In this document: positions 1-64,000 of the stretch, in pieces
Position numbering within the stretch: position 1 is the stretch's first letter
Layout: each line of letters opens with the position of its first letter
Assembly: GCA_000934665.2 (NCBI GenBank)
Contig: JYFJ02001449.1
Location: forward strand, 1-64,000
Direction of reading: 5' to 3'
Source of the DNA: Catajapyx aquilonaris
Taxonomy: Eukaryota
Length of the DNA stretch: 64,000 nt
The notes under the pieces: model-generated
Databases searched by the model: none
What the model was told of the DNA's origin: nothing
Seen by the model: only the letters and a program-made list of their open reading frames with translations
Position numbers and translations under genes: made by a program

Positions 1-729
1 GAAAAGTACACTGGAAACTTCTAGGGGGTAGGATTTAATTACAAAACTTTCATTCAAGAAGTCTACAGACGCCCTGTTATTTATTTTTAAGCGACCCGTG
101 GGTGCAGGCGCGGATTCACCACACACAACTTTATGAGACACCAAATTTCGCTAAAAATCAACATCTAAGTACAGCATAATTACTGTTGGCCACTGACCGC
201 ATAATGTGGGTCACGAAATGGGTAATTTCTTTACGAATCTTGCAAAATCTTTCCTGATTCTCCGTGTCTGTATAGTCGACACGACCTGATCCAATTTGCA
301 AAAAGTGTCGATTCGTGAAAATGGGGAAACCTCCCGTATGCATAATGCAGACAAGTTATCGAGTAGTGACCTTCGCGTGACTGGATGCAACTCACCACTG
401 CCCCACACTGCCCACCATTCCTCCTCCCCCTGAAAGTTTGTCACAAGAGGGAGGGGTGATAGCCCCCCCCTACCTGTTATTTATTCTCTGTCAACCATAT
501 CCACGGTAATTGGGCCCCTCCGCAAACACGCACAAAGGTCCACATGACGGCATCAAATGTGAATCTCGTTTGCCCGAATCAAGTGATTGAGCGACCCACT
601 TTTTTCCCCCCTCTACCTGCCTGCCTGCTATGCCTTCAGCCCTGTTCTACTGACAGCTGACACTGGTGTCATGCTGTCATCCGATCAGCTGGAGGACTCC
701 CTGAAATATTTTGGCAGGAAAAAAAAGCA

Positions 730-894
730 CACAGGGTGTCTCGTAATTCTTCGGACAAGAAGGATGAGAATTAACAAATCGCATATGTATATACAGATGT
801 AATTTGATATCAGAAGGCGATGATAATTATTTGAGCGAATCCACCGTACCCACGAGTTCACCTGTTCGTATGATTCATTGCGAAACACCCTGTG
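730..894. mobile_element. MITE-like non-autonomous DNA transposon relic, 165 bp, CAGGGTG-type termini
   Basis: Left end cacagggtgtctcgtaat (730-747) is the reverse complement of right end attgcgaaacaccctgtg (877-894) at 16/18 positions. No coding capacity. The expected TA flanks read CA/TG. Confidence 0.65.
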
Positions 895-3800
895 CAAATT
901 CCCAGCAGCCTGAGCGAATGAAAAGTGCGGAGCTGGATGCTCACAAAAGGCATTCATTATTCAGTGGGGGTATATAGGGGTGGGGGAGAAGGGAAGGTAG
1001 TAGGAGTGGATTCAGTGTCTTTTCAAGGTAATATGGAAGTTACTTGCGTCCGGCAATTTCATTTGGGGAAAAAAAGCTTTCATTTTGCGACGCCGTGGCA
1101 GGAAAAGGAAGGTACCGACTCCAATTGAAGGCACCAGCACTCGCTTCAGTCAAATTATTGGAAAGGGGAAGGGTTGCCCTCCCCCCTCCCCCCTCGAATG
1201 CATAAAAAAATGATGTGCCTCCATACTTTTTGACGTGGCAATTTCCTCAATCGATCTAATGCACTCTGCTGCAGCTGCAGGGGGGGAAAAGAGGGGAAAG
1301 TAAGATAAAAGCTGCGTGATGGGCCACGTAATAAAATTCCGGAATAATCCTAGTCATCTTAATATTTGTCGCGTTAAACCTAGGTTACAAACGGAGCTCA
1401 TAATCTTTTATGACAATCTGAATATCACACCTTCTATTGGCACGCACCTTTACACATCATAATAGCTTCGATATGAAATCATTTTTATTACTATTCATGG
1501 GTGCAAAAAAGCGTTCGTTTGGAGATAACATTTAATTCCTACGGTATTAATGGGTGGAATAGAAGCGTTAACGCAATTGTAAGCATATAACGTACTGTAT
1601 TATTTTTAACCTCTATGACAGTGGTATTATATGTTGCTAATTTTTATGCAAAACTAATTTCAATGAAAATGAAAGGTTTACTTGTAAGAGTAAGACACGC
1701 CATTTACCGTTTCCAAAAATTGATCCTAAAAATTATAATTTGATGTACGCAGAATTTATTTGCACAAGTGTCAAAATCACTTTATTATTTTACAAGAAAA
1801 CCTTTTAAAACAAGATAGGAAAAGGCAGCTATTTACCCTTATTCAGTAGATGTGAAACGTTTGCTTACATCCCAGTTGTGTTGAAAATTTATCAATTTAG
1901 ATCCTTTTCGTGCAGCGTACAGTACACGGTTGGATATACGTTCCACTTATGCAGCAGAAGGTTGCTAATTTATTTAGAATGCAGGCATGCAATGTCTGAG
2001 GCTGCAAAACTTACCCAACAAATAATTGCAATTAATTGCAGCACAGCGATGTTCACTGGGCATTACAATCGTGCTGCGACCATAGCAGGGGGGGAAATTT
2101 TTGCGAGAAAGGTAATGGCGTGGAAATATGCTGTGTTCGTAGTTCACACGCCGGAGAGAGACTTAAATCCCAAATCATTAACACCCACTGCACAAAGCGG
2201 CCAATTTGAAAACATGAGAGAGACCAAGCGTCCCCGGACATCAGCTCTGGTCAGCACTTTTAAATCACATGCCCAACTCTCTTCTTTTTCAAAGCCTGAA
2301 AAACATTGCAGATATTGTACTGCAGTACGTGTGTCCGCTCTCCGAATGTGTTGACCTGAGTTCACAAGAAATGAACCGATCTTCTGGAAGCAGCTTTTCA
2401 CTACTTGCAAAAGCACGACCCTGTTTGAAAGATTAGGCTACAATTGAATCATGCTGGGTTTTTTTTACAGAAAAAAGATAGTTCATATCGGGAGAACGAA
2501 TCGCATCAGAGAGAAGGCTCAGGCAGCAGCAGACACTAAATACCCTCGTCTGCTGTCAGAAGTGCTCAGGAAAAAGAGCTTACAGTCCGGTTTCATCAGC
2601 ACTGCATGTTTCCGACCTCCTCTGCCTGAGCCCCTCACAAAGTCAGCTTTTTGTTCATCAAGACCGAAATGACACCAAGCCCTGCACACAAAGATATCGC
2701 TTTTTCACAAGGTAATTCTGCACCAACACGACCGTCACCTGTAATACACACCATGAGGTGAATTGACCAATAAAAGATGTTGATGTGGCCACAAACAGTA
2801 GAAAATGCATCATTTCTGTGATCTGAACTTACTTTTTGCAGCGGCCCAGGTGTCACCTATGACCATGAGTATATACACACAGACTATTCTTCATCATTTA
2901 TGACGTGGGGCTTACCCAGATGTGTAGGAAATGCAATTTTTTTACCGTCAGGTTGAAAGAGACATGGAAAAAAAAGACTATGAAGAAGGACTTTGCTTCA
3001 TGCCGCCTCCAGAAAAAAAGCAGAAAGGGATGGCTGACTCGACCACAAATCATTTTCATTCGACATTCAGCCGCGGGAATAAAAATTATGCCGGAGAAAT
3101 GGGGGGGGGGGGGGACAAAAAAATTCCGGCAGGGGGGCTTCCTCCTACATATCACATCGGATAAAAAGATTCGACTTTTTCAAGCTCATATTTGTCTGGA
3201 TAGGTTTACACCGGGGGACATATTCATTGTGAGAAAAAAATTAACGTGCTTGACAATGCGTCGTCAAATGGATGGAGATTATGCAGGGTGTTTATTATAA
3301 TACTTCATTAAATTAATTAATTAGTAGTTCATTAATCACGTTGATCTACTAGGCATCACTTTACTGTCAGTTGGTCTCAGAAATATTGCTATTGGATTCA
3401 AACGCAGGTGTAGAATATCCAGGGAAGTATGCCTCCTTTCAAACAGGCTGATGATAATTATATAAGGGCACATCTGGAGTATTTACCAAGTACAAGACAA
3501 AAAGTTTGTTGGCCATTAAGCGCCAGAAAAAACACACACTTGTGCATTTAGGAAATTGAAATTTACCAGTCGCACGCAAATGTACGAACTTTCAAGAAAA
3601 GCAATACTGTTGTGTGCAAAACGGAATTCGCATTAAAAAATTAGTGGCTTAACGCATGCACAGAGAGCAAGATTGCACAGTGCACTTACAGTAAGGCATT
3701 TATGAAGCAATTCTAATGACTCTTAATGAGCCTGGAGGTTACACCAAGCGTAAGAAAACTGTGTCGGGTTTTAATTAACGACAAGACGTGATAGATATTA

Positions 3801-5522
3801 ATGCCTTGGAAAGACGACGTGTACCAGGTGCTTCCTCAATCCTTTCCCTTCATGAATTGCTTCCAAGTTTGATAGCTTTGACAGGCGTGATTAATGTACT
3901 CCAAAGGGTATTTAAATGTCTATAAATTCCGAGAGATTAATACATTAGCTCTATGACAGGAAGTTGTTACAAAACTACTTCCAACTTGGGCATGAGCAAC
4001 GAGCCATTGCACCCATACAGAGTGTATCGAAAGAATTCGAATATAAATCATTGCGAATTCAGTGCCTACATAAAATGGTGCACGCCAGCTCGTACAATAT
4101 TGCAAAAACACATTGCTATGTAGCCCACATGCACGAACATTGAATTGTATTAGGGATGTGAACTTTTTGGAAAAAATCAACAAGTACCGGTACGTAACTC
4201 CCGCTCCGTTGAAGAGGAAAATTCTCACCCGCCCACAAAACTGGTCCTCTCGCTTGCTGGAGGGTGGGGGACATACCCGGCATTTATAGTGTTCCGCTGG
4301 AAAACCTCGGAGTGCTCAATAAAGTACGACTGGAATGACAATGACGTTCTGGGCTTCATTGGCAGCGATAAGTTACACAATTTTCTGGCAGTTAAATTAA
4401 CCTAGTTCCAGGCTACTTGTGATTCAATGTATGTTTAGGGGAGTTACAAAATTCTCACAGTTACATATTAAGCAAACTAATATTACAAGCAGGCAATTTG
4501 TTCAAAAATCATTCATGCACTGAGCGAACACAAAGTAATAAAAAAATCAAATATTCGGTGCAATTTTAATGCAACCATTGTAATCACAAAACAACATACA
4601 TATTTGCTGAGGGGCCGCGTACACACGATTGTCCAAATTAATAAAACTGCATTAATGGGTTGGCGGCATAAACCCTCCCCGCAGCCGTTAATATCTGCCT
4701 CGACAATGATTATTATCAATCGGTGCAAATATCTCTCTCCCCCCTCCCCACCTACCCTCCAATCCTCCATTGATCAGGTTGAATTCACAGCGGTCACAGC
4801 GTTTCAAGAGGCATTATTGCCCCTTTTGTGCAGTTACAACTAATCAATAGGCGGGGCTGCAGCTAGGAATCGCATTCATCATGAGCACCCCCCCCACACT
4901 TCCACCACCCCCTAACAGCCGCACCCTGTAACCCTCAGCCCACGACCTTTAACGCCGACAACATGACCGCACTGCACTTCTCATGAAGCCATCAAATATG
5001 CATGGCTTTTAAAGAGGAGTCCTGCTAATCCTTGAGCAAACAAAGAAGAACTCATTAATACTGCATTAGTTGTTTTTTTCTCCCACCCTATAGTCATCTT
5101 GGAGGTCACTTGATGCGACATATTGGTTGGACGGTTTGTCAATCAGGCTTGAAATAATTGTGACCGCATGAATGCACATACACAATAATATATTACGCTC
5201 GACGGCCGCATCAGGTATTAATAATGTGGCGGGATCCATCATCCCGTGTGTATTATCCCCAACTGGGACGCACTTTCCATTATTATAATATTGAAAGCCC
5301 AAATTTTAGAATAAAAGTTTCAGCGGTGAAAATATTTGGCCCAACATTTTTGGGAAATTATTATTCTTCCACTGAGAAGTCGACAATAAATCCTGTTCAC
5401 TGATTGAAGGTACAATTTTTTGGCAAGCACCTTGTTACATCACTACACAGTCTGACTTTTATAAGTACATGAACATAAGGACCCTCTGACTTGAAATTCT
5501 GTCAGGAATAGATTTAATTCGC

Positions 5523-5755
5523 GAATTCATTCTGGTGAATTGAAAAGAATTGAATTGAATTCACTGAAGAATGGCAATGAATGGAAATGAATGCCACGTG
5601 AAGCGAATTAAAACAATTGGAGCGAACGGAAGGTGAATGACAAATGGAAAGGGTGGATGTGAATTGAAATACTTCTGTGACGAATAGCGTATGAAGGAAA
5701 TTGAGACGAATGATTGCTCACATATCTAAAAGAAATATAATAAAAGAAAGTGAAT
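5523..5755. repeat. Degenerate GAAT/GAATT/GAATG low-complexity repeat
   Basis: Dense run of gaatt/gaatg/gaaat words, e.g. gaattgaattgaattc and gaatggcaatgaatggaaatgaatg. Confidence 0.55.
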
Positions 5756-6471
5756 GTTTTACGAATCTCTTTATATGGGATTTAACGTATTGTTATAATA
5801 TTCCGTTAAGTCGCACAATGAGTGCAATTCGAAAAAAAATGAAATCGTGAAAATGCCTTTTTCGCAAGGCTTGCTCGCAGTGAATTTTAATGACGAATAA
5901 CGTATCAATAATTCAGCATATCCATCACCCATGTGTATTATCAATCTGCCCTAAACCTCCATCATTTCTTGGAAGGATCACAGTAATTTATTATTCAAAA
6001 TTTTTGATACTTTTTTTTAAAAGAGGCCGACTGGGAGTGCCTCCTTGCAAGAGGCGGAAGCAAAATTGCAGGCTTTCCTGATTAAGTAATGCAACCAGCT
6101 ATTAATAATATATCCGGCGGATCCATCACTGAGTATATTATGCAGAGTAATATCACTGACCTACATTCCATTATTATTTTTGGTTTAAATTTTTTCTTTT
6201 CTTTCGATGAGACTTTTTGGTAAGTCTGCTTGGCATACGGCCTTCTTGCAAGACTGGAGCAAAATTGCGGGTGCCTTCCTGATTAGGAATTACCATCGCA
6301 GAATTGGAAGAGAGGAAAAGGGCTGGGTCGGAGCAGGGCAATGTTGGAGGTATGGGTTGGGTGTGGGGTGTCCGAAATTGGCATGCAGGACTGGTGCCAA
6401 AGCCCAAAGCCGCAGCCAATGCAGAAAGTGCACCAACAGAGCACACTATTAGGAGTCTAAGGGAGACAGAA

Positions 6472-6489
6472 AGAGAGAGAGAGAGAGAG
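6472..6489. repeat. (AG)9 microsatellite
   Basis: Read directly from the sequence. Confidence 0.9.
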
Positions 6490-7031
6490 CAAATGTGGAT
6501 TTCACCAACCTCGCGGATGTGTGTACAGGGTGGTTCAGCTATAAAAGAACACTTGCTGCATAAATGCAGCTCGTATTATGTTATTTGTAGCGGTTAAAAG
6601 TAACAGCTCCTCGCGTTGGAGCAGAAAAAAGCAGTGGTAAGCTGATGTTTCAGTGCATCACTATATATTACATCAAACGTCTGTAAGTACATCCGCATTA
6701 TGATTCCGTTGGTAGGCCTACAACTTGACATTTAACCTTTCATTCTATTCGACGGGCATAGTAGGCCTATGTGAAGCTTTGCATATAGGAATTGGAGCAC
6801 GAATAGACACTGGCGCCTACGCCCCTTCTGGTAGTGCTGAAATAGTCTTTCACGCTGCGAATAGTGTTATATGGAAATGTGTCTTACAGTGAGTTACTAC
6901 TGTGTGTTAGAGAAGATTGATTTATGTCTCGAGACGTGGTGGCCATGATGTACTATTTCTGACATAATTATAGTGATCTCTACTAATCATAAGAAGTAGC
7001 CGAATTCATGATTGGTCACTCATCTGTAGAT

Positions 7032-7168
7032 ATTATCCTGGCTGTTCAGAGCAACCTTTCAGCCACCCAAGGATGCCTATAGTATCAGGGGCTAAATGCT
7101 GGCCCCTGATATTAGGCTTCCTGTTGAGCATGAAAGGCTGAAAGGCTGCCCCGAATAGCCAGGATAAT
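7032..7168. repeat. 137-bp nested inverted repeat (fold-back/palindromic MITE-like element)
   Basis: Outer arms ttatcctggctgttcagagcaacctttcagcc / ggctgaaaggctgccccgaatagccaggataa are complementary at 28/32. Inner stem tatcaggggc / gcccctgata is a perfect 10 bp. Confidence 0.8.
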
Positions 7169-8395
7169 CACTTCATCATTTTATTGTCTCGCAGACTTTC
7201 AAGTGCCGACGAGTATCACGTTGCGGTACCTCCGACTTGACATTCCTATTATTAATAAGGCAACCTGAACAATCTGAAAGTAACTGCTTAATAATAGTAT
7301 CCTACAAAAGATTTATAGTTGAAGCGAACATGTGATATGGAGCACACTGCATTTTTTGGAGTAATGATTCGGTTTTACGCGCCTATGAGGTTTAGGCCTG
7401 CAGGAAATCAATTTTTAACGAGTTAATTTTATTCGTCCTATTTTTCTGCCGGAAAAGGCCTGAATAATGTAACCTGCTTGCGCCGGTTATTTCGGTGAAT
7501 ATCTCTATGCAGATGCATTGCACCATTTTTACATCAGTACGTAACAAGTCGCTCGTAAATGGATACTATGTGTAGAAACTGACTATATCAGAAGGAGTTT
7601 AAATTTAATTTGAAGGCCTATTCATATAATTATCACGCGTTGGCTTTGACATATTCAGTGCTTTTTTACATTTCTCTTTTGCAAAAAAAAATGCTGCCTA
7701 TATCCGTGAGAGAAAAAGCAATCATGAGATTCATCGTATCCACCTCAAAGGCCAAAGCCTCTCTCGCTTTTAAAACTCCTTTGCAAAAACACACTAATGT
7801 GAATACATAAACTATTGAAAAATGATATAAAACAAATCAGTTAAGCTAATGAGTCCCTCCATCTGCTACCACATACTTCACTGTCGAAACTGCTGAATTT
7901 CGCGATGTGAACAGCCAACTCTGCAATTCATTAGGTAAAGCTCGTATACCTGGCAACACATCAAGCTCCTGAAACTCCTGACAATTCCAGCATCTGCTAC
8001 CATTTTAGACGTATGGGCTTACATGCTAGTTACCTTAGCATAATTGCGAGCCTCATTATATAATTTGAAGCGAGTCGCTCAAACGTTCTGTACAGTATGC
8101 TATAGTTTTGTTCATACGTAGTCAAACTTGCCTACCTAATAAAGAAATATCACAACTGCAATATTAACAGTTACAAAACGGAAAGTAATCACGAATATAT
8201 GAATTCAATAATGGACAACTGCATCTAGAGACGTTTACAGACAGGTTTGACTGCACTGTTCAAGTGCTGAATATTATCTTATGTGCTACATAACACCGTG
8301 TCCCACCATGTACTGTACTCTCTTCTTTTTTCCAAAATTGAAAGGGCATGAAAATTGGATTAGAAAGATAGCAGGGTGTTTCCACCACCAGCACC

Positions 8396-8417
8396 AGAGA
8401 GAGAGAGAGAGAGAGAG
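8396..8417. repeat. (AG)11 microsatellite
   Basis: Read directly from the sequence. Confidence 0.9.
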
Positions 8418-11400
8418 GGAAAAAACGGTCTGTAAAAAAACTTGGCCCGCGCTTCTCGGAATATCTCTCTGCGTTGAAAGGGACCGCATTGTATGGCCCC
8501 AGCAGGCGAGGGCAGCCGCCAGTATCTTGTTCCTTCCGACACTGCTAAAATGTACATGGAAGGAATTTTTATGCCCTCCCAGCCATTTAATCTGCATCTG
8601 AGAAGTGAACCTGCAGCAGTTCAGATATGTCTTTCTCCTTCAGGGGGGAGGGGGGAGGGGTTGAAGGAAGGAAAGATTGGGGGGTGGGAGAGGACAGAAA
8701 AACCGCCATTGAAGGAGTTTCATCGCCAAAGCAGATTACGACCAAAGGACGTCTTATTGGCATAATATATTCCCGCTGCTCTTTCACTGGAATCAAAGCG
8801 GGCCTTTCAGATTTGCAGAATGGATTTCCTTAATGCCGGCCCAAGTCGTTTGACAGGATATATGCGCCGGCTATAATCTAGTGCGGCAGGAGTTATGATT
8901 GGGATTGTCACTTCATCAAGGCACCTTCTCTGCTGGCATATATACGGCTGATGTACTGCGGAACTGTGCAGCTCACGTCAATCAGTTTACACTTAAATAA
9001 GCGGGAGCATTTTGCACCTACTACAGCTTAAAAATAGCTTAAAATCTATTCCACACACTTCCACATATGAATGAAACATCTTTCCGTTTATCATGCATTA
9101 ACATATTAAGTTGAAGAAAATTATATTTCAATATAATGTAACGGAAAAATGCGCTTAAAATTATTTAATGCAGGCCTACTTTTATCACAATACAATCTGG
9201 ATAATTACGCATGTGACAGGCTAATATTTAGATTTAAATTTTTCGCTTTACGCCATCAAGACCCTGTATTATCATAATTGCTACTTTGGATTATTGGGAG
9301 TTAATTTTTAAATGGGATATATCTAACAATAATGATAGAACAGTAATTATTGAGTGAAATTATCTTTCAGATGACCGAACCCCTTCATCTCTCTGATTAA
9401 AATGTACTCCTAAAATCTACGAAATAATCAGTACACAAATTGAGGGACTGAGTTAAATTAAAGAGAATCAGCAGTGGGTGCTCCTTCATGCGGAGAAAGA
9501 GTTTTATACAAAACCACTCAAAATAATTAAGAGAGCATAGAGCATTGTGTACTTTAAGTATTCCAACGAATTGACCCCCATTAAGTTCTTTAGAGGCAAA
9601 AAAATCCTCGAAACATGCTCTATTCGTGAATGAACTTCATTGTGATAATCATTGCCTTCAATGGATTGCTTTGCATGTAAAGGTTGCAAGCTTTGAAAAA
9701 TCACAAGATTGAAATGTCGCGCGTGGGATGGCCCCCCCCAAAAAAATCCATCTGAAAATTTTACCAATTATGATAAAAGCATGGGACAATGTTTCCCATT
9801 TAGCTTTGATTACACGAAATTTTAAATGCGCACGATCCATTAAATAATTACCTTCCTTTTAAAACATATCGTTCTTTCATTTGTGCAGGGCTGTACCATA
9901 TTTTTTTTTGCAACCGTTTCCCAATATTGGCAAAAGTGAAGTGTGTACAGTACCTGCACATCAGTTGAAATTGACAGTAACTCTTTTCAGATCCGCAGCA
10001 AAACAACAAAGCTAAGGAAATGAGGAGAGAAAATGGGCAAAAAAATCAGCAAGAGCATTCAGGGAGGGCTGGAGACGAGAGCATCCGCAAAACGTGTTTG
10101 CCTTTTTTTTTCTTCCTTACTTTTTCTCTCCTTTTTTCCCCCCTTACTCCCTTGGAAAATCTCTGGTCTCGCATAAAGTTCCGTGGGAAGGAACGAAAAA
10201 GGGAAACCTGTGCCTTCCAACTCTTCCGTTCCGTTCCAATTTAGTTTCCTGTCTCCATAACCGTATTCTCCATTTACTCCGGCACTCCATCCGCGCCTTT
10301 CAAATATGCGCTATCCGGATCGGTAAGAGAGAGCATTCCCAATGTAGGAACCATATCGAAACGGGATAGAGGTGACGGCTGGAAATTGGACCCGGTGAAC
10401 AAAAAATATATATATTGAGCTCAAATGCGACAAGCACACAGGATTTTTTACTAGACACATTTTTCGCCAATATGAAAATTATTACTCGGCTAAAAATGAC
10501 GGGCGCGCGCACACACACAAAAAAAGTCTTACAGTGTTATATTTGGACACGAATGTATCCAAAAAGAGAATCAGACAAAGGCTACTGTACATTGATCCTC
10601 TGGGTAATAATATAGCCGGAAGGAACGTTCGATAACATTTTAAAATGGTAATCAGTACTCTGACCTACATGCAGGGCAGATTAGATGCTTATTTTTTATA
10701 AGGTGGAGAAAAAAATCGTGCAGTTTCGTCATGAAATAATTTCAGCTTGTTGATTGGAAACAAATACTTCATTGTACAACAAATTATTATTGGTCTAACC
10801 CCGTTATTACACAAATTTTCTCTCTCAGTCAGTGGCCTTAAAATATTCAGCTTTTCGTACACTCCAAAAAAATTTAGTGAAAAATATTAACGAGAGGTGT
10901 GGGAAACGGTTTCAACAGTTCAGAACAAAAATTAGCAAAATTAATTTGTGCATTTGAAAATCTAATTTCAAGACGATTCGGGTGAAAATCACACAAATTA
11001 AGCCAAAAGTCGCTCGAAAAATATTTCAGAGTGCATGAGAATAATATTGGAAAAGAGCGGAATGATAATGCGCTCTACGCGACTCCCCCTGTTATTTTCT
11101 CCTGCGTCATTTATTCAATTCCAGCTGAAAAATTCCCTTATCGATTCAAACAAAAATATACCTACCAAGAAAAATACACCCGTATAGTTCTCGAATAAAT
11201 TCACCCACGCACAGTTGTTCCAAGACAATTTTTTCTTTTCGGTTTAGTTCCCTCCAAAATTATGCTGACCTTTGTTCAACTCTTGTCTGCCAACTGTAAT
11301 GAAGCCATACAAAGCAGCTCGGCATATAGAAACTTGCTTAAGAACCTGCTGCATACGAAAAGCTCGTTGAGACCGGAAAGTACGCATAAAGTTTTCCTTG

Positions 11401-14400
11401 CATGTACTAACTGCTTTGAAAAGTACATTTACCGCCTCGCATATCATGTAACAGGAGTGAGTTGTAAGAAACTAGAAGGTTTTGGAGTTTGCAAGGGGCA
11501 TTTTAGGTAACGTCTATTACTATTGTTTATGCATTACGCCGCAATTAAGAATAAGAGCAAGATTGGGATCCGTAATTAGGGAGGCGAGTCCCTGAATTAA
11601 ACTGGTTAATAATTTCCGAGGTGTTTTTAATTCCCGAAAGGCCATTCGTAGTAACCAGGACAGAAAATTAAGTTAATTACACAGTGTGTAAAATGCGCAT
11701 ACGCACTGGGATGAAAAGTCTGATTATGACAGTTGCATAAATTTTTGTTGTCAAAACACCGCTGCCTAAATGGCGTAAAATTTAAATTGCAAGAGCGCGT
11801 GGCTGTTCATACTTGTAATTAAAGCTGATTTTTAACATTCAGGGAGTGAAAAAACATGCCCTCATAAATTTAACGAGCTGCACTTAAATGCGAGTGACCA
11901 TCATAGTAATTAATTGCGATTGAAATTACACCGCTTGGAGCCTCTAATTTTCTTCCACTTTTGGCATTAAACGAGCTAATATTTCGTGGCATGTTTTTGA
12001 CATGTTCACCTGAGCGGCCTATAGTTTTGCGTTCATAGTCGGTGCTGTAGGATCGTGTTGATCTTTTAACGACCGTAAAGCTTGACGAGTTAGTTTTAAT
12101 AGACTAATTGTCTTGGGTGTTTCAGAGCGGCTTCATTCATTTCGCGCTCCAATTACCTTGGATGGAAGCTGTCGGTGTGTTAGTGTCTCATCCTCCTAAT
12201 ACATTATGTGAATGGCGTAATTGGACAAACGTTGTGACAGGCACATTTCAAGTCCTGTCCTAACATCATTAGGAGACAGCTTCGCTTTTCACAGCGTGTG
12301 CGTGTTTATGGCCGAAAGTATCCGCTGGGGTTGTAGTCACCAGAAAAACGTAAAAAAAGAGACAAGAGTAAAGCAAACAAGCAAACAAAACGAGTATGTA
12401 CACGATGCAGCTTTGCGGGTGCGGCGCCTAATATTGAATTCGGATAATCCGTACTGTACCGGACAAAAAGGCAGGGGTCTCGCAGGGGACAGCCAATACA
12501 CAGTTGTGGAGGAAGTAGTGAAATGCAACAGTTGTTGGCAAGTCCGGACTAGTCTGGCCACAAATACCCTGAACATTATTGGAGATACAGTGAGCTTTTC
12601 GTCATTTATGGATCACTCTTTACTAATGTAATAGGCTACTACGGGTGGGAGGAGAACAACGCTGCTACCCTACAGGCTTCTACAAATCAACAGAATTGAA
12701 ATAATGTCACACGAAAACAGTGTTTTGCCCTGAAAAGCCACGGCGGCCTGTAATGTAACGAAAACGCAAGACAGAAACACTTGAGCACACTGGCATTGTG
12801 TTAAACATTTGCCTTAAAAGATGTAATAATGTGCCATACAGGATGACACACACTACAATGTGAAGTCCCTAAAATGTTCTCTCTCTTTTCATATATTGAC
12901 ACAGTAAGACCTAGGCTGTAATCGTGTTCCTGGCCGTATACCCGGCCAAGGTTTCGAGATTAATCACAAGCTGTCTAGGCGACAAAATTGAATTCCTGGC
13001 TGCATTCACGAGTGATTGGATTCCTCTTGCGCTTCGGCTGATAGGAAATAGAGTCCGCACCGATCGCACAAGACCAACAGCTCAGCATGAATTTGATCAT
13101 AAAGTGCAGAAGTTTGCAATAAATGGGAAGCAATGATCATGAGCATATTTTTGTGATGATGTAAATTTCAAGTGACAAAATGTGTCAACATTGTTTCGGG
13201 CCAATTTTAAGGTAGGCAAGCATTGGCTCGAAATCGCACAATCTTTTGCAACCTGTTCTCCCAGACTTTTTTTTTTGCGGGAGAAGGAACTGTCCCATTC
13301 CTCTCTTTGAGGGGACTCAGGACTGAACGCTCCTATTGAAAACCATTGCGATCATAACGATAACGCAAGAGTCCATTTCCGCTTCCGTAAAACAAATTTA
13401 ACAGTAGTGAAGCAGTTCGATTCGGAAGAAATTCAGCTGCATTTCTCTCGTTCCTTTATTTTCTTTTTTTTTCTCCTACAGCCAACAGTTCTGTCCGGAA
13501 GCCTTTTTTTCCCGTTCATTCCCCTTGGGAGAAACTCGATATTTGCTTCCAATACTCCCTACTCATTCTCGAAGGGGAGACTCAAATGAAAAGGGGCAGC
13601 GTCAAGAGCAAGATGGGGAGTGGAGGAAAGTGGGGAGGAGGAACAAGAGAGAGAGAAAAGTCGTTATGAAAATCGGGGAAGGAAAAAAAGAAGAAGAAAA
13701 AAAGAGGGACGCTTGAAATTCCCCCGCGAGAAAAGGAAATGGCCCTATACCTTGCACTGCCAAAGTTGTAGGCAGGTAATTTAGTCAAGTACCCTGTGGT
13801 TACACCTCAAGATCAAAGCGGGAGGAGGACTTATTTTTTTGCAGAGTTTTTTGAGAGTCGAAGAGAAGCGCAAAGTTTGGGGTCACTTTTTTGCCACTTT
13901 CTCAGGCGGTGATATGCAAATTGCTCATAACAGCCCGAAAATTTTGGATTTGCGAGAGAAGATAGCCTGGAACCTAATTACAGGGCAGAAGTGCTCGAGT
14001 GCGAATTTTTTTTAACTCGCTCTTTCTCTCATCCTTCTAGTTCGCACTTAAAGTGAGATTAATCTGGGAGTAAGCGCCTTCACTCTCCTGGTTGGGTGTA
14101 CCGTTGGAATTTATTTTAGGCAGGAACTGTACCGTCGGCGGCTCAAGCTGGGACGCACCCTGGATGCGATGAAGGTAGCTGTCAATAAATTTTCACATAA
14201 TTTTTGAGCCACGAACTGGTCGACAAACTCGCAAAAATGTGGAAAATCACCCACTAAAATATGGGACCTTTAAAACGTCAGAGCAAGCTTGTAGTTGTTA
14301 CTGTCGTTGCATTAATTTCAACTGTTGTTGCTCCATTTTCATTCACAGAAAATAATGTGGATTTGACATAAAATATTTAGATTAATACAATCTGACAACC

Positions 14401-17400
14401 TAACTTGAGAGCTTGAAAACACGGAAAAGGGCACTGGCTACTGCAATTATTTTATATCAATATTTTGACAAATTTGTCCTTACATCGCGATTTACTCAGT
14501 TAATTCTTGTTTCGCGTTTTGAACAATGCCCGTAAATATTGCTAAATCAAAAGCAGCTTAATGAGTAACACCCTCTGCATGTTTAATTATGCGTTTGTAC
14601 AACAGGGATTATTTCTGGCGTCGACAAGCATTCCCGGCAACGAGCTACATGCCACGCAGATATTTCACTTTTAAGCATTGTTGAACCCCCCAAAAAAGTC
14701 TATCCGCCCCTTCATTAAATCACGTCAAAAAGTTTGCTCCCAGTCAATCCATTCACGCGATGTATAAAACACATGTATGCTAAACAGATTACATCGAATC
14801 GGCGCATTCTCACGTGCCAACCAATTGGGTAAAGTTTCAGCCCCGGACCTTTCCTTTTTTATATATAAAATCCGGTCCTACCCTACTATTTAGAAAAGGG
14901 GGGCATGTGACCCAAGACCACAACCTGCTCTACCTGTTCAACCGGAGATGGATAGAAAGTCAATTCCTTGTGGCAGCAAGTCACGCAATCACTATCGCGA
15001 TGTAGTGCAGCATGCAGAGAAGTACAGAAGCAGGATTTTTACAGCACCCATGGCAAAAGAGGTTTTCTCTCCCTCTTCAAAGGCGGCGTTGCAAGTCACG
15101 CATGACATCCGGAAGTGGAAGGCGAGCAAAAGTCTCTGGATTTGACTCACGTACGGCGGAAGTTATGCGTAAATGATTCGAAAGGAGTCTGCTTGGAGTG
15201 GAGGGTTGGGGTGGAGAAAAGGACCACTTCAATTTGAGGATGGCTACATCTCGGTCCCTTTTTTTTCCTGCTCATCAAAGGAAACTACTCGCCACCTCTC
15301 AATTCAAAGAGAGAAGAAGAGGGAGAGAGAGAGTGGGGGAGAGGATGAGGGGGAAGAACTGGCATTTTGGCCAGCAATTTGCTGGCCACAAAAGGGGCCA
15401 GGGCTTGACTTTGGCGCTTGGTTTGTATTTCGGGTGCGTTCCTAGCAGTTTACACAGCACTTCATTCCGAGGCTGGGAAGTGACGGCCGACGCTTTCAAA
15501 CAATACTGCTTTTCACTCAAAGCACACGCTTTTTTGTCTACTCAAAAAATAACGATATTAAGTATACAAAAATAATTTGACATTCTAGCAATAAACGTCT
15601 CCTCAAATGAATAAATCAACAAAAATGCGACACTCACGTAAAAAAATTGTCACTGTTAGAAGGAAACTTTTCAGTAAAGAAGGCACTGCATAATGTAGGT
15701 CATCGCAACACGATAGTCAGCATCGAATTTCGCAGCAACACAATTTTCTATAACAGCCTACATATACATAAAAACGTACAGTACAGTAACTCCAGGGCTG
15801 CAGTACTGCATTATTAATACCTTTAAAAATGATCTCAAAAGCTACAGCAATAATTCATGCAAAATATATTAATAGATGCAATACAATCACGCTGCTTTTT
15901 TTTCTTGTGAAATAATACCATTATTTCTACAGATAATTTATTGTGGAGCCATTTACACGTTCCTTTACTTTTTCTTGGCCAGACATAATTTGTTCATAAT
16001 TTTGGCTCTCCTTGAAGTCTACATTGCTGATCCCACACCTGAGAGGTGCAATTGAAACTGTGCTTCATTACCCCGCAATTTTCCCCCCTCTTGCTGGTTC
16101 GTATAACCACACGCAACTTGGCGGCCTCGTAATGGCCCGGGTGTCATTACTCTTCACGACCTATCTCATGACCCGGAACCTCGCGCTCTCTCATTGGACC
16201 AAGAAAAATCGTCTCGCTTCGTGACATTTGGCGGTCCTTATATGAATGTGCATTTTACCCAAATCGATCTCGCTCGTTGCTTCTAAGCTGAAAATAACGA
16301 CTCTCCCCTTGTATTGGAAGACGAATAAAAATCTTGGAGCCTTCCAACAAAAAAAAAAAACCAACCAACCAATTCTCCTGTAGGACCCGCAGCTTCTCTA
16401 GGTTATTTACGTATCGACCCATGAAAATCCCGCAGATTGGGATGAGTCTCTCCGCTACAGTTACCTCTCTCTCAGACCTTCAACCCACAAAAATCGGAAG
16501 AGTTTCTACTCCGTTGACTTTTTTTTTCTTCTTCTTCTTTTTTTTTCTCGGGCAGTTTTCAATTGCAAGGCGGCACCGTGAATCCTGGCGGTATTTGGGA
16601 TTTCCATCAACTGCCGCTCGATTCCGAAGGGGTTAAGTAGTACTCCAGATAAGTGGGAGTATTAAGACAAGGATTGATGAGTAACTGATTGTTTCTGCTC
16701 TACTTAACCGACTAGAGCATCAAGCCAGCCCCAGCACAAACCCTTTTTAGAGCGGACCCCCGGAAAATGAGTGCTCTTCCAAGTTCTTTTTTTCCGCAAA
16801 GATTCTTCCAGCAGTTCGTGCGGATCAGAAAGTTTCGATTCGGAATCGCAATAATTTATACTCTAGGATTCTCTTAACTTCATGCCCCACCATAAAACGC
16901 AAATATTATACACCAATGGCCAAATATTAACTGACTGTTTGCCTGCAAATTAAAACCGCATAGTGACTTATTCACGACACTTTCTCTCTCGGGCAGGTTT
17001 TCCCCTCCCATAGGAGAAGAGTTTGTTGTCGACTCCGTTTCGAGTTGTCCATTGTGAACCCCACTCGAGGGAATACCAGAACATACAAAAATTAGAGTAG
17101 TCCCAGAGCAGGAACACAGGACGAAAAAAAATCAGGACCAGCAGACATTATTCATTCAACAAATATACGCATCTAACTCAACAATCAGAAATGCTTCACT
17201 CTAAAAAGTACCTTTTTAAGAGTGGAAGCCATGCACATTAAAGTTGGGAAGGACACTCCATGGACGAACAAGTTAACAAATTTGTTTTCTTCTTCCCGCG
17301 AGACTTGCCGCGAGATTAAACCAAAAATGCCGGATAAGAGTCATATCTGGCGAAAAACCGTTCAATATTTTTATCCTCCCACATTTTCTTCACAAAAAAT

Positions 17401-19678
17401 GGAATTCTCGTAAAAAAAACATGTATAAAATTCGAGCAGCTGGCACACTCTCCTTTCTTTTTTTTCCCTTTTTTTGTAGGCTCTTCATCACTACCACTGT
17501 CGCTGTCGCCACAGCCATTTTATCCACCGGAAAGGCCAGCGGTTTTGTTCTTCTCGGGTGGAAAACACTTGACTCTCTAGAGGCACAACCAGGACGGACT
17601 TGACACCGTTTTCTTGCTTGCTCTAACAACAGTTTGCGGTGATATAATGACCCCGTTTTGAGAGGACACGCCCCGTTGTGCAGTCAGTGACTCGAGCGAG
17701 AAACTCTCAGAGAAAAGGCTCGGTTACCTGCAGCACACCGCCGTTTCAGTGCCAGGAAAATATAGCCAGAGTACGAGTGAAACACACAAAAGTCACATTT
17801 GGTCGGGTTTGAGTTTATGTCCAACCAACACGTAGCATTTTTCTGCTCTACTTGGTGAAATCCATTTAATCAGAAATATTCATAATGAGCCAGAAAGCCA
17901 GAATTTTCTGTCTTTTTGTGCTTGAATTCTGGATTATCTCAAAATTATTTTATAAATCTTGATTTTTCTTGTATTCTTATGATATACTGGTACAGTACAA
18001 AGAATAAGCTGGGGTTTTTTTTAAATGTTATTTTTTAAAAAAAATCCTGGATGAGTCACAGAAACTTACTGGTACAATGGCGCTGGCGTCTGTTGGGCAT
18101 GTTTCTTGTTCCCATTTGGAAAGCTGTGTGAGAGGACGAGGTTGGCCCCAATATCCTCCTTTTCCCAGGGAGAGACTGGAAGGGGGGGGGGAACAAAACG
18201 AGGCCAGTCGGCACTAAAAGCAGCTGTCTTGCACAATATTCCCGGCCAGTGGGGGGATGACTCGGGATCCATGCAGCTCTTTACACTTGCTTTCACTTCC
18301 CCGGGACACACATTNCCCCCCCATTTCCAACTAGACTTTTGGCCAGCTTGCTCAGCGACCGAGTTGCTTGGCTGCGGCCATTTGAGTCACGTCGTCGTTG
18401 CTCAACCTGCCCGATTCGAATGAGGGAAAGTCAAATTCATAAGCCACAATAGCGTAAACTGTGGTCAGCAAACAACTCCTGTTTTTGGTAAAATGCGGAG
18501 GAAATCGGATTTTGGGAGGACATTTCATTGAATTGGTATAAGCTGCATAGATATAACGGGGTAGATCAAGCCAGTACTCTGCTGTAGCACTCACAGTACC
18601 CAGGGAAAAATATTTGAAGAAATGCGATCCCAAAGGGACAATGCAGTATTCAAATTGTATTATACATTACGACTCAAGAGTTCTGCATTTCAGATCTTCA
18701 ATTACTCAAAATACTCCAATAAGTCTGAGCCTTCACTGTACAGTGACCTCAAATTTACAAAAGCGAATAATTTTTCTACCCCCATTAGCTCTGAGGAATC
18801 CAAGCAAACACAATTTTTTTTTCTCCAATCCGCAATCTGCAGAAAGACTCAAGCTCTACGCAGCAGGCAAACAGAAAAACACTGCTGACATTGTACAGGT
18901 ACATCGATCCTCTTTTCCCCGGCCAATGCTGCACTGTATTAGCAACGGGTCAATGTCAAATCGGTTCCGTTTCGCGTGCCAGAAAAAGAGACTCCTCAAA
19001 GTCAAACACGGCTCAGTCAAAAAAAAAAGTGAAGGATCTTACGTATAAAACTTTCCACCGGGTGTTAATCCCTCTGACATGAGATGATCGCCGTGTAATC
19101 CTAGCTTCCCAGATCCGACATAAGTCTCGCAACACAAAGGGGCGACCATGCGGGTACAACTTGATGTACGGTTATGCCTGCATTTAGCGTCAAAAAGTGG
19201 GGGGGTTGGTTCCAGCTCCATAGTTTCTGAAGTACTTCTGCCTCGTGAAAAACTCTCCAGTAAATGACTTTACAACTCCCGGCAGAAAACAAAACGTTTC
19301 CCCGTTGCGCCTCCCCTCTTCTATACTTTATTTTTTTGGCGCGTATGTGTCTAGCCCGCTTTTGCAAGTGTGTTGGAGCGAAAAGACTGAAGAGTGCAGA
19401 ATTGGCCCTGTCCATACTTTAAAGCTTGGAGAGGCACAAAAAAACAAGCCTGGGACGGAAGGAAGGTTACAAGAAAAAAAAGAAGGCAAGATGTCCGCAG
19501 AGGCCTGTATGCAGCAGCTCCAAGGGCAATTTCGCATGCTATATTGCGTGTTCCATTCAGACCAAGCGAGCTTCCAAAATCCTTCCGAGGAGGCTCTCGA
19601 TCGTTTAGCCCGCATTGAGTAAGAGCTCTTTTTTAGCTCCTGAGTATGGAGGCTCTTCATCTAGTCCGAATGTCACTA

Positions 19679-19684
19679 TTTATT
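19679..19684 (-). terminator. Polyadenylation signal AATAAA of the ARMH2-like gene
   Basis: tttatt on + (AATAAA on -), about 43 nt downstream of the TGA stop at 19729-19727. Confidence 0.6.
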
Positions 19685-19726
19685 TTATGGACTGTTACAC
19701 ATACAGCAAGTGAGCAAGATATCCGC

Positions 19727-20050
19727 TCAGGTTAATGCAAGTTGAAGTGACGACTCTGCATTCATGATTTTGTCTGTAGACTTAATGCTACTGTGTCTAA
19801 CCGGCCCATTTTGTGAGCCTCCATGCGGCATGACTCTAAGGGCAGCGCCTGCCTTCAAATATCTGTGGAGGCATCGTGTTGCGAAAGATCCTTTGCGACT
19901 CTCTCTCCTTCCACTGGCGGGTCCGAACAGGTGAGCAAAAGTGAGTGCGCTCCAGTTGTTCCCTGCCCTGTGCCACAATGCATCTAAGCGGAAGCTGAGA
20001 TGGGCCAACAATGGCCGGACTCCGACCATATCTCCAAGCGCGGTCAGGGC
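19727..20050 (-). CDS. ARMH2: Exon 2 (terminal, 107 codons + stop) of armadillo-like helical domain protein (ARMH2-like)
   Basis: Acceptor ttaactgcAG|GCC at 20051/20050 joins in frame to exon 1, giving ...IAGNSK|ALTALGDMVGVRPLLAHLSFRLDALWHRAGNNWSALTFAHLFG... This is the same frame as track ORF 19727..20029. It resembles the C-terminal part of ARMH2 as I recall it (L..HL....W....N.A....L.G). The family assignment is from memory, not from a search. Confidence 0.75.
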   Translation of the reverse strand, partial: ALTALGDMVGVRPLLAHLSFRLDALWHRAGNNWSALTFAHLFGPASGRRESRKGSFATRCLHRYLKAGAALRVMPHGGSQNGPVRHSSIKSTDKIMNAESSLQLALT

Positions 20051-20252
20051 CTGCAGTTAAATAGTCTATTTACTCTCATGCATTGGGGGAATATGAACGA
20101 GTAGCTGACTATTTTTTTATTTAAAAAGGCACATAATATGTGCAGTACATGTGCACCGGAAAGATGTGAAATGGTGTTACCACTTGTTTTCAGATTTGAT
20201 GTCGGTCGTTCAAGTCAGAGGTAGAAGTTTCTATGACTCGTAAACGTCTTAC
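20051..20252 (-). other. 202-nt GT-AG phase-0 intron of the ARMH2-like gene
   Basis: Donor AAG|GTAAGA at 20253/20252 and acceptor CTGCAG| at 20051. The intron is AT-rich relative to the exons and splicing it preserves the frame. Confidence 0.8.
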
Positions 20253-20819
20253 CTTTGAGTTGCCAGCAATGACTAACAGTATGACGTAGGAGGCACATCT
20301 GACAGTCGTAGAGCTGCGCTTCTCTTTCTGAATGAACTGAAACATTATGTTAAATCCCCGAAGATCCACAAACTTGTCCTGGTTCTTTTCGTTCTCGTAG
20401 CACAACATGCACAAGGATTGCAACAAGCGGATCTTGTAGTTGGAGTACTTCCTGGAACCCTTGTACTGAAGGAGCTTGAATATGTGAGGCATTAGTCGAC
20501 CGCATAGTTCCACTATTCGAGGGCTGCCCAGATACCCTTTCAGGCAGAGAGTGAAGATCTGTCCAATGCTGTCCTCACTCGGACGGTGTTCGTCCCTGGT
20601 CATATCATCTACAGCTTTGACCACCTGAAGGTATGTTGGAAGTAGGTCTTTCTTGACCACCTTTTCGTCTACCTCAGCCATATCGGAAGGATCGGATGGA
20701 AAAACCTCTTCCTCCAGGTAGGTGGCTAGCATGTATATTCGGAGGAAAGTGTCAACCTGGGAACGACTATATTCTGTCTCCTCTTTTGGCTGGACCTTCG
20801 AAGTGCTCTGCTTCATCAT
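20253..20819 (-). CDS. ARMH2: Exon 1 (189 codons) of armadillo-like helical domain protein (ARMH2-like, 296 aa in total)
   Basis: Longest ORF in the window, with natural composition and amphipathic helices. There is an in-frame TGA 18 nt upstream of the ATG. Segment YKIRLLQSLCMLCYENEKNQ...CASYVILLVIAGN matches my recollection of ARMH2 (KILLLQSVACWCYLN..SQ...CYVLSVMTCNN). The exon ends at a strong donor, so the last 20 aa of the track ORF are intronic. Confidence 0.8.
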
Positions 20820-21916
20820 GTCGAGGAGGTTAAATCATGCTCTCAACTTAGGATGCTCGATGCAGTTTCTTCTTTGCACAGATCAGACTCGAGGATCTTC
20901 GGTTCAGGAACGTCTCTCTCTCTCTCTCTGGATATGCTCACATTGTTTTGGTGGATTCCAAGGTGATGTCGCACATTGTTGAGCTGTCCACTCTGCATAT
21001 ACTGCACTCACATCAGCAATAATTATTACATTACTGTTGGTTGTTTACTGAGCAAATGTTGACAATAAAAATCATGCAGGCCAACAAAAATGAAAGAGAG
21101 TTCGAAAAGCTTTGCAGACATTGATCAATCCAGCCAAACTGCTCAAACCATCGGTCAATTATTTTGAATTTATTAATTTTGAAACCTAAGTTGTTACTAG
21201 ACAATATATTTAAAACACTTTGCAGTGTCTGCACATGGCACATGTAGCCTACTATAAATCATTGAGAACGCAGGGGATATTATTTTTCATTCATGCTATA
21301 TGCTACTTGTTGAATGTTTTAATATCCCCACTCCGAGATACGAATATCTTGTAAATTAACTTTCAGGAAAAATATCAATTATTAGAAAGTCTAATAATAT
21401 TTTTACAAAATTCTGCTTCTAGCTGTTGGCAGAGATTCAGTAATAATTACAAAGGTAGGTTTATATTTGACCATTGATAATTTCATTGAACCATATTGTA
21501 ACTTGCACAATGATAAGCTTTTTTAAAATAATATTTATTTGTTACAATTTCCCGTCATAACATTAAAATACGTGAACAGGAAAATGCGGCGGAATGTTAA
21601 TTTCAGCATTAGTTTTGATTCGCTCAGCTTTAAAAATAACCATCTGCTCGTTTTACCATGGAAAATGGAAACAAATATGCTTGTAAATTTTTTTGCACAA
21701 TGTACTGTACAGTAAAGCAGTGCAGAAACTTACATACACTCCATACCAGCAGTTTTCAAACTGCGGTATTTTTCCACGTCAGTGTGTGGTGTGCGTCCTA
21801 CCACAGGTACGACATGTTTCAAAGGGTAGCATTTTCAAGGCAACGCAACAGTGGCAATCACGCGTTGACAATTTTTTGTGCAAAATACTCTGCACGCTGT
21901 CATCCGTTATGTAAAA

Positions 21917-22022
21917 TACTGATAATAACTCTTTCATTTGTCTTTTCAGGTAAGTCGACTAGATGCGATGGTGAATAGTTCCCACCTAAGAGCATGGTTC
22001 CCACTTCCAAGGGAAGGTAAGA
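21917..22022 (+). other. Recursive splice site (ratchet point) at 21949/21950 with a 67-nt cryptic RS-exon (21950-22016)
   Basis: Branch-like tactgat (21917-21923), pyrimidine tract ctctttcatttgtcttttCAG, then immediately the perfect donor GTAAGT. A second donor AAG|GTAAGA follows at 22016/22017. Confidence 0.65.
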
Positions 22023-25000
22023 GAATGGCCCTCTAAAAAGTTTATCCTGGAAGTCAGGCAAACATGCGTACGGAAGAGACGCATGGGTTGCCTTTCAGTG
22101 TCAGGATAAAACTTAACTGATGAAAATGGCTCAAGACGTAGCTGAAGGCCATCTTACTTGAAACTTGATTAGCAGCCATCAAAAGCAACTTATTTGGATC
22201 ATGTGACCCACATTGCCCTTCAAGTAAGAAGACATTTATCTGAAACATGAGTGCAGTTTCAACCAAAACCGAAGGGAACAAAAAAAAATCGTAACAAAAG
22301 GACTCCTCGGGTGTAACAGTGTTGACACAAAAGGACTTTACGATTGCGTAGAGATAGCAACTTTATATCTCATTTGGAATTTACTCTCGGCGTTGAATCA
22401 ATAAAGGCGGCAAAGTAGCTATCGTTTTTTTCCCTTTTTTGTCTCCTGATTTACGACACCCTACAGAGAAATCGTACTCTTGCAAAAAAAAAATCCCTCT
22501 TTTTTGTTATTCTTTCTTTTTTTTGTAATCAATTCGGACTTCACCCTTTCCGCAACTCTCACGCCTGAATCTCCTCCTTTTCTGAAGCCGACCCGGTGAA
22601 CCGCCAATGGAAAAGCAAAGAGGACATGTTGGGGGGTTGGAAGACCGAAGGGGTGGCGTCGAATTGGGAAGGAAAAGAAAAGAAAAGGAAAGAGTAGAAA
22701 GAGACGAAAGAAAATAAGAGCGGGCAAAAAAAGCAGATTGGCGATGCTTAGCACTTCCTCTCGTCTACTTTCCGCACCAGAAAAATTCCACAAATACTTC
22801 AAGGAGATAAGGGTGGTTAGGTTCACTTAAAGGTCAAAATCTCTTTATTAACATTTTGGAAAATCCTGCATGATCCTATTGGAAATTTTTGCCCATAAGC
22901 GGCAGGAGTTATCAGAAATATCAGCTGCTAATATTAGCTGGGGGTAGGCGCATGTTTTTAAACATTTTATTTAAAAATTGGCCTATGGGAATAGTTGTCC
23001 AATATCGAGTTACGAAGACTGGTGCGCGCAGCATGTGAAGTGTAAAGTTACATAAGTCAAAAGAGCAATATGGTGTGTACTTGGGAGGTAAAGTCAAACA
23101 GTAGTACTACCTGTGAAAACTGACATGACCCTAAAAACCGAGTTCCCGGGAACATGGCTAATTTTGGAGCAAGTATATAGGCAGATATATATTTTTTGTT
23201 CGATTAAATGTGGTCCGCCGCCAGCCATTCGCATACGCTCGTACTTGCAGTAATATTATGCTTTGCGCAAGAGCGCTGCGGGCTTAACGATCTACTTCAT
23301 GCAAGTATCAATACCTGATTCACATGCTTCAACTTTTTAAAAAACCGAGTGTGAATTATGTGCACACCTGACAAACTCAGGATATTCGCACATACTGTAC
23401 AGTACATACTGACGAGATTGGAATTTTTAGCGCATGATTTCTTTCCATGAAAATATATTAATCATCACATATTGTAAAAAAAATAACTTAATTAATTCCG
23501 TAAAAATAGCGCACTTGATAATGTATGCGATTTTTACCCTCCGCATATTTTAAAATGTGGCCTTTGACAGATCTGTTCATTGCAATTCACCCTATATTCC
23601 CACCATTGCAACTCACTTTTCGCTCTCGGCGCAAACGTGTTTATTAAACCTGGTTATTTAGCCTCATTGACGAGTCCATATGGAAGCTGTTTTACACTCT
23701 GGATGCAGCATTCGCGACTGACACTTGTTTAACTATCAAACCTGATAAAATCGCGTTGTCCTGACACATTTGCCAGTGAAAACCCCCCCGGTCCGCGGTG
23801 TACAGCATGACAAGTAATACACTACAGCACTCACCCCCTCCCCCCGTATTCAAATTAACACATTAATTTATTTACTTTGCCCCCCTCTACAATCAGGTTT
23901 TAATAAACATGTTTGACCTGCCCTGAACAAACCCGATTTCACCTCTAAGCTCACTTATTATTCTGAGCAACCCCCCGGTTTTGTAATTAGAGGAGTTTGT
24001 GACCATTCCGGAGAAGGCCGTTATTTTATAGGTTCAACCCACCACCCCTCAACCTTTCCTCTTTTTGGGTGGAGAAAATACTGTTTTCCAATCCCTATGC
24101 AGCTATTACCCTAAATGCTCGGCCCTTTTCTTCGTGCTCGGACTGCAAAATAAGAAAAAAAAATGTCTGGAGAGAGAGAAAAAAGAAGTAAAAAAAAAGC
24201 AAAGGCTGCATTGTCTTAATAGTAGCTCGCTGAAAGCTTGGGCGGAAAGTTGGAGAGAGAGAGGTTTTTTTGGAGGGGGAGGGTTGTGTCCCGGCGGAGT
24301 AACAAGAAGGGTACGTCATGCCGAGTTACCATCTTCAAGCACCGTCATGAAATTTAAATCAGAACACTTTCAAGAGAGAAGAGTGGACCGGACTCGGTTT
24401 TTGTGAAGTTTTCGTTCCTTTTCGTTAAAAAAAATTATATAAAATGTTTTGGGAGTGCTCACCTCGATGGTCATTATGTAGTCTCCACTCTATTGTTGAA
24501 CTGCTTCATGATGGCCTCTACAGTGTGTAATTGACGTATTGTCAAGCACCTGTCCGTCGGATGCGAGGAACTTTCCGTCATTATTCGACGTAATGGTGTC
24601 ACTCGGTTTTGGCGGACATGGGTGAGTAAGCATTGCTGTTTTAATGCTCAAGTTGCTCTGTACGTACAGGATGTTTGATAATGATGCAAACATCGAGGGT
24701 GAACTTATGAGCGCCAATTATATATTGAAGAGGTGTCATTTAGTCTTAGAAGCCTCGTTACCAATTAGCAGCAACTAATGTGCACATTACGGATACAGCC
24801 TACGACATTTATATCGGATCGGAGACCACCTGATTCATCTAGTAAAATCTGAAATTTATCGTAATAATAAAAACGTTAACCTGCAGCTCAACCCTATGAG
24901 TCATTTTGTGGCTTTGTGGCCAGATTTTTTAGTTTAAAAACATTTCAAGGGCTGTCTCGTAACACCAAGTCATTTTTGAGTAATAGTTTTCGCTTAATTT

Positions 25001-28000
25001 TTACATCAAACCAATAATAGGCATATACAGTAGATTGTGAACTAATAATTGTTAGTAGGTCATCTAAATCGTGACATAAATCCGGTGTCATCCTTTTTCA
25101 AGCACTATGAAAAGCCAGTTCTCCAGGAGGTTACAAGAGGATTACCACTGTACGCATCTCCGATACTTTCACGGAGGCGGATTTTTCCCCCTCCTTTTTT
25201 TTCTACTCGAGAGGTATTAAAAAGTAGGGAAGTTTGCAAAATAATCGAGCCGGAGCCAGCGAGCTTGTGTTTATCCCTCTTGAATTATTAACATTCACCG
25301 ACCTAATATGGAGAGCTGAGAAAACATAAGCATCAGAGGCTGCATGAAAGTTTTTTTTTAAACATTAGACTGTGTATGAAATATTGTACAGAGGGTGGTG
25401 CACTGCTCAACAACAAAAACATTCAAACCTGCGTTGCCTTTATGGAGCATCCGGTTGCTCTAGTTTTTTTTAAACACCAGACAAAAGTGCCATTTCCACT
25501 AAAACTAACAAGCTGATGCGACCAAGAACAATTTGCATTTATCATGGAATCATTGCATTTGCGGGCTCTCGGGTTTGAAATCCCTGCCCCGGCAAACATC
25601 ATAACGACCCCTCTCGTCCGGTCCAATTTGGCATAAAATCGTACGCGTTGCCAACAAGCGCTGAATCCAATGACACATATGATGTCGCCTTGGCCAGGCG
25701 GCGAGCGAAACCCGGAAGCGACTAAGCCCCATAACTCTGGGCAAGATTCATTCACGCTGCGATGGGCACGTCACCAATAATCACTTTTTTACTTTGTATT
25801 TGTCAACACATAAACAGGTCTGGTCGCAACGCGCTCTGAATTTTCATTGCTTCGTTCATTACCCACTTGAAATTGCACCCACTTCTTTTTAAATGCCATG
25901 GCGCCGATATTATTATTATGGCAGTGGACTAATAGCACCAAAATAATTTAGAGAACAACACTATAGGCTAAAGGGGAGATCAGAGGCGACCTAATTCCTT
26001 TCAAAATGGATTCGGTTATCGGCACACAATGAAATCCAAGTGACATTAACTGTAATGTGTGCTTAGGGAGGACGTGTGTGTTGGCGAAAATCAAATTCGG
26101 ACTGTACTGCAGTTCAGTTACATTTGAAATGGTCTGCGGGGCAATTATGTGCGTCAATATTGACTCAGTGTGTTAGATTTAATTTTTCAGCACCAAATCA
26201 ATGCACTTTACCCCCCCGACGAGTGTTACATCCTGCGCCATATCTGCTGTAATAAGCATTGTTTATGTCGCCCACACTTCTTTCTCCACACCCTCCAATT
26301 TTAGCAACAACCATAATCAGCAGCTCGCTGGGAAAAAAGGAGTGCCGGGTATTATAGGATAAAACGAGGTTTAATTGGTCCCCAGCTCCATAAATAATGT
26401 AACGCGCCGCGCACTTCTCTTCCTATATTAATCAGAGCACAGTGCCCCAATTGACTCGGTACATATGGCAATAGGTCGCCGCAATCACAACGTTGCTGAT
26501 TTGCATCATGCTAATTACCCGCCACCATCTCTCGGTTCAATAGTTCCAGAGTAGTGCTCGTCAAAAAGAGATGAGCTGGCAACTTGAATTATTTGCCACT
26601 ATCGTGTTTACACTCCCAGAATGACCTGCAGTTACATGGCCTAGCTGTGGGTACAGAGTGAGGCAACAACACTGTCAAAACGAGCACAATAATTACTGCC
26701 TATACACACCATCGCTCATAAACGCTGCATGTATATAACTTATTGACATTTGCATGGAGACGGTTTATATCATAATATCACACCAGTTGAACAGGTAGAG
26801 CAGCTTGTACCTTTGGGTACTGAACACGTTTTCAAAATTTCCTATTTAACCAACTATTTTCCGACAGAAGTGTTGCCTCACCCTGTCCGAAACAAGCCCA
26901 TCAAAAATATATATTTAAAGGTGTAATATTCCGCAAACCTTTATGCAAATGTCGACACTGCAATAATAGAGAGCATCTGCGGTTTGGCCTACAATTGGTC
27001 AACCGACAAATGACATGGCATGTTTTAAATGCTCGTTTGCCCACTGCTACGATACACCAGGATCGATGAGTTATATGCGCACTAATATAATAGGCCTACA
27101 TACGCCCACACAGGGTGTCATGTGAACAAAAAAGAGAACTTTGCATGTACGAGGGGCCCTCAAAACGCAGCATTTCCTTTGATAAACCAACCGCCAAAAT
27201 TATAAACTGATTTTGCTCAATCATATGAACTGCATTTTCTGCAGAGCTGACGCTTTAAAAATACTTTCCGGTGTACATAGACCAACTCTTGTGAACTTTA
27301 CCGTGTTGAACTCAACCTAACAACTACTGACTGACCAATAGTCCGGATATTTTTTCGGGGCTCGAAATAGTACAAAGCCCTGGAGGCAAACACACCACCT
27401 TGAAAGGCCCATCCTTGATGATGCCTACCTCCACAGAGTTTGTCAATTTGGGTGTTCGCAGAGTTCGGGCCGCAACTTTCCCCTGGTTTTCGCAGAGTTC
27501 GGCCCCGGAGCCTCTCAGATAGCAAAGACTGCTCAAAGTCCACTTACTATGGAGTCGTTTCCCTTAGGCGCCGAAGGAAAAAGATAAGTGCAGTTTTTGA
27601 AAGAATCGTTTGAGGGATCAATAACTCGGAGGCAAAGGATCATCTCTGGATTGGGAGGAAAAAAGAAGCACTTCGGCTTCCTTTTTTTCTCGTGGTCTTA
27701 TCAGTCGGCAGGTTATTCAGTCTTATCGTTGGATATTGTTTGCTCTTCCTTTCCGGGAAGCCACCTTTCATCTCACTGTCTTTGCATGGACGGATAAAGC
27801 AACCCCTCTAATGTGTAGCTGGAACGTATTTCTTTCTAATTTTCCGCCAGTGCATTGCAGTATGTACGGACAATCACCTGAGGCAGACCCACTTGAAATA
27901 ATTTGTCAGACTCACACCGTTTTACATCGGAATTAAAACGAGCGTATTGTATATGTATGAAGATCAAGTGACTGACACTGTAAAACAAAGTGATGCAGCT

Positions 28001-28750
28001 GTTTGCAAGCAGCGGAAAAAATAGGCTCTTGCTAATTACAGCCTCTGAACCTCTTCCTCTGACATAATTTCGTAAGGCCCATTAACTGTCGGGAAAATTC
28101 ATAAATCCCGGCCTGGGAGCCGTAAAACATAGGGCTCGGCGTGTCAAATGATCATCAACGGAACATTTCGTCACATCCAAAGTTGGGTCGGTGCATGCTC
28201 CGTGGAATGATGAAGGGAGGAGAGAACCTGCCCTATTATGCTAATTATCCATCATATCCGACGGGAAGGTGGAAAATCCCCTCCCCCCACCCCCACCCTA
28301 AACAACTTCCATGTGTTTCATGAAATGCCATTCTGCTCCTCACAATAGAAGCCTGGGCTTGCTGTTATAACAATGCGTATCTTCAAATTGTGGGGAGAGG
28401 GAGAGGGTGGGGGTAGATAGGAAGGCCCTTGAACAAAAGCCACAAAGCTCGAATCCGCAGGATATGTTGTGTGTTTGTTCATTAAACGCGTTGAGAACCT
28501 CCAGGATATAATGGCCTGCAGTTTATAACCGGAGGATGCAGCGAATTGTATAAGGTTGATTAACATGTAAATGGAAGCGCGAGTAGCGCTTCTGTTACAG
28601 CCGTTAGTTGGGTCACTGTTAACGCTAGCGAATAAGTTCGGCCTGAGTAATCTATTGGGAAAGGCTTCTTTTATATTGTATTGTAATAAATGGTTAGCAT
28701 ACAGCCTTGGAGATAATTCGGTTTTAAAATGGGCTCAAATAATCGACAGA

Positions 28751-28922
28751 TCGAGGAACTGCTACGCACGCTGCTACTTTAAGCCCTGCTCAAGGAACTG
28801 CTACGCACTCTGCTACTTTAAGCCCTGCTCAAGGAACTGCTACGCACTCTGCTACTTTAAGCCCTGCTCAAGGAACTGCTACACACTCTGCTACTTTAAG
28901 CCCTGCTCAAGGAATTGCGACG
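28751..28922. repeat. 39-bp minisatellite, about 4.4 copies
   Basis: Unit tcaaggaactgctacgcactctgctactttaagccctgc starts at 28751, 28790, 28829 and 28868, with a partial copy at 28907. Full units differ from the consensus by 0-2 substitutions. Confidence 0.95.
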
Positions 28923-29320
28923 TTAACAGCTATTCAATCACTGTGAAGAGAGTCATAAACAGCAGCTACTGGACAATTCCATGTTAACTGCACAGTCAAG
29001 GTTTTCGCATTTTAATCCTACCTTTCAGTGCTGTTTTGCCCTAAAGTTTCATCCTGGATAAGGAGCCGGAAAAATATGGCAGTGGGAGTGGATTGAATCC
29101 GGGAATTTTGGGATGCATAATTAGGTACTGATTGGATTGAAATTGATCACATTCCCCCCCGCTTTTACGTTCCCCAAAGCGTGCTGGGAGGCCACCAACC
29201 TGGGGGGTAATACGGCTACCTGTGACTTTATCTCCGTAATGCATCGGTAACGAGAAATTTCCCCGCAGACGACCACTGCTTCATTATCTGTCTCGCAGCT
29301 CGTTTAAATGTGGGGGCAGT

Positions 29321-29474
29321 GTACCGTGTGTTTCAGAATAAGTCCATGTAGGTGAAACGCCTTCTGACAGTTATGTCACATTTGGAGCACAGTTACGTGC
29401 CCATTGCAGTGAAAGAAAACGAGCGTCCGCTAGATTCTCATCTTTACTGACCTCAGTTTTGAAACACCTAGTAC
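29321..29474. mobile_element. Decayed MITE, 154 bp, TAC(A/C)GGGTGTTTCA-type termini
   Basis: gtaccgtgtgtttcagaa and ttttgaaacacctagtac are 14/18 complementary. TA is present at both ends. Confidence 0.5.
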
Positions 29475-32400
29475 CCTGACGATGTAGTGTGATTATTTCG
29501 ATGGGAGAGTCATTTGGACCCAACCTTTTTTTTCGGTTGTTTTAGACCTAAAGAGCTGGGCATCCGTCAAGCAAGGAACGGTCTCCATCGGACGGAAACT
29601 GTGCTTTTTCCCTGGACATTGTCCACCCAAATGGATCAGTTTGGCCAGAGGGGGTTAGTCACTCCGGAGTTAATGAGGCCGTGGACAGCGGTGTAGCCGT
29701 CGGTTTAATGCTCGCCTAAGGCCTCCCCCCTCCCCGCTTTTGTTGGCCCGCGGGCGGCCCTCCCGCCTCGATTATCATCCGCAACAATTTTGATGCCCAC
29801 TTTTTCTTGCCTAATGAACCCTTTCGAGTCTTTGAGGCAAAGTCCGCTTTAACGGCGACCCAGCGAGTTGCGGGACAATAAAAATTCCGCACTAATTCGC
29901 CCGAGCGGATCGGTCACAAATACTCGGGAGCGATAGTGCCATCAATCTTCCGACTAGCAATTACAGCGTAATGACTAGGAGATCCATAATTCACTCTCTA
30001 TCGCTCCGTGCCATTGATATCCCCCTCACATTTTTTTTTTTTTGGAGGGAGGGAGTTCCATATTTGAAAAAGACTCTTGCACTAGAAGCACGCATATGAG
30101 CTGCTGGAATGTTTCATCCCGATAAAAAAGAGAGTATATTTCACTCTCATTGCATTATTTACATACGTGTAGGTTATTAACGCCAACTATTTGCATGCAG
30201 GCAGTTAGCCGCAGTGGGTGAGCTGATGAAGGAATGAAGAATCCGCTTGAAAAATATTAGCTGCCTTATTATTAAATTAGCCAAGAGTTTCTCTTGACAC
30301 GACACCAAACCAGCAACTTACAGCATCAAAAAGCGTTGAAGTTTGGTGCAACACCGGGTGTGAAAAGGAGGCCCTTTCCATCAGACCAGACCTCAACTGT
30401 AAACTCGGAGCGTATTGACACAGCAAGAATGGTCTGCAACCCTGGCCAAATCAATTAGAGTCCTCTTTACTGAGTGTGCAAGAGCAGTTCAGCTGAATTG
30501 CGGTCAGCTTTTCTCCCCTCCTCCCTTCGTCGTTGGGCAAACCGCAAGATCCGCTGACATTAATCCTGCTACGTCGACTCGACCCGGATTAATAAACGTC
30601 GGTTTTCCCCCCCCCACCAACCAACCCTCCCCGATGACATGTCAACTCAACACGCTGCCCACTGTTTGTCCTCTGGTACCGAAAATTACACGACGAGCAT
30701 CCGCATCACAAAAGACCGCTGCCAATTCGGTGATTAATTCTCGGATAAAAAAATACGCGTTTTTTTGGCCCACGCGTTTGTTGCACTGCTGGAATAACAG
30801 CTCAATCACACAGCTATGGTGTCAGCCGGCCACACTTACAATATATTAAAAAAGCCACTATGATTAAACCATGTCAACGTCTTTTGGGCCGTTCTTTAAC
30901 GCACAACAATGTCAAAGCAGCTCTTTTATTAGCAATATCAGTTACTTGCTAAATTTATTTTATTATAAGAGCTGGGTTTCTTGCCAAGAGCGTTTCTGTT
31001 GCTAGCAATAAAAGAGGTTGGGTGGAATTTTAGTCCCACTGCTAGATACTGCTACGTTAGGATTATCTAACAGGGGGACAAATATTCGACCCGATATTTT
31101 TATATGTAGGAGAACATACTTTTATAGACAACTATTTCCTTTTGAAGTACATTATTTGACAAAATTGTCTTGCATGTTGTCACTAACTTGGTAAGAACCG
31201 TTCCATTAATAGCAATAGCACTGCAGGGTTTTGCCTATACAACAGCAATAATTATTGCAAGAGCAGCAATTTCCCTTCCAGTATAAATAACGTCACATGA
31301 AGTAGCAGTTATGTTATTTGAAGCCAATATTTGTTACCACAAGTTAGGCTAGGTTAGCTAATAATTATTATGTTCTTCTCTAAGCCAGATCATCTGGGTT
31401 AGCTGACAACAATCTGTGAAGACGTTTGGTCGGCCGTCAATCGAAGTCAATCCTGTCTGCTCCGTAGATTTGGTGGTTCCGACCGAATGGCCCGGTCCAG
31501 TATTTGGCTAAGGCGATAACTTGGAATGGAGACCAGAATTTAGCGAGGGAGGTAAGAGGACGAGAGGAGAGGAGGGGGGAGATAGGTGGAGGGGAAGAAC
31601 TCGTTACAAGGGAGGCTCGTATCGGAGAGCTCGATCGCTCGACTTCATCACAAATATGGGGAGCCTTTGCCCGCAGGCAGGGGCTTGTCTCGAGAACCCA
31701 GAGTGCTTCAGCTTATCAAGTGGACTCGGTCCAGGTTGGCCAACTTGTGCAGACATTGCCTGGATGACGTTTATGCCCATCCACACCGGATATATTTGCT
31801 TTAAAGAATGAGGCCAAATTTGCATGATTCGCACAATCCTTGAGCCAATTTGGCCAGCAGGGCCTGTCTGCATGAATATAGCAGGCAAATGAACAGCCCG
31901 ATATGTTCCGGCACAAACTGGAACGTGTCAGTTTGTACTGGACCGTTCTGCCTGTCTGCCTGGGTGTGTTTTTTGTTGTTGAAATTATTATGCCTAATTG
32001 CGAACCCTAATTGTTAATTACACATGCTGCCAGCGTCCACGTACACACATCCAAAGGGTTAGATAAAAGAGGGCCGAACACTCTTCTTTGGGTCAACTGC
32101 AGAGGGGGCCCATGTAAATAGCTATTTGGAAGGGGGGGGGGGCACTAACACGACCCCTCTGTGCGCTCCTGTTCACATGCGAGCAACCGTAACAACCACT
32201 TGTCACAGGCAATTAAGTAGCAGAATGGAAGCCTATTAGCTCTAGGAATCTTAATTAAAACCAATGAAACGTTTATTCATGCTCTTTCAACCGGCGTTCT
32301 TTCTTATACAAACTCGCGTTCACTCCCGGCGCTTGTGGCTCGCGCAACGCTACCTAATTGCCTCCAGTTATTTTGTACACAAAATGCAAACCAGAAACAG

Positions 32401-33241
32401 GAGGTGGAGAATATATTTCTCGCGCTTTACCAGCAACATCTCTGGCTATTTCCAGCCCGGATTGTATCAGGAATTAAACTGCGATAGGGCCGGTTGTACC
32501 ACAGATGTTGAAGTTTGTACTTGTAAAATCAGCGATTTTGTATTTTGGGAATTCACTTGAATATAATAATCCAAAAAATTTATATTAATTTTCGTTAGCA
32601 AAACTGGTTCTTGCAGCCTGGATATCTTGGTTTTTTTTTACCTGAGCTTCTGAACTAGTTTTAAGAGAAGGGCAGGCAATAGCAATTTACTGATCACAGT
32701 AGTTAGTTACTTGCAATATAAGCTATTTTTCAACAGGAACAGTAGCCGTTATTTCACTAGATTAAATCAGTCATTCTGCTTAAAGTTTGTTGCTTGAACT
32801 GTCGTGAGCGATATGTAGCAACAGGAATATTCTGAACATGTCTGATATGGCAACATACCGTAACTATTTATAAAACTTGAATTACTGACCAGTTATGAAC
32901 AGGGTTGTTATTGTACATTATTTTGTTGTCACGTTAAAAATGATAATAATTTGGCATTTTGCCTGATCCAACTTTTATTCACGATCTATGTGCACGGAAT
33001 AAGCCAGATATCGGATAATTAACATAGAAAGTGGGCTTTAAAAAGTTTTAGCGTTTGTAAAATATTAAACGTGCAATTAGAGGCACCATTTATGAGGATA
33101 TCTACCGCAGTTATAATGATCATAACAAAAATGCTGTTACCCAATAAACTCATCTTTATAATCGGGGTAATACAGCTGCCAACGACCACATCAATATGAG
33201 TCTATATTTTTAAAACTTATCCCATAAGCGATTTGGCAAGT

Positions 33242-33620
33242 TACATATGAACAATCCATTCTGTGCTTGGCTGTTGGACTGGAAGGTCACAAGAGTGGTT
33301 GTTCCAACCTCATCATGGCTCAACACCGGAGACTCATTTTTACATAGATTTTACATAGTTTTATATGGTTTTTTTTGTATATTTATATGTGTGTATTGTG
33401 CGTGTGTTTGTGTATCTGTATGTATTCATGTCATCCTTTTCATTATCATCCTATTCATTATATCCTCTGCGTGGCCTGACCAGTCACCAGAGGATTCATT
33501 ATACTGGTCGTTCGAGATGGCCAGGTGGACTGTTCCTACCTGGTCATCGCTGGTAACCCCATCTTGATGGGAATATGCCGTGAAGGAAATGTATGTATGT
33601 ATGTATGTACATATGAACAA
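33242..33620 (+). mobile_element. 5'-truncated non-LTR retroposon (LINE 3' end or LINE-tailed SINE), about 353 bp, with a 13-bp target-site duplication
   Basis: Identical tacatatgaacaa at 33242-33254 and 33608-33620. (GTAT)4 tail at 33591-33607. Stem-loops at 33478-33509, 33516-33548 and 33558-33571. T/TG-rich, UTR-like interior. Confidence 0.8.
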
Positions 33621-36291
33621 ATTATTGCACTAGGATGCCAACAGAAAAATAATATTATCCGCCTGTCAGAAAAGCAATTAATTGTTTGGTACTTGCTATA
33701 CAGTTACACATATTTAACTTTATTCGCTTTGTACAGTACTTTCTAGAATAACATGCTGGTGGCGCAATGTTCTGCAAGAATTTAATGCCAGTTTATTGGC
33801 AAAATTTGATCATGCTAGTAACAGGCCACCTTTTGAATAACTCCAGGAGATATTACAGTGTAAGAATATCTGAGCAACAAGCTTACTTATGAAAAAATCG
33901 GTATTGTTAAATCCGAAGATCCGGGCTGAAAAGTCGTTGAACACACAAAAAAAATCCGTTATTCATATTTTTCACTCCCAGTTCCCAACTTTTTTCTCCA
34001 ACCGCATGCACTGTACATCATACGTATAAACTATACTGTATACACTGTGGCCGGCACAATAGCTGGAAGGACAGCTGAAATAGAAAAAAAGGGAAAAAAC
34101 GAAAAGGAAGTTTTTACCTCCGGATTGAAAGGGCCTACGGGCGTAGCAAAATCGACATTGAAGGACGTGGCCGATGGCATATTCAAAAGACTCTGAAGAA
34201 ATAGCATATAGCGGAGTCGCACACACACAACACTGAGAGAAAAATATTACATCAGAGGAGAAAATCGTGGGGGGAAGGTCCGTTCGGGGGAGAAAAAGCT
34301 CTCTTGGCATTGTCAGGAGTGGAAAATCTCCGTTTCGCGATTTCAGAGAGAAAAAAAAACTGGAGGAAAATGGAAAGGCAGAAACGGGGTAAGGTATAAA
34401 TATCTGGGATCGAGTTTCCAAAGTGGAAGAGAAGCATGGGGATAATCCGGGGCTGGATGTCGAATACTCCTCAAATTGCAGACTCCAGCATGCGAGGGAT
34501 TTGAAATCCGGCACAGGCAATTTGTAGGCCTCGAAGGAAAAGAGATGGGAGGTGGGGAGAGGTAGGTCCCCCGAAACCAGGTAAGGGAAAGGGAACGGCT
34601 ATCACGACCACTCTTTTTGTCGCCTACTTTTCGGCAACCATTGTCATGGAGAGTACTGAAACGCTATACAGCAGCTATAGAGGAAAGGGAAAATCCTTAC
34701 TCCGAAAAACCTCTTTCTCCAGGGAGAGTCAACAAAAACGTGAATGCGAAACTGCTGTGGAGTATTGAATGCGGCAAGTTTTCGCGATAGGATACACTTT
34801 TGCGACGGTCCTGAATAACGTAAATGGTTCATTGTTTTAGCGGTTTAATTAAGATGAAAGCGTGTGAGATGATAAAGGAAATCTACAAAATCTACACTGA
34901 TTGTGTGCTGACAATATTTTTGAATAAAGAGAGCTAAGGCACAATATTATGTTCTTGAACATCATTTACGCGTGTTGAACGGTGTTAATTATTACAATTA
35001 AAAAAATTATCAGGATCCTGCAATATTTTGACAATTTCATCCAAACGTGCTCCCAGTACTTGCCTACCTACACAGAGTCGAATCTGCAACTAACCGCAGG
35101 AATATTCACCGCTCATAATTTGCGGAAAAAAATTCCAAACTTTCGTCTGAAAACTCCTCTAAAATGAGAGTAGTCGGCAGGCAGAAAAACACAAAAGTAT
35201 CCCTCCCAAAAAATAGAGAGTATAACTCGCCCACAACCGCGATTTCCATTAGCATATTGATGGTATACCCCGCACACTCCCCCATCTCTCGCCCACTCTC
35301 TCATATAAGCTACTTTGGCTCACCAAGCTTGAATAAAGCCGGCTGAGTTGTGCTTTGTAATCGAAACATGAGAGGGGGGATGGTTGGGTAGGGGGGAGAG
35401 GGGGTCAAGCAGTGCATTACCTACAGTGCGGCATGTTCTGAGCAATGTAATGCTGTTAGCAAGGTATGGCCGAGTATATGTATGCGCATATATATGCATA
35501 CATGCACACACACACACTGTATCAGGACTATCATTAGTCCTGGGGCGACATCAGCTCGGGACCATCTCCCACAACGCGTCTGCTAATCGATGATTCGTGT
35601 TCACTCATTTGAAAGTCCAAAGTTAACACAACGTATTACGGTGCATGGAAAAGCGATTCCGGATCTAGTTGCTGCTAAACAGCGCGAAATTACAATGCGT
35701 CGCAATTATCAGCTTGGTGCAATAATTAGGCAGGCAGACATCATTATGCGTGTAGTGTGTGTGTATGTATATAGATCGATTCAGTGCTCTTTGCTGGTAT
35801 TAAATACTATCGGGTACAAAATGTTTGTTGTAGAAATTTTAAAGCGTACCGAGATACTTGGGTACATTAAGCAGTTATCTTCATAATTTATATAAAAAGA
35901 TTAAGTTGCATTGAAACTCTGAAATGCAATGTATAGGTCCAATTGAAACAAGTGGCGCACCGAATGATAGCAATAATTTTTGCCGGCGTTCAAAATGATG
36001 AGAAAAGGCAATATTATCTTTAAAATTAATTCATGATAACCGAACAGCTTATGGGAGAATTTAACGAGCACTGCAAAATCAATGCGGGCATTAACTTATA
36101 AGGGCGATAAAATCATCCATCATTTTTTTGACCCAGATTGGAACACAAATATTTTTCAACCCTCTGCCAATAATATACCAGAACAACAGCAAAGCCCGTA
36201 GAAAATTAACAGCTGCACATTTCGCTGTATACAACGTGATTTCATGTCGAATGTTTTGACCAATTACAAAACCTGAAAAGGCCATACGATG

Positions 36292-36617
36292 TACAGGGTG
36301 GTGCACTGCCTCAATAATTTTTTTAGTTCATTTTGGTTCGGCCAATTGCCCTTTCGTGAAAATGTTCATGATCTGACGAAATCATCAAAATGATTTTCGT
36401 CCAATTTCTATGGAGATTGAAGTGGTGGAAAATTGTTTTCCTCCAAGCAATGAGTTTCACAAGAGATTTTGTATGCTTCATTTTAAATCGGTTTCTCTCT
36501 TGAGTTCGCAATAAATTATGGAGACACAACATTTCGACAAAATTTTCAATATGGCCTACAAATAAATTAACCAAATTTTTTCACGTCGATAGGTCTTGAC
36601 CGGTTCACCACCCGGTG
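36292..36617. mobile_element. Decayed MITE/non-autonomous DNA transposon, about 326 bp
   Basis: tacagggtggtgca and ttcaccacccggtg are 11/14 complementary. Additional internal inverted matches: ggccaattg/caatatggcc and cgtgaaaa/ttttcacg. A related left end (acagagggtggtgcactgctcaa) lies near 25388-25410. Confidence 0.55.
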
Positions 36618-39600
36618 CTATTTCATCAAACGCAATTCACACCAATAATAATGAAAAAACAATCAAACCGCAATGACAATCAGAATACAAAAATAGCATC
36701 GTGCGTGTGTGCCAATCACAAAATTTCCTAGGTTTTTCCCCCCCTCCTATTACACACCAACCCACGCCACTGTTCCAATATTGTGGTACAAATCGTAAAC
36801 AGACAGCGGCTTGTTTACAACCCCCAGACAAATTAGCTTTACCTGACAGCATTGGTTGGAAAACTTTGCGTTGTGGCAAAACCAGCGGTTGTCGCCATTG
36901 CAGCCGAGAGATGTCATTAATTTTTTATCGGTCTCCCGGAGTTGCTCATTACCAGTGGGGCTTGACCACATGACAAGTGGGTTTCGGTCATTTCATTATG
37001 GACCGTGGACAGCCAGGGAGGTTATCAGCAGACGGCAGCGTCTTCCTCCTGAGAGAGTAATGTGAAGCATTTACTCGGGGACAAGGAATCGCTGCTTTTA
37101 TGGCTGGGATAGCTGGGGACCAAGATTAAGACTCGGGAAGAAATTTCTTTTTTTTTGTGTGTGTGTGGTACGGTCAGGTCCGTCTTCTTGTCGGATTTTT
37201 CAGCTTCAAAAATGGGGGGGTATATGTGGCAAGTGGGGTCTTTCAAAGGGTGATGAGGGCTGCTGAGGACAGTTTTTTTCTTAAAAAAAGGAGGTGCACT
37301 CAGAAGCCTCTGAAGATTGAACGCGACAGATATGATGAGCTGGATGGGGAGTAAAAGGTAATGATTTCTATCGCTTATTAGTTATCTGAGTTGTGGTTGC
37401 GGGCATTTTTGGGGGAAGATAAATTCGGGCTGGTTGTGAAATTCTGTAGCAGTGGACTTGAGTTATTGATTCGACTCTTCACGTAAGTTCTTGAAGTCAA
37501 GAGGGCAAAATGATGCTTTTGACAAATAGTGCTCAATGCTATTAAAACATAACAGTCAGTTTCTTTTTTTTATTGGAATATTTGCCTTTTCGTCTGCAAC
37601 ATATTCGGACATATTCAGCAAACGAAGCCATACCGCAAGAATGATCATACTGAACAGAGACGATATCCTCACAAAGGATGGCGGAGAAAAGTAGATCAAA
37701 GCTACATTATATTGCAGAAAAATTTCGAAAAGATGACATCGCGTGACTGCACTTACAATCGAGAGACACTGCGCATCAGGGAGTGGTTTGACGCACTGTC
37801 TGATTTGGCTCTATTCACGCGGGATTTGGAATTTGGCATTCACTTGAAGTCGATCTGGAAGGAGGTGTCGCACGTCTGTTTTGTAAATTCAAGATCGCCT
37901 TGGCAAGAAGACCGTTACAAATCCGTTCAAAAATTCGGAACGACTTTACTTGACGACCCATGAAACCGGCCACAGTGTGTGGTAAAAAATACACTCAACA
38001 ACATGGGAATAAGGACACGCTGGGGAGTGAGTAAAATAATACTTAAAGTGAAACCTGTCCAGATTGGCTGGTTAAACAGGTTGCACTATTCAAAATCCGG
38101 TGAGAAACTATGAATTGGTTAAGTAAAGAAAAACCAAAATGCCAAGAGGATATGGACATTTTTGCCACCCAATTCATGTGAACATTACGTGGTCAGTGAT
38201 AAAAGAGACTGACTGTGAGAGCAAGCTTTTTGAATCGGTCCAGCTCTCCCAATAGCTCGTAGGCAAAATTTGCATCTCCAAAGCTTGGCTGTTAGCAATG
38301 TAAAATAGCTCGAATTTCCTCTCCAGATACATTTCCGCCCCATGTATTGCGCTCATATTGTACCGTCTCCTTCAACTGTACTCGCGCCTTTCCCAGTCAT
38401 TTGCTCCGAGAAACTAGGCTAAGTTGCACGGAAACTCCCGAAAATTTGTGAAGCGTCAAGATTCGGCTGATTACAAATTGCGCTGTGTCACTGGATCGAG
38501 GCCGATTACGCCAGATTGATACTCCTGTCCGGACCACGAAGTCTCTAGCTCCAGAAAAAAAAACCCTTTTCCCCTTTTCTCCTACACATCTTAGCTTCTC
38601 CATTCCAATGCAGATTCATCTAGTCCGCCAGAAGCCACTCTCAAAGGGGCTGAAGATAAAGCCCCTTCAAGTAACCTTTCTCATTACCTGGTATCTCTTC
38701 CAAATTGTTGGACCACCCTGTATTTTGCTTAGGCAAAGAACCCATTAGGAAAGGGTCGACCTGATTTTTTTTTCGAGAGAGAAAGAGCTGCAGGTGCATG
38801 GGGGGTGCTGCTAATACCGCCCATGGTGTTTCGGCCTCCGAGTTACCTCGAGTGCGATTAGAGCTCGTACTATCTTGAAAATTACCGCGAGTAATCCAAT
38901 CAGAGTAAACTCCGCGAGATACAAAATACCTATTTTTTGCGTGTAGCTCGGGTCGGAAGAGGAGGAGGTGGGGGGGTAATATAGGTAGAGAGAGAAATGT
39001 AACGCATTAAATCATGGCCCTGCCGATAAAACTCATTTCCCTACCCGAAAAGAGCGGTGGACTAGTCAATTTTTCAATTAACCTCCGTGTGGGTATGCAC
39101 ATATATCACACTGGGGGTAGATTTATCCCGGCATGAATTATGTGCAACATGGAAAAGGCACGCGAAAAGATGCTATCTGCATGTAGCGGACTCTGCGCAG
39201 CTTACTTCCAGATCATAAATTGCATACTAATTAATGCTGCTGGCACATACGAATGGACTTTTGATAACGCCTCACTCTGCCATTTCCCCCCCAGCCCAAA
39301 AAGAATTATTAAGGTGCCCCATTTTCAAAACACACTGTGTACTTAGGCTGATAGTAACATCCAGTGCTGAGCACATGATCCTCTCCTGTCCCTACACGGA
39401 TAATAAAACTCCAAATGATCGATGTTTAATAAGCCGTTGGAATTTAATTACACCCGGAGAGGTGACGTTGAAAAATTTGACCACCCTCTTTTTTTTGGTC
39501 ACGCCTCTCTAAGCAGGTTCATCGCTTCCAATAAAATAATTACACACATGACATTTTCGGCTCCAAGTAGAGAGTCGCTTAGGTACAATTAAAGCGCATT

Positions 39601-39919
39601 TGATGTATTAGTTTCCAGCGTCTGAGCTTGGGAAAAGCAATGATCCCAGACTATGCATCGTGACAAAGTCCTCAAAAGGCATGCTGTGCACCTCTTTCCA
39701 GCCGCCATTTTCCCACCAGCCCTCACTTGACTTGAAAAGCACATTACCGGAATCAGCCCTCCCCTGCACACAATGATGGATCGTTGCATTTCTCACCAGT
39801 TGGCAGCCATTGATCACAGCTAATGCGCTTCAGCCAAATTATTATTTATGTTCCGGCCACGCAATAATAATACAAAAGTGAAGGACTATAGTCTTATACC
39901 TAACCGTACCATAATTCGC

Positions 39920-39934
39920 CCTAACCTAACCTAA
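39920..39934. repeat. (CCTAA)3, arthropod-type telomeric pentamer, interstitial
   Basis: cctaacctaacctaa plus one further cctaa at 39899. Too short to be diagnostic. Confidence 0.35.
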
Positions 39935-42900
39935 ATTGCGCTCTCTTTCCACATCCAGAAGACCGTTTACATACCCGTCACCTGATGCGGCATCCCTTCC
40001 TCTGGACTCAGGTCACGATTCCAGCAGACCTCGCCCTCAGAACAAATCATTACTGGAGCTTTCCAGGGGAGATATTATTGCTTGCTCCTGGAGACCTGGA
40101 TATATATACACCATCCCCGGTCCAGAAGTCACGACCAGACGCAAGTGGCCTTCCTAATGAGGATTTAATGCATTGTCGGGATTATGTGTCGCTTTTCTCT
40201 CTTCGGCCACCCATTAACTAATTAGCACTGGCCAACCCCTGCTAGCACTTTTTTTTCTCTCTCTCTCTCGCTGATGATTCATCAAAGTTATGACCAGGGC
40301 TTGGGTCAATTACCCCCACAAGATCATATATATTTTTTAGTTTTTTGTGCCTCGGGGGTCAACCAACCGGGCTTATTCTCCCATGAGCGAAACTTGTCCC
40401 TGTTGCATTTCATGATGCTGCGTACTGTAGGCGTCCGGCTGTGTTTTCTAATGCTTATGAAAGCCTCGCACAATGCAGGCCTACGGCACATGCTGGCACA
40501 TGCTGGCCGGTCCTTTCCTGGAACACACACAAAAAATAGTTTAAAAAAAGGTGCATTCCAGCCACAATTACCATGCTAGTCAAAAGCATGAACTTTTTTT
40601 GTGTGTGGAGCTGAATGAACATTGCACGGCCCCATTTTTTTATTATTGGATTCTAACCTCTCCCAACATTCACAAATACCAGTGTTAGCCGGTGGCCAAA
40701 AAAAATCCACTTCATTTATGCCTGCTCATCCTTGAATGCAAATAACAGATATGACTGAATTATTCATGAGCAATAGTTGAGCAGATACCAGCATGGATGG
40801 GGGGGGAGGGGGAGATAGTTTCCTATGCAAGACCAGAACAATCGTTATCTGACCGCAGCTTTACACTGTTAATGTAATTGTTCCAGATGACAATTAAACT
40901 TCTCCGATTCCGCATTACGCGGGGTTATGGAAACAAATGCAGTTTTAATCCGTTGCCCCCATTTCCGCGGAAAGCTTATGTTACCGACAGTATTTTTTAG
41001 GACATACGGTTCCAAAACGAATTCCTATAGCCCACCCATTATATGAAAACAGCAGGGGGTTTTCATGGCACTTTCGGTACTCGACTTGAACCTAGGGTAT
41101 GCAGGCTGTAATAATTGGCTTATTACAGAGGGGATATTAAAATTATTGAAATACTCAGCTCGCGACAGGTGACCACGGTATGCCTAAATGACCTTACAAC
41201 CAGAGGAGACCAGAGGCTGATCTTTAATGTTTATTTATCGCACCACCGGATGCAGGATTTTCTTACATAATTGGATACAAACATGTTCAGAGAAAGCCCC
41301 GGAATTACGCTGAAAATTAGTCCCCGTCGACAATATGAAATGTTTTCAAAAAGAGCACCAAACTAGGATGATTAAAAGCTTTTGTCACGTCTCGAAAAGG
41401 TAGTCCAAAAGCACCAGACTTGGTCACCCTAAAATTATGTGGATGCAGATTTCTTCGCTGGTGTCGTTTGAAGTTATTCACGAGGCTTTTCAGCGAAAAT
41501 CCTCGACACTGTAAATGAACGCAGACGGAATAATATTTTCTGGTTGGCACTGCTCGAAATGAAATCTGCAATCACCGCCGCAGCCACACCTTTTCTGCCC
41601 TCGAAAATGCAAATTTCCAGGCGGGTTTTCCAGGCTGGTCTGGGGGGTTTATACTCTCTCTCTCTCTCACTTGTTCAAGTCAACTCTTGCTGCTGCAAAA
41701 TGCGGCCAAATACACCGGAATATTCTGCCCCTCTCTCTCTCAAAACTCTCGAAAATGCAAAATATACCCCCAGCGGACTGCATTATCTTGAGAAAAACAA
41801 CTCCATCCAGGGCCTGAGTTTGTTGTGAAAAGCCTGGGATTTTTTTGGGGAGGGTTGGTTGCATTGAGAGATTGCACAATCCAGCTGACACATTTCACTG
41901 CAGGACATCAGGCACATACACATGTATACTTCCATCCTCTAAAAAAATGACGTGGGTGGAGAGAAAGGGAAGGTGGGGAGGGGGATGGAGTACTACTGCA
42001 TTTGACATTTGACATGACACAACAGAGGGAAAAGCTACACTGCAACAGCTGCGGACCGTGTGACAAAGTTGCGACGGGTCCGTGCAACCCCTATAGAAAG
42101 ATTATTACCCGGTTACACTAACTGCTGGTGCTGCTCACACTACGATTTGGTTTCCTCAATGGGACAAATCGGAGCATCGATACAATCTACTCGAAAGAGC
42201 TGCTGGTGACTTGTTAGCGGAAGGATTCCAAAACTACTGTACTTACCATTCACTGCGTAGTTTTAGACACAAACGGCAGTTTCATTTTTCAGAAACAAAC
42301 AGAGAGAAAAATGTCGCGTTATCGTAAATCCAGGCGGAACGACAGCGCCCTCTCCCCCGTACTAAAAGCCTTTCTCAATCTACTTTCCAGGCAATTACGC
42401 TCCGTAATTAGGGTTTCTAGCCGAACATTGCCAGTTTGATTGCAGTAGTGTTACGTACGATGTAATCAAAGATGTATTTGCACAGGAAATGAAATTTCTC
42501 TTCACAAACAGCGCCCTGCGACACTCTCCTCCTATACCCGTTCTCAAGTTGCTATTCAGAGACAGGGACAACAAAACGCTCATAAAAAACGTATAGTGTG
42601 TGGAAAGGGGGTCGGATTGCTGCCGTGAAACAATCTCGTGTGCATGAAACTGCTCGCACATGTCATATTTTCTGCATGTGAGCGAAGGTTACCCGCACTC
42701 TCACGCAAACCCTGGGCTAAACTCCTGGACTAAAAAGCATGCGGAAAATTGGCACGTCCCGGAGACATCTTGTTAAAAATGTATATTTTTATTTATTTAT
42801 TTTAGTGCATTTTATTAATTCAGAAATATTGTTTTACCGTGGTCTTCCGAATAACTACCTGAAATATTTTATTTAAAACTGCCAATTGCTGCTGGGCAAG

Positions 42901-43413
42901 TTACAGTAACAATAGTTAGCAGGTGGCGACTATACGGCACCTCCGTTTTTTGGACGATTGCAGTTCTCACATTGTGGGGATACCCTCAGGCGAAAGAGGC
43001 AGACACAAAATGCCCATTTTCGACAGGGTATGGGGCTGCACTGGTCCTGGCCCCAGCAAAGTGAGAGAATGCTCCCTCATCGTCTCTAGCTCTCTTCTCT
43101 CTTGTAATGAACTTTGCTTGAAGCCACGCTCCGCCGCAGAAACGGAATTTCATGCTCATCGAGAAGAGTACACCCAAGCCCTCCATCTTTGCCTACTTTC
43201 CGAGGGTATTACTCCAATCCCAGCCACTGGCCTACTCAACTACTCCATTATTACGTCGCATTTACTGCGGCCGGGAGAGTTTTAATTCCACTTCGTTACA
43301 GGACCGAGGAAGCCGCCGCATCTAGCCGAGACAATAATATGAGAGAGCCATGTTGCAAAGCATAAAATGACTATTTATTTTTGAGGCAAACACGTTTTCC
43401 TCCTCTCCTGCAG

Positions 43414-43476
43414 AACGGCCTAAAAGGAAAGTTACTTCAATCGTGTCAACATCTCTCGGTGGCTGTGTAGTAGCAG
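43414..43476 (+). other. Candidate 63-nt phase 1-1 cassette exon
   Basis: ttttcctcctctcctgCAG|...GCAG|GTATCA. Open in phase 1: RPKRKVTSIVSTSLGGCVVA. The donor is weak. Confidence 0.2.
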
Positions 43477-44077
43477 GTATCAGTTATTTTTGTTACATGC
43501 ATGTTATTTGGCGAGAGAGCTGCAACCTACTTTGCAGAGAGACCTTACCGTCCGCCCATATCTGATTGGTAATTACACGCGGTCGCAATGACTTCCAGGC
43601 CCCTATTTCATGCTGTCCGATCGAGCCGCGTCCCAGCCTAACTCGCATTCTGTTCTATAGACGAGGGTATTTTTTTTTTTGGATGAGGGGGAGGGGCTGG
43701 GTGACATTCGACAGGCTTTGACACTCTTGGGTGAAGGGTGCGAGACATTGCAGTAAATTGATGCCGAATGAGTGCGTTGAAATTTAAATTAACACTGCCA
43801 TTACCGAGCAACGCCCCTGAATAATTGGATATACTTTAAGGTGGTAATTGCACATTTAGTTCAAGAAATTGTTTATAAGTCACACCTCAATTGAAAGATA
43901 AACACATTTCCAGAAATATCAGCCACCTTTTTAGTAACTCCTTCAAATATGACGTGATCATCAATCCGACCTAACGTGACAAATGATCTGCAAATTATTA
44001 TCGAAATGGTTGCGGAGACAACACCGGGGGGGGGGGGGGGNCCCCAAGCCCAGAAATCCACCAAAAACTGAGCCATT

Positions 44078-44101
44078 CCCCCACCCCCACCCCCACCCCC
44101 C
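44078..44101 (-). other. G-quadruplex-forming motif G6TG5TG5TG5
   Basis: cccccacccccacccccacccccc on +: four G-tracts of at least 5 with 1-nt loops on the minus strand. Confidence 0.7.
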
Positions 44102-45244
44102 TCCGAATCGAGTAGAAATCTTGCCTAAATATCAATTTTTGCCTCGCATCAAAAACACCAGTCACGAAATGGGATTTTTGACCACAAAAAAAGTTGATGG
44201 AAAAAATCGCGTGCCAGAGACTTCCCTCCTCCACCTCTGAAAAAAAAGAGGCGTCGGTGGGTACTTATGCCAGACCCAATGGAGCTCTTTGTCTTGGCCT
44301 GCCAGAATCCCCGGATTCCATTACGGGTTTTGTAACCAGGACCATCAGCCCCTGGGGGCGGATAAAAATCGCCAAATATTGTTTTTGAATAACCCTCTCA
44401 CCAGGTCCTCCTCTTATAAAAAAAGAACCGGGTCTCGAAATCCAATTAACGATGTATTTTCGATTATACGCCTTCCCCATGCCAAGGACCTGCAGGTGAC
44501 CCGCAAAAGTCTGGCCACATAGGCAATAATATTATATTGTTGGTTGCCAGGATGCCACCAATATTGTAAACCAACAATACAATTACCTATGTGTCCTGTA
44601 TATCTATCAGTATAAATTAATATCCGTGATATTATACCAGCAATCAAAATTTCTTGCAAAGTTTTTGTTCCAGCTGGTTGATGACTTTTGCTATTTCTGC
44701 CAAATGCGAGTCCTCTCCTGACTTAAACATGTCCTCTCTTTTTTTTGCAAAAAATTTCGATACAGGCAGAGAAGCTGCTAATTAACATGAGCGAAACCCA
44801 TTCATCCGGACTCCCTCCATCTGTCTCCCCACCGTACATTTCACGCATGACGGTGCAGTTCAGGACGTCCCCCTCATCTCCCCACTTTTTTTTTGGAGGG
44901 CGAATTGGGGAGGAAAAGGGGGTGGTGCAATTGCAGCGCGAATATGCGTAAAGTCCTCCCGAGGGTGTAATCGGCCGAAATTGTTGACAAGGTGGAGGAA
45001 AGAGAGGACAAAAAGAACTGTGGGGGGTGCTCGGAGGACGAATCGCCCGAGAGACGTTAAATTCGGGATGACACCCAGGGGACATCCAGGGGAGGTCCCT
45101 CTATATGTAGCGTATACCTCTTTGTAAAGGAGAGCTGCTTTAAACGGAAGGCAAACGAGGCTCGGTGGCAATAAAAAGTAAGGATTGGACAAATGAGGCC
45201 CACAGGCATGGATGCTGCTGTGCAAGGCAGAGTCACAGAGAAGG

Positions 45245-45260
45245 GAGAGAGAGAGAGAGA
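45245..45260. repeat. (GA)8 microsatellite
   Basis: Read directly from the sequence. Confidence 0.9.
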
Positions 45261-45542
45261 AAAAAACGTGTCGAGTTTACTGACGGGTCCTGGGTGACAT
45301 AAAATGCTAAATAAAACTGGATGATAATTTACTCGATTTTCTCTCTGGCTTGGGTTTTACTGCTTGCTCTAAAACTGATTGGCCACGCCTTTGGTGCGGC
45401 CACAACGCAGTGCTAAAAATATCGTTTTCATACTCTTTCCTCGCGCTAAGCAATATGCAACAATGGGTTTTTTTTGCTGTGTAATCAAGCCCAGTTTTTG
45501 TGAAGTGTGATACTGAAGTGCTGTGTTTTCTTTTCGTTTCAG

Positions 45543-45602
45543 ATGATTTGCAAACTGGAGTGGCAGTAGGCAGCCTGCGTCATTCAAGAATAGCCAGATA
45601 TT
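45543..45602 (+). other. Candidate 60-nt phase 1-1 cassette exon
   Basis: gtgttttcttttcgtttCAG|ATGATTTG...GATATT|GTAAGT. Length is divisible by 3 and only phase 1 is open (DLQTGVAVGSLRHSRIARY). Confidence 0.35.
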
Positions 45603-48600
45603 GTAAGTGCTTATCTATACGCGTTCAAGAGTTTTCGTCATGTGTGAATGTGACCTCCCGGGTTGACCTCCGGCTGCGTTTCGGCCCAAACGGCTGTCGG
45701 ATGCGATTAGATCTGAACCGTTTTTCACATGCATCCTTCTAATTCGCATTTCGTGCTGCTGACTCGCTCGTTCTACTCGACCCCTTGCTACTTGCTACTA
45801 CCGCGAAACCCCCCTTAGAGGCCGATATGGATTCCGATCTCAAACCTCTGTCCCCGCCCCTCCCTTCACTTATAATACACTCTATATGGACAAAGCACGG
45901 AAAGTTAGGACGACCTGCAACTTAGTGATAATATTGCTATTGAAAAGTAGCAGTGATCGAAGGACAGTAACAAAATGGTCCAGTACATTTACCGCTATTT
46001 TCACAAATCCGCTGTTTTTTTCTTCAAAAAGGTGACCTCCGACCCTAGCGTCATTCTTGCCAGCAAAAGCACCAGGAGCAGTAGCATTGTTAGTGCTGGG
46101 CCATAACCTGGTCTCCTCCCTTGCACCTAACCATTAAGCATTTACAATCCCATCTCTTATTTATGGCTAAAAGGAATACTTACTCGCATTATGGCTCCGT
46201 TACAATTAAGGCGGAGATTAATGGTGGCAGTAGCGTTTAACGGCCTACTCCAATTAACAGGTCGGGCAAACTGCTGATCTAATCTCCGAGTGCAAAATAC
46301 AAAGAAGACGGCTTGTTTCTTGGTTCAGAGGAGGATTTTACTGCATTGTCTGTTGTCCAGGTTAGTTGCCATTTGCATGAGCTGTACTCTTGTACTTGAT
46401 TAAGGGTTGTTCCGTATAGGCCCGACTGCAACGAGCCTAATTTTTGCTGGTGTCGGGGCAGTAGGACATATCCAGTGTACATTGGCCACATCCAGCCGGA
46501 CAGCCTGCTGCGCTTGTAATAATGCAAATAATTTAGCGCGCGTTTTCACCGACTCGTTATAATGGGGTCCAGGACAGGTGTAACCATGCACCGAAAACCA
46601 GTGTGACAATCAGACATTCCGCTGTCCGTGGAGCGCAGTGCACATTAATATTCCGTTTCATTTGTGTTCCACTTGTAGTTGCACGTACTGTACCTAAAAT
46701 TTTCATATAAAAATATGACTAGTCCCATTACGATATTCAGTCGGTATTTCAAGCAGTTTCATTCCGGGTGAACAGCAAAACACCGTAATTTCACGGAAGA
46801 TCGGAGGGATCAACGTGTACTCTGTGCATCGAGACAAAGTACAACTAATGTAGAGGCTCAGTGCCTGCACTTACACGAGTTTAACGGTGCCTTTATCCGG
46901 AAATCGCGGGAATTAATGCTAAAAGCTTATAGCCTTCTGCTGGGTATGCTATGCCAAGTGTGACAAAGTAAAACGAATGGAAGCCCTCGCTATATGAACC
47001 TTGTACAGAAATCGTGCCAGTAATGAGACTAACGACCTTCTGCAGACTATGGAAACTGCGTTTCATGCAAACACCGGTGTAGACCTAATCACGAGATTCC
47101 ATGTTGCGCGAAGCAAAGTTTTTTTTTTGCTTACGTAAGTGTTAAAAATCTGGCGAGAAAAAAAACCGTAACTTGATAAAAGATCGGCTTCCACTGCTTT
47201 TTTTCCCCTGTGCGCAAGGCTTGTTAACCTCGTGTTTAACGTCATATGTCTACAGGGCAAAGGTGGCGTTGCAATTTTTGGTCGGACCATAGCGGACAAG
47301 GGTTGTCCCAACACTGTCAGAACCGTCCGTCACTTTACAGGAGAGTAACTGCGGCACAAAAATGTTTCACGCTCGTTTTACAGAAAATGTTGCGTAATGG
47401 ACATCACATAGCAAAACTGTGGCTGCGGCACATATTTCAAGAGTACCTTTCCTTACTGCAGTTTACCAATCAAAGTAAAATGTTGATTGCTCCAGCACAT
47501 GGCCCTGTAGTTGAATTTTATAACCGCTTGTATTTCATAGTTTCAGCAGATGACCTGTATTATTATAGGGCAGTGCACCTCCCTCCCGCTGGAGACGCGC
47601 CAGCAAAAATAACGCAACATGAAAAAATTCCGACTGAAAACCGCGACGTCAGTTCCATTCGTTTACACCGTAATTGTAATGGCTCCCCTCCGTCACGCCA
47701 TAATTTGTACAAGTTACTTTTACATCACGAACTTGGAGGTCATTTCGGAGGCGCTTTGTCTCCGAAACCGTATCCCCCCGCAGCGCTTTCCCATTGCGGA
47801 GATATTTAGCACCGAGAGCGCAAAAACCAGTTATGTTGCCCACAGACTTGAAGGCCTCTATATATATTTTTTACTTCTCGCTGCTTCCTTCCAGCGAAGT
47901 AATTCCTGGCTGTTCCACAAATTTTGGGGAAGGTTTTCTTTTTTTTTTCTTTATTATTTTTTTTTTAAAGGAGGAAAAGTGAGGCTGTCTCGCCAGAGGC
48001 GGAAGGCTTCTCAAGACTCGGCTGCTTGGCAGGAAGCGGCGTCGCCGTAACTTAGGAATCGCCATATGCTATGACTTCATCGGTCGGAGGGCTGCAGGCA
48101 CATTGCTACAAAGTGCATTGCAAGACCGCTGGAGAAAAGGACAAAGTTAAAATAATAATAATAAAAAAACGAGAGAAATAGAAACAGATAGCGGAGACCG
48201 GCCCCCGTGGCTCTGAGGGGAGGAAAAGACATGTATTTCGGACGTATAAAAGGTGCAGTAAACTTAGTTGCTGTTTCTGTTATTGCGGAGTAGCCTGTGA
48301 CGTCTGGTGCATAGCCGGACTTGCATGAGGACATTTTGCCGATGAATCACTTGAAAGCATCCATCATGTGGGTCGCATATGTTACGACCTCACGGCCTTG
48401 CAAGAAAAAGCTGGAAGAAAAGCTCAAAACTTAGAGCGTTACACCATCGTGGTCCACAGTATAAGCATTATTCCATGAACCAACATTGTTAATATATTTA
48501 CTTAGTAAACTGCCTGGAAGACTAGAGCAAGGCCAAGAGCTTTGCATCAATTACTTTAAAACCGAGCATGAGAGATGGCGAAAACTGTGCTGTTCTGAGC

Positions 48601-50140
48601 ATAAATCCAGTTTGACCTGCATGTAAGGGAGGAGCGGCATTTATTCGTCAGGGGAGAGGCCTGGCCCGGGCCAAAGTAATGCATTTACATTCCCAGAAGC
48701 ATGGTGCCACACTGTACCTTGCAAATTACAGCCTCCAGGTAGATGTCAGGAAGCAGCGCAGTTTATCAAAGCGGAGCAACGCCGCTGACGCTGGTTTGAA
48801 ACAAGCACTGCGTGTTTAAAATGTACTACAGAGTCACCAGGGCGTATTCTGCCCAGCGCTGCTGACGGACTATACACACGGCTGAAACCAAGCCTATACA
48901 CTAGACCTACGGCTACTATTATACCAGGTTTTATTTTTAGAATCACAGGTGGGGGGGAAAATGTCTGCTGCTAATGTTCAGAGGTTTTGCTGAATGGCTT
49001 TACAGCTAGCCACGTTATCTTCGGTTCAGACTTAGACTTTGCCAAAAACTTCTTTAATGTAACTGCAACACCCGGACCAGAGAAGCGATCGTTTGCCTCA
49101 CCCTTTTTGTGGAAATTGGCTATCATCAAGCGGCTGTGGCCTGGAAACGAACGCACCTGTATGCAAAATGCGTGGGCACTAAAAGCCCTAGCCCACACGG
49201 TCGATTGTCACCTAAGCTTCACCTTTTGGCGCACCCCTCCCTCCCCCCCCCCCTCAAAAAAAAACCGCGGGAGGCCCGAGCTGGATGTGAAGCCGGATTA
49301 GGCCGTTTTGGAGTCGAGGTTCCGACGTGCCAGGGGTCTGAACCGCCATTAAGCCACATGACTGCTTCGTATAGGGTGGGCCCAAAATGGGAAGGCCGCG
49401 GTCCCAAACACGGTCTCACGACTTACCCCTACAAATTGTAGCCTAAAAAAGGGCTGGGCCTCCCCCAAAAAAACCCAATGTCACAGTGGGCACCACTCTA
49501 CGCTTCAAGACGGATTAAGTGCCCTCGGTTTGTGGAGAGAAGAGGAAAAAAAAATCCGGGTTGTTTTCATACCTCCAACCGGACCAAGGTCGTACAAACA
49601 CAGATTTGCACGCGGCTTAGGGACTAACTGCCAGTTAGTGCCGCAAGTGTTAAAACCGCATTTATGTTATGGCCTCGGACATGACCCCGAGAGGTTCCGC
49701 CCAGGCTGGTGTGTGTACATAGCCAGTAATTTGCGGAGCAAATCCTCTGAGAATACTTAGCGTTTTGGAAACAAGTTTGTCTTTGGGGCCCCGTCACTCT
49801 CGAAATATTCTGTCCAGTTTAGGACCCCCCCCTCTTTTCTAAAGACTGGTTTTTGTGCGCCGTGAAAGCTTATTTGCTAAGGTGCTGGACAAAAGGACTT
49901 GTTCTGTTTACCTTCCTGGCAGCGAAGTAGTTTGTTCCTCCGGTTTTATTAAGGAGAACAATGCGGTGCTGTACTTGCCACTCTGCACACGAAGACCGGC
50001 TAACTACACCCGAATTCGAATCAGGCGCCGGTACGTACACTCATTTGTCCAGCCAACTTTGGGACACACCAACCAGAGTCAATGACACGCTCTCGAGGGA
50101 ACTGCTGGCTATTCTTCACCTGCGAAATATTTTTCCTCAG

Positions 50141-50143
50141 CCT
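50141..50143 (+). other. Candidate 3-nt microexon (CCT)
   Basis: tattcttcacctgcgaaatatttttcctCAG|CCT|GTAAGT. Confidence 0.3.
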
Positions 50144-50709
50144 GTAAGTAGAGTGACCGTGCGTCTCGGGCGCGATCCGGGCACGTCTACCAGTCAGGGG
50201 GGGCGCTCATGGGACCGACGTCCGGACTAACGGCGGGGGTTAATTTGCTCGCTCTCACCGGCTCCCCAGGGCCTCGTACTGTAGATAATAAATGCGGTCC
50301 TTGTTACAGAGGTGTTTTAACGGCTTTATCCCGGCCCTGGCCAAAATTGGAACCGCCGCGTAAAGTGTAGAGTCATGGCCGGCCAGTTTTTTTTTTTACT
50401 ACCTTTTACACCCAGGGCCGGCCCCCTGCCTGCTTGGGTACGTCGACATACCCAGTTGGATGCTGGGTCAATGAAACCGCAACGGAAAACAACAAACGGG
50501 TCAACGACGAGGCCTCTCATACATCGATAATTTAGTGCCACCGAAACCACGGGGGCGGCCCCGCTGCATTCGAGTCAGATTCGCCAACCATACATTTCTC
50601 ACCTGCGCTGCGGTTGAATTATTTAACTGGACTAGGTGATGGGAGGGAAATGGCATTTGAGAGAGTCAAGGTCTGTGTGGTCTGCATGGATGCCGGTAAA
50701 TAGGTAATT

Positions 50710-50817
50710 ATATCGCTCAAAAACATAAAGACGATTTTGCATTTGATTCAAGTGCAGGCTGCACTGGAGTCAAAAAAATGCAAAATCGTTTCTACAATAT
50801 ATATTTTTGAGCGATAT
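50710..50817. repeat. 108-bp nested inverted repeat (fold-back element)
   Basis: Three nested stems: atatcgctcaaaaa/tttttgagcgatat (14/14), acgattttgcattt/aaatgcaaaatcgt (14/14) and gattcaagtgcag/ctgcactggagtc (11/13), with a 1-nt centre. Confidence 0.85.
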
Positions 50818-52482
50818 TCGCTGAGGGAAAATGAACATACGAAATTATACGAGGTGTAGTCCGGAATTGCCCATATGTGCCTGAGCAAACACCTTTAGAT
50901 GAGGAGCAAATCCTTAGGTATTTTGTACAGTATAACAGGGAATATACCTGTTTGAAATATTGACAAACAAATAAATAAGCAAACATTAATTAAATTAAGT
51001 AAATGTTTCCCGATTCTCCATAGCTTACTACCCCCTTTCTGGAGATGTCGCGATAGTGTTGTTGTGTTGTTGTATTATTTACTTCTATGCTTATGCTGTG
51101 CACATACCCCATGTTGTATTAACATGAAAGCTTATGGGTCAAAAATATTTTCTCGGGCATATTCAAATCAATTGCTTATATTGAGAGCTGTTTTTGTGGA
51201 TGAGAAATGCCCATAATTATCTGCATGCTGTCGGTTTGTAGGTAATTATTTAGGTGTCACATTTTGAATACCATATATTTATTTGTGTTTATTATGTGAC
51301 TCTGGTGTTAGGATACTGCAGATTAGGGGGGGGGGGGACAGGATTAGTTCAAAAAGCTGGTTCAAAACGGAGCCACACACCCCAACACAGCCAGAGGCAG
51401 GTTTAACTTGTGTCACTGGACCTAAACCAACCGTAAGGTTTACTCATCTGAGGTATATGACCCCGAGGTCAATTGAGTGCAAAGGTTGACATAAGGGAAG
51501 GGCAACTGTCCAGGGAGACTCCTCCTGTCCAGAACACTGACGAACGTCCATTTAACTCGATTTTGTGTCCCTCCAACCCAGCCGAATTGGTAGTGTAGCT
51601 TCATAGAAGTGGGTGGTGGGGTGGCAACTGGAATTAGTGCCCTTCCTGACGCGAATGCCTGATTGGCTTCTCCTGGCTCCGGAGCAGAGACCGGAGATGA
51701 AGAGAAGCATAGCCCGGATAATGCAGCCCCTTAATTCGAGCCAAAGAGAGAGAAGTGGAGGGGGGCTAAACGTCCCTCCCCCCCCCCTCGCCACTCCCTA
51801 ATCTTCCTGGAGGCTTTGTCGCCGTCACCAGAATTTGATGCTAATGAAAAGGAAGACTAGGTGAGATAACGGACGAATGATTAAGGAGCATAGAGAGAGT
51901 CAAGGTGCAAAAAACAAAGAGAGAGGACACTGCTGAAAGAGAAGAGGATCCAACCGGTGTAACTATACACTGAGAGCAGACTGGCGATTAATGGCGACTG
52001 CAGTGGGTGCCACTTGTTCAGGGTTGACAAATGAAGACACGGAGATTAAAACTGCTCATTTCCTAAGGGAGTCTTATGACGGGAAACAAACCTTGAACTG
52101 CGCTCCAGCAAAAAAGTGCGTGATGGAGTACGGGAAAAAGTTACAACCATGACAGATTACAAACGGTTTAATGGGTCAAACTGTACCACTGCACACACCT
52201 GGCCAATAGTACACACCTGCAGGCCATGTCAGATACTCGTTCCCAGAAATGAGTTGGTCCGCGCAATTTTGCAACTGTTTGCATGATAAAATAACACGGT
52301 GACGAAAAAACAATGTGCCATTATTCACAAAATAGTACTATTGAGTCCGGCAGCGAAAACAAGTCGTCAGCATTCATCAATATCAGGCACAAATTAATAA
52401 TGGAAGAGCAACCCTATACACGCTGGTCATCGGTTTTCTCACATGGAGTTTGTCATATTTCCGATCATTAATATGTGCTCAA

Positions 52483-52530
52483 TACAGGGTGTTTCAGAAC
52501 TTCGTTGGCGTCATTTATGACTCATCCTGT
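52483..52530. mobile_element. Very short, internally deleted CAGGGTG-type MITE relic
   Basis: tacagggtgtttca ... tgactcatcctgt, degenerate inverted ends spanning 48 bp. Confidence 0.3.
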
Positions 52531-55500
52531 TTGTTAGCCTTCCGGTCCGCACAATAACAAAACGTACACTATCCGGGTTTGAACAACCTTGTTTATTGTG
52601 TTCGGTAAGCAACAAGGCATTGTTGCAAGCCGGGGCTCATTTTCATGTCCATTTTGGCAGACGAGAAGAGGAAGAGGAAACGTGGGGGGTGAGAGAGAGG
52701 GGGGCTGGCAGGGCTCGGTTGGAATGAGGCTCGATGCCAGTGGCAGAGAATGTTTGTGGTTCGCCATGGAAATGAGGTGAATTTTCAATCGACGGTTCAT
52801 GCATTTGCATTCAGATTATTCCAGCCCCAACTCCTACGGTGCCTGGTTCGATCCGCTTTTAGACCAGCATTACTTTCCTAAGAAAAAAAATACACCTAGA
52901 CCCGACAAGAGCCAGAGATATTAAGCTATATCATCTGGAGGGAAAACGTCTTGCTCCGATAATTAGTTTACGTGAGGAAAAGCCTCGGGATTGCCGCTAA
53001 TTAGACCTTTCCAAACCACGTGGTTCCTTTTGGCTCCAACCTAAAAAAATAACAACTGGCGACAGTATGAGTTTCATCTCACGTGACCTCCCCAGCTTCT
53101 GAGGATGGGGACCTTTCTTGAGCTCCTTTCTTAGAGAACTTGGAGCTAATGCGCCGTTAAAACAAACGAGAGGTTGGGGAGAGAACTGGGGGTGGGTCTT
53201 TAAGCTTTTCAGAGTTATGGCGACGGAAGAAAGTCGCATGCATAGGATTAAGGCTTTTCTCTCTCCATCCAGGAGCAGCAGCAAGCCTACTTATTCCTAG
53301 AGAGAAGGTGGTGGACCCAACGTGCCGACTTGGCTCTCTCTCATCAGATTGCGCGCTATTTTCCAGGGGAAATTAGGCGGCGGACAAGAACGCTGGGAAA
53401 TGGCACCCTCCCCATTGTTCCTGGCGCCAAAACTGGGGCGAGTACTTTGGGAAAATTTGCCTTTGCTCCTAAGCCGCGAAGAAAATGGGTGCGTTTTGGG
53501 CCTAAAAATTTTGGACTGCACTTGGAGGCATTACTATAGCTTACAATGTCTGAATTATTGCGCAGTCTTTGCGGGGCTGCTGGAGAGAATTGGCTGGTAA
53601 TCTGAATCTGGGAGGGCGAAATACTACAGGGAGGTTTATATGTAACGATGGAATTAGGCTGATATTATCATTATGTAATGAGCTGCGCGATTAGCAATTC
53701 TCTGGTGGGGATAATTTTCCTGAAAATAATCGTGGGACTTCTCTGCACTCCCACATATAATAAAATATGTACGGCAATGACGTGCCAATTATTTAATTTT
53801 AATGACTTTACAGTATTATACTTATGATAAATTCAGACTGCTGCACTGGCTCTGAATACCGATCCACCCTAATTGATTAAATTTTACTGGAGATGATACT
53901 AATTTCTATTGAAGTCATTAATTTGTATTATATTGCAATGATGCAATCCTTATCCATGAAGCAGGCTAAATTTTCCAAAAGTATTATATTGCATCAGTCA
54001 ATATGTATAAAAGAGTTCTTAAGCCATGATGTATTTACGTACATACCAATACTCACTTTTCTGACACTACATTCTTCCTTAGAACCGAACATCTGATAAT
54101 ATTTATGGAAATTTACCCTACGTTCACCTGCACAACACCAAGTTGGCCACATTATTAATTAACCAAATATACTCATTATGAACATGTCACACAAGCTGCA
54201 GCCCTTAACTGTGTTTTACACCACAAAGCCCGTTTCACCTTTCCCACACTTCACACTGTACATCATCATTGCAATAATTGTTACAATATATGCCTCGTAC
54301 AGTATTATCTAGGCTAACCAACGTTTTTCATAATTATGCAAAGTAAAGTCAAACGGTCCGTTTCATTGCCCTAGTTTCAGTTTCACGTTTCCAAACACAC
54401 CCACATACGCAAAAAAAAAGTAGGAAACGCGGCCCTGGGCATAGTCGCTCGTATTATTTTCATCCTACTTTCTCCTCATGCTGTGCAGCATCGGTCGAGG
54501 AGCTGTTCAGCGATGTATACGTACTGCGTACTGCGCATCACCTCGGGGAGAAACGGTGAACACTAAAAGGCCGTGCAGTGCATGTTTGCCCCTGCGGTTT
54601 ATGCCACAATGCGAGCAAGTGCACGTATCAGGTAGCCTCTCTCTCGGATCCGATCAAAAAAACCAGTACAGTGCATGACCTCCTTTTTTGCCGCACCTGT
54701 TGCAATCTGCCCACCTTTTTTGTCTATACTACATGTGGGCAACGTGCCAATAACGCATTTTTTATCGCTCTGATTACAGGAGTAAACACGGGCCTCCACT
54801 GCAATGATAGCGCCCGAAGGCAACTTTAGTGCCGACCCTAGATCAATTCCCGGTGAAGGTTACGAAACCTGGTCATAAACAGAGCCCTCGTTAATGGCTC
54901 CCATCTCCAGCTATGGGTCAACCGTGCCCCCAAAATGTCATAAGCAAGTTTTGATATTATCACAAACAGACAAATCGCAACCGGAGCGTGATTTCCAGAC
55001 GTTGAAACTGGTAGGCTCCAAGTTTCAATGGCTTTCCTTATCAAACCGGTCTTAAGTGCGCCACGTTTATGGGGCTGGTGCTGGCTGGGCCAAGACGTGG
55101 CTTTCCCCTCCTAAATGCCGCAAAGTATCACTCTTGCTTTTCGCTAATTAGAGAGAAGGGAGGGCTTGTGCCAGCCCTGCCCTTGTTGACCTCGCAGGAG
55201 CATCTGCATCGGCAAAATTCCTCTGTGCATATCCCTCTGGGGGATGGTTCCCAAACAAGGACCAGCAGCCAAAAGTTGTGTGAATGGAGCAGCAGCCAAC
55301 CAGTACTGATAACGCTTAATTAAAATTAGGCACGAGTGTTGGCTCTAATAGGTAGACAGTACTATCCATGAGAACATGCTCATGATTCTTTGCATAATTT
55401 TTTAAAATGTTTTGGCCCCTGTGCTATATTGATAAACACCTCTGACTTGAATCCTCCATGAACACCCTGTATCCTCAGCCTTTGCCGCCAACTTCCTGAT

Positions 55501-58500
55501 TACACAAGTATGCAGGAAGGCATAAAAGATTAATCAGGCAGCATGCAGAACACTAGGTAAAGGGAGGTTTGGGTCGATAATTTTGGCGGAAGCAGGCCCG
55601 ATTCAATATTTAACAAATTTTTAACGCCGCATCCTCATCCGGACATTTTTGTTAGTTTTTTTTCTCTCTGCAAAGCGTGGTGGATAACGCATCATTACCC
55701 CGATGTTAACACGGGCTGAAGCAAAAGCCTCTTTTTGGTTCGTGTTGAAAACAAAACAGAAGCATCATTCTGCGGGGACATTACCCAACATAAAAAACTG
55801 GTCCCTACAGGTCTTCTCTCGTCGGGATTTACGAGCTGGCCACAGTCACGTCGAATTTCAAACAAAAATCCCCCACCTTTAAACTCAAAAGGTGTTATTT
55901 TTCACCAAACTGTTTTCCTTCCTCAGGCTTCCAAAACCTCATTTTGCCCATCTAATCATTCACTACTGCAGTTTTCTGTTTTCTAGGGCAACATCAGGCT
56001 CGGCAGCATGGAGGTGAAAAAGGTTACCCTATTATCCGCAAGTAAGAGGCCCACAAAAGACATTAGACTGCCATTATAGAAAGGCAGGGGGGGAGGTGTG
56101 TGTGTGTGTACCTTAAACCCCCCCCCCNTGTTTCGTTGCGAGTGCACCGTTCTGCAAAACACTAATTTGCATCCCAACGTCTCCCGGTTGCAGCATCGCT
56201 CCGCCTCTAATGCGAATTTGATTACCAAGCCTTTCCGCAATACATTTCCCCTTGACCGGTTTTTAAACACTCTACTTCGACATTCTCATTTTCCTTTTTG
56301 CGGGCGAATCCGGATTGGAAAAGCGGCGAAACGGCTGGGGGGGAAAAAAAATAAATGAGCACCTGTGTCCTCGACAATTTGCAAATTTGCGAAAGATTCC
56401 TTTCGAAATACCTTGCAACACGTTGGGTGTAACGCAAACCAGAAATCAATGAGGTACCTCGCATTCTTGCGTCAATCACAATCCAGAAACTCAGGCTATG
56501 GCGTGCTCTCAAAAGGTTGCGGTTTCCGTCAACATGGGACTTTTCGGCCCACCCTTAAAACCACTACCCTCCGACCTCCTTTAACACACAAAGTTGCCCT
56601 CTATCTCTCAGATTTTCGGGTGCGCTGAAAACACGATGCTTCACAACACACTCCGAGATCTAATAATCCCGGATTTAATAATTAACAAGGTCAAAAGGAT
56701 TTGCGGTGTGCAACAATATAATCGGGCGAACTTGGTCCGTTTGGCAAAACCTTAGTCAAGTCAACCATCTCGCAATGCAATCCGGACTAATTTGGCTGCC
56801 CGATTCTCTGAGGAGATGCGATTATTAAATAGTTCCTCCAGCTAAACGAGATTACAAGATACTCTCCCGGGTTGCATCAGTACTTGATGCGATTACCGGA
56901 ATCTCCGCTTCTCAGTCCACCGGATTTTTTTTTGCTTGTTTTCTGCTGCTTTCTGGCTTGGAGCAAGAGGTCAGTAAAGCACGGTTAGGCCCCTGCACCT
57001 TCTCGGCCAAACGTGGCGCTCTAATCCGATCAACACGATCCAGAGTGGGTGAAACACCAATCTAAACGACAGATTAGTTCTATGTCATTACAATGGACAA
57101 CAATCAGCACTCTGGCAAGGCTAAAATCTCAGGAAAATAAACCATTCGCCTTGCTGGAGTAATAGTGGTTACAATCATGTCAGGATATGTTTATCCAATA
57201 TTTTTATTGACATTAAGTACCAGCAGACCGAAATGTTTCAGCAGTGCTCTGAGGTGTGCCACAGGATCTAAAGACATGGAAGGTAATACTCTGCGGCAGC
57301 CTAGATTGCAGCAGAGCAAACCCTTTTTTTTTCCTCCTCGGGAAGTTCCTGCCTGCTTTTCCCCAGCCAAGCAGCAGGTGTACTTTCCGATGCAATGGGA
57401 CCACAGGCGGTGCGAAGCTACCAAAACACCCTCAAGTGTTTGTCTAAAGCATGATATTACAGTGCACTATACCCTGTGTATTGCAGGAAAGCGCAAAGGA
57501 AATCTTGAAATTTCACCTCCCCTCTTTTGATCCCGCAAACGTCCACAAGAAAATGCAAAACCTGGCATTGCAACAGAAGGCAAAAACCCAGTTTCCATTC
57601 CGGTTTTATCCCTAGTTCAACCACTATTATTCAAAGCAAGATTATTTGCGTGTGGGTACTGAAAAAGCAGAGTTTCGGACAATCATGGAGCCAGTCCGAA
57701 CCAAAGGTCCTGGTTTTTACTGCCAAATTTCGGTTAGGACAACCTGAAGGATCCAGAGTCAAATGGACTTCCCCACACACCACCACTAGGTTTATTTGGG
57801 AAAAGGCAATTTCCCATCTGGTAGAACACGGCCCAGTTTGTGTCCCGGAGTAATAGGTTCTTCGGACTGCCCTCCCGCGCGTTATTATGGGCAATCACAC
57901 ACTACAAAATGACTGCCGGAAGGCCTGGCTGGCTGAGGGGGGGAGGAAAACAAGGATGGAAAAAGGGGTGGTGGGGGACAGGACGATTGGACATGTCACG
58001 TAGGGAAAAGCCTGAGCGACGATGTCCGGCGTAGGATGATTTTCACAAGCTCCCTTTATGCCGGTTTCGGGCAGGCTACACTGCTCTATTATGATACCAT
58101 AACCCACAAAAGCTCTCCCAAGTTGGGATTTTGGAAACTGCCAACACCCTGTCCTCATCACCTCGCTCCTGGGGACCATTACAACCCTGCACGTGCGTGG
58201 TGTTCATAAAACACAGGGTGTTTCATAGCGACACTTTCTATATAGAGAGTATATAGTGCCATATCTTTCACATAGATGGCGCACCCTCCCTCTCTGTACA
58301 CTACTGATGACTCACCGCAGGTGGAGCACTCTGTACTTTTGAACTAACTTCTTTCGGCACAAACTGTGTCCGGCTACAAAAAAACACTGGTCGCTAAAAA
58401 GTCAAATGTCCCGTCCGGCGCGGCGGAGAGAAAAAATATGTGTCGTTGGAAATGGTCGGGGTGGAGAGAGGGCAGGCGTCGAAAATGCCCTTTTCATCCG

Positions 58501-58549
58501 TGTAAAACCCGATGCTCCGGCGGCAGTTAGGACAAATGAGAGGACCGGG

Positions 58550-58580
58550 CCGTAAATCTGGTCACTGACCCATAAATCAT
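58550..58580. promoter_or_regulatory. Composite enhancer-like element: nuclear-receptor IR1 flanked by two Hox/Exd-type sites
   Basis: ccgtaaatc (58550-58558), tGGTCAcTGACCc (58559-58571), ccataaatcat (58570-58580; reverse complement ATGATTTATGG). Confidence 0.4.
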
Positions 58581-59849
58581 GGATCGAAATCTGTGCGCTG
58601 ATTTCACCTTACCAGTACTACTACAAACGGACCCAAATTGCCCCGTGTGTTTTGGTAGCTCATTGTGCACGTGTGAAACTCCGGAGTATGTTGTGCGAAG
58701 GCATAAATTGCATTGTTGGTCAGTTATAATTTTACTATTTTGAATGCGGTCAAAAAAATAGTGTCTGCTGGACCCAATTGGCTGAACGTATCTCTCTTCT
58801 GAAGTTGAACTTCCCCAAACTGGAACTAATTAATCCTCTCTCTCCTACTCTCTCTCTCCATCCGTCCTTCTATTCCGGAGGACTGATGAATGGAGTGGAA
58901 TGAGGGAAGATGGGACCGGTGGTACGCATGGATGGCACAGGAAGGCATTGTCGACAAAGGGGACGGGATGCGGAGAAACGAGCACCTGAACTGAACTCAT
59001 CCGACTGTGCACACGATTAACATGCTCTTCCACAACTTCTCTTGAAATTTTTTTAAAACATTTTTTTGGGGCACTGCCAAACCATGCTTATATCCATGAG
59101 CAATGGATCGAACCTTTCAGTCGCAAACAGTACAATAATTGTTCCAACTCTCCAAAATACAATTTCCTTCCATCTGTACCACCACCACCATCCAGTTTTG
59201 TTTTGACAGGGTGACTTTCGGAAGAGGATTCAAAACAGGGCCAACCCAGTTTTTGAGCTTGGAAAGGAACGGCTCATAGATTTTAATGGGTAAAGTTGGC
59301 CTGGCAGAAGCGGAAAGAGTTGTACGGCTGTGTCGAGTGGTCTGGCGTAACGGCCAGATAGAGATTTGGCCTCACTTCTATAAGTAATGGGAGGCAACTT
59401 AAAACTTCGTTTTTTTAACAAACATATTCTAAAGCTTCTAGGGTGGGGATCAATCAATTCGTAATATTTTGCGCAAATCGATAAACTATGGATGCACTAA
59501 AGTTTTTATCGCTCCGATCTCCCTTGGGACTTGAATAATGAATAAAATATTGTCTGCGGAAAGTATTCTTCGGGATAACTTACACAATTTATGGACCATA
59601 CGGTTTAGTTACAAGAAAAACCTTTTGCGAGCTCGTGTAACTCCTGATTGGGATTCGGGCCCGAATCGGCTAAAACAAGGCGTAAAAAAACGGCATCCGT
59701 GATTATCCAGAAACTGCAACAATTAAATATTGGTGACATCGGGCTGTTTTCCGTTTTACTTTAATGCAATTTCTAAATCCAGGTTCGTTTTCCCACAAAA
59801 ATGCAATGGGATAAAGTAGGATCACATTTCTATTGAGTTCTGACTTTTC

Positions 59850-59884
59850 AGACATTTGGTGACATTAAATGTCACCAAATGTCT
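59850..59884. repeat. Perfect 35-bp palindrome (17-bp arms, 1-nt spacer)
   Basis: agacatttggtgacatt-a-aatgtcaccaaatgtct. Confidence 0.95.
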
Positions 59885-62800
59885 TTATAAATTTTATAAA
59901 AATATAAATTCTGAAAATTTGCAATGATGAAATTAGTGAGAAGCAATAAGTTCAGGCCAAAGACTTCGTCAAAAATATCATAAAAGGTTACATATTTTAA
60001 TTGAAAATCGAGCCACCATTTGATGGAAGAAAGTCGTGCCTCACAGGTGAATGGTGTGATTGCTAATTTCTGGGCTTAATGAAATCATTATTCGTGCTGG
60101 CAGGATGTGCACAAAGGGTAATGCATCAACAATGGTTTTTACGTCCAGATTTCGGATTTAACCGTTCCCAGGGCGGCCAACTTAATCGCCACATATTTCT
60201 GCATGACGAATGATTAGCAATTTAGATATGTAATTGGCACTTTTTATCGTCGCAATAAAAGTAGGGTTGGGGGGCATCAAAAACGATATATTTTTGGCAC
60301 GATATTTCTAATCCACTTGACAGTAGTTGGCGGTTCCCCAATCCTGATTTGCAAATGAAAATTTATGTGGCGATAGTAATATGTGGGAACCAGAAAGGCG
60401 AACTGTTGACGTGAGGATGGGTGAGGGTGGGAGGTAGGGGACAGAGGGTGGAATCCCCGCAATTAAAAGCCCCCAATAACTATTTTAATGCTCCAAGCCC
60501 TATAGAGTTCTGTCGAAATGGTTTATTGCAAAACGCTGGACGGATTGTGTCTCCGCTCTTTTCTATATATCCTTTGCACCACTAATTACAAGTTGATATA
60601 TGAGCGCCGCCGGATGTTTTATTACGGTTCGCTCATATTGCTTCCGAAAATACTGCGGATTGAAGCTTTTTGGGAACATCTGCCGGCCTCGCCCACCCTA
60701 AAAAATGGTAGCAGTCCCAGAAAAGAAAACTGGGAACAATTTCACACGTGAAATTAAAAACCGGTTGCGACGCGGATCAAAAGAGATGACAAAGGGTTTT
60801 ACTTGTCTCCCACAGCTATTCCCCTGCCGTCTGCGAAAAATTTTTTTATAGTATGGCAGGGAAGGGAGAGGGAAGGGGGTGGTCGGCTTTCGTAATTTTG
60901 CGATGAAACATTACCCGCTCCATTACTCCTACCTTCCTCCCCACCTCCTGCTGAAACCAAGATTGATCTGAGGACAGTGGCGCTGATGAATGGATACGCC
61001 TCGCTTAGCCTAGCCCCCCATAGGAATAACACCCTTCCCTTCCCTCCTCTACTCTCTCGCCTCCAGATGAATTGCAAGCCATTTGAAATATAGACCCTCT
61101 CTTGCGGGGAGAGAGAGGCTCAGGGAAATCGAGGGAGAAAGAAAGCCTTCCAAACAGTACCTGGGAGAGTCTCCCGTGTAATTGACGGCGCTCCAGGATA
61201 AAAGATTTGCTGTACCTAAGCGTACTCTCCGATCAAGTCCGGACTATCGGAGAGTTAAGCTCTATTCGTGTATCTGGAGGTGCAAACACACCCGGGTTTA
61301 GCCATTGAGGATCTGAAATCGGATCCTTGTTAGCCATTGCCGTCATACCGAGTAGTACTATCAATTTGGCAGCAAATTGCTCAGACCATGATTTTGGAGT
61401 AATTAGACCAAAATATGTAGTCACCTCTTTCTCACTACTAGGATTTGACTTTTTGCACAACACTGGTTCCAATTAATAGGCAAGTGACAAAAACACATAA
61501 CCTATCAAAATGTTAATGTCGGAGGCGGTGCGTGTTAACGATTAGCATTAATAGTAGCACAACTGAGCTTTAATTACGTGTAATTGCATTCATTACTAGA
61601 GAGTTTACATAATTCGCTTTATTACGCATTCTAAATTGATTTCGATCTGTGTACTGTACACTATTATTTAATCATCCTGCAGTGCAGTGACTGACTGACA
61701 TGCGCCGACATTATTACAAGTAGCTGCCAATTACTTAATTTGGCGATAACCATTCCGCGCCCGTTCCACATGCCATCCATCCACACCCACCAATTTTTGG
61801 GAGGGGGTGTCCCTTGCACCATCTCAAGTGGCGTCCCCTCTTCAATTACTGTAATTGGAGAGAGGCGAGGTGGGAAATTACAAAGTTGAGCTTCCCTCGA
61901 AACCGACTCGTCATTATGTAGCATCCGGTCGTAAGCGGACACCCAATCAATGATGCAGAGCACCCTGTGGTTTACGTCCTCTATATACCACCCCAACTCC
62001 TCTCACCTCACCTCCTCCAAAAACCAATTCCCCAATATCTCTCTCTGCTTGGGCCCGGGCAGGGCGGAACTTAAGTGGTAACGGAAGCCCCTGGTCCTGG
62101 TTTCGTTTTGCCAGCAAGTTGTAACTGCTCCGGAGGCCCCCGATGTGTAACTGCACCTTTTCTCTCCAACCTGTGGTCTTCGGGTTGGAAAATTAACAAT
62201 CGATAAAGTCGTTACTGGGCCGGTCCATATTCTTGAATATTCGGAGAGGTCTAGGAGGGCCACCAATCAATACGAAATCGATCCTAAAGATGCACCAATT
62301 CACATTTTGTGATTCCAGGCATGTGAGTTGACACACCCTGTATACCGAGTCCATCTGTAATGCGGATGGAAGCCGCGCAAACCGTGGGGGCGATGAAATT
62401 ATCAGATGATTCCCGTCTCTAATCCGAGGCTTTCACAATAGGCTGCTGCACTGCACCATTTCCTCGTTGGGAGGGATATACATCACCACCTGCTGCAGCC
62501 AGCAGAGTGGGTGGAAAACCAATGCCTTGTTATTTCACGTCTCACCAACTCCGTAATAAACCAAGGGGGTATTAATTTTATGCAAATGAACACGCATAAT
62601 CTGGAAGGATGAACGGTGGCTCGGATCATCTGCTGTCCCCTAATGGGTAAACACCGACCCTGCATTTATCGCCATTGTCCTTCAGCCTAATAAAAAACAA
62701 AGAACTTGCAAGGTCCTTGAAAGTTACCTGAGTGCCTCGCATTCCGGCAGCTCTCATTTGTCTCTAGGGCGACGTTTCGCGAGCATTATCGATGAAATAT

Positions 62801-63440
62801 CGCTGATGCTTCACCGGATGATCGTACATTTTACTTAGGGCCTCGGCAATCGTTGCCTTTTATGCAGACACGCACACTTTTTTTTTCCTCCCGTATACGA
62901 GCCAGTCGAGTAGATTTTCACCAAAGGCTCATTACTGGTAGAGAGGAGGTACCTAGTGACGGCTCAGAGACACGGGCCAATTATTCAAAGTGGCTTCCCA
63001 AAGTGGAATACCGGTTAATCACATGCTAATATGACTATCCTCTCGAAACGAGCTCTGCACGAAATGCTTCATAATGATGTCACCGGTGATTTTTTTTCTC
63101 TCTCTCTCACTTCCAGGTTTTCTGCCACACCTTGTATCAGCGAAATATAGCAGGTAGTAATAAAGTTCGAGCCCGCTTTCCTGCGAAGCCGCTTTCACCA
63201 TATACCCGGGTGTAATATCCGGGTGGGAGGGGACCAGTGATGAATCCGGTGTCCCTAGATGAAACGGTTCCCAGGTGTTAGGCGGCGACGGATGTCGTTA
63301 ACACCACAGGCAACTCACTCTCGACACAAGTGCTCTTTACTTCTGATCCCTAAAAACTCGTGTCATATATATTTTTTTCTAGCTCCGAATCCCCTCCCAC
63401 AACTATAGATATTGTATAGCAGAAGCCAGACCGAAACCCA

Positions 63441-63470
63441 TTTTTCTTTTTCTTTTCCTCTCAGGTAATG
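63441..63470 (+). other. Candidate recursive splice site at 63464/63465
   Basis: Uninterrupted pyrimidine tract tttttctttttcttttcctctCAG directly followed by GTAATG. Possible downstream donors at 63513 (weak) and 63569 (AAG|GTGCGA). Confidence 0.45.
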
Positions 63471-64000
63471 TAGAGCGTCGATTCAACCCTGGCCGCCCAG
63501 GGGGCATTTTAGGTGTTCGAAGAACAATTTCCGAAACCATTGAATTTTTTCCCCCTCTACTTTCCAAGGTGCGATTTCTACACCTGCGTCTGCCCAATTT
63601 CACTCGGGGTTATAGATATGGTCCATCTTGCAATAGTGAGCAGAATTTTTTAAAAACAATGACGATGAAGGCCCTAGGGCTGTGATTAAATAAAGCGTCC
63701 AGCGTGTTATGAAATTTTAACGCGGTTTATGGACCACGGTTTTGCTAGTTTGTTGAACGCTGTGACAACATGATGATGATGTATGTACCAAATGACTGCC
63801 ATTTGCTTAATAAATTGGCTCCGTAATTGAGTAATCTGATTAAAGCAAAGCTAACTGGTTCCAAGCATGACTAAGGACCCAACATAGGCCATATTGATTG
63901 ACTGATTGATCTATTCCCACATGTTTTGATCCACATTGTGGCATACTTTCTCGCAATGATGAAACTTACAATGTTAAATCATGTGTCAGTGTAAGCCATA

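Follow-up and report, generated by a model that had tools for sequence, protein, structure and literature searches.

The closest described relatives of the site reported here are the Drosophila ratchet points with cryptic RS-exons, of the Ubx, kuz and Bx type (Hatton 1998, Burnette 2005, Duff 2015, Joseph 2018, 2021). In the fly work as described in PMC8605326, ratchet points are tandem acceptor-donor pairs lying in long introns, each of which encompasses a short cryptic RS-exon of about 50 nt, variable in length, with a downstream donor of its own, and the ratchet donor outcompetes this RS-exon donor. In the accounts of the fly system drawn on here, the body of the RS-exon is generally out of frame and poorly conserved between species, and the acceptor-donor core is strongly conserved in related species. 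The host introns are given as 11,341-132,736 bp and the removed segments as 2,596-63,580 bp, with TT occupying -5/-6 in 196 of the 197 fly sites and branch points peaking near -30 (10.1101/006163). Furthermore, recursive acceptors are characterised in PMC6110457 as stronger than ordinary ones.

RS-exons are also reported from the long neuronal genes of vertebrates (Sibley 2015), and annotated RS-exons are described as being repressed by the exon junction complex (Blazquez 2018, PMC6224609). Among other animals, the evidence includes motif counts: on the complement of long introns, the density of ratchet-like motifs is about 0.07-0.12 per 100 kb in all animals examined (PMC2773006, Table 2), and on the sense strand it reaches 0.48-2.2 per 100 kb, a 4- to 22-fold enrichment, in sea urchin, bee, beetle, mosquito and fly, with at most 1.5-fold in vertebrates (PMC2773006). 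In the locust, a predicted recursive site in the 230-kb intron of NPF1 has been studied, U2AF65 immunoprecipitation included (PMC8892266). The original prediction for the present locus had called recursive splicing little documented outside model species. This is partly fair but overstated, given the enrichment reported in 2009 for sea urchin, mosquito, bee and beetle (PMC2773006) and the locust study (PMC8892266).

The DNA analysed here is a single stretch of 64 kb (the window), in which positions 21919-22022 of the + strand are tentatively read as a recursive splice site consisting of a ratchet point and a cryptic 67-nt RS-exon. The features concerned, together with the nearest gene, are the following.

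21919-21923, + strand: CTGAT, read in the sequence and resembling a branch point, a role that is putative.
21924-21949, + strand: 3' splice site tract, pyrimidine-rich, AG-free and ending in TTTTCAG.
21950-21955, + strand: GTAAGT, the candidate ratchet-point donor, directly 3' of the acceptor AG.
22014-22022, + strand: AAG|GTAAGA with its GT at 22017, a second donor matching the consensus at 7/9 positions, which would give exon definition.
21950-22016, + strand: candidate RS-exon of 67 nt (3n+1).
20254-20819, minus strand: first coding exon of an ARMH2-like gene, matching PF17822 and not part of the splice unit.

The candidate branch-point A is at 21922, 27 nt ahead of the last base of the putative intron. 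Pyrimidines make up 74% of 21924-21947, AG is absent throughout, and TT at 21944-21945 occupies positions -6/-5 of the acceptor. The acceptor CAG has its last base at 21949 and is abutted by GTAAGT with zero spacing, forming a TTTTCAG|GTAAGT core (21943-21955). As the genomic DNA reads, CAG|GTAAGT at 21949/21950 matches the donor consensus at 9/9 positions, and it is the sole AG|GTRAGT in the window with both strands counted. The comparison of 9/9 at 21950 with 7/9 at 22017 applies to the DNA as it stands, positions -3 to -1 of the first donor being the bases of the upstream exon after ligation. The 67-nt unit has four stops in frame 2 and one in frame 3, and frame 1 is open over 22 codons, a point implicit in the original prediction but left unstressed there; its 22-residue peptide has no Pfam match at E<=1. 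The CTGAT, the AG-free tract, the CAG and the abutting GTAAGT that had been named in the original prediction were each found base for base, and its second donor 67 nt further on, as well as an exon that is not a multiple of 3 and has stops in two of three frames, proved correct. The architecture that it had claimed, that of ratchet points and RS-exons, is also borne out in that all the sequence features named for such sites in PMC8605326 and 10.1101/006163 are present; as its DNA stands, the locus lacks nothing in sequence that characterises ratchet points of the Drosophila type with their cryptic RS-exons.

Like the Drosophila ratchet points, the 21950 site has a perfect (Y)nNCAG|GTAAGT core, TT at -6/-5, a candidate branch-point A about 27 nt upstream and a short out-of-frame unit closed by a second donor that is the weaker one in the genomic DNA. 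Unlike them, it has a unit of 67 nt instead of the typical 50 nt or so, its nearest gene is antisense, and its host gene and long intron are hypothetical. With vertebrate RS-exons, as they are portrayed in the sources cited above, it would share the proposed sequence of exon definition followed by re-splicing at a donor regenerated at the first base of the exon, and inclusion of the 67-nt unit would likewise shift the frame. It differs from them in its genomic setting, since the CpG observed/expected ratio of the window is 0.80, which argues against a vertebrate genome. Given this ratio and the ARMH2-like gene, the non-model invertebrate supposed in the original prediction is plausible. The site also resembles the predicted RP-sites of non-drosophilid invertebrates (Shepard et al. 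2009, PMC2773006; the locust NPF1 intron, PMC8892266) in being a motif match within a presumed long non-coding stretch, whereas those predictions were made in annotated introns >50 kb and the intron here is hypothetical.

In the recursive-splicing reading, the acceptor (branch-point A at 21922, U-rich AG-free tract and TTTTCAG) and the donor at 22017 would jointly cause the 67 nt to be recognised as an exon, and some upstream + strand exon would be ligated to base 21950. At the resulting junction the donor consensus would arise anew as xxG|GTAAGT, and this regenerated donor, presumably stronger than AAG|GTAAGA at 22017, would win the competition between the two. A second step would then remove the 67 nt together with the remaining intron, and the mRNA would keep no trace of the unit. 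With 9/9 for the ratchet donor and 7/9 for the exon donor, skipping of the exon is therefore predicted by the donor-competition rule as set out for the fly in PMC8605326. The anatomy of the motif and its rarity under chance can be seen in the DNA itself; transcription of the + strand, the host intron and every one of these splicing steps are inferred. Use of the acceptor in a + strand transcript is somewhat more likely than not. If it is used, xxG|GTAAGT should in most cases prevail over the weaker donor at 22017, and recursive splicing as a whole is placed a little below an even chance.

How much weight the motif can bear depends on how much of it is considered. The bare 9-mer YAGGTAAGT is ordinary: it was seen once and expected 0.75 times, and at least one copy was present in 54 of 100 shuffles. 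The motif YYYYNCAGGTRAGT, also seen once, was expected 0.06 times and was present in 6 of 100 shuffles. A strict acceptor context, for which a 20-nt stretch had to be at least 75% pyrimidine and free of AG, with TT at -6/-5, was found at 23 of the 3,260 YAG sites on the two strands of the window, 21949 among them, and GTRAGT immediately follows G with a frequency of 3.2e-4. Assuming independence, 0.0075 strict acceptors joined to GTRAGT are expected per window. In Markov simulations of orders 1, 3 and 5 (1,500 windows per order, 4,500 in total) there were 5, 8 and 24 such sites, respectively, and all estimates for a strong acceptor with GTRAGT lie between 0.003 and 0.016 per window.

The full composite was taken as the strict acceptor-donor plus an AG|GTRAG located 25-150 nt downstream. 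In the 64 kb, AG|GTRAG occurs six times on the + strand and five times on the minus strand, two of the + strand six being the 21950/22017 pair, and the chance of finding one at 25-150 nt downstream is about 0.01. This brings the composite to 6.5e-5 to 8e-5 expected per window on the assumption of independence, and it occurred in 0 of the 4,500 simulated windows. Only one of the 23 strong acceptors, again that at 21949, has an AG|GTRAG donor within 300 nt. These figures are optimistic in that the motif thresholds were chosen after the site was seen, and if the second donor is relaxed to GTRAGW, the factor of 0.01 for its presence downstream increases to 0.08. For these two reasons, a realistic expectation for the composite is about 1e-4 to 1e-3 per window, which is rare, yet possible across very many windows. 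The composite is unlikely to be pure chance.

A host gene was sought on the + strand by comparing its stop-to-stop frames with Pfam, and none of the 467 (126 of at least 70 aa and 341 of 40-69 aa) scored above cut-off in a scan that short or family-less exons would escape. On the minus strand nothing besides ARMH2 was found among 120 frames of at least 70 aa and 259 of the 321 of 40-69 aa (all but the 62 in 51472-63965). Below-cut-off matches to CadC_C1, zf-Paramyx-P, PspC-TM and Phage_zn_bind_3 were treated as chance. Strand asymmetry does not mark the + strand as the transcribed one (AATAAA 46 versus 51, T-A skew near 0), G-C skew and donor-like hexamers were likewise uninformative on this point, and scans for an intronic RNA gene that might mark the host strand gave no Rfam match at the gathering threshold and no tRNA. 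G+C varies from 38 to 49% in 2-kb steps. The window is almost free of internal repeats, and self-comparison and a repeat search revealed no second copy of 21000-23500 within it, copies elsewhere in the genome still being possible; since the region is thus single-copy in the window, a within-window repeat is no explanation for the site. Orthologous DNA was also sought in metagenome contigs, where none of the 43 pattern matches from a protein-guided scan could be confirmed and an exact 34-nt scan gave no matches.

One exon-like unit was found on the + strand about 2 kb upstream of the site, running from TTTTGTCTGTAG| at about 19779 to CAG|GTGAGC at 19931. It lies opposite what is presumed to be intron 1 of the ARMH2-like gene, its frame is open to the donor, and no Pfam family match was found for it. 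It is at best a possible upstream exon for 21950. If the frame 19746-19931 were joined to 21950 it would meet TAA at 21951, which would suit a unit needing removal. The host intron, on the recursive-splicing reading, would enclose the antisense ARMH2-like gene and would probably exceed the window. The single recognisable coding exon in the 64 kb would fit a very long intron and, equally, intergenic DNA. That a working site lies inside a >64 kb intron of a + strand gene nesting the antisense ARMH2-like gene, in a non-vertebrate-looking animal that may lie outside the insects, is possible but doubtful.

The ARMH2-like gene is, as far as its sequence tells, the only recognisable gene in the 64 kb. 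The minus-strand frame 20190-20834 matches the Pfam family ARMH2 (PF17822) with an E of 1.4e-7 and 31.7 bits against a cut-off of 25, the match covering profile positions 66-169 of 229, and it also gives a below-cut-off match to Atx10homo_assoc. An in-frame TGA precedes ATGATG at 20819, the ATG being 20819-20817, and the exon closes at an AAG|GTAAGA donor near 20254, so that transcription runs leftwards. The start codon is 1.1 kb from the splice site and the gene points away from it, which places the site in its upstream region. No single-sequence relatives of the exon were found at near lengths (117 candidates) or at greater lengths (577 candidates), and phmmer found no hit among 1.84 billion representatives. 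Because these three large protein searches were negative for single-sequence relatives, the protein would be either a very divergent member or one of a family poorly sampled in this lineage. In the ESM Atlas it falls among armadillo/TPR-like helical clusters, with the ARMH2 cluster at rank 5 and a score of 0.93.

Several minor features lie around this gene on the same strand. A (GA)n run at 20912-20930, about 100 nt upstream of the start codon, is possibly promoter-associated. About 2.1 kb downstream of the exon is an exon-like unit at 18070-18176, which has a C/T-rich acceptor ending in CCAG and, after 106 nt, CCA|GTAAGT, and is in frame with the ARMH2-like exon. It gained no support as coding sequence, its basic 35-residue translation having no Pfam family at E<=1, and candidate exons at about 24.1-24.5 kb were likewise unsupported as coding.

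Three other explanations of the splice-like anatomy have to be weighed against recursive splicing. Quite possibly, if at well short of an even chance, the elements are a chance juxtaposition in DNA that is unspliced on the + strand, whether intergenic or on the promoter side of the antisense ARMH2-like gene, and the motifs are inert. The ordinary frequency of the bare 9-mer agrees with this, as does the background of ratchet-like motifs that all animals examined have on non-sense strands (PMC2773006, Table 2). The closest gene lies on the other strand, Pfam revealed no + strand exon among frames of at least 40 aa in the 64 kb, and a genome-scale scan that picks the best site would meet about one composite per Gb at 7e-5 per 64-kb window. 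Against this stand the rarity of the composite under every null tried and the coincidence of independent details, namely TT at -6/-5, the AG exclusion zone, the branch distance and the relative donor strengths. In PMC2773006, motif rates exceed those of the complement on the sense strand of long invertebrate introns, and a perfect-consensus site with an exon-defining donor would have to be placed there to be more likely real than accidental. Should the acceptor be functional, the 67 nt might instead be an ordinary exon retained in the mature RNA of a + strand transcript (5'UTR, lncRNA or frame-1 coding) that starts with GTAAGT by coincidence, which would make the unit an 'expressed RS-exon' at most. 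We regard this as unlikely. A strong acceptor with a consensus donor 67 nt beyond it is an exon by definition, frame 1 is open, another exon-like unit (19779-19931) lies on the same strand 2 kb upstream, and hundreds of annotated mammalian exons are described as starting with donor-like sequence (PMC6224609). However, GTRAGT right after G has the low frequency in the window given above, and the strong ligated donor should outcompete the weaker one at 22017 by the rule described in PMC8605326. The frame-1 peptide, moreover, lacks a Pfam match, about seven of ten random sequences of 67 nt would be expected to have one open frame, and the open frame of the upstream unit would run into the TAA at 21951.

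It is very improbable that 21950 and 22017 are tandem donors ending the first exon of a transcript divergent from the ARMH2-like promoter, with the tract and AG being coincidental. The site does lie upstream of the opposite-strand gene, with about 1.1 kb between it and the ATG, and two of the six AG|GTRAG sites on the + strand cluster at 21950/22017. A geometry of this kind, upstream of a gene and on the opposite strand, is seen at bidirectional promoters. This explanation nevertheless requires a coincidental acceptor context of the kind found at just 23 of 3,260 YAG sites, and neither a promoter nor a start site was identified, the AT-rich DNA at 21.0-21.7 kb having no recognisable feature.

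If recursive splicing does operate at 21950, the locus would be a concrete, testable example of Drosophila-type ratchet splicing in a lineage for which motif enrichment is all that has been reported, and would add one more lineage for studying the stepwise removal of very long introns. Weakening of GTAAGT should then force inclusion of the frame-shifting 67-nt exon. A lone candidate site changes little by itself, since flies and vertebrates already offer well-described cases of recursive splicing, and enrichment of the motif in other invertebrates was reported in 2009.

Elsewhere in the window, the sequence is complete except for isolated single N bases at 18315, 44041 and 56128. A 39-nt tandem repeat at 28754-28922 (4.3 copies, 96% matches) reads as a repeated 13-residue peptide in a 138-aa + strand open frame that has no Pfam match. 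Self-BLAST also marked imperfect palindromic stretches at 7032-7168 and 50710-50817, which are 69% and 72% self-complementary, respectively. A near-perfect palindrome of 35 nt is present at 59850-59884, where two 16-nt arms flank a central AAA and self-complementarity reaches 97%.
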